Notes under the pieces: model-generated | What the model was told of the DNA's origin: nothing | The model's input: only the letters and a program-made list of their open reading frames with translations | The model's database searches: none | Shown here: positions 1 through 64,000 of the stretch, one piece after another | Layout of the letters: every line of letters starts with the position of its first letter | Numbering within the stretch: position 1 is the stretch's first letter | Program-made: the position numbers and the translations under genes | DNA from: Capsulimonadales bacterium | GTDB taxonomy: Bacteria; Armatimonadota; Armatimonadia; Armatimonadales; Armatimonadaceae | Length of the DNA stretch: 64,000 nt | Assembly: GCA_033762295.1 (NCBI GenBank) | Contig: JANRLW010000069.1 | Location: forward strand, 96,001-160,000 | Direction: 5' to 3'

Positions 1-1
1 C

Positions 2-1897
2 GCCGGCGAACTCCCTCTGACCGAAGAGATGCTGCTCCGCCGACCCTCCGGTGATATTTTCGGGCTTTCGCAAAATGCCGGGATGGGCTGGGACCCGGCC
101 CGCCTCGACCGCCGCGAGTTCCTGATCCTCTCGACCCAGGGCGGTATTCGCGCCGAAGACGGAACTCCGATCGCCCTCGGTTACCACACCGGGCACTGGG
201 AGGTCGGCCTGCTGATGAAGGCGGCGGCGGAAACCCTGACGACCGCCGGGGCGATCCCGTTTGCCGGGTTCGTCTCCGATCCCTGCGACGGGCGGACCCA
301 GGGAACGGTCGGCATGATGGACTCCCTGCCGTACCGCAACGACGCCGCCCTGGTCTTTCGCCGCCTGATCCGCTCGCTGCCGACCCGCAAGGGCGTCCTC
401 GGCGTCGCGACCTGCGACAAGGGACTCCCGGCGATGATGATCGCCCTCGCCGCACAGCACGGACTCCCGACCGTTCTGGTTCCGGGCGGCGTGACCCTGC
501 CGCCAACGCGCGGGGAGGATGCCGGCAAGGTGCAGACCATCGGGGCCAGATTCGCGCACGGCCTGATCACCCTAAAAGAGGCGGCGGAAGCCGGATGTCG
601 CGCCTGCGCGACGCCGGGGGGCGGCTGCCAGTTCTTCGGGACCGCCGCGACCGCCCAGGCGGTCGGGGAAGGGCTCGGCCTGACCGTGACCCATGCCGCT
701 CTCGCGCCGTCCGGTCAGCCGATCTGGCTCGAAATGGCCCGCCAGTCCGCTCGCGCCCTGCTCGAACTCGAAACGCGCGGCATCACGACCGGCGATATCC
801 TCACCGACGCGGCGGTCGAGAACGCGATGTACGTCCACGCGGCCTGCGGCGGTTCGACCAATCTCCTGTTGCATCTTCCCGCCATCGCCTACGCGGCGAA
901 ATGCCGACGTCCGACCGTGCAGGACTGGATTCGCGTCAATCGCGCAGTACCGCGCCTGGTCGATGTCCTGCCCAATGGCCCGACCGACCATCCGACCGTC
1001 CGGTTCTTCCTCGCCGGAGGCGTTCCCGAAGTGATGCTCCACCTGCGTCGGCTCGGCCTGCTGCACACGGATTGCCTGACCGTGACCGGGAAAACCGTCG
1101 GTGAGAACCTGGCGGAGTGGGAACGATCCGAACGCCGGGAACGATTGCGTCAGGTTCTGCGCGATAAGGACGGCGTCGATCCGGACGAGGTCATTCTCTC
1201 GCCGGAACGCGCGACACAACGGGGACTCACCTCGACCGTCTGTTTCCCGGTCGGAAATCTCGCCCCGCAGGGGTCGGTGATCAAGGCGACCGCCATCGAT
1301 CCGTCGGTGGTCGATGCGGACGGCGTCTATCGCAAGGTCGGCCCGGCCCGGGTCTTCGTCACCGAACGCGATGCCATCGCCGCCATCAAGGGAACGTCCG
1401 CGGACGGTCGACGCATCGAAGCGGGAGATGTGATCGTTCTGATCTGCCGGGGACCGATGGGTTCCGGGATGGAGGAGACGTACCAGATCACGTCGGCGTT
1501 AAAATATGTCCCGTATGGGAAAACGGTCGCCGTTTTGACCGATGCGCGTTTCTCCGGCGTCTCGACCGGCGCCTGCATCGGACATATCGGCCCGGAGGCG
1601 CTGGCGGGCGGCCCGATCGGCAGAGTCCGGGACGGCGACCGGATCGAGATCCTCATCGATCGAAACACGCTGGAAGGAAGCATCCAGCTGGTCGGAACCG
1701 GCGAGACGCTGTTCGGCGCGGAGGAGGGGAGCAGGGTTCTCGCGCAGCGGACGCCGCATCCCGATCTCGCGCCGGACCCGGACCTGCCGGACGACACCCG
1801 TCTCTGGGCGCTATTGCAGAATGCCAGCGGGGGCACCTGGGGCGGGTGCGTCTACGATGTCGATGCCATCGCCCGCGCCCTGTCCGCCGTCGCCTGA
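2..1897 (+). CDS. yjhG: YjhG/YagF-family D-xylonate dehydratase (IlvD/Edd family), 5' truncated by window edge
   Basis: Frame open from base 2; motifs [44 protein letters not shown] segment typical of YjhG/YagF. Confidence 0.9.
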
Positions 1898-1918
1898 GAA
1901 CGGCGGACCGGTGCGACC

Positions 1919-2674
1919 TTACGGGACAACCGTTTCGGGCGGCGTCGGCGCGGTGCCTTTCGTCGGCTTCTTCAGCGGTTTGATGTAGATATTTCGGAAA
2001 CTCGCGACGGTGTTCGGTCCGTGGCAAAGCTGGAAACCGATCGGTCCGCTCGGAAAACCGCCCGGATCGTCACCGTCCGCCGTTTTGACGCCGTTGAGGT
2101 AAATCGTCACCCGGCTGCCCACATGGCGGATGTAATAGTGGTTCCAGTCGCCGGGACGCAAAATCCGGTCCGCCTCCTCTTTCGGGAAGTCGAAAATCTT
2201 CCTCTGGCGGTGATGCTCATCCCAGAGACAGCCCCAGTACCCTTCCCCCATATCGACCTGATACCCCGGAACATCATCGAAAGATTTCGGCTGAATCCGG
2301 GTACAGACCCCGCTGTTGTAGCCGACCATTTTCACATCGATGTGCAGTTCGAAGTCGGAGTAGTCCCGGTCGGTGAACAGGTAATGGTGGTGCGGCGTCT
2401 CGCCCTTCTTATCGCCGACGATCGCTCCGTCCTTGACCTCCCAGTAACCCTTTTCGCCGACCCACCCTTTCAGCGACCTGCCGTCGAATAGTGGTGTCCA
2501 GCCCTTCGCCACCGGTTTTCCGTCCTTCACCGTGCCGTCCGGTCCGTCGCCGAACTGCACGACGCCGGGCGCGGGAAAGACGGGCGGTTCTGCCGACGGC
2601 GCGGCGGAGGCAAGGCCAGCGACGGTCAGGAGAACGGCGGTCGGAGCGAGAAGCGAAACGAGTCGTTGTTTCAT
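1919..2674 (-). CDS. Secreted DUF1080 (3-keto-disaccharide hydrolase family) protein
   Basis: Signal peptide; W.PLFDG.SL.GW, NSGV, GYQVD, DWNHY, GPIGFQ.H and FRNIYIK motifs. Confidence 0.85.
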   Translation of the reverse strand: MKQRLVSLLAPTAVLLTVAGLASAAPSAEPPVFPAPGVVQFGDGPDGTVKDGKPVAKGWTPLFDGRSLKGWVGEKGYWEVKDGAIVGDKKGETPHHHYLFTDRDYSDFELHIDVKMVGYNSGVCTRIQPKSFDDVPGYQVDMGEGYWGCLWDEHHRQRKIFDFPKEEADRILRPGDWNHYYIRHVGSRVTIYLNGVKTADGDDPGGFPSGPIGFQLCHGPNTVASFRNIYIKPLKKPTKGTAPTPPETVVP

Positions 2675-4122
2675 GCCAGAGCGTTCCTTATGACGACGCC
2701 TCCGTTGCCGGTCAACCGCTGGAAGCGTCCGTTGAAAAGATAGGTGAGTTTCATATCATCCAGTCCGACGGCGCGCAGAACGGTCGCGTGCATATCGCGG
2801 ATATGGTAGGGGTCGTTGCCGGTCTTGTAGCCGACGTCGTCGGAGGAACCGATAACCTGACCGCCTTTGATACCGCCGCCCGCCATCCAGACCGTCTGTA
2901 CGCCGGGATTATGGTCTCGACCGGACCCTCCCTGAGAAATCGGCATGCGCCCGAACTCCCCCGCCCAGATTATGAGCGTCGAGTCCAGCAGACCACGGCG
3001 TTTCAAATCGGTCAGCAGGCCGGCGATCGGTTTATCGGTCGAACCGGCGTGCTTTCGGTGGTTGCCGACGATATCGCCATGGGCATCCCAGGTATCGTCA
3101 CCGTGACCGCCGCCGGAGTACAGCTGAATGAAGCGGACGCCGCGCTCCACCAGGCGGCGGGCCAGGAGACACTTACGCCCGAACTCTTCGGTTTCCGGTC
3201 GGTCCAGGCCGTAGAGAGCCTTCGTCTCCTCCGATTCCTTCGACAGATCGACCGCTTCCGGTGCGGACATCTGCATGCGGTACGCGAGTTCGTAGGACGC
3301 GATCCGCGCTTCGAGTTCGCTGTCGCCGGGTCGCGCCGCCAGATGCTCGCGGTTGAGCCGTCCCAGAAACTCCAGGTCCGCTTTCTGTGACGCGTCGCTG
3401 ACCCCCTTGCCGGGCTTCAGGTCCAGAATCGGGGTTCCGGCGGCCCGGAAGACCGTTCCCTGATAGGTCGCCGGCATATACCCCGAGGCCCAGTTCGGCG
3501 CGCCGCCGATCGGACCGCCGCGCGAGTCCAGCATCACCACGAACCCCGGCAGGTTCCGGTTCTCCGATCCGAGACCGTAGGTGACCCAGGACCCCATGGC
3601 CGGCGATCCCTGAAGGATCGTTCCGGTGTTCATTTCGAACAGGGCGGGCGCATGATTGTTGGAATCGCCATAGATCGACCGGAAAAAGCAGATATCGTCG
3701 ACGCATTCGCCGACATGGGGATAGAGTTCGCTGACTTCGATGCCCGACTTTCCGTACTTTTTGAACGCGAACGGGCTTTTCATCAAAGGCACGCTGCCGC
3801 TGTTCGCGCCGCCGAACGTTTTCACCTCGCCGGCGTTCGGCAGGGCGACCTTCATGGTCTTGCCGTCGAAGCGTGTCAACTCCGGCTTCGGATCGAACGT
3901 GTCCATCTGGCTCGGACCGCCGTACATGAACAGGAAGATAACCGATTTGGCCCGCGCCGGAACCATCGGGCGTTTGGGCGACAGCGGGCCGGGCCGGCCG
4001 TCGGTGGCCTGAGCTTCCTCGGCCAGAAGGGCGGAAAGCGCGAGACTACCGAACCCGACCCCGGCGCGAAGAAGAAAATCGCGCCGGGAGTGGGCGTTGC
4101 CAAAATGGGGTGGTCGCTGCAT
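2671..4122 (-). CDS. DUF1501 domain protein with Tat signal (alternative start 4164)
   Basis: SRRDFL twin-arginine signal; AKSVIFLFMYGGPSQMDTFDPKP, LARRLVERGVRF, WDAH, GEFGR, GRDHN. Confidence 0.9.
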   Translation of the reverse strand: MQRPPHFGNAHSRRDFLLRAGVGFGSLALSALLAEEAQATDGRPGPLSPKRPMVPARAKSVIFLFMYGGPSQMDTFDPKPELTRFDGKTMKVALPNAGEVKTFGGANSGSVPLMKSPFAFKKYGKSGIEVSELYPHVGECVDDICFFRSIYGDSNNHAPALFEMNTGTILQGSPAMGSWVTYGLGSENRNLPGFVVMLDSRGGPIGGAPNWASGYMPATYQGTVFRAAGTPILDLKPGKGVSDASQKADLEFLGRLNREHLAARPGDSELEARIASYELAYRMQMSAPEAVDLSKESEETKALYGLDRPETEEFGRKCLLARRLVERGVRFIQLYSGGGHGDDTWDAHGDIVGNHRKHAGSTDKPIAGLLTDLKRRGLLDSTLIIWAGEFGRMPISQGGSGRDHNPGVQTVWMAGGGIKGGQVIGSSDDVGYKTGNDPYHIRDMHATVLRAVGLDDMKLTYLFNGRFQRLTGNGGVVIRNALA

Positions 4123-4141
4123 CGTGGTTCTTCGGCTCCTG

Positions 4142-6568
4142 TCAATCGGCGTAGACAAACTCATTGGTGTTGAACAGAACGTGACAGAGATCGGCCCAGG
4201 CCATCCTCTCGGCGGCGGACTGCCCTTCCTCCTGGTGCAGCCGACGTTTGCGTTCGAGGAACAAAGTTGCCTGTCGAAGCTCCTCGTCCGTCGGGCGGCG
4301 GACCAGCGCCGTTCGGTAGGCGCGAGTGATCCGCGTCGCGGTCGTCGCTTCCTCGGCCAGCAGGCGGTCGGCGAAACGGCGCGATTCGTTCCACACGAAC
4401 TCGCCGTTGAACAGGGCCAACGCCTGCGGAGCGATCGTGGTGGTGTTGCGGCGCGGACAGGAGTTCACCATGTCGGGACCGTCGAACACCTCGGCGATCG
4501 GCAGAGCGAGCGAGCGACGCTGGAAGACATAAATGGTCCGTCGACGCTGCTGATCCTCCGGCGAACTGCCCCACTTACGGGTGGAACCGGTGGAAAGAAC
4601 CTCGGCGCTCAACGCCGGGTAGATGCTCGGGCCGCCCCGTTCCGGGTTCAGTCCGCCGCTGACCGAGAGAACGCTGTCGCGGATCGCTTCCGCTTCCAGT
4701 CGCTGGCGGTTCTGACTTCGGAACAGACGGTTGGCCGGGTCGACCGCCTTTGCTTTGGCCGTGGGCATGGCGCTCTGCCGGTAGGTGGCGGAGGTCAGGA
4801 TCAGGCGGTGTATCGCCTTCAGACTCCATTTCCTCCGGATCAACTCCCCGGCGAGGTAGTCGACCAGTTCCGGATAGGCGGTCTTTTCACTGTTCACGCC
4901 GAAGTCGGAGGGGGTGCCGACCAGTCCGACGCCGAAGTGGTGCTGCCAGAGCCGATTGACAATCACCCGCGCCGTCATCGGGTTCCGTGGCGACGTGAGC
5001 CAGGCGGCCAGGGCGGATCGCGCCCCGGAGGTTCGCCCGTCCTCAGGTTTGGCGAAGACCGCTTCCTGCTCCTTGCCGCCGCTGAACGCCGCGATAAAGC
5101 CGGGCGTGATCGCCTCACCGGGGGTTGTCAGGTTACCGCGCACCAACACATGATGTTTGGGCGGTTCGGCGTTCCGGTCGGTCACCGTTTCGGCGACCGC
5201 ATCGATCGGGTGCAAACGGCGTACCACGTCATCTCGCTTCGCGCGCAGCCCGTCCCAGGTTTCCTTTCGGTCCTTTCGGGAGGCGTCCGACAGCCATTTA
5301 TCGATCGCCTCATCGTTCGCGTCGGCCTTTTGCATGGCCGTTCGAACCTCGGCGCGGAAACGGTCGAGCGCCTCCTCGGCGGCTTTTCGTTCCTGCCGCG
5401 CCCGATCGCGCTCTTCGATGACCGCGGGCGGGTCGACCTCGCCCGGAAGCGACTGCTCCCGCCATTCCGTATTGACGAAGAACGCCTGCAGTCGGTAGTA
5501 ATCGCGCTGAGAGATGCGGTCGTACTTATGGTCGTGACAGCGGGCGCAACCGACGGTCATGCCCAGAACGGCGGAACTGAGAGTATCCGTGGCATCGTTC
5601 AGAGTCTCCTGTCGCCGACCGGGCGGATCGGTGGAGAGTTCGTCGTAGCTGCCGAGACGCAGGAATCCGGTCGCGATCCAGGCATCCGGGTCCTTCGGGA
5701 AAAGCTCGTCGCCCGCCACCTGCTCCTGCAGAAAACGGTCGTAGGGTTTGTCGACGTTGAACGCGCGGATGACGTAATCGCGGTATCGCCAGGCCCGTGC
5801 CCGGATGTTATCCGCTTCGAAGCCGTGCGTCTCGGCGAAGCGGACCAGGTCGAGCCAGTGTCGCGCCCAGCGTTCGCCGAACCGTGGGTCCGCGAGCAGG
5901 CGGTCCACCAGATTTTCGTAGGCGTTCGGCGAGGTATCGGCGAAGAAGGCGTCCGTCTCCTGCGGGGTCGGCGGCATCCCGACCAGATCGAGGTACAGCC
6001 GTCGGATCAGAGCGACTTTCGGCGCGGGCGGAGCCGGTGTCAGCCCTTTCGCACGCAGTTTCGCCAGAACGAAGCGATCGATCGGATGAGAGACGTTGCC
6101 GGCGACGGCGGGCGGGGTGACCCTGGCGATCGGAACGTACGGCCATTCGAGTTTTTCGGCATCGATGGTCGCGCCTTCCGCGATCCAGCGCTCGACGGTC
6201 CGAATCTGCGCCTCCGTCAGCGGGTGTCCGCCCATCGGCATCTGCGGCTGATGGGTGCCGCGCAGGTAACCGACGAGCGCCGACGCGGCGGGTTTGCCCG
6301 GAACGACAATCTTTCTGCCGAACTTCGTTCCGCCGTTGCGCAGAACGTCGGGCGTATCCAGCGAAAGACCGCCGGCGGCCGAGGTTTTGGTGTGGCAACC
6401 GGAACAGTGAATCCGCAGAAGCGGGGCGACGGTCTCCTGATAGCTGACCCGTTTCGGCGCGGCCGCCGCCAGAATCACCAGGGAGAGCAGCGACAGCAGG
6501 GGTAGCGCGACGCCGAGGCGGCGAACCACGTTCACGTGCGACAAAAAGGGCCGATGGCTTCGGAGCAT
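4142..6568 (-). CDS. Planctomycete cytochrome c + DUF1549/DUF1553 (PSD1) protein; start uncertain (6589-6535)
   Basis: CSGCH and CARCHDHK heme motifs; HPIDRF, GERWARHWLD, ARVIVNRLWQHHFG, PQALALFN. Confidence 0.9.
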   Translation of the reverse strand: MLRSHRPFLSHVNVVRRLGVALPLLSLLSLVILAAAAPKRVSYQETVAPLLRIHCSGCHTKTSAAGGLSLDTPDVLRNGGTKFGRKIVVPGKPAASALVGYLRGTHQPQMPMGGHPLTEAQIRTVERWIAEGATIDAEKLEWPYVPIARVTPPAVAGNVSHPIDRFVLAKLRAKGLTPAPPAPKVALIRRLYLDLVGMPPTPQETDAFFADTSPNAYENLVDRLLADPRFGERWARHWLDLVRFAETHGFEADNIRARAWRYRDYVIRAFNVDKPYDRFLQEQVAGDELFPKDPDAWIATGFLRLGSYDELSTDPPGRRQETLNDATDTLSSAVLGMTVGCARCHDHKYDRISQRDYYRLQAFFVNTEWREQSLPGEVDPPAVIEERDRARQERKAAEEALDRFRAEVRTAMQKADANDEAIDKWLSDASRKDRKETWDGLRAKRDDVVRRLHPIDAVAETVTDRNAEPPKHHVLVRGNLTTPGEAITPGFIAAFSGGKEQEAVFAKPEDGRTSGARSALAAWLTSPRNPMTARVIVNRLWQHHFGVGLVGTPSDFGVNSEKTAYPELVDYLAGELIRRKWSLKAIHRLILTSATYRQSAMPTAKAKAVDPANRLFRSQNRQRLEAEAIRDSVLSVSGGLNPERGGPSIYPALSAEVLSTGSTRKWGSSPEDQQRRRTIYVFQRRSLALPIAEVFDGPDMVNSCPRRNTTTIAPQALALFNGEFVWNESRRFADRLLAEEATTATRITRAYRTALVRRPTDEELRQATLFLERKRRLHQEEGQSAAERMAWADLCHVLFNTNEFVYAD

Positions 6569-6659
6569 GGGTAACGGTCCATCCGACAACGATAACCGGA
6601 ACGACGAACTGTTTAAGTATACTTCAACGCCCGCTTCGGGGCAATAGCCGAAACGACGA

Positions 6660-6685
6660 AAGGCCCGCCGAAAAGGGCGGGCCTT
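6660..6685 (-). terminator. Intrinsic terminator after site-2 protease gene
   Basis: 10-bp stem aaggcccgcc/ggcgggcctt followed by tcgtcgttt on the minus strand. Confidence 0.65.
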
Positions 6686-6706
6686 CGGGTCGTTGTGACG
6701 TTCCGA

Positions 6707-7390
6707 TCAGAGGCCAAGAAGAATCTTGAGCAGGGTCAGAACGATCGGCGCGACAAATTGTCCCAGAGTGCCGGTGTAGGTCAGTATCAGCAGGAGGTAG
6801 ACGCCGTAGCGCTGCATGAAGCCGCGGTAAGGAACGGCCAGCGACTCCGGAAGAAAGCTGGAGACGATATGGGAACCGTCCAGCGGGTGGATCGGGACCA
6901 GATTAAAAGCGAACAGACCCAGGTTGACGAGCATCGCGATAAAGAGGAAGAGCAGAACGTACATCGCGTTCTCGTCCCGCCCGATCCCGCCCGCCATCAC
7001 AAACCGTGTGATCGGCGCAAGGACGACGGCGGTCAGCAGGTTCATCAGCGGGCCGGCCGCGGCCACCCAGGCGATGCCCCTTTTCGCCCCGCAACGATAT
7101 TTTTCCGGGTCGGTACGAACGGGCTTCCCCCAACCGATCGGGAAACCGATCAGCATGGAAACGACCAGCAACAGCGTTCCCAGCGGATCGAGATGGGCCA
7201 GCGGGTTGAGCGTGACCCGCTTCTGTTCCCGCGGCCCCGGATCGCCCAGGCGGTCCGCCATCCAGGCGTGACCGAACTCATGAACGGTGGTGGCGAAAAT
7301 GATGGCAACCAGCGCCATCATCCAGAGGATCACGGGGGAAGGCTCCCATCGCGTGACGGTGAAACATAACTCACGCACGATATCGAACAT
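6707..7390 (-). CDS. Site-2 protease (peptidase M50), membrane zinc metalloprotease
   Basis: HEFGH zinc motif, AAGPLMN, FNLVPIHPLDG; GGAGG SD 7 nt upstream of ATG 7390. Confidence 0.9.
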   Translation of the reverse strand: MFDIVRELCFTVTRWEPSPVILWMMALVAIIFATTVHEFGHAWMADRLGDPGPREQKRVTLNPLAHLDPLGTLLLVVSMLIGFPIGWGKPVRTDPEKYRCGAKRGIAWVAAAGPLMNLLTAVVLAPITRFVMAGGIGRDENAMYVLLFLFIAMLVNLGLFAFNLVPIHPLDGSHIVSSFLPESLAVPYRGFMQRYGVYLLLILTYTGTLGQFVAPIVLTLLKILLGL

Positions 7391-7509
7391 GTGACTGCCT
7401 CCTGAAAACCGGCGCGTCCGGATCGAATGTACACAGTATATCGGCAAACCGCCACGTTGCGCCGTGCGATTTTCAACGTCCGCCGCCGTCAAAATCGGCG
7501 CCGCCGGAA

Positions 7510-9117
7510 TCAGTAGTAATCGAACTCGGTCACGGAATTCAGATTCGCCTGCAACGCCCCACGAAAGGCGGCCGAACGTTCCCGGAACGCCTGCTGTGCG
7601 TCGGTCGCCTGACGGTATTTCACCGGATCGCCGGATGCCCGGGCGATCTCCTCCGTCAATCGGTACCCGATCGCGGAAATGGCGATACCGACCAGGTTAT
7701 ACAGGACGGTCGGGGTGACGCGGGGATTCTCCCGCACCGTCCACTCCCCGGCGACGGTCGCGCCAAGACCGACAATCAAGGCGCAGTCCTTCTCTGCCGC
7801 CTCGAGATTTCCCTGTTGGCTGTGGAAAAGAGCGATGCCGGAAATAGCCCGCGCCAGACTCCGGAAACGAGCCATCTCCGGAAAGGCTTCCGTATCACGA
7901 AAGGCATAATTCCATGGAACGGCAAGGAGTCGAGGAACGGACGATGCGGCGCGAAGCGGCCGGATCGGTTTGGCGGTTCCCTCACGAACCAGCGCCATCG
8001 CCTGTTCGGCGGTCCGCAGGGCGTCGGCATTCAGGCGATACGGTTTGCGCGGCGCGGTTTCGCCGCCCGGAGGCATCCGCGATTCGTTGTGATACCGTTC
8101 GAAATCGGTCTCCGCGAGAAGGTGATGCGCCTCCAGGAGAGAATGGATTCCGTTGTCCGGATCGAATCGCTTCGCCTGCCGGAGAAACGCCCTGCCTTCG
8201 GGGGTGATCCTCCCGGAGTCGTTCCGCATCGTCAAAAGGTTCGACCGGTAGCGCCCGAACCATAATGCCGGGTTGCGCGGGGCGAGGGCGAGGGATTTTT
8301 GAAAGGCGGCGTCGGCCTCCTTGCCTCCGAGGACCTCTCCGAGGGATTGCCAGTACGTCGCATTCTCCGGAGCGAGGCGAACGGCTTCCCGGAACGCGGC
8401 GACCATTTCGACGTGTTCCGGTTTTTCCGGTTCGGGTGTCTCCGCCGCCTCCGCCGCCTCCGAATCCTCGTTCTGCGGTTCACGAAAACGACTGTATTCC
8501 GGTTCTTCGCCCTCGTTAGCGGCCGGGTACGAATATTCGGCCGGATATTCCATCAGTAGACGCAGACACCAGCCACGGTAGAACGCCACCTCGGCTTTTT
8601 CCCGGTCCGTTCCGGCCTGCTTCCCGGCCCGTTCCCAGGCGGCGCGAGCCTCCTTCCGGAGTGACTCGACCCGTGCGTCATGTCGTTTTCGATCCTCGGG
8701 GGTTTCCAGGATCGGACGCATGTTGTCGTCCTTGCAGAGGAAGACCCGGTGGGGCGGCGGTTCCGGTTTCGGATCGCCGTGTTCCTCGCTGTCCGGGTCC
8801 TTCTGGGCGGCCTCCCATTCGGCCAGTTCTCGCGGGAACCGTTGTTTCGCCGTCGTCAGCAGGAGGGTGAACGCCGCCGCATAGTTCAGACTGGCGTACC
8901 GACCACAGAGCGCGCAGGCGAGCGCCAGCGAAATCCGGTAATCGGTCGGCGAAAGATTTTGCGCCTGCCGGAGCCATCCGGCGATCCGCTCGTAACGCTT
9001 TCCCAGCTTGAGATCATGGCAGGCATCGGCGTAGAGTCGGTCGGCGGTCGGCGCGGGCGGGGCGTCGTCCGGCACCAGAAGCGCCGTCAGGTAAAAACAG
9101 AATTCGCGTCGCAGCAT
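7510..9117 (-). CDS. TPR-like hypothetical protein, possible Tat signal
   Basis: Helical repeats (AFREAVRLAPENATYW, AFQKSLALAPRNPALW); N-terminus MLRREF. Confidence 0.65.
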   Translation of the reverse strand: MLRREFCFYLTALLVPDDAPPAPTADRLYADACHDLKLGKRYERIAGWLRQAQNLSPTDYRISLALACALCGRYASLNYAAAFTLLLTTAKQRFPRELAEWEAAQKDPDSEEHGDPKPEPPPHRVFLCKDDNMRPILETPEDRKRHDARVESLRKEARAAWERAGKQAGTDREKAEVAFYRGWCLRLLMEYPAEYSYPAANEGEEPEYSRFREPQNEDSEAAEAAETPEPEKPEHVEMVAAFREAVRLAPENATYWQSLGEVLGGKEADAAFQKSLALAPRNPALWFGRYRSNLLTMRNDSGRITPEGRAFLRQAKRFDPDNGIHSLLEAHHLLAETDFERYHNESRMPPGGETAPRKPYRLNADALRTAEQAMALVREGTAKPIRPLRAASSVPRLLAVPWNYAFRDTEAFPEMARFRSLARAISGIALFHSQQGNLEAAEKDCALIVGLGATVAGEWTVRENPRVTPTVLYNLVGIAISAIGYRLTEEIARASGDPVKYRQATDAQQAFRERSAAFRGALQANLNSVTEFDYY

Positions 9118-9178
9118 ATACCATGAGAACGAAAAATCCGTCCGATGGTAACGGCTCCGCAGCAAATTCGCGGGAGAA

Positions 9179-9934
9179 TTACTCGCCGGAGATACGAGAC
9201 GGGCCGGACGTCGTCGCCGTTACTTTGGGATTGCCTCGATACGAAATGGAGGAGGCGCCGCGGGCGCTCGCCGTCAGGGTATTCTCGACCCGGACGGTCG
9301 CCGCACTGGCGCCGCCGGTATTGACCACGGCGGTTCCGGAGCGCAACTCCCCGCCCTGAAAACGGGATGCGCCGGTGAGGGAGACCGTCTGACGATCGGT
9401 CTGACCGGTGACCCGTACGGTAGATGCCCCGGCCGCTTTCGTTGACAGTTCCCGGACGTCGATTTCGGTGATCTCCGCCTTGCTCGCGCCGACCACGCTG
9501 ACATCCAGAGAATCTCCCCGGAGAGCGGACAGACGGGCGGTCGCGGCGCCGGTCAGCTCGATCCGGTCCAGCTTTTTCGCCGACACCAGGAATCGGACCG
9601 GCCGGGTAGGACGGATCCGGGCATCCTGTTCCAGTCGAATCCGCAGGCAACCGTCCCGGACCTCGCATTCGAACAGCGGACCGAGGTTATCCTCGGCTTC
9701 GACCACCAGTGAATGGTCCGTGCCCTGGACGGCTTCCAGTTCGCCGATGCCGGTCACCTGCACGGCGTGAAAAGCCGTGACCGGGCGGTTCTGCCGGATG
9801 ACGCGACCGGAGCCCTGAATCAGGTCGCGGAGGTAGGCTCCGGCGACCCGCAGCGGTCCGACCATTGCCAGACCGCAAAGGACAAGAACATAGAGTAGGG
9901 CCAGGGATAGGACTGCCTGATGACGAGTTCTCAT
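9179..9934 (-). CDS. DUF2807 / head GIN domain protein with N-terminal membrane anchor
   Basis: IQGSG, EAEDNL, repeated GAS units, SISYRGNP; GAGGT SD before ATG 9934. Confidence 0.85.
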   Translation of the reverse strand: MRTRHQAVLSLALLYVLVLCGLAMVGPLRVAGAYLRDLIQGSGRVIRQNRPVTAFHAVQVTGIGELEAVQGTDHSLVVEAEDNLGPLFECEVRDGCLRIRLEQDARIRPTRPVRFLVSAKKLDRIELTGAATARLSALRGDSLDVSVVGASKAEITEIDVRELSTKAAGASTVRVTGQTDRQTVSLTGASRFQGGELRSGTAVVNTGGASAATVRVENTLTASARGASSISYRGNPKVTATTSGPSRISGE

Positions 9935-10189
9935 GCGGATACCTCTTTCCTTCCGTGCCCGTCCGGCTCGGGTTTTCCTGTCCAATGACGAGGAGCGACG
10001 ATCGAATCCACGAAATGCGCCGAAAATTGTCCTGTGAATAATGAGAGGCATCGACGCCCGAAAACGTTACGGTACGCGGTCGAATTTCGGAATGATTCGC
10101 GCCCCTGCCTGGCGAATGGGTCAACAGCATTCGTATCGAACGTTATTCGTACCGAACGTTACCGATCCTTCGATCATTGAGGAAATGCC

Positions 10190-11161
10190 ATGCCCCTTAT
10201 CGATCTTCCGCCGGAAAAGTTAAAGGAATATCGCGGACGAAACCCGAAGCCCGCCGATTTCGACGCCTACTGGGAGAACGCCCTGGCCGAACTGGCGGCG
10301 ACCGATCCTGACCCGGAACTGAGGCCGGCCGATTTCTCCGCGCCGTTCGCCGAGTGCTTCCACCTGTACTTCACCGGGGTCGGCGGCGCGCGTCTCCACG
10401 CGAAATACCTCCGACCGACATCGCGTCCCGCGCCCGGTCCGGCAATCCTGATGTTCCATGGCTACAGCGGAAACAGCGGGGAGTGGCACGATAAACTATC
10501 GCATGTCGCCCGTGGCTATCAGGTGGCGGCGTTGGATTGCCGTGGGCAGGGCGGACTTTCCGAGGACCCGGGCGGCGTGACCGGGAACACCTTGCGCGGG
10601 CATATCATTCGCGGTCTGAACGACGCCTTGAACGGCCGACCGGAGAAATTGTACTACCGTCAGGTTTTTCTGGACACGGCGCAACTGGCGCGGGTGGTGA
10701 TGGGTTTCGAGGAGACGGACGCGGAGCGTGTCGGGGCGACCGGCGGATCGCAGGGCGGCGCACTGACCCTGGCCTGCGCCGCTTTGACCCCCGGCCTGAA
10801 AAAGGCCGCCTCGGTCTTTCCGTTCCTTTGCGATTACCGGCGCGTTTGGGAGATGGACCTGGCAAAAGGGGCTTACGAGGAACTGAATACTTTTTTCCGC
10901 CTTTTTGATCCGCGTCATGAGCGAGAGGAGGATATCTTCCAGGCCCTCGGGTATATTGATTGCCAGCATCTTGCCGACCGAATCCGTTGCGACCTCCGGA
11001 TGTATGTCGGTCTCATGGACACGATCTGTCCGCCCTCGACGCAGTTCGCCGCCTACAACCGGGTCACCGGCCCGAAGAGCCTGGTCGTCTATCCCGATTT
11101 CGGCCATGAAGGGCTTCCGGGCAGCGGGGACTCCATTTATACGTATTTTAGCGATCTTTAA
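10190..11161 (+). CDS. Acetylxylan esterase / cephalosporin-C deacetylase (CE7)
   Basis: PADFDAYW, FHGY, DCRGQGG, GGSQGG nucleophile, DTICPPSTQFAAYN, GHE. Confidence 0.92.
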   Translation: MPLIDLPPEKLKEYRGRNPKPADFDAYWENALAELAATDPDPELRPADFSAPFAECFHLYFTGVGGARLHAKYLRPTSRPAPGPAILMFHGYSGNSGEWHDKLSHVARGYQVAALDCRGQGGLSEDPGGVTGNTLRGHIIRGLNDALNGRPEKLYYRQVFLDTAQLARVVMGFEETDAERVGATGGSQGGALTLACAALTPGLKKAASVFPFLCDYRRVWEMDLAKGAYEELNTFFRLFDPRHEREEDIFQALGYIDCQHLADRIRCDLRMYVGLMDTICPPSTQFAAYNRVTGPKSLVVYPDFGHEGLPGSGDSIYTYFSDL

Positions 11162-11217
11162 ACGGCGATCGCGGACCGGGCTTCGGGACGCCGGACGGCA
11201 ATCTCCGGGAAATGCCG

Positions 11218-11223
11218 TATACT
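11218..11223 (+). promoter_or_regulatory. Putative -10 box (TATACT) for the kinase/vWA/PP2C operon
   Basis: TATACT 16 nt upstream of ATG 11240. Confidence 0.45.
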
Positions 11224-11239
11224 GGAGCTAGGGTAACGA

Positions 11240-13177
11240 ATGCGGTTTCAACAGTGGAAAGAGACGGAAACACGCAACTACACGTCCGCCGGTGCCTCCA
11301 CGCCTGCGCGCCTGTCGTGGCCGGATGCGGTTGCGTACCAGGAATCCATTCAAAATCCTTCCTTCTCCCTGACGGACGCCGCCTTTCAAAATGCCCGGGT
11401 TCATACCGATCGGCGCGGCCTGCCGGTTACCTATGCCGGTCGTTTCGCCGTCGTCTTCCGTCTGCAAACCGAGGATGGCGAACCCTGGGCGTTGCGGTGT
11501 TTCACAACGCCCGGCGATGGGGACGGCACCGCCCGCGCAGCCCGTTACCAGTTGATTCAGAAATATGCCGAAGCGCACCGGAATATCTTCGTTCCGTTTC
11601 GCTACATGGAGCGAGGCATCAAGGTCGGGCGTCACTTCTATCCGGCGCTCGCCATGCGCTGGGCCTCGGGCGAGCCCCTCGGACGCTGGATCGAGAACCA
11701 TCGGTCGAACCCGGAAGCGTTGCGCACCCTTTGCGGTTCGCTCTCCGCACTGCTCGCGAAACTCGAAGCGGAGGGAATCGCGCATGGCGACTGGCAGCAT
11801 GACAACCTGCTGGTGGCCGACGAGGGACGGCGACTGACCCTGGTCGATTACGACGGGATGTTCGTCCCCGAACTCGCCGGACAACGAAGCGAGGAGATCG
11901 GGCATCCCAACTACCAGCACCCGGCCCGGACCGCCGATCACTTCGGTCCCGGTCTCGATCGGTTCGCCTGTCTGGTCATCCAGACTTCCCTGCTCGGAAT
12001 TGCCGGGAACGCGGAACTGTGGGATAAGTACTCGGACGGCGAATCCCTGCTGTTCCAGCGATCCGATTTCGTGAATCCCGGCGAATCACCGGTTTTCGTG
12101 GAACTGAAAGCGCTGGCGGAACTGGATCAGGACGAACTCCTGGCCGATGCCGTCGCGCGTCTGGAGGACGCCTGTCACGCCGGGGCGATGAGCACACTGC
12201 TGCCGGGAATCGATGTGCCCACCGAGGAACTCGATTCCAAAACGTACGATCCGATCAGGCTGGCGTCCGCATGGGTGGAATCGGTCAAATCGGAGATGAC
12301 GTTCGATCCGAAGACGACGGTCGTCGGGAACTCGGTCGGCCCGCGGCAATGGTGGACACTGCCGGAGGTCGTCAAATCCAATGTCAGCCAGACGTCTGCC
12401 GCGCGTCCCCGCATCGTCGCCGTCGCAACGCAGGAGTCGTTCGACTATATCGAACGCGCTCATTCGGTCGAAACCCTGCGGGCTGAGGAGAATCACCTGA
12501 ACTCCTGGCGGTTCGGACTCGCCCTTTGCATCGTGGTGACCCTCGCTCTGGTTTTCGCGCAGAACAACGGACTGCGCTTTTTCCTGGCCGGTCCCCTGTT
12601 CGCTTTACTGGTGAACCTGGGCTCTCTGGGCTTTTCGCGCTGGCCCCGAAAGATGATTTACGACGAACTGACACTCGAAATCGAAAAGATGAACGATCTG
12701 ATCGATAAGCGAAAACGCCAGATCGCGGATAAGGGCGGCCAACTCGCCAGTTCCGGAATGACGAATGTCAGCGACTTCGTTCAGGAGAAGATGCGTCAGA
12801 CGTCGATCAACCGCGTACTGACGGTGCCCGGTGTCAAGGTGTCGACTCTGCGCGTCCTGCGCGAGGCGGGCATCGACAATGCCCAGGACCTCCTGAAGCG
12901 CGGAACGGTGAACGGAATTCCACCGCACCAGATGACGGCCCTGTTGAACTGGTGTCAGGAGCGCGAGGACGAAGCCGCGGCCGAGTACCGGAAAAATATG
13001 GGCGGCGGTCGGTATGCGCCGGCCGAGGTGTCACGGTTGCGGCACGAAGTCGCAGAGTTCGAGCGGCATCTGGCTCACCTGAAGCGGGAACGGGACAACT
13101 TCCCGGAGACGTCTTTCCGGACCTATGTCCGACGTCTTTTCGGTGTGGAAGGGACCACCGCGAACTCCCAACCCTGA
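11240..13177 (+). CDS. Atypical Ser/Thr kinase-like protein with 2 TM segments, coiled coil and HhH-like C-terminus (TerY-P type), copy 1
   Basis: GRFAVVF Gly-loop, WALRCF, HGDWQHDN catalytic loop, LVDYDG, GHPNYQHP; TM pair near aa 425-465; VPGVK..LREAGIDNAQDL. Confidence 0.8.
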   Translation: MRFQQWKETETRNYTSAGASTPARLSWPDAVAYQESIQNPSFSLTDAAFQNARVHTDRRGLPVTYAGRFAVVFRLQTEDGEPWALRCFTTPGDGDGTARAARYQLIQKYAEAHRNIFVPFRYMERGIKVGRHFYPALAMRWASGEPLGRWIENHRSNPEALRTLCGSLSALLAKLEAEGIAHGDWQHDNLLVADEGRRLTLVDYDGMFVPELAGQRSEEIGHPNYQHPARTADHFGPGLDRFACLVIQTSLLGIAGNAELWDKYSDGESLLFQRSDFVNPGESPVFVELKALAELDQDELLADAVARLEDACHAGAMSTLLPGIDVPTEELDSKTYDPIRLASAWVESVKSEMTFDPKTTVVGNSVGPRQWWTLPEVVKSNVSQTSAARPRIVAVATQESFDYIERAHSVETLRAEENHLNSWRFGLALCIVVTLALVFAQNNGLRFFLAGPLFALLVNLGSLGFSRWPRKMIYDELTLEIEKMNDLIDKRKRQIADKGGQLASSGMTNVSDFVQEKMRQTSINRVLTVPGVKVSTLRVLREAGIDNAQDLLKRGTVNGIPPHQMTALLNWCQEREDEAAAEYRKNMGGGRYAPAEVSRLRHEVAEFERHLAHLKRERDNFPETSFRTYVRRLFGVEGTTANSQP

Positions 13178-13228
13178 GAGGCGACCGGCGGCCCGAACGC
13201 GGTCGCGGGAACGAAGGAGACCGATTCG

Positions 13229-15124
13229 ATGCTGCGTCTGAACGAGCCGGAAACGCTGACGACCTCCCTTCCGCGGACGGAAACCTCGGTAACCGAATCC
13301 GGCGTTTCCGAGCCTGCGGTGGAGAAGTGGCCCGACGCCGTCGCCTACCTGGAGGCGATTCAGAATCCCGCGGATTGCCTGGACGACCCCGCATTGTACG
13401 GAGCCACCGTTACGATGAACCGGAGGGGGCTGCCGCTGGCGTATACCGGACGGTTTGCCGTGGTTTTTCGGCTGGCGGCCACGGACAGCACGGTCTGGGC
13501 GTTGCGCTGTTTCACCTCCTCGCCGGAGGGGGAAGCCATGCGCAGCCTGCGCTACGCCGCCCTCTTGCCGCGCCTCAGGGATCGTCGTATCTCGGACCTG
13601 TTCGTTCCCTTTCGTTATCTGCCGGACGGCATCAAGGTCGGAAGAAGCGTCTATCCGGCGCTCGTCATGGGCTGGGCGGCGGGCGAACCGATCGGCGCCT
13701 GGGTGGAGAAGCATCGGAACGATCCGTCCGCCCTGCTGACGCTCGCCGCGACCCTCAGCGACGTTCTGGCGCGTTTGAATGCGGCGGGCATCTCCCACGG
13801 TGACTGGCAGCATGACAATCTGCTCGTGTCGGAGAACGGACGCCGTGTGACGCTGGTCGATTACGACGGAATGTATGTCCCGGAACTCCACGGCATGCCG
13901 CCGGCCGAGAGGGGCCATCCGAACTACCAGAATCCGAACCGGGAAGGTCGGGATTACGGGCCGGAACTGGATCATTTCTCCTGTCTCCTCATTCAGACCG
14001 CGCTGGTGACCCTGGCCGTCGAACCGACCCTCTGGGATTCGTTCTGCGATGGCGACGCCCTTGTGTTTCATCAGCAGGACCTCGAGGACCCCGCCCGTTC
14101 GGACGCGTTTTCCACCGTTCGACTGATCGCCGAACAGGAACGCGACCTGATTCCTCTGCTTCAGGAGCTGGAGAGCGCGTGCTGGGCGGGCGCCATTCCG
14201 CCGGCGATACCTCGTACCGTGTTCGAGAAGATCGCGGCCCGGCGCGGTCTCGTGCTGGGCCGGTCGGAGATGCGATCGGAACCGCTCTCCGCATCGCCGG
14301 TGCGGACCGAGGAGGAACCGGTGGTCAACGCCCCGCTGGTGACCATCGGAGCGGAAACCGAACTGGCTCCCGTCGTTACCCGTGGACGGCAATGGTTCGA
14401 CGCGATTCGTGGCGCGTTGCGCCGCCAGAAAGTGCGGGAGGGAATCCACCGGGTGAGCGCACTGTCGTTCTACGGCGGGATGACCGTTCTCTGGATCGAC
14501 CCGAACCTGCTGCCCTTTCTCCAATCGGGCGCCGATTCGTTCGGTTTTCGCTTTCTTTCGATGTTCCTGCTTCCGGCGGGAACGGCGGTGACGTACTTTC
14601 TCTGGCCCCGAAACCTGGATGGTATCGAAGTGACGGAGGCCATCGCACGGACCACGGATCAACTTCAGGTCAATTACGACGAACTGATCCGAAGCCGAAA
14701 CAGTTTTCACGAATTGAACCGGAATCCGGCGAATCTTTCGGCCGTTGCCTTTGTCGCCGCCCGACTCAAGACCCTGTCCATCGAGGAGTTTCGAAACGAA
14801 CTGCGATTAACTCCGGAGGAATGGCAGTTTTTGAACGATCGTCAGATCGGATCGCTGGCCGATATCTCCACACAGAGCATCGCCGAGATGTCCGGCGGGG
14901 CGCGGGAACAGTTAAAATCCGTCCGGCAATCGGCGATGCAGGCCGCGCGCAACGATTACGAACAGGTGGCCAACACGCGCCGCGCCTTACGGCGTGAGTC
15001 GGAGGAACTGGAACGGGAACGACAAGGACTCCAGGGGGTTCATGACGAACTGAATCAGCGATTGTCGCAGATGGGGGAGGAAAACCTCCTTCAATTCTTC
15101 GTCTCGTTGTTCCGTTTCCGATAG
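13229..15124 (+). CDS. Atypical Ser/Thr kinase-like protein with TM segments and coiled coil, copy 2 (paralog)
   Basis: Same motifs as copy 1 (WPDAVAY.E.IQNP, GRFAVVF, WALRCF, HGDWQHDN, LVDYDG, GHPNYQNP). Confidence 0.8.
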   Translation: MLRLNEPETLTTSLPRTETSVTESGVSEPAVEKWPDAVAYLEAIQNPADCLDDPALYGATVTMNRRGLPLAYTGRFAVVFRLAATDSTVWALRCFTSSPEGEAMRSLRYAALLPRLRDRRISDLFVPFRYLPDGIKVGRSVYPALVMGWAAGEPIGAWVEKHRNDPSALLTLAATLSDVLARLNAAGISHGDWQHDNLLVSENGRRVTLVDYDGMYVPELHGMPPAERGHPNYQNPNREGRDYGPELDHFSCLLIQTALVTLAVEPTLWDSFCDGDALVFHQQDLEDPARSDAFSTVRLIAEQERDLIPLLQELESACWAGAIPPAIPRTVFEKIAARRGLVLGRSEMRSEPLSASPVRTEEEPVVNAPLVTIGAETELAPVVTRGRQWFDAIRGALRRQKVREGIHRVSALSFYGGMTVLWIDPNLLPFLQSGADSFGFRFLSMFLLPAGTAVTYFLWPRNLDGIEVTEAIARTTDQLQVNYDELIRSRNSFHELNRNPANLSAVAFVAARLKTLSIEEFRNELRLTPEEWQFLNDRQIGSLADISTQSIAEMSGGAREQLKSVRQSAMQAARNDYEQVANTRRALRRESEELERERQGLQGVHDELNQRLSQMGEENLLQFFVSLFRFR

Positions 15125-15189
15125 AAGGAAGATTGCGCCGCGCGTCCGACCGATTTGGCGGCACGAAGTAACCGAGGATACAATACCGT

Positions 15190-16026
15190 ATGCCCTATTC
15201 AGCCGAAATCAACCGCGCCAAACCGACCGCCTTCTTCTTTCTCATCGATCAGAGCGGGTCGATGGACGATGCCTGGGGGATCGATGCGGGAAAGCGGAAA
15301 TGCGACGCGGTTGCGGACGCCATCAATCGTCTTCTTTCCACGCTGGTACTGCGTTGCGCCAAAGGCGAGGACGTTCGCGATTATTTTCAGGTCGGCGTGA
15401 TCGGCTACGGCGGTTCGGTGCGAAGCGGATTCAGCGGCGTTCTGGCGAACCGTCAGTTCGTCCCGATCTCGGAGATTGCCGACAATCCCCTGCGGGTCGA
15501 GCAGCGAACCCGCAAGGAGGAGGACGGCACGGGCGGCCTGGTGGAACGAACGGTGCGTTTTCCCGTCTGGTTCGAACCGAGCGCCAATGGCAATACGCCG
15601 ATGACGGCGGCGGTGGAGGAGGCGGCGCGGGCGGTACGCGCCTGGTGCGAATTGTACCCACTCTCGTATCCGCCGGTGGTCATCAACATCTCCGACGGGG
15701 AACCGACCGACGGCAGCCCGGTCTATGCCTCCGAACAGCTCAAACAGATCCGTACCAACGACGGCAACGTGCTGTTTTTCAATATACATATCTCCGGCCT
15801 GGCGAAGCGTCCGATCGAATTTCCGGATACGCAGGTTGGCCTGCCGGATGAGTTCGCCCAGCGACTTTTCGAAATGAGTAGCCAGCTGCCGCCGAGACTG
15901 GTCGACGAGGCACGGCGCGAAGGGTTTTCGGTGACCAACAACTCGCGCGGATTCGCCTTCAACGCCGACCTTCGGGCGCTGGTGCAGTTCCTCGATATCG
16001 GTACCCGCACTTCGGAGCTACGGTAA
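15190..16026 (+). CDS. vWA domain protein (TerY-like)
   Basis: MIDAS DQSGS, NTPM and ISDG motifs intact. Confidence 0.88.
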   Translation: MPYSAEINRAKPTAFFFLIDQSGSMDDAWGIDAGKRKCDAVADAINRLLSTLVLRCAKGEDVRDYFQVGVIGYGGSVRSGFSGVLANRQFVPISEIADNPLRVEQRTRKEEDGTGGLVERTVRFPVWFEPSANGNTPMTAAVEEAARAVRAWCELYPLSYPPVVINISDGEPTDGSPVYASEQLKQIRTNDGNVLFFNIHISGLAKRPIEFPDTQVGLPDEFAQRLFEMSSQLPPRLVDEARREGFSVTNNSRGFAFNADLRALVQFLDIGTRTSELR

Positions 16027-16031
16027 AGCCA

Positions 16032-16772
16032 ATGTCGGCCCTTTCCGATCCTCCCCGAACGAACCTGCGTACGCTTTTCGCTCCGAAAGACGGGAACACG
16101 GAAGCGCAATACGAGGATGCGTCGGCCTGTACGCCGACGGATCTGCCGGTTTTCACGGTCGCGGTCGCGGATGGTGCCTCCTCCGCCGTCTATGCAAGGG
16201 ATTGGGCGCAGCGACTCGTCGGGCATTTCACCGAACACCCGTTTCCGGTCGGAGATGCGGACGTCTGGCGCGCCGTGGCCCTGGAAGGCGCGGCATGGCT
16301 TCGGTCGGTGGAGGAGCGGGCGACGACCTGGCACGCCCAGGAGAAGATTGAGAACGGCTCCGAAGCGACCCTGCTGGTCGTGACATTCGACCGCGAACGA
16401 CTGCTCTGGGAGGCGCGTTCGATCGGGGATAACTGCGTCTTTCTGGTGCGGCGAAACAAACTCCGCTACGCCTTTCCGCTGACGAAATCCACGAAGTTTG
16501 ATGATCGGCCGCCGCTGGTTTCCACACGGGCCGGGCAGATGCGCAAACTGCCGCCCGTGGTACGTTACAGCGAAAAGTTCGAGTCCGGGGATCGTTTTCT
16601 CTTCATGACCGACGCGCTGGCGAGCTGGTTCCTCGCCGAGTTCGAAGCGAAGCGCAAACCCTGGAACCAGTTGCCGGAAACTCCGGAAGCGTTCCGAACC
16701 TTTCTGAAAACGGAACGGGACGCCGGACGCCTGAAGAACGACGACGTCACCCTGATCGATCTGCTGGTCTGA
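16032..16772 (+). CDS. PP2C-like protein phosphatase (TerY-P type)
   Basis: PK.G...YEDA, AVADGAS, IGD, FMTDAL, NDDVT metal-binding Asp motifs. Confidence 0.88.
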   Translation: MSALSDPPRTNLRTLFAPKDGNTEAQYEDASACTPTDLPVFTVAVADGASSAVYARDWAQRLVGHFTEHPFPVGDADVWRAVALEGAAWLRSVEERATTWHAQEKIENGSEATLLVVTFDRERLLWEARSIGDNCVFLVRRNKLRYAFPLTKSTKFDDRPPLVSTRAGQMRKLPPVVRYSEKFESGDRFLFMTDALASWFLAEFEAKRKPWNQLPETPEAFRTFLKTERDAGRLKNDDVTLIDLLV

Positions 16773-16779
16773 GCGTCCG

Positions 16780-16815
16780 GACTACTCCGACCACCCCCGA
16801 CTACCCCGACTACCC
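16780..16815. repeat. Four imperfect GACYAC(C)n tandem units between convergent genes
   Basis: gactactcc-gaccaccccc-gactacccc-gactaccc. Confidence 0.55.
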
Positions 16816-17910
16816 GAAGGACGGAATGACGACCGGTTCGCCGTCGCGCAGGGCGGATTCGTGGGCGTAGAGGCCGGGCGCGGTCCAGTTCGCGGCGGTG
16901 ACGGCGTCAATGGCCGGAGGACGCGCCTCGATAATGCTGCGGACGAACTCATGGGCGAGATGGGGATGAGAGCCGCCGTGCGCGCCGTCGTGCGCGTATT
17001 CCGTGAACCGACGCAGAGGTTCCGGCAGACGGTCGGCGTAATCCGGGACCTCGATCCGTTCGACCGCGACCGGGCGACCGGCAAACGGAACCGCCGTCTC
17101 CCCGAGCGTGAACAGGCAATGTTTGTCGCCCGATAACTGAGTCCACTCGAAACTTCGTTTGGTGCCGTAGACGCTGAACGCTTCGACGTAGGGACGCGCC
17201 GTTTCAAACCAGGAACGGGTCACCTCCGCGGCGGCATCGGTGTTCTCCAGGCGGAAGAGCGCCGTCTCCAGACGAAACGGGCTGAACTCCGTCGGTTCCA
17301 GACGGGCCGATAGCCGCCCGGAACCGAGACAACTCACCTTCGTCGCGCGGGTATTCGTCAATGCCAGAAGCGGCGCGACGGCATGGGTGGCGTAGTGCAT
17401 CGGCGGGACGGTTTTCCAGTATGCGGGGTAACCCTCCACATCCTGAAAGTAGGTGCCGCGCAGGAACGTCAGCTCGCCCAGTTCACCACGGTCGTACAGG
17501 TCCTTGACGAAGAGAAACTCCCGCGAGTAGACGACCGTTTCCATCATCATGTAGTTCAGACCGGTTCGCCGCCGGGTCTCGACAATCCGGGTGAGTTCGT
17601 CCGGAGTGGAACCCATGCAGACGGCGCTGGCGCAGTGCTTCCCGGCGTTCAGGACACGGATCGCCTGTTCGGCATGGAGGAGAAACGGGGTCAGCAGGTG
17701 GACGGCGTCGATATCCGGTTCCGCAAGAACGTGGTCCAGGCTGTCGAAACGGCGGGCCGCCCCGATCCGCTCGCCCACCTCATGGAGTCGTTGCGGATCG
17801 GTGTCGCAGAGGATGACCTCGCCGACATTCGGGTGCTCCCGGTAGATGGCGGCGAAGGTGGCTCCGAAATGCAGGCCGACGACGGCGATACGGATTTTCG
17901 ATTCCTGCAT
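16810..17910 (-). CDS. Gfo/Idh/MocA family oxidoreductase
   Basis: IRIAVVGL.FG Rossmann start, DIDAVH, HAEQ, AGKH, YMMMET. Confidence 0.88.
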   Translation of the reverse strand: MQESKIRIAVVGLHFGATFAAIYREHPNVGEVILCDTDPQRLHEVGERIGAARRFDSLDHVLAEPDIDAVHLLTPFLLHAEQAIRVLNAGKHCASAVCMGSTPDELTRIVETRRRTGLNYMMMETVVYSREFLFVKDLYDRGELGELTFLRGTYFQDVEGYPAYWKTVPPMHYATHAVAPLLALTNTRATKVSCLGSGRLSARLEPTEFSPFRLETALFRLENTDAAAEVTRSWFETARPYVEAFSVYGTKRSFEWTQLSGDKHCLFTLGETAVPFAGRPVAVERIEVPDYADRLPEPLRRFTEYAHDGAHGGSHPHLAHEFVRSIIEARPPAIDAVTAANWTAPGLYAHESALRDGEPVVIPSFG

Positions 17911-17914
17911 CGGA

Positions 17915-19732
17915 TCACTGATCGCGTTTTTCGGCTTTGCGGCGGAGTCCGGCGTTCAGTTCCTTTTTGCGCATCCGGACATTCTTCGGGGTGATCTCCA
18001 CCAGTTCGTCCGGACCGATATATTCGAGCGAGCGGTCAAGGCTCATTTCCGTCGGTTTGGTCAGGCGAATGGCCACGTCCGAGGTGGACGACCGCATATT
18101 GGTCAACTGCTTCGTCTTGCAGACATTGACGACCAGGTCACCCTCCCGCTGATGCCTGCCGACAATCATCCCCTCGTACACCTCGATCTGGGAACCGATG
18201 AACAGTTCGCCACGCTCCTCGGCGTTGGAAAGGCCGAAGGTTGTGGTGGTGCCGCTTTCGGAGGCGATCAGCGACCCCTGGCTGCGATGGGAGATCTCCC
18301 CGGCCCACGGACGAAACTCCTCGAAGAGGGTGGAGAGGACACCGGTGCCTCGGGTGAGCGTCAGGAAGCGCGACCGGAATCCGAGAAGACCGCGCGTCGG
18401 CATGACGAATTCGAGACGGGTCCCGCCGCGTTCGCCGGGCCGCAGGTCCATCAGTTCGCCACGGCGTTCTCCCAGCGCCTGCACGACCGCGCCCTGATAC
18501 TCCTCGGCGACCGAGATCAGCACGCGTTCGTACGGTTCCTCACGTCCGTTGGGGCCGTCATGGGTGATTACTTCCGGCATCGACACCTGCAGTTCGTAGC
18601 CTTCGCGGCGCATCTGTTCGATCAGTACGGCCAGGTGCAGTTCGCCGCGCCCGAACACCAGGAACTCTTCCGGCGAGTCGGTCTCCTCAACCCGGAGGGC
18701 GACGTTCTTCTCCAGTTCCTTGAACAATCGCTCGCGGAGTTTTCGCGACGTGGAAAACTGGCCCTCGCGTCCGGCGAACGGCGACGTATTGACGGCGAAG
18801 GTCATCTGCAGGGTCGGTTCGTCCACCTTCGGCGCGGGGATCGGTTTCGGATTCTCGCCGGTCGCGATCGTCTCGCCGATGGTGATTTCGGAAAGCCCGG
18901 TGACCGCGATGATATCGCCCGGAAAGGCGGCCTCGACCGGAACCCGTTTCAGTCCCTCGTAGACGAAGACGCCCTGTGTGCGCGCCGCATAGAAGCTTTC
19001 GTCCCGACGGAACACCGTGACGTTCTGATTGGGTTTGAGGGACCCGGCGAATACCTTGCCGACGCCGAGGCGACCGAGATAGGGGTCACTGTCGATGGTG
19101 GAGATCAGGGTCTGCGCCGGGGCGTCCGCGTTGCCGAAACTCTTCGGTTCGGGAATATGCTGCAAAATCGTTTCGAACAGCGGTTCGAGGTTCTCGCCGG
19201 GCACCGCCGGATCGAAGGTCGCTTTGCCTTCAAGAGCGATGGCGTAGACGATCGGAAAGTCCAGCTGTTCGTGGGTCGCGCCGAGGGCATCGAAGAGGTC
19301 GAAGGTTTCGTTCACCACCCAGTCCGGGCGGGCATCGGCGCGGTCGATCTTATTGACGACGACGACCGACTTATGTCCGGCCTGAAGGGCTTTCTCCAGA
19401 ACGAACCGGGTCTGCGGCATCGGGCCGTCGACGGCATCGACGAGGAGAAGGACGCCATCGACGACGAGCATGACCCGCTCGACCTCGCCGCCGAAGTCGG
19501 CGTGACCGGGGGTGTCCACGACGTTGATTTTGACGTCCTTATACGAGATGGCCGTGTGCTTGGAAACGATGGTGATGCCCCGTTCCCGTTCCTGATCCAT
19601 GGAGTCCATGACGCGGGTAGCGACTTCCTGGTTGGCGCGGAAGACGCCGCCCTGCTTGAGCATGCCGTCCAGCAGGGTGGTCTTGCCATGGTCGACGTGG
19701 GCGATGATAGCGATGTTTCGAAGTGAGTTCAT
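17915..19732 (-). CDS. typA: Translational GTPase TypA/BipA (alternative TTG start 19750)
   Basis: [54 protein letters not shown]. Confidence 0.97.
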
Positions 19733-19762
19733 ACGTTTCCGGGTGGTCAATCAATCGACGCG

Positions 19763-19808
19763 ACAAAAGGCCCGTACCGAATGGGTCGCCGACTCCGGCA
19801 CGGGCCTT
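19763..19808 (-). terminator. 14-bp hairpin with short U-tail between DUF1501 gene and typA
   Basis: aaggcccgtgccgg/tcggtacgggcctt with two G-U pairs that form only on the minus strand; ends ...ccttttg. Confidence 0.6.
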
Positions 19809-19861
19809 GAGGATTTTACCATGGTCCCCGGTACGCCACAATGACCGGAAACCGTCGACAG

Positions 19862-21280
19862 TCAGGCGATAATGCGCGGGTGGACTTCGCCGTAGACATC
19901 GGTCAGGCGATAGTTCCGTCCGCCGTACCAGTAGGTCAGGCGTTTGTGGTCCATGCCCATCAGGTGTAATAGGGTCGCGTGAAGATCGTGAATATGCATC
20001 CGGTCGACCTCCGCATAGTAGCCGTAGTCGTCGGTCGCGCCGTACACGAAACCCGGTTTGACCCCGCCGCCTGCCATCCACATCGTGAATCCGTGGGGAT
20101 TATGGTCGCGACCGTCGCCGCCCTGAGCGGTCGGCGTCCGCCCGAACTCGCCGCCCCAGAGGACCAGGGTATCTTTCAGCAGACCACGGGATTTCAGGTC
20201 TTTGAGCAGTCCGGCGATCGGCTTGTCCACCTCTTTCGCGTTGTTGGTATGTCCGTTACGCAGGTCGCCATGCTGGTCCCATTTGTAACTGTGGGAGACC
20301 TGAACGAAACGCACGCCCTTTTCGGAAAAGCGACGGGCGAGCAGGCACTGCCGACCGAAGTTGTCCGTCGGCTTCTCGCCGATCCCGTACAGGTCCAGGG
20401 TCGCCTTGGTTTCTTTGGAAAGGTCCATCAGATCGGGAGCCTCGGTCTGCATTCGAAACGCCAGCTCAAACGCGTTGATCCGGCCTTCCAGTTGCGGATC
20501 GTGGTTGGCTTCTCCGAAGTGCCGCAGCTGTTCCTCATTAACTTCCTTGAGAAAGTCAAGTTGCAGCCGCTCGACGTCGCGCTGCTCCTCGCTGCGAATA
20601 TGCTCGATTGCCGCCTTCTCCGCCGGAATCCCGGCGTTCCCGATCGGCGTTCCCTGATAGGCGGCAGGAAGGAAAGCGGAGGACCAGTTCTGAACGCCGC
20701 CATGCCCGAGGGTCGGACAGATCGTAATGAAACCGGGGAGACTCCGGTTCTCGGTGCCGAGGCCGTAGGTGATCCACGAACCCATGCTCGGGCGAACGAA
20801 CCGGTCGCTGCCCGTATGCAGTTGAAGCAGGGCACCGCCGTGAGCCGTGTTATCGGCGCAGATCGACCGGATCACGCAGAGATCATCGACGCATTTTCCG
20901 ACTTCCGGGAAAAGGTCCGAAACCTCGATTCCGCTCTGGCCGTACTTGCGAAACTCCCACGGCGACCGGAGCAGGTTGCCGGTCTGCGCGAACTGAATCC
21001 GCGGTTTCTTTCCGGGATACGGTTTGCCGTGGTCACGGATCAGGAGCGGTTTCGGGTCAAAGGTATCGACCTGCGACGGGCCACCGTGCATGAACAGGAA
21101 GATGATGCGTTTGGCCTTCGGCGGGAAATGGGGCTTTCTCGGCGCCAGCGGGTTGTCCGCCGCCATCGCCTCCTCGGAAAGCAGCGATGCCAGGGCCAGC
21201 ATACCGAACCCGCTGGCGCAGTCGCTCAACATCTCCCGTCTTGTTCGCGGGCGCAGAAACCGATGGCAGGAATGGCTCAC
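19862..21280 (-). CDS. DUF1501 domain protein with Tat signal
   Basis: TRREML; AKRIIFLFMHGGPSQVDTFDPKP, WDQH, GEFGRTP, GRDHN. Confidence 0.9.
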   Translation of the reverse strand: MSHSCHRFLRPRTRREMLSDCASGFGMLALASLLSEEAMAADNPLAPRKPHFPPKAKRIIFLFMHGGPSQVDTFDPKPLLIRDHGKPYPGKKPRIQFAQTGNLLRSPWEFRKYGQSGIEVSDLFPEVGKCVDDLCVIRSICADNTAHGGALLQLHTGSDRFVRPSMGSWITYGLGTENRSLPGFITICPTLGHGGVQNWSSAFLPAAYQGTPIGNAGIPAEKAAIEHIRSEEQRDVERLQLDFLKEVNEEQLRHFGEANHDPQLEGRINAFELAFRMQTEAPDLMDLSKETKATLDLYGIGEKPTDNFGRQCLLARRFSEKGVRFVQVSHSYKWDQHGDLRNGHTNNAKEVDKPIAGLLKDLKSRGLLKDTLVLWGGEFGRTPTAQGGDGRDHNPHGFTMWMAGGGVKPGFVYGATDDYGYYAEVDRMHIHDLHATLLHLMGMDHKRLTYWYGGRNYRLTDVYGEVHPRIIA

Positions 21281-21305
21281 TTGGTTACTCCTTCGGGAGG
21301 GGACC

Positions 21306-24300
21306 TCAGTCGATGTAACAGAACTCGTTGGTGGCGAACAGCGCCTGGCAGTAGTTTTCCCAGACCCGTTTCCGGCGTTTCTCCGGGTCGGCTTCGTGCG
21401 CCGTCAGGGCGGCGTCGAACCGGGCGAGATAGGTCAGCGAACGCCGTACTTCGGTGGGTGAGGGCGGACGGGAAAGGGCGCGATAATAGGCCTGACGAAC
21501 CCGCGCCTCGTCGGTTGCCGGAGCCTGCGGCGCGTCCGTCAGCGAACCGGCAAACGACCGGGCGGCCTCGCGCGCCAGCGGGCTGTTCAACAGGTAGAGC
21601 GCCTGCGGGGCGACCGTGGTCGAGGAACGACGGGCGTTGACGATGGTGGCGTCACCGAAGTCGAACGCCTGGAAAAAACCGAAGATGGCGTTGCGGATCA
21701 CCGGAAGATACAGGCTGCGGCGAGGCGCGCCGTATTGCGCCTGATCGTTCGACTGGTCGTTGGTGACGTAGTCGTTGTTCGGCGTCGTCAGGAGCGTTCC
21801 CCCCATAGTCATGTCCAGCTTTCCGGCAACATAGAGCAGGGAATCGCGGAACGGTTCGGCTTCCAGGCGGCGGCGATTCATTCGCCAGAGCAGGCGGTTC
21901 GACGGATCGACACGCGCCGCCTTCGCGGCGATCGGCGAGACCGAACTCATCCGGTAGGCCGACGAAAGCATCAGGCGGCGGAGCAGTTTTTTCTGCGACC
22001 AGCCATCCTCATTGACAAAGGTGGAGGCGAGATAGTCCAGAAGCGCAGGATGGCTGGGCTTTTCGCCGGTCAAACCCCAGTTATCGGGGGTGGAAACCAG
22101 CCCCTCGCCGAACAGGTGCTGCCAGGTGCGATTGACGGCGACACGGGCGGTGAGGGGATGTCGGGAATCGGTCAGCCACCGGGCGAAGGCAAGTCGTCCG
22201 CTGGATTTATCGTTGATCGGATCGGCAGGGTTCGGCGGACAGGCGCGGGTCAGCACGACGGGGTACCCGCGCGGCACCATATCGCCGAGCGTCTGGGTAT
22301 CGCCTCGCAGGTGGACCCGGACATCGGCCGGTTTCATCTCCTCCTCGACCGCCATGACGATCGGAATGGCCGGTTCTTTCTTCCGGGCGGCGTCCAGCGT
22401 CTCCTGCGCCTGCTTCAGGGCGGCCCTGGCGGCATCGGAGAAGCGTTCCTCCGGTCGGGTCGGGGGAGCATACAGCGTGTCGTCCGTATGGACGGTCGGC
22501 CGCGCGGCGTCCGGAGTGTCGAAGTCGACCAGACGGGCGGCGAAACGCCGGACGACCTCCGGAATCAGCCCGTCCCGTTTGGCGATGTCCTCCGCCGTGA
22601 GCGGTTTGTCGCCGCCGGCGGGCGGCGCGGTCCGGCGGGGAGCGACCAGCAGCAGACGATGGAAATGGGGGATCGGGCCGTCGAGCCGTTCGATCCGGAT
22701 CGTGTTCTTTCCGGCGACGAAATCGAAGATGCCGACGGGGTCCCAGCGTTGACCCTCCGGCATCCAACTGCCGGTCACGCCACCGGCGGCGTTTTCCCGG
22801 ACGAGTTTTCCGTTGATCAGCAGGCGAACCGGACGAGACTCCTCGGCGGCATAGCGGAGTTCGAACTGGTAACGGCCCGCCGTCGGCACGTCGATGTCCC
22901 ATTCGGCCGTGACCGGTGTCCCGTTGGTGATGATGACACCGATCCCTTTGCCGTAATGATCGGTGTCCCGAGCGGCGTTCCCTCGGACGAACGACGTCGC
23001 CTCGATCGTCTGCCGGGCGGGCAGATCCGGGCGATCCTTCGCCTCGGCCAGCGACAGCAGGATGCCGGGTTGGCGCGCCAGTTCCAGGCCCGCCTTCACG
23101 TAACGGTCGGCGTCCCGGCGCAGTCCGGCGGACAGCTCGGCGTTGCCGTCGGCGCGCGCCTTCTCGACCGCCGCCTGCAGCGGTTTCAGGGAATCGGCGT
23201 GTTTCCGACGCGCCTCCTCCAGTTCCTTCGTCGTCAGCGAACGCTCGTTCCATTCCGAGACGAAGCCGAGATTCTTCATCGTTCGGGTGCTTTTGAAGAT
23301 GCCGGCAAGCGCATAGTAGTCGCGGGTGGAGATCGGATCGAACTTATGGTCGTGGCACCGGGCGCACGCGATCGACAGCCCCATGGTGGCGCGGGCGGTG
23401 ACGTCGATCTGCTCGTCGACGATGTCCATCACCATCTTGGGTTTATCCTGCTCGGCCAGCACCTTGGCGCCGAGAGTCAGAAAACCGGTCGCGGTGAGAC
23501 GTTCGTTACGCAGGTTTTCGTCGTTGCCGCTTTCAAGGAGGTCTCCCGCCAGTTGTTCGCGAAGGAACTGATCGTACGGTTTGTCCTGATTCAGGGCGCG
23601 AACCACCCAGTCGCGGTAACGCCAGGCATAGGCGAAGGCTTTGTTTTCGTCCAGCCCGTTGGAATCGGCGTAGCGGACGACATCGAGCCAGTGCCGTGCC
23701 CAGCGTTCGCCGTACTGCGGGCTGGCGAGAAGTCGGTCCACGACCCTGGCGAACGCGTCCGGGGAGCGGTCGGCGACGAACGACTCGACCTGGGCGGGGG
23801 TCGGCGGCAGTCCGGTCAGGTCGAAATAGGCGCGACGGATCAGGGCGCGTTTGCCGGCGGGCGGCGCCGGGGTCAGCCCTCCGGCTTCGAGCGCGGCAAG
23901 CAAAAAGCGGTCGGTCGGCGACGTCGGCCAGGTGAGGTTTTTCGTCCTCGGCGGCGGAACGCGTTTGACCGGGCGGAACGCCCACCAGGCTCCGGACGGG
24001 GCGGCGGCGGTTTTCTTCGGCGCGGCGGTGGGCCAGGGGGCGCCCATGCGCACCCATTCGGTCAGGACGGCGATCTCCGACGCCGGACGCTTGCCATCCG
24101 GGGGCATTTTGACCTTGCCGTCGTGACGCATCACCCGGACGAGGTGGCTGCTTTCCGGATCGCCGACCACAAGGGTTTTTCGAACGTCCGCCGGGTTATC
24201 CAGCCGGACGCCGCCGGATTGCAGGGACGGGCCGTGACAGGGAACGCACTGGGTCACGAGAACGGGGCGCACCTTCGATTCGAAGAAGGTCGCCTGTTCC

Positions 24301-24425
24301 GCCGTCGCCGTCGGCAGGGCGACGGGAGGCGGCTGGGCAATGCCGAAGGCATTGAAGACAAGGGTTCCCGCCATGGCGAGGATGGCGGCGACTCCGTGGG
24401 ACCCGCGTGTACGTCGGAATGCCAT
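21306..24425 (-). CDS. Planctomycete cytochrome c + DUF1549/DUF1553 protein with an inserted CBM6/CBM35-like domain
   Basis: CVPCH and CARCHDHK; GERWARHWLD; insert TIEATSF...AGRYQFELRYAA...VRLLING...AGKNTIRI. Confidence 0.88.
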   Translation of the reverse strand: MAFRRTRGSHGVAAILAMAGTLVFNAFGIAQPPPVALPTATAEQATFFESKVRPVLVTQCVPCHGPSLQSGGVRLDNPADVRKTLVVGDPESSHLVRVMRHDGKVKMPPDGKRPASEIAVLTEWVRMGAPWPTAAPKKTAAAPSGAWWAFRPVKRVPPPRTKNLTWPTSPTDRFLLAALEAGGLTPAPPAGKRALIRRAYFDLTGLPPTPAQVESFVADRSPDAFARVVDRLLASPQYGERWARHWLDVVRYADSNGLDENKAFAYAWRYRDWVVRALNQDKPYDQFLREQLAGDLLESGNDENLRNERLTATGFLTLGAKVLAEQDKPKMVMDIVDEQIDVTARATMGLSIACARCHDHKFDPISTRDYYALAGIFKSTRTMKNLGFVSEWNERSLTTKELEEARRKHADSLKPLQAAVEKARADGNAELSAGLRRDADRYVKAGLELARQPGILLSLAEAKDRPDLPARQTIEATSFVRGNAARDTDHYGKGIGVIITNGTPVTAEWDIDVPTAGRYQFELRYAAEESRPVRLLINGKLVRENAAGGVTGSWMPEGQRWDPVGIFDFVAGKNTIRIERLDGPIPHFHRLLLVAPRRTAPPAGGDKPLTAEDIAKRDGLIPEVVRRFAARLVDFDTPDAARPTVHTDDTLYAPPTRPEERFSDAARAALKQAQETLDAARKKEPAIPIVMAVEEEMKPADVRVHLRGDTQTLGDMVPRGYPVVLTRACPPNPADPINDKSSGRLAFARWLTDSRHPLTARVAVNRTWQHLFGEGLVSTPDNWGLTGEKPSHPALLDYLASTFVNEDGWSQKKLLRRLMLSSAYRMSSVSPIAAKAARVDPSNRLLWRMNRRRLEAEPFRDSLLYVAGKLDMTMGGTLLTTPNNDYVTNDQSNDQAQYGAPRRSLYLPVIRNAIFGFFQAFDFGDATIVNARRSSTTVAPQALYLLNSPLAREAARSFAGSLTDAPQAPATDEARVRQAYYRALSRPPSPTEVRRSLTYLARFDAALTAHEADPEKRRKRVWENYCQALFATNEFCYID

Positions 24426-24561
24426 CGTTTTCTTGCTTTCCTGCAATTTCCGCGATAATTGCCCTAGTATAACAGGAAATCGGGCACTTGAACACGAAAA
24501 TTTTAACGCTGATTAAGGAATGGTTTCGCCGCGAACGGGCGGAATCGGAGGATCGTACTCG

Positions 24562-25599
24562 ATGAGGAACCTTGCCATGTCGCGCCGAGCGGGACTCACC
24601 TGCATGGCCGCCGTACTGGTGCTGTTTGTGACCGGATGCGGTGAGCAATCCGCCGAGACGGCGTCCGCGACGCCTGCCGCCGGTTCGTCCTCTTCACCCT
24701 CGACGGGCGGGGAAGGGAAGAAACTGACCGTTGCCGTCATTCCGAAGGGGTTGACTCATGTCTTCTGGCAGTCGGTCAAGGCCGGAGCGGAAAAGGCGGG
24801 GGGCGAGATGAACGTCACCGTCGAGTGGCAGGGAGCGCAGAAGGAGACCGATACCGCGGCGCAGATCGGTATCGTGGAGAACGCGATCAACCGTAAGGTG
24901 GATGGCATCGTTCTGGCCCCGCTGGACAAGGCCGCGCTGGCCGGGGTCATCAAAAAGGCGCATTCGACCGATATTCCCCTGACCGTGATCGACTCCGCCG
25001 CCGATGTCGCGGAGTCGGAGTACGTCTCCTTCGTCGCCACCGACAACAAAAAGGGTGGGGAGATGGCCGCCGAACGGCTCGGAAAACTGCTCGACGGCAA
25101 GGGGAAGGTCGCCTTCATTCCGGTACAGCCCAACTCGGCCTCGACGATGGAGCGGGAGGCAGGATTCGAGGAAACAATGAAATCCCGGTTCCCCGCCATC
25201 ACAGTGATCCGGACGAACTACGGAATGAACGACCGGGCCAACTCGCTCAAAGTGACCGAGGACGTCCTGACCGCGAACCCGGACATTGTCGGCATCTTCG
25301 GACCGAACGAACCGGCGATCATCGGCGCGTTGCAGGCGGTCAAGAATCGAAATCTGGTCGGCAAGGTCAAACTGGTCGGCTTCGATTCGACGAAACAGCT
25401 GGAGGATTCGCTGGAAAAGGGCGATATCGATTCGCTGATCGTCCAGAATCCGTTCAAAATGGGATATGAGGGCGTCAGAACGATCGTCGATCTGAAGGCC
25501 GGGAAGACGCCGGAAAAGCGTCTCGACACCGGGGTCAGCCTGATGACGAAGGAGAACATGAATACGCCCGAAATGACCGCGCTGCGTTCGAAAGGATAA
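24562..25599 (+). CDS. Sugar ABC transporter substrate-binding lipoprotein (RbsB-like)
   Basis: Lipobox VTGC; VIPKG..H.FW, VATDN..GG, VGFD, VQNPFKMGY; GGAGG SD. Confidence 0.92.
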   Translation: MRNLAMSRRAGLTCMAAVLVLFVTGCGEQSAETASATPAAGSSSSPSTGGEGKKLTVAVIPKGLTHVFWQSVKAGAEKAGGEMNVTVEWQGAQKETDTAAQIGIVENAINRKVDGIVLAPLDKAALAGVIKKAHSTDIPLTVIDSAADVAESEYVSFVATDNKKGGEMAAERLGKLLDGKGKVAFIPVQPNSASTMEREAGFEETMKSRFPAITVIRTNYGMNDRANSLKVTEDVLTANPDIVGIFGPNEPAIIGALQAVKNRNLVGKVKLVGFDSTKQLEDSLEKGDIDSLIVQNPFKMGYEGVRTIVDLKAGKTPEKRLDTGVSLMTKENMNTPEMTALRSKG

Positions 25600-25603
25600 G
25601 CGG

Positions 25604-27115
25604 TTGTCGGACTCAGCCGGAAACGCTCTCCTGACGATGCAGGGGATCGTCCGATCGTTCGGCGCGGTTCAGGCGTTGCGCGGCGTGAATTTCGAAGTCC
25701 GCCCCGGGGAGATTGTCGTCCTGCTCGGGGAGAACGGGGCGGGGAAATCCACCCTGCTGAAAACGATCACCGGTGTACATCAGCCGGACGCCGGGCGAAT
25801 CGAATGGCAGGGCGCGAACGTCACCCTGGATACCCCGGCGACCGCTCAGCGGCTCGGTATCCGGATGGTCTATCAGGAACTGAACCTCGCCTCCCACCTG
25901 ACCGTCGCCGCCAACATCTGCCTGGGAGACGAACCGGAACGTTTCCCCGGCATTATCGACCATCGGGCGGTACGACAACGCGCGATCGACCTCCTGGCAA
26001 AACATCGGTTCGACCTGGACCCCGATGCGCTCGTCGGCTCCCTCGGTCCGGCGCAACGGCAGATCGTCGAAATCTGCAAGGCGCTCGCCGGCAATGCGAA
26101 ACTGCTGTTGCTCGATGAACCGACGTCCTCCCTGGGCGAACGGGAGATCGAGGAACTGTTCGGGACGCTGCGCGATCTGCGCGGGCGGGGCCTCGGACTG
26201 GTGTATGTCTCTCACCGTCTGCCCGAATGTTTCGCGATCGGCGACCGGATCGTGGTTCTGCGCGACGGGGAAAAGGTCTATGAGTCGGATATTGCCCGAA
26301 CCGATACGGCGACCGTCGTTCGCCGGATGGTCGGCCGCGAACTGGCGGCGTTTTACCCTCGCGACCGTTCGGAACCCGGACCGGTTCGCCTGTCCGTCGA
26401 ACACCTGACCGCTCCGCCCACGCTGAACGACGTGACGTTCTCCGCTCGCGCCGGGGAGGTCGTCGGCATCTTCGGCCTGATGGGGTCGGGGCGTTCGACT
26501 CTCCTTTCGACACTGTTCGGTCTGCGTTCGGGCACGGGGACCGTTCGTACGGACGGTGCGCCGCTTCCGCTGGGAAAAGGCGCGCCGGTAGCGATCCGTC
26601 ACGGATTCGGGTTTATCACGGAGGATCGGAAGCGAACCGGGCTGGCGCTGGGACGGTCGGTCCGGGAAAACCTGACGCTGGCCGCCTTGAACCGCCTGTT
26701 TCCGGGACCGTTCCTGCACCACGGCAGGGACCGAACGGAAGCGGCCGCGATGGTCGAACGGATGGCGGTGAAGACCGCGTCGACGGAAACGCCGGTCGGA
26801 ACGCTCTCCGGCGGAAACCAGCAGAAAGTCGTCATGGGCCGATGGTTCGCGGCAAAGGCGTCCGTACTGCTTCTGGATGAGCCGACACGGGGCGTCGACG
26901 TCGGCAGCAAGGTCGAGATCTACCAGCGGATCAACGAAGCGACCGCCGACGGCGCGACCGTGCTGATGGTGTCCTCCGAACTCCCGGAACTGCTCGGAAT
27001 GAGCGACCGCCTGATCGTTTTGCATCAGGGACGGCTGGTCGCGGACCTGGATCGCGCCGAGGCAACCCCGGAACGACTGCTCCATTTCGCCATGACGGGA
27101 ACCGATATCGTATGA
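25604..27115 (+). CDS. Sugar ABC transporter ATP-binding protein (RbsA-like, two NBDs)
   Basis: GENGAGKST, LLDEPT, LSGGNQQKV, DEPTRGVDVG. Confidence 0.95.
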   Translation: MSDSAGNALLTMQGIVRSFGAVQALRGVNFEVRPGEIVVLLGENGAGKSTLLKTITGVHQPDAGRIEWQGANVTLDTPATAQRLGIRMVYQELNLASHLTVAANICLGDEPERFPGIIDHRAVRQRAIDLLAKHRFDLDPDALVGSLGPAQRQIVEICKALAGNAKLLLLDEPTSSLGEREIEELFGTLRDLRGRGLGLVYVSHRLPECFAIGDRIVVLRDGEKVYESDIARTDTATVVRRMVGRELAAFYPRDRSEPGPVRLSVEHLTAPPTLNDVTFSARAGEVVGIFGLMGSGRSTLLSTLFGLRSGTGTVRTDGAPLPLGKGAPVAIRHGFGFITEDRKRTGLALGRSVRENLTLAALNRLFPGPFLHHGRDRTEAAAMVERMAVKTASTETPVGTLSGGNQQKVVMGRWFAAKASVLLLDEPTRGVDVGSKVEIYQRINEATADGATVLMVSSELPELLGMSDRLIVLHQGRLVADLDRAEATPERLLHFAMTGTDIV

Positions 27116-28044
27116 ACCTGACTCTCGCCAAACGTCTGTTGCCCGCCGCCTCGCTTCTGCTGCTGACGATCTTCTTCGCAGTGAAGTCCCCGACCTTTCT
27201 GACTGTGGAAAATGCCTTCACCCTGGCGAACCAGTATGCTTACCTGCTCATCATCGGGATCGGCGCGACGGTGGTCATCGTCGCCGGAGGGATCGATCTC
27301 TCGGTCGGGTCGGTGCTGGCGTTATCGGGTATCGCCGCCGCGCAGGTCATGGTGCAGCGAGGATGGCCGGTCTGGGCCGGCTGTCTCTGCGGGGTCGGAG
27401 TCGGCGCGGCGATCGGACTGCTGAACGGACTGATTGTCACCCGTCTGCGGGTTCCCGCCTTTATCGCGACACTGGGAACGCTGTTGATCGCCCGGGGGCT
27501 TGCCCTGCGGATCGCAAAGGGCGTGACGATCGATGGTACGCCCGACGGATTTAATCTGCTCGCGAGTGGCCGACCGTTCGGACTGCCCGCGCCGTTGATC
27601 ACGATCGTGCTGGTCGCGGTCCTGGTGGCGTTTCTCCTGAACCAGACAAAATTCGGTAGGTATGTCTATGCGATCGGTTCGAACCCGGAGGCGGCCCGCG
27701 TTTCGGGAATCCGTACCGGTCAGGTGACCCTGCTCGTGTACGTTCTGGGCGGCGCGCTGGCCGGGCTCGCCGGATTGATCGAAACCGCACGGCTCGGTTC
27801 CGGAAATCCGACCGGCGGCAGCGGCTACGAACTCGACGTCGTAACGGCGGTGGTGGTCGGGGGGGCGTCGCTGCAGGGCGGAGAGGGCCGCGTCTCCGGA
27901 ACGATTCTCGGCGCCCTTTTGATCGCGGTTCTGCACAACGGGTCCAACCTCCTCGGCGTCGATCCGTTCGATCAGAATATCTATATCGGTATTCTCATTA
28001 TCGGCGCGGTCGCGTTCGACCAGTTCCTTCGTCGGATGCGCTGA
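27112..28044 (+). CDS. Sugar ABC transporter permease (RbsC-like)
   Basis: GGIDLSVG, FIATLG, GRYVYAIGSN..AARVSGI, YELD..TAVVVGG. Confidence 0.95.
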   Translation: MNLTLAKRLLPAASLLLLTIFFAVKSPTFLTVENAFTLANQYAYLLIIGIGATVVIVAGGIDLSVGSVLALSGIAAAQVMVQRGWPVWAGCLCGVGVGAAIGLLNGLIVTRLRVPAFIATLGTLLIARGLALRIAKGVTIDGTPDGFNLLASGRPFGLPAPLITIVLVAVLVAFLLNQTKFGRYVYAIGSNPEAARVSGIRTGQVTLLVYVLGGALAGLAGLIETARLGSGNPTGGSGYELDVVTAVVVGGASLQGGEGRVSGTILGALLIAVLHNGSNLLGVDPFDQNIYIGILIIGAVAFDQFLRRMR

Positions 28045-28051
28045 AGCCATC

Positions 28052-28085
28052 CCTTGCCCCCGGCGTCGGGTTGCCGGGGGCAAGG
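28052..28085. terminator. GC-rich hairpin between convergent permease and rtcB
   Basis: 13-bp stem ccttgcccccggc/gccgggggcaagg. Confidence 0.6.
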
Positions 28086-28094
28086 CGGCGACCA

Positions 28095-30509
28095 TCAGTC
28101 CTTGTACGGGTCGATTTCGTTTTCCCCGGCCATCGCCACGCCGATTGGGGTCAGGGTATGCAACAGGCGGACCGTGCCGGCATGGTGGGCGAGAACCTCC
28201 TCGATCCGCTTATAGCAGTGCGGCGACTCGTCGGTTCCGCCGCCGCGCAGTTCGACCCCCTTATCGCGAACGACCCACGCTTCCATCATCCGGTGCGTGA
28301 CCGCCCCCGGCGCGATGACCTTGCCGCCTTTCATCTTGCCGCGTGCTGCGGTCCGGCTCATCACGCGTCCCGCGCCGTGAACCGTCGAGTAAAGCGACTT
28401 TCGCGCCTCCTCGCTGTCCACCCCCTCCAGGATGACCGAGATATCGCCCATCGACCCGCCGACGAACCCTTTCTGGCCGGGGAACGCGGGAGTCGCCCCC
28501 TTCCGGACCACATACATCTCCTGCCCATGGTGGGTTTCTTTCCAGGCGTAGTTATGGTGGTTGTGAATCTCCTCGACGATCTTCCCGCCCAGAATGCGCG
28601 CTACCTTCCCGCAGACCCAGTCCCGACCGGCGTACGCGTACTTTCCGGCCAGTTCCATACACTGCAGGTACTCGCTGCCGAGGGAGGAGCGCACATCCAG
28701 CACGAGTGGTTCGGCGTCCATTCCCGGTTTCGCCTGTCCCATCTCCAGAAAGTGCGTCGCCGTTTTGTGGCCGAGTCCGCGCGAACCGAAGTGGACACCG
28801 ACCCAGACCCGGTCGGCTTCATCGACGAAGAGGTCGACATAGTGATTCCCCCCGCCGATGGTTCCCAACTGGTTCCGGGCCGTCTGCTTCAGGGTTCGCA
28901 TCGCCGGAAGCTTCCAGGTCTCGTCGTCAAATAGTTCGTGGTCGACCTCCTCGTTGTTGTTCCGGCCCATTCCGAACGAGAGCTTCGAATAGATCTCGTC
29001 CATCAGCTTTTTGATTTTGGTCCGGACCTCGCGTGCCGGAATGTCCAGCCGGACCGCCTTGTTGCCGCAGTTGTGGACGACCACACCGCTGGCGACGAAG
29101 CAATGCGCCGGATCGCCGGTAACGATATCGAACACCCTCGTTTCCCCCTGCTCGGTGATCCGATCGATCGGGCACCAGACGATCTCGCCCGATACGTCCG
29201 GCGTTACGGTTTTTCCAGGCTCACGACGCACGAACACCCGGTCGCCGTCGATCGCAGGGCAGGCAAACCCGCAGGAGACATCCAGCTTGCCGGTGATGTT
29301 CGTCAGGACCTCCCGCCCGGAAGTTCCGACGGACTGCCAGAAAACACTGGCGACCTCCGAGGCCGCAAGGCGTTTCAAGGAGGCATAGCAGAACCCAACC
29401 TCCTCGCAGAGGCGCACCTGCTGCGATACGCCACCGTGCACCTGCAGCAACCAGTCCCGGCGACCCTCACGCTCTCGACCGACCGGAGCAACCGACGCGG
29501 CGTATCCCAGACTCGTCAGCAGTCGAGCGACAAAACGGAGGGTGTCGGGATTCCCACCGGATGGCTTGATCTCCGGATTGGCCTTGCCGATACCGTCGAA
29601 ACGAGGCGTCCGACAGGCCCCGCTGAAAAAACCGGAAAGGAACTGCGCTCGCATCCAGCGCGGTGACCGGAGAAGGTAGGGCATCGGATCGCAGCCCCAC
29701 TCCTTGCGGCCCAACGGTGCGCCCAACTCGGCCAGCAAGCGATGCGGAGCGGTTGCGTTGACATGGACGCGAAGTTCGGTCAGGCGTCCGTCCGGGCCCA
29801 TGCGTCCGACGATACGGGCGCTGTAACCCAATCGGGCGAAATCACGGGAGATCGCTTCGGCGTCCGCCTCCGTCGTAGCGCGGATGCTGATGCGTTTCCC
29901 GTCGCGCGACAGGTGTCCGTCGCCGCAAACGACTCCCAGAAGACGAAGGAGCGGCGCGGCGAACGACGACAGAAGAACCGGCGGCAGATCATGGCTCACG
30001 GGTGCCTCGTACGGTAATCCGAGGAAGGGTAAGCACGCCACTTTATCGCCCGGCTTCAGGTCGGCGGCGGGCTTCCAGCCGTCCGCCGTACGAATCAGAT
30101 GGTCCGGAGTGCAGGTCAATGCGCGCCCATTCGTCAGACGCATCTTCCGTACCGGCTTCACCCCGCGGTCGATCGCCCCGAGGTTCGGCAGAATCCGGCG
30201 GACGGTCTCGCCATCCCAACCGATCACGGCATGATCCGGCAGGACGGATTCGATCGGAAGGTGGAACCCGTCGTCCGTCACTACCGGGGTACCCGAGGCG
30301 ATACAACCGATGTCGTAGCCGACACCGGACGGGCTTACTTTGTCGACATAGGCGACGACCCCGCCGATCGGTACGGCATAGCCCTTGTGGTGGTCGGCCA
30401 TTAACGCGACATCGGCGGCGTCCCGCGCACACGTGACGATCTGACGGAACGCTCCGTCATCGACCGGATCGCCCCAGACCTTGATTCCGTCAATCTCCTG
30501 CATTCCCAT
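28095..30509 (-). CDS. rtcB: RtcB RNA ligase interrupted by an intein
   Basis: MADHHKG..VPIGG, VGYDIG|C, QLGTIGGGNHY, HFGSRG, HHN, RKGATPA, HGAGR, DESP..YK. Confidence 0.95.
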   Translation of the reverse strand: MGMQEIDGIKVWGDPVDDGAFRQIVTCARDAADVALMADHHKGYAVPIGGVVAYVDKVSPSGVGYDIGCIASGTPVVTDDGFHLPIESVLPDHAVIGWDGETVRRILPNLGAIDRGVKPVRKMRLTNGRALTCTPDHLIRTADGWKPAADLKPGDKVACLPFLGLPYEAPVSHDLPPVLLSSFAAPLLRLLGVVCGDGHLSRDGKRISIRATTEADAEAISRDFARLGYSARIVGRMGPDGRLTELRVHVNATAPHRLLAELGAPLGRKEWGCDPMPYLLRSPRWMRAQFLSGFFSGACRTPRFDGIGKANPEIKPSGGNPDTLRFVARLLTSLGYAASVAPVGREREGRRDWLLQVHGGVSQQVRLCEEVGFCYASLKRLAASEVASVFWQSVGTSGREVLTNITGKLDVSCGFACPAIDGDRVFVRREPGKTVTPDVSGEIVWCPIDRITEQGETRVFDIVTGDPAHCFVASGVVVHNCGNKAVRLDIPAREVRTKIKKLMDEIYSKLSFGMGRNNNEEVDHELFDDETWKLPAMRTLKQTARNQLGTIGGGNHYVDLFVDEADRVWVGVHFGSRGLGHKTATHFLEMGQAKPGMDAEPLVLDVRSSLGSEYLQCMELAGKYAYAGRDWVCGKVARILGGKIVEEIHNHHNYAWKETHHGQEMYVVRKGATPAFPGQKGFVGGSMGDISVILEGVDSEEARKSLYSTVHGAGRVMSRTAARGKMKGGKVIAPGAVTHRMMEAWVVRDKGVELRGGGTDESPHCYKRIEEVLAHHAGTVRLLHTLTPIGVAMAGENEIDPYKD
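29070..30305 (-). mobile_element. Intein (412 aa) with LAGLIDADG-type endonuclease region
   Basis: Starts CIASGTPV, block B TPDH, ends VVHN followed by extein Cys; removal restores DIG-CGN; block C LLGVVCGDG. Confidence 0.93.
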
Positions 30510-30668
30510 AAATCGTTCCTTGCTCCCACATACGAGGATTGTCCGGTGCCATGTCGCGCGGGCCGCGCGAATTGCTCAATGCGCCGTCGAATTCGATGAC
30601 TCCTGCCGGACGGGTATACTACGGGCGATGCCGCGGTTGACCGCGGCGCTACGGGAGGAAGCATCATC

Positions 30669-31010
30669 ATGCCGAAAGTGACGGTGGAGGGCCACGGTAC
30701 GTTCGACGTGCCGGAGAACAAGAAACTGGTGCTGGGTCTGGAGGACGCGGGGATTCCGATGCTGCACCGCTGCGGGGGCGTACCCGCCTGTACGACGTGT
30801 CGTGTGAAGATTCTGTCCGGCGAGGTCGCGCCGATGCAGGAAGCCGAGAAGGAGGCGCTCGAGGAGCCGGAACTGATCGCGAACTACCGGCTCTCCTGCC
30901 AGATTCGCGTGCAGAACGATCTGACCGTGGAACTCTGGAAGACGCTTCCCGAGTTTCGCGCCGAGAACAACAACCCGGAACTCGGACCCGGCGATCGACC
31001 GGCGGACTGA
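30669..31010 (+). CDS. 2Fe-2S ferredoxin
   Basis: HRCGGVPACTTC...RLSCQ; GGAGG SD. Confidence 0.92.
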   Translation: MPKVTVEGHGTFDVPENKKLVLGLEDAGIPMLHRCGGVPACTTCRVKILSGEVAPMQEAEKEALEEPELIANYRLSCQIRVQNDLTVELWKTLPEFRAENNNPELGPGDRPAD

Positions 31011-31018
31011 GAGGGGGC

Positions 31019-31045
31019 TTCCCCTCCCTCGGTAAGGGAGGGGAA
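31019..31045. terminator. Hairpin between convergent genes
   Basis: ttcccctccct/agggaggggaa stem. Confidence 0.55.
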
Positions 31046-31056
31046 TTCGCACGAGG

Positions 31057-31731
31057 CTATCGGGTTCGGCGGCGAGCGATCAGTCCGAGCAGCGGCAGAC
31101 CGGCGAGCGCCAGAGCGATCGCGCCCGGTTCCGGCGCGGGAGCGGACAACCGGAACGCCAGGGAGACATTCGGATTGACGGCCCAGACCGGGTCGTTCTG
31201 CGTCGGCGCGAAGGCGGAGTTCGGAGTCACCCCGGCGACGCTGTCCTGCCAGTAGATGGCGGACGTATCGAACGGATCGGTCAGGCCACCCTCACGCATA
31301 CGGAACCAGTACGTACCCGCAGCCAGGGTAAACTGGGGGACATTGATATCGATCCGGGTGATGTTGGCGCCGAAGTTGTCGACGATACCGGTGTCGATCG
31401 CGGAAAACTGACCGATACCGGCGGTGCCGGATTCCAGGATGGTGCCGGGAAGGTTGCTCCCGCTGTTGTCGAAAATGAACCAGGAGAACTGCCCGTTGAA
31501 CTCGCCGCCGGTGAGGTCGAAGGGGCCGACGAAGTCGGTCACGAAAAATGAAACACGCCCGATCGTGGTCGAACTGCTGAACGAGAAGTCATCGGCGAAC
31601 GCACCGACAAGTTCGCGACTGCTGGCCGGGGACGGCGCGCCGTTGTCGAAAACCACCTGTGCGTGAGCGGAGCGGGAAGCGCCGCAGGCAAGGACGCCTG
31701 CCGCAAAGACGATGGAGAGAAGCCGCTTCAT
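31057..31731 (-). CDS. PEP-CTERM sorting-signal surface protein
   Basis: Signal peptide ending AHA; C-terminal APEPG + hydrophobic helix + RRRTR. Confidence 0.9.
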   Translation of the reverse strand: MKRLLSIVFAAGVLACGASRSAHAQVVFDNGAPSPASSRELVGAFADDFSFSSSTTIGRVSFFVTDFVGPFDLTGGEFNGQFSWFIFDNSGSNLPGTILESGTAGIGQFSAIDTGIVDNFGANITRIDINVPQFTLAAGTYWFRMREGGLTDPFDTSAIYWQDSVAGVTPNSAFAPTQNDPVWAVNPNVSLAFRLSAPAPEPGAIALALAGLPLLGLIARRRTR

Positions 31732-31861
31732 AGCAACCCTGTCCTTTCTAATTTTGGCTCCGTCCGCCGCTCTTGCCGACGCGGTGAGGACACCGATGGG
31801 ATTCTACCCATAAGCCAAAATTTTCAATCATTACCAGCCGTCAATGAACAAATTCAGGCTG

Positions 31862-31901
31862 AAAAAATGGAACGGTTTCGATGAAACCGTTCCATTTTTT
31901 T
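31862..31901. terminator. Strong intrinsic terminator downstream of speD-like gene (bidirectional form)
   Basis: Perfect 18-bp inverted repeat aaaaaatggaacggtttc-gat-gaaaccgttccatttttt. Confidence 0.85.
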
Positions 31902-31921
31902 CGGTGATGGTGTCGGGTCAG

Positions 31922-32380
31922 TCAGCGCAGGTCCGACCAGCGGGTCAGTTCGCTACGGACATTACAGCCCCAGTGAATGCCGCGGTCCTGCACATTCTCC
32001 TCGACCACCCGGTAAGTCCGGTAGTGGCGGCGAAGGATCGTGTGGACGTCCTCCACATCGAAGTGCTTGCAGGAGAACACATCGAGGAACAGTTCGCCGA
32101 GACCGGGATAGGTATGGATGGCCGCATGGCTCTCATACAGAATGACGACCCCGGAGGTGCCGTACTTTTCGGTCGTACCGCCTTCATAGCCGACCAGCGG
32201 ACCGGCCAGAATGCGCATGCCGATGTGACCGACGAGTTCCACCAGAAACTCCTTGACGGTTTCCGGATCGTTGAGCGCGCCGGGAGGTTCCAGATCGGCG
32301 ATGCGCAAGGTTAGGTGGATACCGTAGGTTTCGACGGACGACGGGGGTAACGAAACAGGCGTGGTTAGCACTGCGGACAT
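31922..32380 (-). CDS. speD: Pyruvoyl-dependent S-adenosylmethionine decarboxylase family proenzyme
   Basis: YGIHL, GTSGVVILYESHAAIHTYP autocleavage motif, LDVFSC. Confidence 0.8.
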   Translation of the reverse strand: MSAVLTTPVSLPPSSVETYGIHLTLRIADLEPPGALNDPETVKEFLVELVGHIGMRILAGPLVGYEGGTTEKYGTSGVVILYESHAAIHTYPGLGELFLDVFSCKHFDVEDVHTILRRHYRTYRVVEENVQDRGIHWGCNVRSELTRWSDLR

Positions 32381-32641
32381 ATTCGGATTTTCCTTTCCAG
32401 GGAATACGGGTGATCAAACGTGCGAACGGTGGACGCGGAGACGCAACAAGGGCGTCGATGATGAGGGAGTTTCAGGCAGATGTGGCCGTCTTAGATACTC
32501 TGCCGGGCGCGCAGAGCGTGACTGTAGGGGATAAAGTTGAGCAGGTTAAAGACGGATGTTGCCAATAAAGGAGTACCAGGAAAATGATCCGGGGAATTAT
32601 ATCACCTTTTCCGGTTTCGCAAGGTGCTTTTGGCGTCCCGG

Positions 32642-32684
32642 AAAAATAAATGCCCCGGAGACTGCGGCGGTCTCCGGGGCAATT
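32642..32684 (-). terminator. Terminator after citrate synthase
   Basis: tgccccggagac/gtctccggggca stem followed by tttattttt on the minus strand. Confidence 0.85.
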
Positions 32685-32704
32685 TGGAGCGAGGACGCGC
32701 GGGT

Positions 32705-33871
32705 CTATTCTCGTTCGTCGACCGGAACGTACTTGAGGCCGTGCGGACCGACGTAAACGGAGGCGGGACGGATCAGTCGGTTATCCTCGATCTGTTCCAG
32801 CATATGCGCGGTCCATCCGGAGGTGCGTCCGATACCGAAGATCGGGGTGAAGATTTCGCTGGGAACGCCCACCGCGTGCAGAATCAGCGCGGCATACAGT
32901 TCGACGTTGGCGTAGAGATCACGTCCGGGCTTTTCCTCGGCGAGAACGCGCACCGTGGTCTCCTCGACGGATTTCGTCAGTTCGAGGAGATGATAGTCGT
33001 TTGTCAGGGCGGCCATCTTTTCGGCGGCCTCCTGCAGGCGTGCCGCGCGCGGATCGCGGACTTTGTAGACGCGGTGACCGAATCCCATGATACGTCGCCC
33101 CGAGCGGATTTCATGGCGAATGAACGATTCGGCGAACTCCGGATTGCCGATCGCCTGAAGCATCTTGAGGACGGGACCGGGAACCCCACCGTGCTTGCTG
33201 CCCTTCAACGCGCCAATCGCGCCGGTAAGCGCGGAGATCATGTCGGAGTCGGTGGAAATGATGCAGCGTCCGGTAAAGGTCGAGGCGTTCAAACCGTGCT
33301 CGGCGATGGCGACCAGGTAGGCGTTCAGTCCGTCGACCCGGGCGGGGTCCGGCTCCTTCCCTTCGAGCATGTACAGGAACCCGGCGGCCAGTCCGTGTTC
33401 CGGTTTCGGCTCGACAATATCGAGTCCATGCTTCAGGCGGTAGGTATGGGCGACGATCGCCGGCATCTGGGCCTGCAGTCGGGCCGCGCGACGTCGGCAG
33501 TCCGCCAGGTCAAGACTGTTGACGGTCGGATCGGCAATGGACAGCATCGAAGCGCCGATGCGCAGAATATCCATTCCCTCGGCGAACGGCGCGACGGTTC
33601 GCAGGGCGGAGAGGACGCCGCCGGGAAGGTGGCGCGCGGAGGCCATTTCGTCTTTGAGGCCGTCGAGTTCCTTTCGGTTCGGCAGCTTGCCATGCCAGAG
33701 CAGGTAGGCGACCTCCTCGAACTGAACGTTGCCCGAAAGTTCGCTGATATCGTAACCGCGCAGGGTCAGACGACCCTTTTCCCCGTCCACTTCCGCGATC
33801 TTGGTCGCGGCGGCGACGATGCCTTCCAGGCCACGCGCCACCGGAGGAGGGGTTTTTGTTTCTTCGCTCAT
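32705..33871 (-). CDS. Citrate synthase / 2-methylcitrate synthase family
   Basis: GLEGI, L.LRGY, EHGLNASTF, G.KHGG, MGFGHRVYK..DPRA, NVELY, RP.S.Y. Confidence 0.93.
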   Translation of the reverse strand: MSEETKTPPPVARGLEGIVAAATKIAEVDGEKGRLTLRGYDISELSGNVQFEEVAYLLWHGKLPNRKELDGLKDEMASARHLPGGVLSALRTVAPFAEGMDILRIGASMLSIADPTVNSLDLADCRRRAARLQAQMPAIVAHTYRLKHGLDIVEPKPEHGLAAGFLYMLEGKEPDPARVDGLNAYLVAIAEHGLNASTFTGRCIISTDSDMISALTGAIGALKGSKHGGVPGPVLKMLQAIGNPEFAESFIRHEIRSGRRIMGFGHRVYKVRDPRAARLQEAAEKMAALTNDYHLLELTKSVEETTVRVLAEEKPGRDLYANVELYAALILHAVGVPSEIFTPIFGIGRTSGWTAHMLEQIEDNRLIRPASVYVGPHGLKYVPVDERE

Positions 33872-34029
33872 CGAGTTGTATCCTTAGACTCTATTGGATT
33901 TTGAATTCGGATGTCGGAATGGGATCGGTCGGGGGAATTCAGCGATGGTCGCGACGGCAATGCCGGTGTCAGTTTGCCATATGCGATGCCTTATAGCCCT
34001 TTAATTGTAGCCGTATTCCGGTCGGTTTG

Positions 34030-35856
34030 TCAATCCGCCCCGGCAGAGGGCAGGCTTGCCGCCGCCTCGATCGCCGCCTTCCGCATCTGAATCGCCCTGA
34101 GCCGGTCCGCATCGAATTTTGGTTGACGGTCGAAGGTATACAGGCCGTTTTCCTCCGGATAGATGTCGGTCAACTGCGTATAGCAATAGCCGAACATATC
34201 CGGATGATCCAGAAGAACGTCGCACAGACCCTGAAACCGGGCGTAAAATTCCTCGATATTCCTGACACGCTCGCCGTACCCCCAGGATTCCCGGTTGTCG
34301 AACGCCGCGGGATTCCACCAGATGCCGCCGAACTCACTGACGAAATACGGTTGCCCCCGGTAGCCGACACTGACCGGCCGCCCGTCCGCCCCGTTGATGA
34401 ACGGCTTTCCGTCGATCAGGGAGGCATGCCGATCGCGGAACGTCACCGGATTCTGGTCGTAATCGTGGCTGTCATACAGAGTGACCTCCGGGATGCGATG
34501 CGAATAGCCCGAGGCGTCGAGAACCGGGCGTGTGGGGTCCGTCGCGACGGTCGCCAGCCACATTCCGCGCGTGACGTCGTCCAGCGCCGTCATCCGGTCG
34601 GTCAGGTGCTGCCACGTCTCATTGAGCGGGCACCAGCCGATGATGGACGGGTGATTGTAGTCCCTCTCCAGCGCCTCAAGCCACTGGGTTATATACCCGG
34701 CATTCGGCTGCTGCGGTTCGGCGGACGGCCCGTACCCGTTGCACCCCCAATCACCGAACTCCCCCCAGAGCAGGTAACCGAGCCGATCCGCCCAGTAGAG
34801 GAAACGCTCCTCGAAAACCTTCTGATGCAGTCGCGCGCCGTTGAATCCGACCGCCAGGCTTCGCTCGATATCCCGCCGCAGTTCGTCGTCGCTCGGAGCG
34901 GTCATCACCGATTCCGGCCAGTATCCCTGGTCGAGGACGAGACGCTGGAAGATCGTCTCCCCGTTGATTTTGATCGCCTTGCCATCGATGGTCACCGACC
35001 GGAGACCGGCGTAGGACGTGGCCCGATCGACGACCGCGCCCTCCGGACCGAGCAGTTCCAGGGTCAGATCGTAGAGGTGGGGATCGGACGGCGACCAGAA
35101 CCGCACACGGTCCTCGGGGACCGGAAGAGAAAGTCGGGGCGAGAGATCGCGATCGGTCGGCGTCTCGGCGACCGCGAGAACCTCGTCTCCTTCCCGGAGC
35201 GTAACACGGACGGTGTACCCTGTTCGGTTCGCGCCCGGACCGCCCGCGTCCAGGGGCGTAACGATCTCAAATCTCCGGTTGCCGACATCGGGGGTGATAC
35301 GCGGACGACGGAACGCGATTTCCGGGACCGGTTCCATCCAGACGGTCTGCCAGAGGCCGGTGGTGCGGGTGTAGTGGCATCCGTGGGGAGCGAACCGGTC
35401 GGACTGCTTTCCCTGAGGTTTGGGGATTCCGTGCCGGTCACGCGCCCGAACGACGACGGTTACCGTCCGGTCACCCTCGATACTTCCGGTGATTTCCGTG
35501 GTGAAGGGGGTGAAGCCGCCACGGTGCCGTACCGCCTCCCGTCCGTTGACCCAGACGGTCGTTTCGTAATCGCTGGCCTGAAAGTGCAGCAAAACACGTC
35601 TCCCCGTCCATTCGTCCGGAAGGCGGACGGTTCGCCGGTACCAGACGGCGTTCAGGAAATCGGTCCGGTGCACCCCGGACAGGGCGGATTCGGGGCAGAA
35701 GGGCACGACGATCGTCTCGGCCAGGTCGCGCTCACGCAGTCCGCGTTCCAAACCGGAATCGCCGGGGTCCGCCTCGAACTGCCAGGAACCGTTGAGGCAA
35801 AGCCAGTCGGATCGAACGAACTGCGGGCGCGGGTATTCGGAACGAGGTACGGTCAT
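34030..35856 (-). CDS. Glycoside hydrolase family 2
   Basis: EYPRPQF, LNG.W.F, GKQ, LDQGYWP, RLHQKV, NHPSII.W..NE acid/base, SEFGG nucleophile, YTQLTD. Confidence 0.9.
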   Translation of the reverse strand: MTVPRSEYPRPQFVRSDWLCLNGSWQFEADPGDSGLERGLRERDLAETIVVPFCPESALSGVHRTDFLNAVWYRRTVRLPDEWTGRRVLLHFQASDYETTVWVNGREAVRHRGGFTPFTTEITGSIEGDRTVTVVVRARDRHGIPKPQGKQSDRFAPHGCHYTRTTGLWQTVWMEPVPEIAFRRPRITPDVGNRRFEIVTPLDAGGPGANRTGYTVRVTLREGDEVLAVAETPTDRDLSPRLSLPVPEDRVRFWSPSDPHLYDLTLELLGPEGAVVDRATSYAGLRSVTIDGKAIKINGETIFQRLVLDQGYWPESVMTAPSDDELRRDIERSLAVGFNGARLHQKVFEERFLYWADRLGYLLWGEFGDWGCNGYGPSAEPQQPNAGYITQWLEALERDYNHPSIIGWCPLNETWQHLTDRMTALDDVTRGMWLATVATDPTRPVLDASGYSHRIPEVTLYDSHDYDQNPVTFRDRHASLIDGKPFINGADGRPVSVGYRGQPYFVSEFGGIWWNPAAFDNRESWGYGERVRNIEEFYARFQGLCDVLLDHPDMFGYCYTQLTDIYPEENGLYTFDRQPKFDADRLRAIQMRKAAIEAAASLPSAGAD

Positions 35857-35877
35857 TGTTTTGTCTCCGGTCAAGGT

Positions 35878-36372
35878 TTAGAGGCGGGAATAGCTCCAGT
35901 AAAGAGGCTGCCCGGCTTCATAGGGCATCACGCCATGGAACGGACGCGGGTCGCCATCGAAGAGGAGGGGGAGGAAGTGGACATCGCCCGGCCAGAGCGG
36001 CAGTTTCAGACCCAGCAGGTCCGCCGTCGGCACCCATTCCAGCGTTCCCTCCGGATTGGACCGATGCGGCGTGCCGGTCCATCCGGTAATCAGGAAGAGA
36101 AACCCGAACCGGTCCTCCCGGTTTTTTCCGAATCTCGGCCAACTGATCGTGCCACGGAGCTCCATATCCGTGACGACGAGGCCGGACTCCTCGGAGATCT
36201 CGCGCCGCATTCCGGTCGCAACGTCCTCGTCCGGGTCCAGCTTGCCACCCAGACCGTTGAATTTCCCGTAGGCGAGGTCATCCGGGCGGGTATTGCGATG
36301 GATCAGGAGAACACGCTGTCGGTCGGCGGAGAGAACGTAGCCCAATGTGGCGAGGACGGGTGTATACGGCAT
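35878..36372 (-). CDS. NUDIX hydrolase, 8-oxo-dGTP diphosphatase (MutT-like)
   Basis: NGLGGKLD..E......RE..EESG Nudix box; EG.LEW, LW.GD. Confidence 0.88.
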   Translation of the reverse strand: MPYTPVLATLGYVLSADRQRVLLIHRNTRPDDLAYGKFNGLGGKLDPDEDVATGMRREISEESGLVVTDMELRGTISWPRFGKNREDRFGFLFLITGWTGTPHRSNPEGTLEWVPTADLLGLKLPLWPGDVHFLPLLFDGDPRPFHGVMPYEAGQPLYWSYSRL

Positions 36373-36379
36373 GGAAAAG

Positions 36380-36385
36380 ATTATA
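36380..36385 (-). promoter_or_regulatory. -10 box TATAAT 7 nt upstream of Nudix ATG (leaderless type)
   Basis: Minus strand ggTATAATcttttccATG, no SD. Confidence 0.65.
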
Positions 36386-36741
36386 CCGAGCAATTTTGGC
36401 GTGTACGAAAACTCACAGCAAAGTCTTGAACCGGCCGTTCGTTGTCGGCGTCCGAAATATGGAAAGAGATTATCGACAAAGGAAGCGCGTTCCTCCTTCC
36501 GAGAGAGTGCGGCGGTGCGGAGTATTCTCCTGTGAATCAGGGAAACTCCTCCGGTAATTATGCAATAATCCGCAAGCAAATATGCGAAGAAAAATCATTC
36601 GGAACGTGTCTTAGTAAATGTGAGGGGAACGGCGATAAGGTTCCGGCTCCCGACCCAGGTAAGGTGGTTTCCAGCGGACAGGAGGCCTACCGTACGGAAG
36701 AAGAGGTAAGTCCGCAATTCATTTCGGAAGGAGACGACGTT

Positions 36742-36993
36742 ATGGAAGGAACACGAAACGTGAAGATCGTTTATGGATTCGGCGCGAATGTCGCCTTTGT
36801 GGTCGCTCTGCTGATCGCGACCGTGTGGGCTGCTTACAACACCCGCGCCGTTGCCCTTCTGCAGAACCGTATGCCGGCCGCGACCGCCCCGAACTCCGCT
36901 CCCGCCCCGGCAGTGTCGCCGGTGGGATCGGATCAGCCGGTCAAGGTCACGTTGAATCAGCCGTCCGCCCGGATCGTTCGGGATCGGATCTGA
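36742..36993 (+). CDS. Small single-TM hypothetical protein (83 aa)
   Basis: AAGGAG SD; hydrophobic helix then Pro/Ala-rich tail; hairpin directly after the stop. Confidence 0.7.
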   Translation: MEGTRNVKIVYGFGANVAFVVALLIATVWAAYNTRAVALLQNRMPAATAPNSAPAPAVSPVGSDQPVKVTLNQPSARIVRDRI

Positions 36994-36995
36994 AC

Positions 36996-37055
36996 GGCCA
37001 CTCGTCGCCGACGAGTGGCCCCCCCGGTTCGTAGCCACCGGTTGTTTTTTCTTCT
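36996..37055. terminator. Hairpin(s) and T-tract between convergent genes
   Basis: ggccactcgtcg-c-cgacgagtggcc, then ccgg..ccgg and ttgttttttc. Confidence 0.6.
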
Positions 37056-37065
37056 TTGATCTCCG

Positions 37066-37875
37066 TTATTCCAGAAAGCCCTGTTGCCGCAGAAATCCGG
37101 CGCAAGCCTGTCTCCACATCGACAGCACCTCATCGTTACCGCCCAGACCGTACCCGTGCCCCCCGTGGGCGTAGACCTGCATCGCGAACGGAACCCCGGC
37201 GGCGCTGAGCGCCAGCGCAAAATTCAGACTGTTTTCCACAGGAACCGGTTCGTCGTCACTGCTATGCACCAGAAGGATCGGCGGCGTGGCGGAGGTGACC
37301 TGTGAGTCGTTGCTCAGGCGCATCACCATTTCCGGCGAGGGGGCTTCCCCCAGCAGGTTCCGTCTTGAACCGGCATGGAAAAACGGCTCGGACATCGTAA
37401 TCACCGGGTAGATCAGGACGGCGAAGTCGGGACGTGCCGACCGCCGTTCCACCGGGTCGGTGTCGTTGAGCGGGTCGAAGGAGTGAGTTGCGACGGTCGA
37501 GGCCAGATGCCCGCCGGCAGAGAATCCGAGGATGCCGATCCGCTGCGGATGCAACCCGCGCCGTTCCGCGGAGTGCCGGACGTATCGTACCGCGCGCGCC
37601 CCGTCCAGCGAGATCGCCGGGTACCGATACCGCGGTCCCAACCGGTATTTCAACACGAAGGCGGTGATACCCAGCGTATTGAGCCAGAGCGCCACCGGTT
37701 CCGCTTCGTGGGGGGCATGACCGCCATAACCGCCGCCCGGACAGACAATCACGGAGGTTCCGTTCGGCACGTCCGCCGGATAAGGCGTTATCAGGATACG
37801 GTCATCGTGGTCGTCGCTCAGGGCATAGGGAATATCCTCGTCGGGCCAGAGGGGTTCGGGTGGTTCGGCAGCCAT
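37066..37875 (-). CDS. Alpha/beta hydrolase (carbohydrate esterase-like)
   Basis: CPGGGY, GFSAGGHL nucleophile, RPDF.VLIYPVI, D..V, GGHGYG. Confidence 0.88.
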   Translation of the reverse strand: MAAEPPEPLWPDEDIPYALSDDHDDRILITPYPADVPNGTSVIVCPGGGYGGHAPHEAEPVALWLNTLGITAFVLKYRLGPRYRYPAISLDGARAVRYVRHSAERRGLHPQRIGILGFSAGGHLASTVATHSFDPLNDTDPVERRSARPDFAVLIYPVITMSEPFFHAGSRRNLLGEAPSPEMVMRLSNDSQVTSATPPILLVHSSDDEPVPVENSLNFALALSAAGVPFAMQVYAHGGHGYGLGGNDEVLSMWRQACAGFLRQQGFLE

Positions 37876-37914
37876 TCATCACCTTTTCCTTCCGAACGGA
37901 AAGCCGCCCGGATC

Positions 37915-39264
37915 TCAGGCCGGAAATCGCCTACCGACCTCGAACAGTCTTTTCCACGCCGCTTCCGCATTCTCCTGTGCCGTTCCGAAGTCCCCCGTAG
38001 GCCGCAAACCGGGCGGGTGGACGGGGGAACCGCCCGCCGAGCGGCAGGCTTCCGTCAGCCGATCCGTCACCTCCGCATGAAGGCGGAGCGCGTTGGCCGG
38101 GTCGCCGTCCGGATCGTCCGTTCGGTACCGAATTTCCAGCAGGCTGCCGTTCGGCGACGGATGACAGAGTTCGATAAACCCCTGGACCGAACGGCCCGCG
38201 AGGGCGGATTGACACGAACGGAAGAGACCTTTTGATTTCGACCAGACGGAGGTAAAGGCGGCCAGATCGACAACGGTTCCCGGCTGGCCGTTGGCGGCGG
38301 CCCAGGCAACATCATACCGCCGCTCGAACCACCGGTCGCCGATCTCCGGTCCGAGCGGTGTGCCGCCGATCTCCTGGCAGACGGCGTAGGCCAGCTGATA
38401 ATGGCCGGTCTGGACGATTTCATCCCCCTCGAACGCCATCAGAAGCAGGGCGGGAACGTCGGCCAGCGCCGCGGCGGAGGCTCGATCGAGCAGACGCAAC
38501 GCGGCAGGACGGGCATCACTGCGGTAGATCAACCGCGCCGCGTCCGTTCCGGTCTCGAAGTCGGGAAAGGAGAAGACGGCGAAGGCGCGGGCTTCGGGCA
38601 GCGGGGACATCCGTAGCGTTGCCGAGGTGACGACTCCGAACGCGCCTTCCGAACCGATCAGGAGATCGTGGCCGTCGAACCGGGTGTTCGCGCCCGGAGC
38701 CGGATCGGTGCGGACGATCGAGCCGTCGAACCGAACGATTTCGACCCCGGCCGTCAGATCGCGAATCCGTCCGTACTTGCCCGAGAGCCAACCGATCGCA
38801 TTGGTCGCCACCGCCCCCCCGACCGTGGACTGACGAAGAGTGCGGGGAAAATGTCCAAGGGTGTAGCCATGCCGGTTCAGCGTCTCCTCCGCCTGCTCGA
38901 ACGCCATGCCCGCGCCGAGAGTCACCAGCAGAGATTCCTCATCCCAGGAAAGTTCCTGAAGCCGTTCGGTCATCAGCGCCAGCCAGGGGCGATCCTCGGG
39001 GGTGAAGGGACGCAGGGAGGAGGCGCCGCCGACCGGGATCACGGAAAGACGTTGGCGATGGCACCACTCGGCCAGCGCGGCGACTTCGTCGACCGTACCG
39101 GGGAAAACGGCGGCGATCGGCAGGGCGACCTCGCCCATCTGCCGGGCCTTCAGGACGGTCGGCGCCCAGGCGGACACACCGCGGCGACGGGAATCCTCAT
39201 CCGTTCGCACATGGTCCGAACCGAGGAGAGCAATCAGCGGCGCTAGAGGAACGGAAGACAACAC
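37915..39264 (-). CDS. FAD-binding oxidoreductase (FAD_binding_4; alkyl-DHAP synthase/GlcD-like)
   Basis: P.GGAS, LGHFP, STVGG..AT...G..S.KYG.I.D, GSEG.FGVVT. Confidence 0.85.
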   Translation of the reverse strand: MLSSVPLAPLIALLGSDHVRTDEDSRRRGVSAWAPTVLKARQMGEVALPIAAVFPGTVDEVAALAEWCHRQRLSVIPVGGASSLRPFTPEDRPWLALMTERLQELSWDEESLLVTLGAGMAFEQAEETLNRHGYTLGHFPRTLRQSTVGGAVATNAIGWLSGKYGRIRDLTAGVEIVRFDGSIVRTDPAPGANTRFDGHDLLIGSEGAFGVVTSATLRMSPLPEARAFAVFSFPDFETGTDAARLIYRSDARPAALRLLDRASAAALADVPALLLMAFEGDEIVQTGHYQLAYAVCQEIGGTPLGPEIGDRWFERRYDVAWAAANGQPGTVVDLAAFTSVWSKSKGLFRSCQSALAGRSVQGFIELCHPSPNGSLLEIRYRTDDPDGDPANALRLHAEVTDRLTEACRSAGGSPVHPPGLRPTGDFGTAQENAEAAWKRLFEVGRRFPA

Positions 39265-39306
39265 TCTGATCGTCAGTATACCCGACTTATTCGACCTACC
39301 CGACCG

Positions 39307-40689
39307 CTACTTCCCGATGCAGAACCGGGCGAAGATACCGGCGATAATCTCCTCACGGGCGGTCTCGCCGGTAATCGCTCCCAGATGGCTCAGCGCGGCG
39401 AAAAGGTCGACGGAGACCAGTTCGGGTTCCCCGCCCGATTCCAGGGTCTCCAGGCCGCGTTCGATACTCGTTCGGGCTTCCCGCAACGACCGTTCGTGTC
39501 GTATGGACGTCACCAGGGGAGCGACGCCGGTTTCGCTCTCTCCGGCAGTGGCCGCCGCCGCGATGGCGTGCGCCAGTTCCGGAAGTCCCTGACCCGTCCT
39601 GGCCGAAACCGGAATCGCCGCCCATGGAAGAGAGTCGGACGGCAGGGAAAAATCGGGCGTAGCGCAGTCGGATTTGTTGATGGCAAGCACCACCGGACGT
39701 CCGCTGAGCGAGGACAGCAGGTCCAGGTCGTCCGCCGAGATCGGGGACGACGCATCGAGAACCCCGACCACGACGTCCGCGTCCGCCGCCGCCCGCCGCG
39801 CCCGTTCGACGCCGATACGCTCCACCGGATCGTCCGTCCGGCGAAGTCCGGCGGTATCCAGGGCGCGAACCGGGATTCCGGCAAGGTTCAACTGCTCCTC
39901 GACGATATCGCGAGTGGTTCCGGGCAGCGGAGTGACGATCGCCCGGTCGGTGCCCGACAGAGCGTTCAGCAGCGACGATTTGCCGACATTGGGCCGGCCG
40001 GTCAGCACGACCGTGATTCCCTCCCGGAGACGGCGTCCGTAATTCGCCCCCCGCAACAGATCGGACATGGCCTCACGTGCGTCCCGAAGAAGCGCGGAGA
40101 TTGCGTCAACGTCCGGGTCACCCACATCGTCCGGGAAGTCGATCGACGCTTCCAGGTAAGCCAGCGCCGTCCGAAGCAGGTCCGCGCACCGACGAACGGC
40201 GGCGGAAAGTTCTCCGCTCAACTGCCGGCGTGCCGCCCGTTGCGCGTCCACGGTCCCGGCGGCGATCATGTCAGCGATCGCTTCGGCCTGAGCGAGGTCA
40301 AGTTTGCCATGGAGAAACGCCCGTTCGCTGAACTCGCCGGGCCGGGCGATCCGCGCTCCGGCGGTGAGAAAGGCATGCAGGAGGCGGGTCAGGTTGACCG
40401 TGCCTCCATGGCCATGGAATTCGACCACGTGTTCGCCGGTGAAGGAGCGGGGGGCGGGAAAGCCGACGATCAGGCCGTCATCCAGGGTCTCGCCGGTATC
40501 GGGATCGAGAATGCGTGTCCGGTGAAGGGTTCGCGGCGGACGGCGTTCGAGCGGGGTGGGTTCGCGCGTCAGGCGGTCGGCGACGACAAACGCCTGCGGC
40601 CCGGAAAGCCGCAGGATTCCGACGCCCGCCGGGCCGACCGGGGTGGCGATGGCAACGATCGTGTCGTTCCGAGAGATTTCCGGCTTCAC
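39307..40689 (-). CDS. mnmE: tRNA modification GTPase MnmE/TrmE (GTG start overlapping upstream TGA)
   Basis: DTIVAIATP, PRSFTGE, GEFSERAF, GRPNVGKSS, GTTRD, DTAG, NKSD, FCIGK. Confidence 0.97.
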   Translation of the reverse strand: MKPEISRNDTIVAIATPVGPAGVGILRLSGPQAFVVADRLTREPTPLERRPPRTLHRTRILDPDTGETLDDGLIVGFPAPRSFTGEHVVEFHGHGGTVNLTRLLHAFLTAGARIARPGEFSERAFLHGKLDLAQAEAIADMIAAGTVDAQRAARRQLSGELSAAVRRCADLLRTALAYLEASIDFPDDVGDPDVDAISALLRDAREAMSDLLRGANYGRRLREGITVVLTGRPNVGKSSLLNALSGTDRAIVTPLPGTTRDIVEEQLNLAGIPVRALDTAGLRRTDDPVERIGVERARRAAADADVVVGVLDASSPISADDLDLLSSLSGRPVVLAINKSDCATPDFSLPSDSLPWAAIPVSARTGQGLPELAHAIAAAATAGESETGVAPLVTSIRHERSLREARTSIERGLETLESGGEPELVSVDLFAALSHLGAITGETAREEIIAGIFARFCIGK

Positions 40690-41285
40690 GGGGTGGAGGA
40701 GGGCGGGTCCGGGAAAGGAACGTTTTCGAAGTTCGGAACGAACGGAACGGGCGGTCGGCTTCCGTTGGTGGCCGGCCCGGCAGGTCTGCCCGGAAGGTTC
40801 AGGTCGCCCGATCCGAGGGTTCCGCCGGCGGCTTCGGCGCGCGCGCGGGTGATTCCCTGCAGAACGGCCATTCCCTGGCGAACGGTCGCGTTGATCAGCC
40901 AGCCGGTGACCAGCAGGTGGGCGACGGACGAGATAACGCCCCAGAGAATGGTCGCCCGCCCGAGTTCTGCCTTTCGTCGGTCGTCCAGCATGAGAAAGAC
41001 GATTCCGACGGGAACGGCGACGAACGGAAAGAGCAGGGCAAGGGCGACGGCGGCCCAGAGAGCGACGGCGGGGTCCGGGGCGTCGGCGGTCGCGGCATAG
41101 GGGACCGGTGTGGGAGCCGGATTCGCGGGACCCGCCGGAGCGACGGACGGTGGGGCGGAAGCGGGCGGACGTGGAGCGGCACCCGCGCCGGTCAGCGAGG
41201 TGCCGCACTTCCAGCAGGCGGCCTGCGTGGAGAAATTGTTCGCTCCGCAACGCGGGCAGATCGCTCGACCGGCGGTAGCTGCCAT
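40686..41285 (-). CDS. Zinc-ribbon membrane protein
   Basis: CPRC..NN......CWKC zinc finger, Pro-rich linker, two TM helices. Confidence 0.75.
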   Translation of the reverse strand: MAATAGRAICPRCGANNFSTQAACWKCGTSLTGAGAAPRPPASAPPSVAPAGPANPAPTPVPYAATADAPDPAVALWAAVALALLFPFVAVPVGIVFLMLDDRRKAELGRATILWGVISSVAHLLVTGWLINATVRQGMAVLQGITRARAEAAGGTLGSGDLNLPGRPAGPATNGSRPPVPFVPNFENVPFPDPPSSTP

Positions 41286-41291
41286 CCGCAA

Positions 41292-41570
41292 TCAGTCCTT
41301 ATCGTCGAAATGCTGTTCGGTCCGTCCGTGACCGAAGGAGGAACTCGGATCGTTGGCGATGGAATTCCAGTCGAGTCCCGACCGCTGGAACACGAAGTAA
41401 GCGGCCGCGAGAAACGCGACAACGACCAGACCGATCAGGATGAAATTTCGACGTACCACGGCCGGATCGGTCTTCGGGCGCAAAACCTCGGTCGTGGTGT
41501 CGTTTCGACCGGTCTGGTTGAAGGACTTGAGTCCCAGGCTGTTGGTCGGCTGGCTGTCGGGCTGTGGCAT
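41292..41570 (-). CDS. Small single-TM hypothetical protein
   Basis: ORF with one TM (FILIGLVVVAFLAAAYFVF), 6 nt upstream of the next gene. Confidence 0.6.
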   Translation of the reverse strand: MPQPDSQPTNSLGLKSFNQTGRNDTTTEVLRPKTDPAVVRRNFILIGLVVVAFLAAAYFVFQRSGLDWNSIANDPSSSFGHGRTEQHFDDKD

Positions 41571-41846
41571 AAAGCGTTCTTCCGGTCCTTTGCGGCCGTG
41601 CAATCGCGGGAACCTCCCGCGCTGCATATCGGGTAATTTTAAAGGGTTTGGTAACTTTGATTGTATCGCAAAACCAAGAGAAATCCGGGGCGCGGCTGCC
41701 GATAATTCCTGTAACAATGACAACGGGTAATTCTCTAAGAGAACGTGGAACCGGTCTGCGAACGGTTGGTGGTTCGTGGTCGGCAGAACGCGGGGCAGCC
41801 CGAACCTTCAAAGGCAAACCCTCGTTTCCCGGAACGGTAGCGTCAA

Positions 41847-42986
41847 ATGAAGCAGGTATCCAGGTTGGGTGATGAGGTCTGCGCCGAAATCCGTCCCCTT
41901 TTGTCGGTCGTGGCGGACGGTGAGGCAAGCACGGAGGAGACAGGACGGGTGAACGCCCATCTGTCGGGATGTGCCGCCTGTGCCTCCCATTTTGCATTTC
42001 TGCAGGCGATGGACTCCGCCTTTCGTAACATACCGCGGGAGGCGGCCTCCGCGGCCGGCTACGAGCGGATTCGGATGGCGACCTTTGCCCGTCCGTCCCT
42101 TGGCGAACGTCTCCGCGGATGGCTCGCGCCGAACGGTCTTGCCATGGGGGTGGGAACGGTCGCCGTGGTGGGGATCCTCTCCTTTGTCCTTCTGCGGGTG
42201 AACGCGCCGACCGCGCCGACCGCCGACCCTCCGGAAATGGCACAGCAAACTGCCTCCCCGACGCCGGCAGCGATCCCGTCCGCGATCCCTGCTCCCGTCC
42301 CGGTCGCTGACCCGACTCCGACCGTCTCCATCGCGGCGGTCCCGACCGTTCCGACCGTCCCGACCGTGAAGCCGGACAGGAAAAACCCGACCATCGCTCG
42401 ACGGGAAAATCGGTCCGCACCTGCCGGGTCCGCCTCCCAACCCGTGATCCGGCCCGTGATCCGGAAACCGGTGCTCGTGGCGTCGAGTTCCGCGTCCTCC
42501 TCGACGAAATCGACGGGACGAAAGCGGACGGCGGAGAAGTCCGTCGGCGCGCCGACCGTTCGACCCGTACGTATGGTGGCGAAATCGGTGCCGAACCCGG
42601 TAGCGAACCCGGTAGCGAACCCGGTGCGTCGTTCCCTGAAACCGATGGCGCGAATGAATACGCTTGCCGCGGTAAATCGCTCGGCCGAGACCCCGGTGGT
42701 GGCGGCTCCGGAACCGAGGACGGCGGCGATCGAATCGACGCCGGTGGCCGCTGCATCGTCCGGTCCGGTCCGGATCGCGCGTGTGGATCGGAATGTCGTT
42801 CCGGCCGCCGGGGTGACAAATGCGAACGACGGGTTCCGGTTGGCCGGCGCGGGAACGAATGCGCGAAATCTGCCTCGGGATCTGGACCTGGGCGGACTGC
42901 AGGTGCGCAGTGTCGCGGCGAATAAAACGTCCGCGACCCTGGTGACCGCGCCGCTGGATTCGCCGACGCCGACGGCGCGACGGTAG
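41847..42986 (+). CDS. zf-HC2 anti-sigma factor-like membrane protein
   Basis: C..IRPLLS...DGE...HLSGCAAC (HxxxCxxC), one TM, long Pro/Ala/Thr-rich tail. Confidence 0.8.
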   Translation: MKQVSRLGDEVCAEIRPLLSVVADGEASTEETGRVNAHLSGCAACASHFAFLQAMDSAFRNIPREAASAAGYERIRMATFARPSLGERLRGWLAPNGLAMGVGTVAVVGILSFVLLRVNAPTAPTADPPEMAQQTASPTPAAIPSAIPAPVPVADPTPTVSIAAVPTVPTVPTVKPDRKNPTIARRENRSAPAGSASQPVIRPVIRKPVLVASSSASSSTKSTGRKRTAEKSVGAPTVRPVRMVAKSVPNPVANPVANPVRRSLKPMARMNTLAAVNRSAETPVVAAPEPRTAAIESTPVAAASSGPVRIARVDRNVVPAAGVTNANDGFRLAGAGTNARNLPRDLDLGGLQVRSVAANKTSATLVTAPLDSPTPTARR

Positions 42987-43184
42987 TCTGCCAGCACACC
43001 GGTTTTCAGCCTGCGTCGGAACTTTTGGACCGGTTTATGGTAGAATATACTGGCGGAGACCGCAAGAATCGGCTCGGATTGGCTGACGAACGATTCCGCT
43101 TCGCCCGGTTCGGTTCGGCAGGTCCCGTTCGGAACCGCCGGAGGGAGAACGGCGCCACCCCGTTCTCGCCGCAGGAGGTAGAGC

Positions 43185-43565
43185 ATGAGTAGTCGTACCG
43201 CGATTCGTTGTAGTTGTGGGCAGCGCATCGGCCAACGCGAAGTGATGCACACCGGCTACTACCCGCGGATGTTCGGCCCGAGTCTGGTTTGCGTCCGCTA
43301 CCGCTGTTCCCGCTGCAAGAAACTGGGAGAGCAGTATGTCCGGCAGGAGGAGTGGGAAAACGGGATTCTAAAGGATGCCACGGTGGAGATGAACGGATCG
43401 GAGAAGGAGCGATTTGCCGCTCTGGGACCGATCGAAATGGGCGAACTGGTCGAGTTTCATCAAGCGCTGGAAAAACTTCCGACCCTGTCGGATCTCAATA
43501 AGGAATTTCGCAAGCCGGAATCGTCCGGAACGGAAAATACGGGCTCGAATCGCGAGGATGCCTGA
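43185..43565 (+). CDS. Small zinc-binding hypothetical protein
   Basis: CSC and CSRC pairs; AGGAGGT SD. Confidence 0.75.
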   Translation: MSSRTAIRCSCGQRIGQREVMHTGYYPRMFGPSLVCVRYRCSRCKKLGEQYVRQEEWENGILKDATVEMNGSEKERFAALGPIEMGELVEFHQALEKLPTLSDLNKEFRKPESSGTENTGSNREDA

Positions 43566-43585
43566 TCGAGCCCTGCGCACGGAAA

Positions 43586-43624
43586 GAACGGGCGAACCCC
43601 CAGCGGGTTCGCCCGTTCGCTTTC
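43586..43624. terminator. Bidirectional terminator
   Basis: gaacgggcgaaccc/gggttcgcccgttc stem between convergent genes. Confidence 0.75.
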
Positions 43625-44105
43625 ACGAGTGACCGCCGGATTCCCCCCGCAACAGCGCGACCGCATGCGGAAACAACGGAAGCAAAAGGCGCATCCCGTC
43701 CCGAACCGCGCCCGGACTCCCCGGAAGATTGACGATCAGGGTATGTCCGCAGATGCCGGCGACCCCGCGCCCGAGGGCCGCCTGCGGAACACGGGTCAGG
43801 CTGTCCTGACGCAATAGCTCGGCGATTCCCGGCGCATTTTTGTCGAGGATCGAAACTGTCGCCTCCGGGGTCACGTCGCGCGGCGCGAATCCGGTGCCAC
43901 CCGTGGTCACGATCACGTCACAGCCCGCTTCGCACATCGCCACCAGTTGCATCGCGATCTCTCCCTCCTCGTCCGGAACGAGCAGACGGAGGAAAACATC
44001 GTACTCGTCGGGCGGGAGATGATTCTCGACTTCCGGTCCGGAAAGATCCTCACGTTCACCCCGGGAGCAACGATCGGAAACGGTCATTATGCCGACACGG
44101 ATCAT
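43623..44105 (-). CDS. mog: MogA/MoaB molybdopterin adenylyltransferase family
   Basis: TVSDR..G.REDLSG, TTGGTG..PRDVTPEAT, NLPGSP. Confidence 0.9.
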   Translation of the reverse strand: MIRVGIMTVSDRCSRGEREDLSGPEVENHLPPDEYDVFLRLLVPDEEGEIAMQLVAMCEAGCDVIVTTGGTGFAPRDVTPEATVSILDKNAPGIAELLRQDSLTRVPQAALGRGVAGICGHTLIVNLPGSPGAVRDGMRLLLPLFPHAVALLRGESGGHS

Positions 44106-44192
44106 ACGGAACGGTTCGACAGAGCGAGCACGGTTTCCTCTCGTTCGACGCTCCTCCCGCTCCTCGCCGGCTTCGTCCCGATCGCAGAGGCG

Positions 44193-45230
44193 CTACCCCC
44201 CGATCTGCGCCATGATTCGAAGGCTGCCACCACGCATCAGACGGCCCTCGAAATCCGATTTTTCCGGTTTGTGGGCGAGAGCCGCGCACGTATGCTCCAG
44301 GATGGCCCGGTCATCGCACCCGTTTCGAAGCGGCGTCATCAGGTCGTATTCGTAGTTGTCGGAAAGACACGGCACCAATCGCCCGTTCGCGGTCAGGCGG
44401 AGCCGGTTACAGCCGTCGCAGAAGCGGTGCGAAATCGGATTGATTACGCCCACGGTTCCCTGAGCCCCCGGAAGCGCGAAGTTGCGCGACGTTGAGGACA
44501 CCTCCTCCGGGATCGGCGCGAGGTCCGGAAATACGTCCTTCAGACGTTCGATCACTTCCTCGTTCGAGACGTACCGCGCCCGCCATTCCGGAGGCGACAC
44601 CATCCCGATCGGCATGTACTCCAGAAAACGGACGCTCAGCGGACGGGTCAGGGTCAATCGGGCAAAGTCGACGATCTCGTCGTCGTTGACTCCGCGCATC
44701 ACGACGCAGTTGAGCTTGATCGGTGCGAAGCCGACCGCCAGCGCCGCTTCGACCCCGTCCCAGGCGCGAACATACTCGGGGCGGCGCGCAATCCTTTCAA
44801 AACGGTCCGGACGAAGCGTGTCCATCGAGATGTTGACCCGACGGATACCGGCGGCAAAAAGCGCCGATGCGTCCCGGGGAAGGAGGATGCCGTTGGTGGT
44901 CAGCGTCACTTCGCGAACGCCGGGAACCGCGCCCAGACGCGCCGCCAGTTCGGGAACGTTCTTTCTCACCAGCGGTTGGCCGCCGGTCAGGCGGATTTTT
45001 CGTAACCCCGCCGTCGCCAGGACGCGGACGATCCGTTCTATCTCCTCCCAGGTAAGAACCTGTGCCGGGTCCTCATAAGGGACACCCTCCTCCGGCATGC
45101 AGTAAACGCACCGCAGATTGCACCGGTCGGTGAGGGAAATACGGAGGTATTCGATACGGCGACCGAACCGGTCCCGAACCCCGGCATCGAACATGGGCAG
45201 CGAGAATGGAGACGCATCTTTCACCGACAT
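44193..45230 (-). CDS. moaA: GTP 3',8-cyclase MoaA (radical SAM)
   Basis: YLRISLTDRCNLRCVYC, FC..CNRLRLTA.G.L.PCL, C-terminal IGG. Confidence 0.95.
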   Translation of the reverse strand: MSVKDASPFSLPMFDAGVRDRFGRRIEYLRISLTDRCNLRCVYCMPEEGVPYEDPAQVLTWEEIERIVRVLATAGLRKIRLTGGQPLVRKNVPELAARLGAVPGVREVTLTTNGILLPRDASALFAAGIRRVNISMDTLRPDRFERIARRPEYVRAWDGVEAALAVGFAPIKLNCVVMRGVNDDEIVDFARLTLTRPLSVRFLEYMPIGMVSPPEWRARYVSNEEVIERLKDVFPDLAPIPEEVSSTSRNFALPGAQGTVGVINPISHRFCDGCNRLRLTANGRLVPCLSDNYEYDLMTPLRNGCDDRAILEHTCAALAHKPEKSDFEGRLMRGGSLRIMAQIGG

Positions 45231-45236
45231 GGATTG

Positions 45237-45242
45237 ATTTTA
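45237..45242 (-). promoter_or_regulatory. -10 box TAAAAT 6 nt upstream of moaA ATG (leaderless type)
   Basis: Minus strand gggTAAAATcaatccATG. Confidence 0.55.
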
Positions 45243-45330
45243 CCCTTCTTGCGATCGACGCGCCTGTCCGGAGTATGACCGACCGATATCAGTATGCAAT
45301 AAGCTCTGCAGGTATATTCAAAATTATCGG

Positions 45331-45359
45331 TTGAAACATTAAAAAGTCTACCGTATCAT
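45331..45359 (+). promoter_or_regulatory. Sigma70-type promoter TTGAAA-17-TATCAT
   Basis: Exact 17-nt spacer; ATG 45367 lies 7 nt after the -10 box. Confidence 0.7.
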
Positions 45360-45366
45360 TGTGACT

Positions 45367-48300
45367 ATGGAGAAAGCGGACGAACTATCGAGAGAGGACG
45401 CCGCCGGCGGTCGCGTCGTTCCGCCTTCGCCGATCCTCGTTCACCTGCTCGGGGAGTTGCGGCTTTGCATCGGCGGTGAAACCATCACCGGGTTTCGGTC
45501 GAGAAAGGCGCGCGCGCTTCTAGCCTATCTGGCGTTCTTTCGCGAACGGCGGCATTCGCGGGAGATGCTGGCCGAACGTTTCTGGCCGGAAGCGGTGTCG
45601 TCAAAGTCGCGAACCAGTTTGAATACGGAACTCTATGCGCTCCGAAACCAGCTCGAGCGACCCGGAACTCCCCCAAACACGATTCTCATCTGCGATACGG
45701 TTTCCGTCGGGCTGAACCCCGACCTGGTGACGACCGATATCAAACGGTTTGCCGACCGCCTCGCGCAGGCCGAACGCCTCGGTAACGACGAACGGGCGAT
45801 TCCGGTTCTCCGCTCCGCGCTTGCTCTGGCGAACGAAGAATTTCTGCCCGGTTCTTATGAGGAGTGGGCGTTGCACGAGCGGGAGCGACATCGGGAACGG
45901 TTCGTTACCTCGGCGCTGCGTCTGGCGCGTCTCCTGAAGGAGTTCGGGAACAAGGAAGAAGAGGCGCACTGGCTCAAAGAGGTCGTTCGTATCGATCCGA
46001 CCCACTCCGAAGCGGTAACCCATCTCTTTCGACATCTCCTCGACGAGCGACGAGAGACCGAGGCGGTCGCGATCTATCGGGAACTCCGGGACCGATTGCA
46101 GTCCACCTGGAATATGGAACCTCCGCCCGAGGTTCGGACGACGATGGCGCCCTTGCTCGCCGTCTATACCGCTCCTGCGCGTCGAACACGATCGTCCGGA
46201 CCCGGACGGACGGCGGCGCTGGCGACGGCGGCGATCGCGGACATGGCGGTCGCTGGACGTCAGGATGCGCCGGAAGATCGGACCGTGCCGACGCGACGCG
46301 TCAAAACCGACACCGCCCCCGAACTGCTGAACGAAGCGCCCGGCCGGGAGAACTGGCTGCCCGCTCCGCTCACCCGATTCTACGGGCGCGAGAACGAACT
46401 GACACGGCTGCGCTGGATGCTCGGAGATCCGAATCATCGCCTGATTACCCTCACGGGTCCGGGCGGCATCGGAAAGACCCGGTTGGCGTTGAGCCTCGCC
46501 CGACGATTGCGCGAGCCGGCGGGAATATCGGAGGGGATGTCCGAGGGAATGCGCGTGCTGTTCGTGTCCGTCGCCGATGCGCGGACGATTCCCGCGCTCC
46601 TGGAGTGTGTAAAGCAGGGGTTCGGAATCCACACGAAAAAGACCGCCGACGCCATGACCGCCATCGTCGATTTTCTTCGCACCGAGCCGACCCTGCTGAT
46701 CCTCGATAACTTCGAACAGCTGATCGGCGTCGGCGCGGAGCGATGGGTGGAGGAACTGTTGCAGCGAGTGCCCGCTCTCACCTGCCTGGTGACCTCCCGC
46801 ATCCGGCTGCCGCTGCAGGGGGAGTCGGAATTTCCCGTTTTGCCGCTCGAGGTTCCGGAGGAGCCTGACGAACCGCAGGATACCGAAACCGTGCTCCGGG
46901 ACTATCCGGCCGTCGCTCTGTTCGTTGACCGGGCGCAGCAGGCCGTTCCCTACTTCCCCGTGAACCGGAAGACGGTCACCGCCATCATTCGACTGGTTCG
47001 CTACCTCGAGGGGATTCCGCTGGCGATCGAACTGGCCGCGGCCCGCGCACGGGTATATCCTCCGGCGCAGATGCTCGAGCAGATGACCTCCCGGTTCCGG
47101 GTTCTCGTCAGCCATCGACCGATGTTCGAAGAACGCCACCGCTCGTTGCGGGCCACGATCGAATGGAGCTTCCGGTTGCTGACGGAGGAGCAGCGGGCGT
47201 TTTTCCTGCGATTGGCCGTTCTGCGCGGTGCCTGGATCACCGAGGATGCGGAAGCGGTCACCGGAGTTCCCGACCCGGCGGAGTTTCTGGCCGACCTTGC
47301 CGACGCTTCCCTGGTCCGGACCGAGTTCGGCGCCGATCGCATCCGCTTCCGGATGCTGGAAACGATCCGCGATTTCGCTCTGGAAAAACTCGAGGAAAGT
47401 CTCAACCGGGACGAGCGAGAACGTCTGTACGACCGGCACGTCGCCCGGTTCGTGTCGGTGGCGGAGGAACTGCTCAAAGCGCGGGACGGCAACGATCAGG
47501 CAACGTGGCGGGAGGAGATACGGCGCAGCCACGAGAACTGCTGCGCCGCGCTGGAACGATGCCTGGAAACACCGGGACTTCCGGCCCTGGAATCGAGCGT
47601 TCGCATCGTCGCGTCGCTCAGCCGATTCTGGCGTCTCGAGGGCTGGCACCGCCCCGGAATCGTCTATCTGGAACGGATTCGAGAGCGGTCCGAGTGGCCG
47701 GAGCTTTCGGTCCGGATGCGCAGTTCGCTTCTGAACGGGATCGGTATGCTCAAGATGGAGACCGGACAGACGGACGAAGCGGAACCCTTTTTCCATGAGG
47801 CGCGAGAGCTGCTCCTGGCAGCCGGGGACGAAAACGGTGCGTTCGCCGCCCTGCATAACCTGGCGATTCTGGCCGGATTGCGCGGAAGAGGCGCGGAAAC
47901 GTACCACTGGCTGGAAGAGTGTCTGGCATACTGGAGAAGAGTCAACGATCCGCAAAAGATCAGCCTGACCCTGACCAACCTCGCCTGCGAGAGCGCCGAA
48001 CTCGGCGATACCGAACGCGCCCGTACCCTTCTGGAGGAGAGCTGCCACATCGCCCGGACCGTCGGACAGGTATTGCCGGAAAGTAATGCGCTGGTCTGCC
48101 TGGGTTTCCTGATGTTCGAACGGGGAGATCGGAACGCGGCGGAGCAACGGTTGCGCGACAGTCTTCGTCTCCAGTCGCAGCTGCGGAACTGGAAGGAAGC
48201 CGCGTTGATTTTGCTGGCGCTGTCGGAAATGATCGATCCGGACGGCGATAACCTCACGGAGGGCGGAATGGCCCGAACGGCCTCCGATTACCTGGCGTCC

Positions 48301-48462
48301 GTCGATACCCACCCCGGCGACTTCGTTCCGTTTCGGAATGGCGTTCTGTCGCGACGAATCGCCGCCCTCGTTCCCGGCACCGCCGGCCCCGTCGCACGGG
48401 CGGAGGAACGTTTACGGCAGGCCGTCGTCTGGGCGCTGGAAGAGACTCCCATCTTCCGTTGA
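45367..48462 (+). CDS. AfsR-like transcriptional regulator (wHTH-BTAD-STAND ATPase-TPR)
   Basis: K.RALLAYLA, SRE.LAE.FWP, LPAPLT.F.GRE, GPGGIGKT Walker A, LILDNFE, LEGIPLAIELAAAR, RH.SL.A.IEWS, C-terminal TPRs. Confidence 0.9.
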   Translation: MEKADELSREDAAGGRVVPPSPILVHLLGELRLCIGGETITGFRSRKARALLAYLAFFRERRHSREMLAERFWPEAVSSKSRTSLNTELYALRNQLERPGTPPNTILICDTVSVGLNPDLVTTDIKRFADRLAQAERLGNDERAIPVLRSALALANEEFLPGSYEEWALHERERHRERFVTSALRLARLLKEFGNKEEEAHWLKEVVRIDPTHSEAVTHLFRHLLDERRETEAVAIYRELRDRLQSTWNMEPPPEVRTTMAPLLAVYTAPARRTRSSGPGRTAALATAAIADMAVAGRQDAPEDRTVPTRRVKTDTAPELLNEAPGRENWLPAPLTRFYGRENELTRLRWMLGDPNHRLITLTGPGGIGKTRLALSLARRLREPAGISEGMSEGMRVLFVSVADARTIPALLECVKQGFGIHTKKTADAMTAIVDFLRTEPTLLILDNFEQLIGVGAERWVEELLQRVPALTCLVTSRIRLPLQGESEFPVLPLEVPEEPDEPQDTETVLRDYPAVALFVDRAQQAVPYFPVNRKTVTAIIRLVRYLEGIPLAIELAAARARVYPPAQMLEQMTSRFRVLVSHRPMFEERHRSLRATIEWSFRLLTEEQRAFFLRLAVLRGAWITEDAEAVTGVPDPAEFLADLADASLVRTEFGADRIRFRMLETIRDFALEKLEESLNRDERERLYDRHVARFVSVAEELLKARDGNDQATWREEIRRSHENCCAALERCLETPGLPALESSVRIVASLSRFWRLEGWHRPGIVYLERIRERSEWPELSVRMRSSLLNGIGMLKMETGQTDEAEPFFHEARELLLAAGDENGAFAALHNLAILAGLRGRGAETYHWLEECLAYWRRVNDPQKISLTLTNLACESAELGDTERARTLLEESCHIARTVGQVLPESNALVCLGFLMFERGDRNAAEQRLRDSLRLQSQLRNWKEAALILLALSEMIDPDGDNLTEGGMARTASDYLASVDTHPGDFVPFRNGVLSRRIAALVPGTAGPVARAEERLRQAVVWALEETPIFR

Positions 48463-48502
48463 TCCGGGCGTTCGAATTTGCTTGTTTCGGAATCTTTTTT
48501 TG

Positions 48503-48544
48503 TGACGTCCCCAAATGACGTGTTTTCGTCAGAGTTGTGTCAGA
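48503..48544. promoter_or_regulatory. TGAC/GTCA operator-like array
   Basis: TGACGT at 48503 and 48516; GTCAGA at 48528 and 48539; central palindrome TGACG-N6-CGTCA. Confidence 0.5.
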
Positions 48545-48633
48545 CCCCCCCTTTACACTGAGTCCGTTAACAACGCCATACCCGTTGAGTGGGATTTGGT
48601 TCAAACGGAACTCGGTAGAAAGGACGGATTTCG

Positions 48634-49008
48634 ATGCAACTTATGGGAGGATCGTTGACTGGCCGGCGTTTCAAGGCCATCATGACGGCTTTCGTTGTTT
48701 CCGGATTCACCATGCTGGGAATCGTCAGCGTCAGTCCGAATGCGTTGTCGGCGGGTTTGACCCCGATTGAGATCGATCCGGCTCCTTCCTTCACGGCGGG
48801 CCAGCCGCTCCCCTGCGCGGTCAGCGTGAACGGCAGCGGAAACATTACGATTACCAGCGTTCCGTACGGCGCGGTCAGCTTCTCCGGGTCGGTTCCGAGT
48901 GGCACCTCCGTCGTCAACGCGACGACCTCGCCGAACGCTTCCGGAACGATCACGGTCATCCTGAACACCGGCGGTACGACCGTGCAGAACATCACCGTCG
49001 CTCGTTAA
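48634..49008 (+). CDS. Small secreted beta-rich hypothetical protein
   Basis: AAGGA SD, signal peptide, Ser/Thr/Gly-rich beta-strand pattern. Confidence 0.7.
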   Translation: MQLMGGSLTGRRFKAIMTAFVVSGFTMLGIVSVSPNALSAGLTPIEIDPAPSFTAGQPLPCAVSVNGSGNITITSVPYGAVSFSGSVPSGTSVVNATTSPNASGTITVILNTGGTTVQNITVAR

Positions 49009-49067
49009 TCCGCTATTGGCGGATGACCGGATGAAAAGACCGAAATGGGCGACGCGCGGCGGGCATC

Positions 49068-49421
49068 ATGATTCTGTACGATCCGAACGGGAACGCGCAC
49101 GCGCCTTTTTCGAGCCACCACTGGCAAGCCTGGCGCTTTCATGAACCGGGCGGCGGATTTGTCCTGAAAGTCATCGGGTTTTGCGTGGTGGATTCGCCGG
49201 GATATAGCGGCTACCTGCGTGCCGTGCCGGAGCAAAGCTATAACCGGAACCTGCTTTTACTGGAGAAGGTGATCATACCCCCTGCGGGGACGGTGCTGCC
49301 GTCCCCGTCCCCCCACACGCTGGAGATTCGGTACGAAGACCGATCCGACGGCCACCACACTCACGTTCAAATCGTCTCCGATTTTGTGACGTTGCCCATT
49401 CGCGACGTTTATCCGGCTTAA
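49068..49421 (+). CDS. Hypothetical protein
   Basis: Protein-like composition, fills the gap between co-oriented genes. Confidence 0.6.
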   Translation: MILYDPNGNAHAPFSSHHWQAWRFHEPGGGFVLKVIGFCVVDSPGYSGYLRAVPEQSYNRNLLLLEKVIIPPAGTVLPSPSPHTLEIRYEDRSDGHHTHVQIVSDFVTLPIRDVYPA

Positions 49422-49515
49422 AACTGGCCTGACAGGAACTCTCCGGTGAAGGGTTGAAACGTCCGTACGGTCCAATCGGACGGCAACAGCTCGTTTGCGA
49501 CAGAGGAGGGAACCC

Positions 49516-50721
49516 ATGGCAAACACCGTCTTGCAGGAGGCCGACGGCCCCCGTCAGGAGACGCAATTATCTTCATCGGATCGGAACCTGACCACGGCGG
49601 GTGCCGGCAGGCTGACCGATCGACCTGACTTCGCTCCGGTCACCTCATCTCCGACCGCCGGAAACGAGGAGGACCACCGGGTTCGTCCGGCCGAACTGGC
49701 GGAAGCGTTGTCCGCCATCGAGGGGCGGCGGCGCACCGTGTTCCTGGGAACGCTCTCCACGAAACGCGCGGTCCAGGAACTCCAGATCTCCGTTTCGCCG
49801 GACGAGATCTGGGAGGAAGTGCGCGCCCAGCGGGAACAGCGGGCGCAGATCCGTCCGAACGGCCGGAAGGGGCTACCGGCCAGAGATATCGCCAAGGTGG
49901 CGGTCGGCATCGGTGCGGTCATCGTCACCGGCATGGCGGTTCGTTCCGTCCTGAGCCACTGGAGTTCCCTGCAACCGCCCGAAACGGCCGGGACGAGGGC
50001 GCTGCCCGCCCCCCTGCAAAATACGACCCGCGAAATTCCCAGGCCGCCTGCGGTCGAGTATCGGACGACGGAGTTCTTCGTCCGGACGCCGACGACGAAA
50101 GCTCTCGGGGATCTGAAGGACGGAGAGCCGATCTCGATGCGGTTCGAGAAGTTCTCCGAACTGATGCGCCTGCTGACAGGGAGCGCCTTCGAAGCGCCCA
50201 TATCCGCGGCGACGGCGAAAGGCATTCTGGTGAATTCCACGTCGCGGGTGGACGGGTTCGATGTCGTTCGCTATGGTGGCAAATTCTATCTGCGTGCCTA
50301 CGTTCCGAAAAGCTACCGGCCGAACGGTCCGTCCGGCATGACATCGCCGGGGGAATCGAATAACAACCCCTGGATTTCCAACCGTCCCCATGGTTCGATC
50401 AGCGAGACGGTCACGGTCCGGATGCCCGCCGCCGCCCTTCCGCCGAACCCCTCACCGCGCGACATCGCGACGGCGAATACCCGAACCTCCACCACCCGTC
50501 AGGTACCGACCGGCCCGTTCGACACCCAGGTTCAGATTCCTTGGGACGCCATCAAAAATGGGGGGTATTCCGGGCGCGGCGACCAGGAAAGCCAGATGTA
50601 CCAGTTCGGCATCGACTGGAAAAAGCTCGACAAAAGAGCCTGGGACACGTGGAAGCCCTCCTCCCTGCCGAAAGAATCGCAGAACGTGTCATCGGCCTCG
50701 GCCGGGACCATTCAACATTAA
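49516..50721 (+). CDS. Single-TM hypothetical protein
   Basis: GAGGAGG SD; N-terminal helical region, TM VAVGIGAVIVTGMAV. Confidence 0.7.
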   Translation: MANTVLQEADGPRQETQLSSSDRNLTTAGAGRLTDRPDFAPVTSSPTAGNEEDHRVRPAELAEALSAIEGRRRTVFLGTLSTKRAVQELQISVSPDEIWEEVRAQREQRAQIRPNGRKGLPARDIAKVAVGIGAVIVTGMAVRSVLSHWSSLQPPETAGTRALPAPLQNTTREIPRPPAVEYRTTEFFVRTPTTKALGDLKDGEPISMRFEKFSELMRLLTGSAFEAPISAATAKGILVNSTSRVDGFDVVRYGGKFYLRAYVPKSYRPNGPSGMTSPGESNNNPWISNRPHGSISETVTVRMPAAALPPNPSPRDIATANTRTSTTRQVPTGPFDTQVQIPWDAIKNGGYSGRGDQESQMYQFGIDWKKLDKRAWDTWKPSSLPKESQNVSSASAGTIQH

Positions 50722-50790
50722 TATTCGAACCGTTCGTCACACCGCTCGTATACCCTCCGTGCCGTGATCGCCCGGAGGGTATAATGCCCC

Positions 50791-52614
50791 ATGCCCGACG
50801 TCGCTCCTTCGGCTCCCGCGAACGACCGGGAGCCGAAATCCCTATATCGACGGCTCCTGCCGTATCTCCGACCGCACCTGCCGACGATTTTTCTCGGACT
50901 GGCGCTCCTTCTCCTTTCCATACCCGCCAACAATTTTCACCCGATCGCCTGGAAATGGATCGTCGATGAGGTGATCGGAAAACGCCGGACGGAACTGCTG
51001 CTCCCCCTGGTGGCCGCTCTGTTCGCCGTTCAGGCGATCGGTTCGACGCTGGAAGCGTTTCGCGCCATCCTGCTGGAACGGGTCGGTCAGCGATTCGTCC
51101 TGCAACTGCGGAACGCCGTCTACGAACGACTGCAGGCGCAATCTCTGGCCTTTCACCATGAAAATCGGGTGGGGGATCTGGTTTCACGCACCATGGGCGA
51201 TATCGACCAGCTACAGGAGGTGGCGGTGCAGGGAATCGATTCCCTGGTGGCGAATGCCCTGTCCTTCCTGTTCGTGGCCGGAGTCCTTCTGATCCTGCAT
51301 CCGCTCCTCGGATTCGTCACCCTGTTGCCCATTCTGTTCGTCTTCCTTCTGACCCGGTATTTCAACGAGCGCGTCAAGGTGATTTACCGATTGTCGCGCG
51401 ACCGGCTGGGCGACGTCTCCGCCCGCCTTCAGGAGAACCTGAACGGACTGCCGCTGATCAAGGCGTTCGCCCGCGAACGTTTCGAAAGCGGTCGTTTCCG
51501 CACCGCCGGAGAGCGATTGCTGACGGAGCAGTTCCGGGCGATACTGGCGCGAAATACCTTCTTCCCGGCCGTTCGGTTTGTCGGGTTCTTTTCAAATGTT
51601 CTGTCGATCGGTCTGGGCGCGTGGCTGACGCTGAACGGGCAGTTCACGGTGGGCGGTCTGGTCGCGTATCGCGGGTACTGGTGGCCGCTGTTCGCGCCGA
51701 TCAACCAGCTGGCGGCCATGAACGACATGCTTCAGCGCGCGGCGGCGGCGGCCGGTCGCGTCTTCGAAGTGCTCGATGCGCCCCTGCTGGTCGCGGACCT
51801 GCCCGATGCCCGCCCCCTCGAATGGAAAGCCGGAAGGGTCGCCTTTGAGGAAGTCTCCTTCGGATACCCGGCCGCCGACGGTCAGGAGCCGAAAACCGTG
51901 CTGGAAAACGTTCGCTTTGAGGTCGAACCCGGTCGGATGATCGCCCTGGTCGGGCCGAGCGGCGCGGGAAAAACCACCGTTCTCCATCTGCTCCTGCGCT
52001 TCTACGACCCGACGAACGGAAGGGTCGTCATCGACGGGCAGGATATTCGATGCGTTTCACAGGAAAGCCTGCGGTCCCGCATGGCCTACGTTCCGCAGGA
52101 ACCGTTTCTGTTCAACGGCACGGTCCTCGAAAATATCCGTTACGGCAATCCCAACGCGACTCCGGCGGAAGCGGAGGCGGCGGCCCGAATGGCGAACGCC
52201 CACGATTTCATCGCCGGACTGACGCGCGGCTATGAGACGGAGATCGGGGAACGCGGGGTGAAACTGTCCGGCGGGCAGCGTCAACGAATCGCGATCGCGC
52301 GGGCGTTCCTGGCCGATCCCCGCCTGTTGATCCTCGATGAACCGACCTCCGCCGTGGAACCGGAATCCGAACAGATCGTTCAGCAATCCCTCGCCCGCCT
52401 GATGCGCGGACGAACGACGTTCGTTACGTCCCACCGGTTGAGCCTGGTGCGGGACGCCGATCGGATTCTGGTTTTCTCCGAAGGCCGGTTGATCGAGGAG
52501 GGCAGCCACACCGAACTGCTGGCCTGTCACGGTTTGTATGCCTCCATGTACGGGATGCAGATGGGCCGCCCGGCGGAGGACGAGGTTCAGCCGGCTTTCG
52601 CGACCGGAACGTAA
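50791..52614 (+). CDS. ABC exporter, fused permease/ATP-binding (MdlB/MsbA-like)
   Basis: Six-TM domain; GPSGAGKT, LSGGQRQRIAIAR, LILDEPTS. Confidence 0.93.
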   Translation: MPDVAPSAPANDREPKSLYRRLLPYLRPHLPTIFLGLALLLLSIPANNFHPIAWKWIVDEVIGKRRTELLLPLVAALFAVQAIGSTLEAFRAILLERVGQRFVLQLRNAVYERLQAQSLAFHHENRVGDLVSRTMGDIDQLQEVAVQGIDSLVANALSFLFVAGVLLILHPLLGFVTLLPILFVFLLTRYFNERVKVIYRLSRDRLGDVSARLQENLNGLPLIKAFARERFESGRFRTAGERLLTEQFRAILARNTFFPAVRFVGFFSNVLSIGLGAWLTLNGQFTVGGLVAYRGYWWPLFAPINQLAAMNDMLQRAAAAAGRVFEVLDAPLLVADLPDARPLEWKAGRVAFEEVSFGYPAADGQEPKTVLENVRFEVEPGRMIALVGPSGAGKTTVLHLLLRFYDPTNGRVVIDGQDIRCVSQESLRSRMAYVPQEPFLFNGTVLENIRYGNPNATPAEAEAAARMANAHDFIAGLTRGYETEIGERGVKLSGGQRQRIAIARAFLADPRLLILDEPTSAVEPESEQIVQQSLARLMRGRTTFVTSHRLSLVRDADRILVFSEGRLIEEGSHTELLACHGLYASMYGMQMGRPAEDEVQPAFATGT

Positions 52615-53480
52615 AGGTCCGTCCGCACCTGCTCCGGCGGCACCTCGCGACAGTCGTTGACGTACACCTCGAAGCTCGGCGCGTTACGGAACGAATAGCC
52701 CGTACCCGTCACGCCACGTGTGAACTCGGCCCAGGCATGTCCGAGTCCGTCATACGGACCCATATGAGTCGCCACCGCGTAGCTCCCACCCTCGATCATC
52801 ACCACCCGAACGTCCGGATCGGTCGACGTAAAGTCGTCGGCGACGAAAACGCCGGCATCCGAACGCAGTTCCTCGACCGGCGTGTTTTCCGGATCGTCGT
52901 AATAGAGGGCGACCGTTTGGTTCATCGGGATGCCCTTCGTCCCGATCAGCGACATCAGCCGCTCGAAGGTCTGTCCGATCATGAAATACGCGCCGTGGTG
53001 CGCCAGGCAGACGGCTTTGCGCGTCGGAAACTCCTGAATATTGATCTTCATAGTCCATTCCCCTTTCGGTTGCAGGAAGCAAAGACCGCCGGGATCGTCG
53101 AAATGGACGCGGTTCGGCGTCGGAAGCCGCCCCTCATACCGTACCTGCCGACGAAACGAGGACGGTGTGCAACCGTAGGCGCTCCGAAAAGCCCGGATGA
53201 ACGCCTCATGGGTCGCGTACCCCGCCTCGAAGGCCAGAACGGTGATCGGCGTATCGCCTGTTCGGAGCCGATGGGCCGCGCGTTCCAGTCGAAGGCGTCG
53301 AACCATCTCCGCCACGGTCTCCCCGAGCAAGGTCTGAAAGATTCGGTGGAAGTGGAAACGGGAGACGCCTACCTCGTCGGCGATCCGGCGCAGGTCGAGA
53401 TGGTCCTCCGGATGTCGGAGAATGTACCCGACCGCCGCCGCGATTCGCTCCTCATGATCCAGTCGTGTCGTTTGCTTCAT
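52587..53480 (-). CDS. AraC family regulator with GyrI-like effector domain
   Basis: S.FHFHRIF...GET, RRLRLERAA, F.RAFR..YG..PS; YYDDP..TP..ELRSD, H.GPY. Confidence 0.92.
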   Translation of the reverse strand: MKQTTRLDHEERIAAAVGYILRHPEDHLDLRRIADEVGVSRFHFHRIFQTLLGETVAEMVRRLRLERAAHRLRTGDTPITVLAFEAGYATHEAFIRAFRSAYGCTPSSFRRQVRYEGRLPTPNRVHFDDPGGLCFLQPKGEWTMKINIQEFPTRKAVCLAHHGAYFMIGQTFERLMSLIGTKGIPMNQTVALYYDDPENTPVEELRSDAGVFVADDFTSTDPDVRVVMIEGGSYAVATHMGPYDGLGHAWAEFTRGVTGTGYSFRNAPSFEVYVNDCREVPPEQVRTDLYVPVAKAG

Positions 53481-53605
53481 GTCACGCCTATTGTCCGTCG
53501 GTTCGTCGTTGAAAACTTGCCGAGGATTGCGAATTTTCCCAACAATCGTCCGACAATCTCCCGGCGTCATGGCAGGAGCGGAAGGGAGGCGGTTCAATAG
53601 GGACC

Positions 53606-54901
53606 GTGACGGACGAAACGGTATCGGTCGGGCCGACCCGGCGGCAGCAGTGGGCGCTCTCCATCGCCATGTTCCTCATCACCGGCGCGTTCGGTTTCCT
53701 CCAGACGTTTACCTCGCTCTATCTTTCGGCGGCGGGATTGCAACTGAAAGAGATCGGTTTGGTGACCGCGCTGGGAACCGCGGTCGCCATCTTCCTGCAG
53801 CCGGTTCTGGGACGTCTCTCCGACCGCTGGGACACACGCCGTCCGTTCATGGTGCTGGCCGCACTCGGATCGGCCGGCGCGTACCTGCTCTTTCGGAAGG
53901 CGGCGGGTTTCGAGCAGTTCGTTCTTCTGACCGCCCTGGGGGTGAACGGTTCGCAGTATCTCAACACGGTCGGCGGAGTGCTGGTCGGGCGAATGGTGCG
54001 AGCGACCGGGGGAGGAACCGCCTACGTACGGTATCGGCTCTGGGGATCGGTCGGCTACATCGTGGTCGCCCTGACGACCGGCGGTATCGTCAAGGCGTAT
54101 CTGCCGGAGAACGCCACGCTGAATCGGGCGGACCTCGATCCTCTGTTCACCTACGCGCCTCTGCTTTTCCTTGCCATCGCCGTCGCCTCCCTGTTTGTTC
54201 CCGATGTGAAAAACCCGCCGCCGACCGATCGGGATACCGCGCCGGAAGCGATCGAGCCACCGCGAACCCCGCAGGAGCAGGCGAATCTCCGGTGGTTTCT
54301 GACCGCGTTTTTCCTCTATCAGTTCTCGCTCTACGGGGCGTCGGCGTACCTGCCCTTGTTCATGAAGTCCCTCGGCGCGAGTCCGCTGCATATCACGGCG
54401 ATGTACGCGGGCGGCGTCCTCATCGAGGTGGCCGTGATGTCGCAGGTGGGGCGATGGGTGGACACCTACGGGCGCTGGCCGGCGCTGGCCGCTTCGTTCC
54501 TGCTGCTGCCGGTTCGTCTGCTGCTCTATGTCCCGGCGAATTCACCGCTCCACGTCATGGCGGTGCAGACTCTTCACGGTTTCAACTTCGGCATTATCGG
54601 GACGATCGCGATCGTCTTCGTCAACGATCTCGCCCGCAACCATGAGCGGGGAACGATCCAGTCGCGACTGGCCGTGACTCAGGGGATCGGTGTCGCTCTC
54701 GGTCCGGTCGTCTGCGGATTTCTGTCCGATCGCTTCGGCATACCGACCATGTTCGCGGTCATGGCCGGTGGCGCCCTTCTGACCGCCGCCGTTTTTTGGA
54801 CCCGTGTCCGCGAGACCCATCCCTCGCCGAAACCGTTACCGGCCGGATGGCGGTTCCTGCAGGGCGCTCCCATGCGGCCTTCCGGGGACGGCAGCGGCTA
54901 A
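53606..54901 (+). CDS. MFS transporter
   Basis: About 12 TM helices; G.LSDRW..RRP, R.WGS.GY, G.WVD.YGR. Confidence 0.88.
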   Translation: MTDETVSVGPTRRQQWALSIAMFLITGAFGFLQTFTSLYLSAAGLQLKEIGLVTALGTAVAIFLQPVLGRLSDRWDTRRPFMVLAALGSAGAYLLFRKAAGFEQFVLLTALGVNGSQYLNTVGGVLVGRMVRATGGGTAYVRYRLWGSVGYIVVALTTGGIVKAYLPENATLNRADLDPLFTYAPLLFLAIAVASLFVPDVKNPPPTDRDTAPEAIEPPRTPQEQANLRWFLTAFFLYQFSLYGASAYLPLFMKSLGASPLHITAMYAGGVLIEVAVMSQVGRWVDTYGRWPALAASFLLLPVRLLLYVPANSPLHVMAVQTLHGFNFGIIGTIAIVFVNDLARNHERGTIQSRLAVTQGIGVALGPVVCGFLSDRFGIPTMFAVMAGGALLTAAVFWTRVRETHPSPKPLPAGWRFLQGAPMRPSGDGSG

Positions 54902-55968
54902 CGCCGGTAAGCGCGCCGCATCAGCAGACCGATCAGAAGCAGTCCGGCGTTTACCGTAATCAGCAGCGGGAGCCACGTCTGACGGAAAGCATTGGCCGAG
55001 AGAAGCTGTTCGAGCCGCCGGGCGTTGCCTTTATCGCCCAGGGCGGTAAGGTCCGCCGCGAGGAGCTTGATCTGTTGCCGAACCACCTCCCGGCGAACCG
55101 CGTCGTTCCGAACGGTCGGCCAGGTTTCCGCCGCGACCTGTCCCGCCGTCTGCGTCGTCAGCAACGCGCCGTTGGAATCGCCCAGTTTCCCCTGGATCTC
55201 GGCGAGTTCCCGGTAGAGGACGATGTCGCGGGTCGGTTCGAGTGCCCGCATCGCTTCGCCCAGGGTGGCGAACGCCCCCGGAGAATCGACCGGTACGGAC
55301 CGCTCCAGTGGCCGACAGTCCAGTCGCGGCGCGAGCGGCGTTCCCTGAAGCGAGACCACATTCACCGTGGATACCTGGCTTCCCGTCCCTGACCGGGCCG
55401 TCCATTTCTCCGGAGGAGCGTTGACGACGGGCGGAAGTATATACGGAACGGTGAGGTAACGACCGGCCTGCGCCAGGCCGATCAGGCAGAGCGCGTGAAA
55501 CCGGTCCGACGGGTCCGTCAGTCCGTTCGCCTGCGCTCGGGCGTCGTCCGCCGCGCCCAGCCGAACCAGCGCTTCGAAAAGCCAGAAGGGCACTCCCTGC
55601 GCCCTCGCCTCCGATTCGGTCAGCGCGGCGGGAAGGGTCGAACGCGAATCGTCGAAGAGCGTGGGCAGCGCCGGCAGGTCGAAACGTGCCTGTCCCGCCC
55701 GGATGGCCCCGGTGACGGCCACCGCCGCGCCGGCGACATCGCCTCCTTCGGCTTTTCGAACCGCGGCTTCCATCTCCCGGCGGAAGTTGAGGAGTTCGGG
55801 ACGGGTGAGCCTCGGTGCGTCCGCCGTCGTAGGCGGCGTTTGTGCGGCGACACCGGTCGTCAGAAAGAAAAGGGCAAGGGGCAGGACCATGCCGACAACA
55901 CGCCACCGAGCGCCGATGGACCGCCGGAAAAAGGAGAACCGCATAATCTCGTTTGTACCTCGTTTCAT
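54898..55968 (-). CDS. Exported hypothetical protein with C-terminal TM anchor; ATG abuts the IS left end
   Basis: Signal-like N-terminus, C-terminal TM followed by RRAYRR; second in-frame ATG at 55944. Confidence 0.7.
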   Translation of the reverse strand: MKRGTNEIMRFSFFRRSIGARWRVVGMVLPLALFFLTTGVAAQTPPTTADAPRLTRPELLNFRREMEAAVRKAEGGDVAGAAVAVTGAIRAGQARFDLPALPTLFDDSRSTLPAALTESEARAQGVPFWLFEALVRLGAADDARAQANGLTDPSDRFHALCLIGLAQAGRYLTVPYILPPVVNAPPEKWTARSGTGSQVSTVNVVSLQGTPLAPRLDCRPLERSVPVDSPGAFATLGEAMRALEPTRDIVLYRELAEIQGKLGDSNGALLTTQTAGQVAAETWPTVRNDAVRREVVRQQIKLLAADLTALGDKGNARRLEQLLSANAFRQTWLPLLITVNAGLLLIGLLMRRAYRR

Positions 55969-56082
55969 AAAAATAAGGCGTGGAGACCCTCGGCTTTAGC
56001 CGTGGGAGGAAACGCCCGTCTCCTTTCCGAAGGAGACTGAAGGCGCGAAGTGCCGTTCTGTGCCTCCATTCTTGAAGAATTG

Positions 56083-56091
56083 TGGTATAAT
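56083..56091 (+). promoter_or_regulatory. Extended -10 promoter of tnpB (TGgTATAAT), leaderless GTG 6 nt downstream
   Basis: tgtggTATAATtgacttGTG. Confidence 0.7.
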
Positions 56092-56097
56092 TGACTT

Positions 56098-57201
56098 GTG
56101 AAACTGGTTGCACAAGTCAAATTGATGATTACGCCCGAACAGTCGGACGCTCTTCTGCGAACGATGCGGATTGCCAACGCCGCCTGTGACTACATCAGTG
56201 ACCATGCGTGGAAAACAAAAACCTTCCAGCAGTTCTCCCTCCACAAAGCCACCTATCACGCCGTTCGTGAGACATTCCCCCTCACCGCTCAGATGGTCGT
56301 TCGCTGTAATGCCAAAGTTGCCGATGCCTATAAACTCGACAAGACGACGAAGCGGACCTTCAAGCCACTGGGTTCTATTGCCTACGACGACCGCATTCTG
56401 TCGTGGAAGGTCGAGAACTCTACGGTCTCTATCCGGACAGTGGACGGTAGAATCTCTGTCCCGTTTGTCTGTGGCGACTACCAGAAAGAAATGCTTCGTA
56501 CACGGCAAGGAGAAACCGACCTCGCTTACATTGACGGGCAGTTCTACCTGTTGGCGGTCTGTAACGTGGAAGAACCACCGCTCAAAGAAACGAAGGGTTT
56601 TCTCGGCATTGATTTGGGCATCGTTCACATTGCCACTGATAGCGAAGGACGGCAATACAGCGGCGAGGCAATTCGCAACCTGCGTCAGCGTGTCCGAAAG
56701 CATCGCTCCGGACTTCAGCATCAGGCAAAGAAACGTCACTCTAGTTCCGCCTATCGCCGATTGAAAGCGAAGGCTCGGAAGGTCTCTAGGTTCGGCAAGT
56801 GGTTGAACCACAATATCAGTAAGCAGATTGTTCAAAATGCGGTTTCCTCTTTAAAGGCACTTGTTCTGGAAAACCTTTCTGGTATCCCTGAACGAGCAAA
56901 CGGCTTCAACAAAGAGATGAGATGGCAACTTGGCAACTGGTCTTTCTATCAACTGGCTCAAATGGTCGTTTACAAGGCGAAGAAGGCAGGTATTCCTGTT
57001 GTTTTCGTTGACCCGCGCAACACCTCTCGCACTTGTAACCGGTGCGGATACTGCGACAAAGCCAATAGAAAGTCTCAAAGCCAATTTGTTTGCCTCCAAT
57101 GCGGTTGCTGTATGAATGCGGATTTGAATGCCGCCCTAAATATAGCAACACGGGGCAATGTAACTTGCCCTATGGTAGCCACGCCTTACGTAGTCGCGTA
57201 A
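56098..57201 (+). CDS. tnpB: RNA-guided endonuclease TnpB
   Basis: RuvC I GIDLG, RuvC II VLENL, zinc finger CNRC/CLQC, RuvC III NADLNAALNI. Confidence 0.95.
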   Translation: MKLVAQVKLMITPEQSDALLRTMRIANAACDYISDHAWKTKTFQQFSLHKATYHAVRETFPLTAQMVVRCNAKVADAYKLDKTTKRTFKPLGSIAYDDRILSWKVENSTVSIRTVDGRISVPFVCGDYQKEMLRTRQGETDLAYIDGQFYLLAVCNVEEPPLKETKGFLGIDLGIVHIATDSEGRQYSGEAIRNLRQRVRKHRSGLQHQAKKRHSSSAYRRLKAKARKVSRFGKWLNHNISKQIVQNAVSSLKALVLENLSGIPERANGFNKEMRWQLGNWSFYQLAQMVVYKAKKAGIPVVFVDPRNTSRTCNRCGYCDKANRKSQSQFVCLQCGCCMNADLNAALNIATRGNVTCPMVATPYVVA

Positions 57202-57269
57202 GTCAACGTGAGTTATAAAGCCCCCGACTTTAGGCGGGGGAACAGTTACGATACCGCTCCGGAACGGTT
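57050..57269 (+). ncRNA. Predicted omegaRNA/reRNA of TnpB (5' end approximate; guide = flank 57250-57269)
   Basis: Inferred from established TnpB biology: scaffold overlaps the tnpB 3' end and right end, guide is read from the flank. Confidence 0.55.
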
Positions 57270-57448
57270 CCCGTTGCCCGCGACGACCATGGACTCCGGT
57301 GAAACGCGCTCTTGATTTAAACCTGCCTTAATGTGGCGGCCCCATTCTTTTTGTACAATCTCCGGGAGTATGCTTCATTCGGTCGATCCGTCCCCGGATC
57401 GTCCGCGAATCGGGTAGCTCAGCCGTTGTCGCTTCAAGGAGGATTGCC

Positions 57449-58555
57449 ATGAACCTTCGTGTCGTTTCCGTCGCCGTCCTCGGACTTGCCGGTGTCCTGC
57501 CGCTGTCCGGCGTCTCTCACGCTCAGACTCCCTTCCTGCCCGACCCTGCCATCGTCTACCGGTACGCTCCGTCGGTCCGCCTGCACTCGTACGACAACCA
57601 CCGTCCGGCCGCCATCGAAGCCTTCCTGAACTCGTGCGTCCTGAAAGCCGCCAATGGCGCCCAATTGAAGGATGCGCCGACCGTCCTCGATCTTGGCCTG
57701 TACAATGCGTCGGGCAACTACCTGTCACCGAAGTGGCCGATCCCGGCCGCGCCGAACGACTACGTCACCGGGGACGCGCCCGTGTCCGTCTCCGGCAGCA
57801 CCGCGTACTGGAACAGTCCGTTCTACGTCCGCTGCTACGACTTTCCCGCCCACGTTGATTTCAAGTATGCTTTCTTCTACCCGTTCAACGGCTTCCAGAC
57901 CTTCCGGGCCGACATCCTCACCGGCTTCTTTCGCCGGACCGACCGGAACTTCATCTGGGGCAATTTCGCCCGGCACGTCGGCGACTGGGAGCATGTCACG
58001 GTGCGCCTCAACAAGAGCATGACCCAGGTTCTGGGCGTCTGGTACTCGCAGCATGGCGACAGCCAGTATGTCACGAATCCTTCGTTCTCGGGGACGCACC
58101 CGATCGTCTACTCCGCCCTCGACAGCCACGCCAATTACGCCGGCCGCGGGTGGTTCCGGCTCGCGGAAGTGCTGCCACCCCCGGGTATCCTGCCGGTGAC
58201 CCGACTCCAGGCGGTGGACACCACCGAAACCGGGACGCACTCGGTATACCGGACGCCGAATCCGCTGTATTCGACGCTTCTCTGGGAACCGTACAACTAC
58301 GGCAATATCATCCTGGTCGATTCGAATCCGTCGGTCAGCCTCGCCATGAACTTCCTCGGGAAGTGGGGACCGCTCATGGATAACACCAACATTCAAAGGC
58401 CGCCGACGCTGCCGAGCAACGCCCAGAACACTCTGTATAACGGAGCGGTGATCGCCAATGTCTTCGGGCTGCTGCCTGCGGAGTATCTGGAGAACAACGG
58501 TCCGGATTCGCCCGGAAACCAGGGCAACGGATGGTGGCTGAGCGACGAACCGTAA
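57449..58555 (+). CDS. Secreted Vps62-related protein
   Basis: Signal peptide; YAP.V.LH, Y.FFYPFNG, HVGDWEHVTVR, YSQH, HPIVYSA..SHANY, F.GKWG; GGAGG SD. Confidence 0.8.
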   Translation: MNLRVVSVAVLGLAGVLPLSGVSHAQTPFLPDPAIVYRYAPSVRLHSYDNHRPAAIEAFLNSCVLKAANGAQLKDAPTVLDLGLYNASGNYLSPKWPIPAAPNDYVTGDAPVSVSGSTAYWNSPFYVRCYDFPAHVDFKYAFFYPFNGFQTFRADILTGFFRRTDRNFIWGNFARHVGDWEHVTVRLNKSMTQVLGVWYSQHGDSQYVTNPSFSGTHPIVYSALDSHANYAGRGWFRLAEVLPPPGILPVTRLQAVDTTETGTHSVYRTPNPLYSTLLWEPYNYGNIILVDSNPSVSLAMNFLGKWGPLMDNTNIQRPPTLPSNAQNTLYNGAVIANVFGLLPAEYLENNGPDSPGNQGNGWWLSDEP

Positions 58556-58576
58556 GCCGTTCGCCGGACCGGTTCG

Positions 58577-58612
58577 ACGGGCGCGGAGGCCGATCCGCGC
58601 CCGTTTTCGTTC
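58577..58612 (+). terminator. Intrinsic terminator
   Basis: acgggcgcgga/tccgcgcccgt stem followed by tttcgtt. Confidence 0.75.
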
Positions 58613-58672
58613 CGTCCGGTTTTCCGCTACAATAAGGATGACAAACCAGGAACGAGGTTGCCGCCGCCCCTG

Positions 58673-59461
58673 ATGCCCGACCACCGACCGAGAATTGCCG
58701 TTACGCCCCACCGTTACCGACTCGATGGCGACATGTGTCTCCACCCCGGCTACACCGATTCGGTATTTCGCGCCGGGGGCTGGCCGATCGTTCTGCCCCT
58801 GATCCCCGACGCCAACGCCTACGCCGAAGTGCTCGACCTGTTCGACGGCTTTCTGCTCACCGGATCGGAAGCGGACGTTTTTCCGGAACGCTACGGCAAA
58901 ACGCCGCCCGACAACAACTATTCCGACCCGGAGCGGGACACACAGGACATCGTTCTGCTCGATCACGCCAAAGTGACCGGGAAGCCCGTCTTCGGGGTCT
59001 GCCGGGGCTGCCAGATGATGAACGTCCACCGCGGCGGGACGCTCGCGCTTCACTACTCCGAACTGGCGGAGACGTCGATCGAACATGCCGGTAAGGAGTT
59101 TACCGGTCCGCCCGCACATACGGTCACGCTCGTCCGGGGGACGATGACCGGCGACCTGGTTCCGTTATCCGTGGTGCCCGTCAACTCGGTCCACCGGCAG
59201 GTCTGTGAAACGATCGGGAACGACCTCCGGGTGACCGCCCGATCCGAGGACGGCCTGATCGAAGGGATCGAGGATGTCCGGCATCCCGAACGATACTTCG
59301 CCGTCCAGTGGCATCCGGAACAGTGGGGCGACCGCCCGGACGGACTGGCCAACGCGCTTTTCGGCGTCCTGGTCCGGGAAGCCGCACGGTACCGCGACGG
59401 GCGAGAGGGACCGACCCGGAAAACCGGCGGGGCCGAATCGATCTCGCGTTCGTCGGCTTGA
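58673..59461 (+). CDS. Gamma-glutamyl-gamma-aminobutyrate hydrolase family (peptidase C26, PuuD-like)
   Basis: DG.LLTG..DV.P..YG, GVCRGCQ nucleophile, VNS.H.Q, VQWHPE. Confidence 0.9.
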   Translation: MPDHRPRIAVTPHRYRLDGDMCLHPGYTDSVFRAGGWPIVLPLIPDANAYAEVLDLFDGFLLTGSEADVFPERYGKTPPDNNYSDPERDTQDIVLLDHAKVTGKPVFGVCRGCQMMNVHRGGTLALHYSELAETSIEHAGKEFTGPPAHTVTLVRGTMTGDLVPLSVVPVNSVHRQVCETIGNDLRVTARSEDGLIEGIEDVRHPERYFAVQWHPEQWGDRPDGLANALFGVLVREAARYRDGREGPTRKTGGAESISRSSA

Positions 59462-59486
59462 CAGAAACCGGTCGGGTTTCCATAAT
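59458..59486 (+). promoter_or_regulatory. Sigma70-type promoter TTGACA-17-CATAAT
   Basis: Consensus -35, exact 17-nt spacer, GTG start 6 nt downstream. Confidence 0.75.
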
Positions 59487-59492
59487 GGGGGA

Positions 59493-60488
59493 GTGACGAT
59501 CAGCGTTCTTGTGCCCACCTACCGCCGTCCGAACGACCTTCGCCTGGTTCTGGACACCCTGAAAAGGCAGGACCGATTTCCCGATCAGGTCATCGTTACC
59601 GTTCGTGATACCGATACCGAGACGCAGGCGTTCTTCCGGGGATATGACGCCGACCCGTTGCCGTTGACCGTCACCGAGGTCCGTGAGCCGGGAGTGGTCG
59701 CCGCCATGAACGCCGGTCTGGCGGTCGTTACGGGCGATATTACGGTTCTGACCGACGATGATACCGAACCGTTTCCCGACTGGTTGAAGCGGATCGAAGC
59801 GCATTTCGTGGCCGATCCGACCGTCGGCGGCGTCGGCGGACGCGACCATCAGAAGATTCACCCGGGGCCGGAAACCGAGGATGTCGGCCGCCTCTCCTGG
59901 TTCGGACGACTGACCGGAAACCATCATGTCGGGATCGGGCCGCCACGTGAGGTCGATACCCTCAAAGGGGCCAATTGCGCATACCGGACCGTGCCTCTGC
60001 GGGCGATCGGATTCGATACCCGCCTTCTCGGCAGCGGCGCGCAGGTGAACTGGGAACTCGGACTCGGTCTCGCGCTGCGCCGGGCCGGCTGGAAACTCAT
60101 CTACGATCCGCAGGTCGCCGTCCACCATCATATCGCGCAGCGGTTCGGCGACGACCAGACCCATCGCGGAATTTTCCAAGCCCGCCCGTACCAGGAAGCC
60201 GTGCACAATGAAACCCTGTTTCTCTGGTACTACCTGTCCCCGCCACAGCGGATGGCCTTCACCGTATGGTCCGTGCTGGTCGGAACCCGGGGTGTGCCGG
60301 GAGTCGTTCAACTGATCCGCTTCCCGAAAAATCCGGAGATCCGTCAGCGATTCCTGGCATCGTTCGGCGGCCGACTGTCCGGGGTTCGCGCCGCGCGGAC
60401 GACCCGACCGCCGGGTTCGCCTCCGCCCCGTCCCGACGAGATGCAAAACGCTTCGCGAAGCGATACGATGACCGTGAGGACGCCATGA
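59493..60488 (+). CDS. Glycosyltransferase family 2
   Basis: ISVLVPTYRRP, A.NAGL, TDDD, GAN.AYR, GFD. Confidence 0.9.
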   Translation: MTISVLVPTYRRPNDLRLVLDTLKRQDRFPDQVIVTVRDTDTETQAFFRGYDADPLPLTVTEVREPGVVAAMNAGLAVVTGDITVLTDDDTEPFPDWLKRIEAHFVADPTVGGVGGRDHQKIHPGPETEDVGRLSWFGRLTGNHHVGIGPPREVDTLKGANCAYRTVPLRAIGFDTRLLGSGAQVNWELGLGLALRRAGWKLIYDPQVAVHHHIAQRFGDDQTHRGIFQARPYQEAVHNETLFLWYYLSPPQRMAFTVWSVLVGTRGVPGVVQLIRFPKNPEIRQRFLASFGGRLSGVRAARTTRPPGSPPPRPDEMQNASRSDTMTVRTP

Positions 60489-61177
60489 CGATCACCTGGT
60501 ACGGCCACGCGGCCTTTCTGCTGGAAGGACGGAACGCGGACGGAAAAACCGTTCGAATCGGACTCGACCCCTATCAGGCTCCGCTCGCCGGAACCTATGC
60601 CCCGATCGACGACCTCGCCGATGTCGTCGCCGTCTCCCATGAAAACGCGAAATACCATTCGTTCACCGGGACCTTCCGGAACGCCGAAGGCGACCCGTCG
60701 CCGGTCGTCGACGGCCTGTCCCTGCTCGGACGGCAACAGCCGGAGACGGTTGCCGGCGTGCCGCTGACCGCCGTCCGCGTCTGGGAGAACGACCGGCGCG
60801 AGGAACCGATCGCCATGATCGGGCTGATGCTGGAAAGCGTCCGGGTTCTGCACATGGGCGATTGCGGTCATGCCCTCTCTCCGGAGGAAGTGGCCGCCTG
60901 CGGACCGGTGGACGTTCTGCTGGCGCTGGCCGGTGGCCCGCCGACCCTGACACTGACCGATCTCGTCGGCTTCGTTCGCGATCTTCGTCCTCGGGTCGTC
61001 GTGCCGATGCACTTCGGCAACGACAAAATCAATCTCCGATTGCAACCGCTTTCCGACTTCCTGGCGCGGGTACCGCCGGAATGGCCGGTGCGGTCGTTCG
61101 AAACGTCCGCCGTGACGGTGACCCCGGAAACGCTCCCGGAATCCACCGAGGTGTGGGTTCTCCCTCCGGCCCGTTGA
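60485..61177 (+). CDS. MBL-fold metallo-hydrolase
   Basis: ITWYGHAAF, DPY, SH....H, LHMGD, VVPMHF; ATGA overlap with GT2. Confidence 0.85.
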   Translation: MTITWYGHAAFLLEGRNADGKTVRIGLDPYQAPLAGTYAPIDDLADVVAVSHENAKYHSFTGTFRNAEGDPSPVVDGLSLLGRQQPETVAGVPLTAVRVWENDRREEPIAMIGLMLESVRVLHMGDCGHALSPEEVAACGPVDVLLALAGGPPTLTLTDLVGFVRDLRPRVVVPMHFGNDKINLRLQPLSDFLARVPPEWPVRSFETSAVTVTPETLPESTEVWVLPPAR

Positions 61178-61213
61178 GCGCACGGACCCATCGGACAGAA
61201 AACGAGGCATACC

Positions 61214-63970
61214 ATGGAATATTCGGGCCGTATCCGACCGCCGGCGTTTCTGCTGGCGGTCCTGTCCGCCCTATCTGCCGTCTCCGCTCTTCCCGCCGTC
61301 GCGCAGGAGGCGTCGTGGCAGGCAACGGTAGGGGCGAACGGCACGGTGACCGTTCGCCGAAAAGCCGGAGACGCTCCGGTGTTGACCATCGCGCCGGGGA
61401 TTTTCGAACGCACCTGGCAGTTTCGTGGGATCGGACCCGGCGACGGATTTGACGCGACAACGACGCCGGTGACCGCGCAGGGGACCGTCTTCGCCTCCGC
61501 CGCCGAGGCGCGAATCCCGGTGCGAACGACCGTGACCGCCGAGGGAAAGACCCTGACCCTGCGTTCCTCCTTCGCCTCGCCGAAACCGGTCGCCGTCAAC
61601 TCCGTCCACCTCTCGGTCTCCCTCGACACCAATCGCTATGTCAACGCCGCCTGGGCGGCGGGCGGGCGGACCGGAACGGTACCCGCCGTCGCCGGGGAAG
61701 CCGGTCTTGTCCGGGGCGAGAAAGAGATCGTGCTGGCGGATGGACCGGAGAGACTGGTTTTTCGATCTCCGGAACCGAGCCTGCTCCTGCAGGATAATCG
61801 GGCCTACGGTTCCCCGATTCTGGAGGTGCGCGCCGGTGGACAGGAGGAGCGTACGCTGCAGCCCGGCGCGAACGAAACGGTCGAACTGACGATCGAGTTT
61901 CCGCAAACCCTCGCCGTCGTTCGCGACGAGCCGCTGACCGTTCGACAGGGCGAGGATTGGGTGCCTCTGGACCTCAAACTCGACATCAAGAAAGGGTCCG
62001 CGCTCGACTTCGGACGGCTTTTCCCCCGTAAACCGGCCGGAGACTCCGGATGGGTGATCGTTCGTCCGGACGGACACTTCGGATTCGAAAAGAGCGACCG
62101 ACCGGTCCGGTTCTATGGCACGAACCTCTGCTTCTCCGCGAACTATTTGGAACCGGCGGAAGCGGATCGATTGGCCGATCGGTTCGTCGCTCTGGGCTAC
62201 AACACGGTAAGGATTCATCATTACGAAGGTGACCTGATCGAACCGAACCGGCCCGATTCGCTGACCTTCCGCCGCGAACAACTGGACCGATTCGACTATC
62301 TGATGGCGGCCTTCAAAAAGCGAGGGATCCATATCAGCACCGACCTGTACGTCTCTCGCCCGGTAAAACCCGAGGAGATGGAGGGGTTGGGCGATTTCAA
62401 GGCGGCGGTCCTCGTTTCGGCGAAGGCGCGGGCCAACTGGAAGGAATTCACCCGTCGGCTCCTTACCCATGTCAACCCCTATACCGGGCTGGCCTATCGC
62501 GACGATCCGGCGATGGCGTTCCTCTGCGTGGTGAACGAACCCAACGCGACCAACTATTTCGGCGGTATGAACGAACGGCTGCGCGAAAGGTTCGTTTCGG
62601 AGTGGACCCGGTGGCGGATTCGGACCGGCCGACCGGACGCGCCCTTGCCCGGTTCGACGAACGACGGCGCGACCGGACGCGAGGCGGCGGCGTTTCTGTC
62701 CTACCTTCATACCCGCGCCTATACCGAGATGGCCGCATTCCTGAAACAGGAGATCGGCACCCGGGCCGTCCTGACCGATTTGAACGGCTGGTCCGAAATT
62801 CCCGGCTTCATGACCGCCCGTCTCCCGCTCGATTACGTCGACAACCATTTCTACTGGGACCATCCGCAGTTTCTGGCACGGGACTGGTCGCTTCCGTCGC
62901 AGGGCTACCAGCGAGGGCAGAGCGCGGTCCGGGACGGCGGTACCGGGCCGTCCAATGTGGCGATGACCCGGCTGTTCGGCAAACCGTTCACGGTCAGCGA
63001 GTTCAACTACACCGCTCCGAACCCGTATCGAGCCGAGGGCGGTTTGCTGATGGGAGCGGCAGCCGCGCTACAGGACTGGGATATCGTCTGGCGGTTCGCC
63101 TATTCGCACTCGCGCGACGCCGTGATCCGACCGGTGCCGCTGGACTACTTCAACACGGCCTCCGATCCGATCAGCGCGGCCAGTGACCGGGCGGCAGTGC
63201 TGCTGTTCCGACGAGGCGACCTGCGACCGGCTAAAAGCGCGGTCGTCCGCACATTGAACGGCAAAGCATTGGCGGAGGGGGGCGAAGTCACCGCTCCCGA
63301 TTTCCGTGACCTGACCCTGGTCACACGGATCGGAAACCGGGTGCTGTTTCCGGCCGGCCTGTCACCGAACGTCAACGAAACGGAGGAACTGCGACTGTCG
63401 GGCGGCGATGCGGCCCAGGCTCTCCTGTCGCTGAAGCAATCGGGGAAACTGCCGCAGGATAACCGCACCGATCTCGGGCGACGACGGCTGGAATCCGAAA
63501 CCGGGGAACTCCTCAACGATGGTTCGACCGGCCTGCTCCGGATCGTGACCCCGCGCACGGTCGGCGGTGTGGCGCCGGTCGGGGAAACGCTCACCGCCGG
63601 ACCGTTGACAGTGGTTCCCTCCGGTGCAACGGCCACCGTCTGGGTCTCGTCGCTCGACGGACGGGCGGTTCGGGACAGCCGACGCCTCCTCCTGACGCAC
63701 CTGACCGATGTGCGTAATGAGGGGATGCGTTTTTCGTCCTCCGATGCGTTGGTCCTGGAAAACTGGGGGACGCTTCCGCATCTCGCCCGCCAGGGAACCG
63801 TCGCCGTCCGTTTGATCGCGCCGGGCCGTTGGAAGGCATGGCGACTGGACACCGCGGGAAACCGGGTGGCGACCGTTCCCGTGGTTCGGACCGGAGAGAC
63901 GGTGACGGTGGAACTGTCGACACGCGGCCCGGACGGCAAGGCAACGCTCTATTACGAACTGGTCCGCTGA
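61214..63970 (+). CDS. Large secreted clan GH-A (GH5-like) glycoside hydrolase
   Basis: Signal peptide; VRFYGTNL, GYN.VRIHH, VNEP putative acid/base, DNHFYWDHP, VSEFN putative nucleophile. Confidence 0.75.
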   Translation: MEYSGRIRPPAFLLAVLSALSAVSALPAVAQEASWQATVGANGTVTVRRKAGDAPVLTIAPGIFERTWQFRGIGPGDGFDATTTPVTAQGTVFASAAEARIPVRTTVTAEGKTLTLRSSFASPKPVAVNSVHLSVSLDTNRYVNAAWAAGGRTGTVPAVAGEAGLVRGEKEIVLADGPERLVFRSPEPSLLLQDNRAYGSPILEVRAGGQEERTLQPGANETVELTIEFPQTLAVVRDEPLTVRQGEDWVPLDLKLDIKKGSALDFGRLFPRKPAGDSGWVIVRPDGHFGFEKSDRPVRFYGTNLCFSANYLEPAEADRLADRFVALGYNTVRIHHYEGDLIEPNRPDSLTFRREQLDRFDYLMAAFKKRGIHISTDLYVSRPVKPEEMEGLGDFKAAVLVSAKARANWKEFTRRLLTHVNPYTGLAYRDDPAMAFLCVVNEPNATNYFGGMNERLRERFVSEWTRWRIRTGRPDAPLPGSTNDGATGREAAAFLSYLHTRAYTEMAAFLKQEIGTRAVLTDLNGWSEIPGFMTARLPLDYVDNHFYWDHPQFLARDWSLPSQGYQRGQSAVRDGGTGPSNVAMTRLFGKPFTVSEFNYTAPNPYRAEGGLLMGAAAALQDWDIVWRFAYSHSRDAVIRPVPLDYFNTASDPISAASDRAAVLLFRRGDLRPAKSAVVRTLNGKALAEGGEVTAPDFRDLTLVTRIGNRVLFPAGLSPNVNETEELRLSGGDAAQALLSLKQSGKLPQDNRTDLGRRRLESETGELLNDGSTGLLRIVTPRTVGGVAPVGETLTAGPLTVVPSGATATVWVSSLDGRAVRDSRRLLLTHLTDVRNEGMRFSSSDALVLENWGTLPHLARQGTVAVRLIAPGRWKAWRLDTAGNRVATVPVVRTGETVTVELSTRGPDGKATLYYELVR

Positions 63971-64000
63971 CCGACGTTGCGACGTTTCCATCCCTGCCAG

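Follow-up and report, generated by a model that had tools for sequence, protein, structure and literature searches.

Introduction

IS200/IS605 elements are thought to spare genes mainly by landing in intergenic regions or by splicing. IStrons, in which a group I intron is combined with an IS605 or IS607 element, render an IS200/IS605 insertion harmless to the gene. The target of IS608 is TTAC, which does not mirror a start codon, and in the IS608-type pairing scheme guide base 1 is paired with site base 2, base 2 with site base 1 and base 4 with site base 4. In the available part of the study of IS608 from Helicobacter pylori, subterminal hairpins are described together with a left linker, about 15-16 nt in length and unprotected by the transpososome, and with a guide of four bases, located 5' of the hairpin, which selects the cleavage site (He et al., 2013; PMC3597680). 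Equally, the accessible part of the work on ISGst1-5 of Geobacillus stearothermophilus describes non-autonomous TnpB and IscB elements that are served by TnpA in trans and excised without scar, upon which the nuclease cuts the donor joint and recombination reinstalls and thereby retains the element (Meers et al., 10.1101/2023.03.14.532601). The same part gives TTCAT as the TAM of the IscB element ISGst5, and mentions neither TTCAT as mirror of a start codon nor a Shine-Dalgarno (SD) sequence in the left end.

The window, that is the whole stretch of 64,000 nucleotides analysed here from a Capsulimonadales bacterium, holds a related element in which a TnpB is found beside TTCAT. Like the ISGst elements it is non-autonomous, and like IS608 it carries subterminal hairpins with four-base guides. 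Unlike in IS608, the linker in the clade of the window element comes to lie on the position of the host SD sequence and spacer and is itself SD-bearing in two subgroups, and unlike IStrons, the window element is without intron and antisense to the host gene. An IStron was rejected on the grounds that only 129 nt separate junction and tnpB and that no Rfam match was found at E up to 1. Docking of IS200/IS605 elements on start codons was found in no paper of the literature searched, with subscription papers and bioRxiv supplements largely outside it, and the available parts of PMC3119797, PMC11448079 and 10.64898/2026.09.24.754181 hold nothing relevant to it.

The element and its ends

The element extends over 1,281 bp of the plus strand (55969-57249), encodes tnpB only and occurs once in the assembly; its GC content is 50.8% versus 62.3% for the genome. 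Directly upstream lies the target and TAM TTCAT (core TCAT; 55964-55968, +), and the host ORF 54898-55968 indeed, as originally predicted, opens with its reverse complement. The left end begins with a 14-nt linker (55969-55982, +), which occupies on the host strand the position of the former SD sequence and spacer, and continues with the guide GAGA (55983-55986) and the subterminal hairpin (together 55983-56016, +) and with a second hairpin (56018-56037, +), similar to those in related left ends of the source genome. The right end (57217-57249, +) comprises the guide AAAG (57217-57220), a hairpin (57221-57240) and the cleavage site TTAC (57246-57249) and is predicted to form the 3' part of the omegaRNA scaffold, for which an Rfam match was not obtained and the fold z-score is -0.94. 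By the mechanism described in the available part of 10.1101/2023.03.14.532601, the predicted omegaRNA guide would correspond to 57250-57265 (+), the former leader of the host gene in antisense.

The extent of the element follows from both guides predicting sites that are found at the expected positions, as GAGA predicts TCAT, present 14 nt upstream, and AAAG predicts TTAC, present 5 nt past the hairpin. The pairing scheme known from IS608 is borne out by covariation in the relatives, where left guides and targets change together (GGGA-CCAT, GAGG/GAAG-TCAC, GGGG-CCAC), as do right guides and ends (CAAG-TGAC, GAAG-TCAC), with four types of left guide and three of right guide represented and with fixed spacings of guide and site of 12-18 or 27-30 nt. 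This covariation fixes the boundaries without need of the SD argument that had been advanced for them; the GGAG at 7 nt on which that argument was built is present and lends modest support of about ninefold. The target consists of the four bases TCAT, the mirror of ATGA, with T at position -5 in 44/67 junctions and no apparent extended preference beyond positions -5/-6. The proposal that the TAM is aimed at Met-Lys and Met-Asn starts thus holds for these starts, but is too narrow, since the four-base TCAT equally takes Met-Ser, Met-Thr, Met-Ile and Met-Met.

At the window element, terminal inverted repeats were not seen by eye and a target duplication was not found, as linker and right flank do not share their first base. 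A general target duplication was rejected, as linker and right flank begin with more than two shared bases in only 1/57 two-ended elements.

TnpB (367 aa; 56098-57201, +) matches PF01385, PF07282 and NF040570 above cut-off and, with the RuvC motifs D172, E258 and D342 and both CxxCG motifs present, looks intact. A TATAAT (56086-56091, +) 6 nt before its GTG is likely a promoter for leaderless transcription of tnpB. In many relatives, too, tnpB starts 6-7 nt past a -10-like hexamer, a spacing that points to leaderless transcripts. No tnpA lies within the element, which by its sequence is a non-autonomous, IS1341-like member of IS200/IS605. Two intact tnpA genes with related ends, encoding HVH and a catalytic-type Tyr, are found elsewhere in the source genome (contigs C130 and C103), and the right hairpin at C103 equals that of the window element over 24 nt. 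Related element ends are also seen at assembly breaks of this genome (G000; starts of contigs C14 and C15, ends of C80 and C36), a right-end remnant lies on C34 at ~17330-17380 and the right flank on C80 carries GAGG at SD distance.

The host gene

The host ORF (54898-55968, -) encodes an orphan protein of 356 aa and starts at the element junction. The protein is probably exported, judged from a signal-peptide-like N-terminus read by eye, and ends, equally by eye, in a hydrophobic segment followed by basic residues. There is no co-oriented gene downstream; divergent from the host gene lies a gene for a secreted-looking protein with a Vps62 match (PF06101; 57449-58555, +).

The likely native SD of ATG 55968, a GGAG (57257-57260, -), lies beyond the right junction at a distance of 7 nt, and the U-rich linker without SD, as in most ends U-rich in its first bases on the host strand, now precedes the ATG, in agreement with the original view that the element had parted the SD from its start codon. 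In the joined allele, GGAG stands 7 nt before the ATG and an in-frame stop lies 26 codons upstream without an alternative start in between. As GGAG is found at 5-9 nt in 20.6% of called ATGA starts versus 2.3% of other ATGA sites, support for the native SD is real but modest, about ninefold. Neither a terminator on the host strand, by scan, nor an outward -10 box was found in the window element.

No homologue of the host protein was found by protein search in 40 relatives and in metagenome contigs or in the protein database, where the only match is the window's own record, so that its start cannot be fixed by conservation. TPR-like look-alikes in the Atlas, at 0.80 or less, serve as a lead only.

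Junctions across the clade

Left ends were gathered by searching 61 and 401 genomes for TnpB and 71 genomes of the order with a target-free hairpin pattern, of whose matches only those with complementary-looking stems were taken, and 109 junctions were scored. Dropped were duplicates (L005, L031, L036, L084), ends without flank (L044), at a contig edge (L048) or with altered target (L054), eight entries without recognised left end (L028, L032, L035, L038, L039, L045-L047) and pattern matches without predicted target. Among the latter, five are clearly real ends with a guide that predicts TCAT, which follow TTAT (L092, L101, L140, L141) or TCAC (L133) in an apparent wobble of the target. At L028 (G031:C16), one of the eight, the left end of a TCAC-type element is apparently broken up by other sequence. 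A junction was counted as start if its ORF had 75 codons or more, or ran off the contig edge, and showed either a signal-like N-terminus or a homologue in the source genome aligned within ≤10 residues of the start, and the same rule was run on all ATG/GTG sites in the same flanks as controls. The genomes in the set are related; each junction represents a different site.

By this rule, 33/67 TCAT junctions are starts, 12 are clearly not and 22 are unclassified, compared with 36/721 ATGA control sites; the figure for the TCAT guide becomes 33/71 when the four TTAT ends, which cannot be starts, are added. At CCAT junctions there are seven starts among 31 (10 not, 14 unclassified; controls 19/951) and at GTG-type junctions (TCAC/CCAC) two among 11 (controls 33/2279). 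The true share is probably higher than counted, because in some unclassified ORFs, L008 and L041, a Pfam model starts no more than ten residues from the ATG. Furthermore, SD-like 4-mers are present in 18/47 right flanks of ATG-type junctions, one of which (L007) is a mis-called right end, compared with ~10% at non-start sites and 52.5% at starts, which points to a start share of roughly two thirds. Altogether, about half or more of the insertions of the clade sit on start codons. In the source genome, four of the five left ends pass the start test, that of the window and those at genes for an alcohol dehydrogenase, a short-chain dehydrogenase and a secreted protein; at the fifth, the ORF is doubtful, but AGGAG stands 4 nt from the junction. 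The expectation that other copies would abut starts is therewith borne out within the genome and clade-wide.

In the source genome, with 4,205 genes and 86% coding sequence according to our own gene caller, ATGA sites are starts in 4.6%, intergenic in 13.8% and within genes in 81.6% of cases, and starts make up 25% of the ATGA sites outside genes (33% for ATGAA). Measured against these non-genic rates, which rest on one gene caller and one genome, the starts at TCAT junctions are in excess (binomial p 1.6e-5 for 25% and 0.0045 for 33%); the CCAT starts are not significantly above their non-genic rate of 15.5% (p 0.19). By a crude test, a coding run reaches up to the junction in only three of 47 non-start or doubtful junctions.

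A multi-copy CCAT family of ~14 loci in genome G016 (L065, L102, L104-L106, L108-L111, L113-L116) shows fewer start insertions and some intragenic ones, as expected if selection had less time. Many PATE-like derivatives of 370-560 bp in the order, which retain both ends without a full tnpB (among them L065, L083, L095, L096, L099 and L100), also dock on starts.

Empty alleles

At three insertions of the clade, the joined flanks agree at the junction with the element-free sequence of sister genomes, at pth (L024; two of five are close, three more distant), at cmk (L018; 2/2) and at a gene of the LeuA/CimA family (L095; best in L162). At these loci the ATG of the junction is consequently the native start and the insertion is scarless, as the reconstruction by joining of flanks had presumed for the window. 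At L024 (G043:C486), the element sits on the ATG of the only pth above the family cut-off in the assembly and brings GGAGGT along, and at L018 (G001:C123), it sits on the ATG of the only cmk above the family cut-off and brings no SD; the two assemblies are incomplete (97% with 8% contamination and 92%, respectively). The native leaders of pth and cmk have no SD, and their -10-like hexamer is separated from the gene by the insertion. The empty allele of the window locus itself was not found in 40 relatives by protein or DNA, with only chance-level matches of 25-65 nt, nor in metagenome contigs by protein or exact 24-mer.

The left-end linker

Two subgroups carry an SD in the linker. In genus g7, all 20 SD-bearing left ends keep GGAGG or AGAGG 5-7 nt from the junction, yet their first 8 nt fall into 19 different sequences; conservation of the SD could also stem from its partial overlap with the outer stem of the left end. 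In the second type, the linker is about 13 nt longer and the SD usually AAGGT. The types of left end are scattered over several branches of a tree of 41 TnpB proteins. As SD-less left ends are found at starts about as often (17/37) as SD-bearing ones (16/30), a replacement SD is not what keeps most elements there. Equally, an outward -10 box is not enriched across the set (25/89 versus 31.7 expected from shuffles).

Two footprints suggest that the linker may have been swapped with host leader sequence. At L034, the left linker begins with 9 nt that repeat right-flank sequence, and the native SD-ATG spacer is thus kept before the ATG. At L165 (G016:C16, ~29360-29375), the element-free leader of a LeuA/CimA-family gene ends like the reversed linker of the element at L107 in the same genome, with a 16-letter pattern found at only these two places in G016, and the orthologue in G020 has an element at the same ATG; the L165 leader may accordingly be either a scar or the sequence from which the linker was taken. 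TnpB cuts within the leader that matches its guide, and repair via SD microhomology could therefore yield both footprints, as far as can be judged from two cases. In an extended and rather doubtful model, start codons would be the niche of the clade and the linker an exchangeable ribosome-binding cassette, with the cut of the empty joint and repair by SD microhomology swapping linker and host spacer.

Probable persistence at start codons and its alternatives

We favour as probable that this TnpB-only element, inserted after a TCAT that mirrors the likely first codon, belongs to a clade that persists at starts because the coding sequence stays whole. The ends, the match of guide and target, the enrichment at starts and the scarless junctions at three other loci are directly shown. 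From what is known of the family, TnpA supplied in trans would have carried out the insertion and could also remove the element. The empty joint would be cleaved by TnpB with its guide from the right flank, and the element would be regained through repair on the sister chromosome, which would make the filled state the stable one. Intragenic insertions would be purged and insertions at the ATG tolerated, from which it would follow that the downstream gene is usually still expressed to some degree. As the window element carries no SD, it is probable either that expression of the host gene, from the U-rich linker or ATG 55944, has changed and likely fallen, or that the gene is dispensable and now quiet. 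What counts against persistence through tolerance is that CCAT junctions show no significant excess and that an outward promoter is not enriched.

Both observations on the TCAT junctions, the excess over the non-genic rate, which retention leaves unexplained, and the equal frequency of SD-less and SD-bearing elements at starts, would be accommodated if TnpA itself preferred start regions, drawn by unstructured single-stranded DNA, open leaderless promoters or extra target contacts, and the genes were simply knocked down. The probability of an unpaired TCAT is indeed 0.72 at starts versus 0.68 in intergenic regions and 0.66 in genes, and a -10 box lies 5-7 nt before the ATG in 4/47 native leaders. 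This gap in accessibility is, however, much too narrow to explain why insertions within genes are almost absent, an extended sequence preference past -5/-6 is not apparent and silencing of a single-copy pth is expected to be harmful, which makes such targeting with knock-down unlikely. At the window locus, an alternative start at 55944 (or 55891) would place the element in the 5' leader and leave the translation signals intact. ATG 55944 is in frame and preceded at 12 nt by a possible SD, GAGGT (55957-55961, -), which pairs as well as the lost GGAG with the anti-SD (duplex energies of -7.3 and -6.4 kcal/mol), of usual type in the 16S tail of the order (3/3 loci read); it was chosen by our own gene caller and in two public records, all on the filled allele, and the signal-peptide-like segment is complete from there. 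The SD spacing of 12 nt is, on the other hand, long, GGAG stands at typical spacing for 55968, with a chance rate of 2.3% at non-start sites, and the clade-wide prior of about half or more favours a start at the junction. An origin of translation at 55944 is hence improbable, and the true start is with high confidence 55968.

The original prediction went further and saw in the locus a potential reversible switch, in which the gene would be turned on once excision has brought SD and ATG back together; in the reading weighed here, the host makes use of it. Surface-exposed proteins are often phase-variable, and the host protein looks surface-exposed. The two intact tnpA genes with related ends could supply the excision, and its scarless nature agrees with the junctions of the empty alleles and with the available part of 10.1101/2023.03.14.532601. 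TnpB looks intact, however, and the cut of the restored allele, which the prediction had itself foreseen, is the retention mechanism published there, by which TnpB reinstalls the element; since it works against a lasting ON state, the argument for a switch is weakened by it. The empty allele, sought in the relatives and metagenome contigs, did not turn up, re-insertion among the ~27,000 TCAT sites of the source genome would not be site-specific without a sister copy and a fallback start exists at 55944. Moreover, dozens of genes without relation to each other share this arrangement, among them housekeeping genes such as the single-copy pth and cmk, so that no locus-specific purpose is needed. 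Use as a switch by the host is thus highly improbable.

Implications

The window locus is an ordinary example of its kind, and the value of the analysis lies in the clade-wide counts, the checks against empty alleles and the two linker footprints. For annotation, it carries the warning that starts beside such elements get mis-called. If elements of this clade do persist at starts because coding sequences stay whole, a target that mirrors ATG would be a third route to harmless insertion, in which a gene, even pth or cmk, has its leader taken over by the element and, with some subgroups, receives a ribosome-binding site from it. The elements would then be a source of change in gene expression, and the recurrence of TCAT and CCAT TAMs would have a reason. 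Should the tentative exchange of linkers and leaders also hold, elements would gather host spacers, as the 19 different 8-mers in 20 near-identical ends may reflect, lost elements could leave their own SD on a host gene and the activity of TnpB would rewrite the translation signals of its host.
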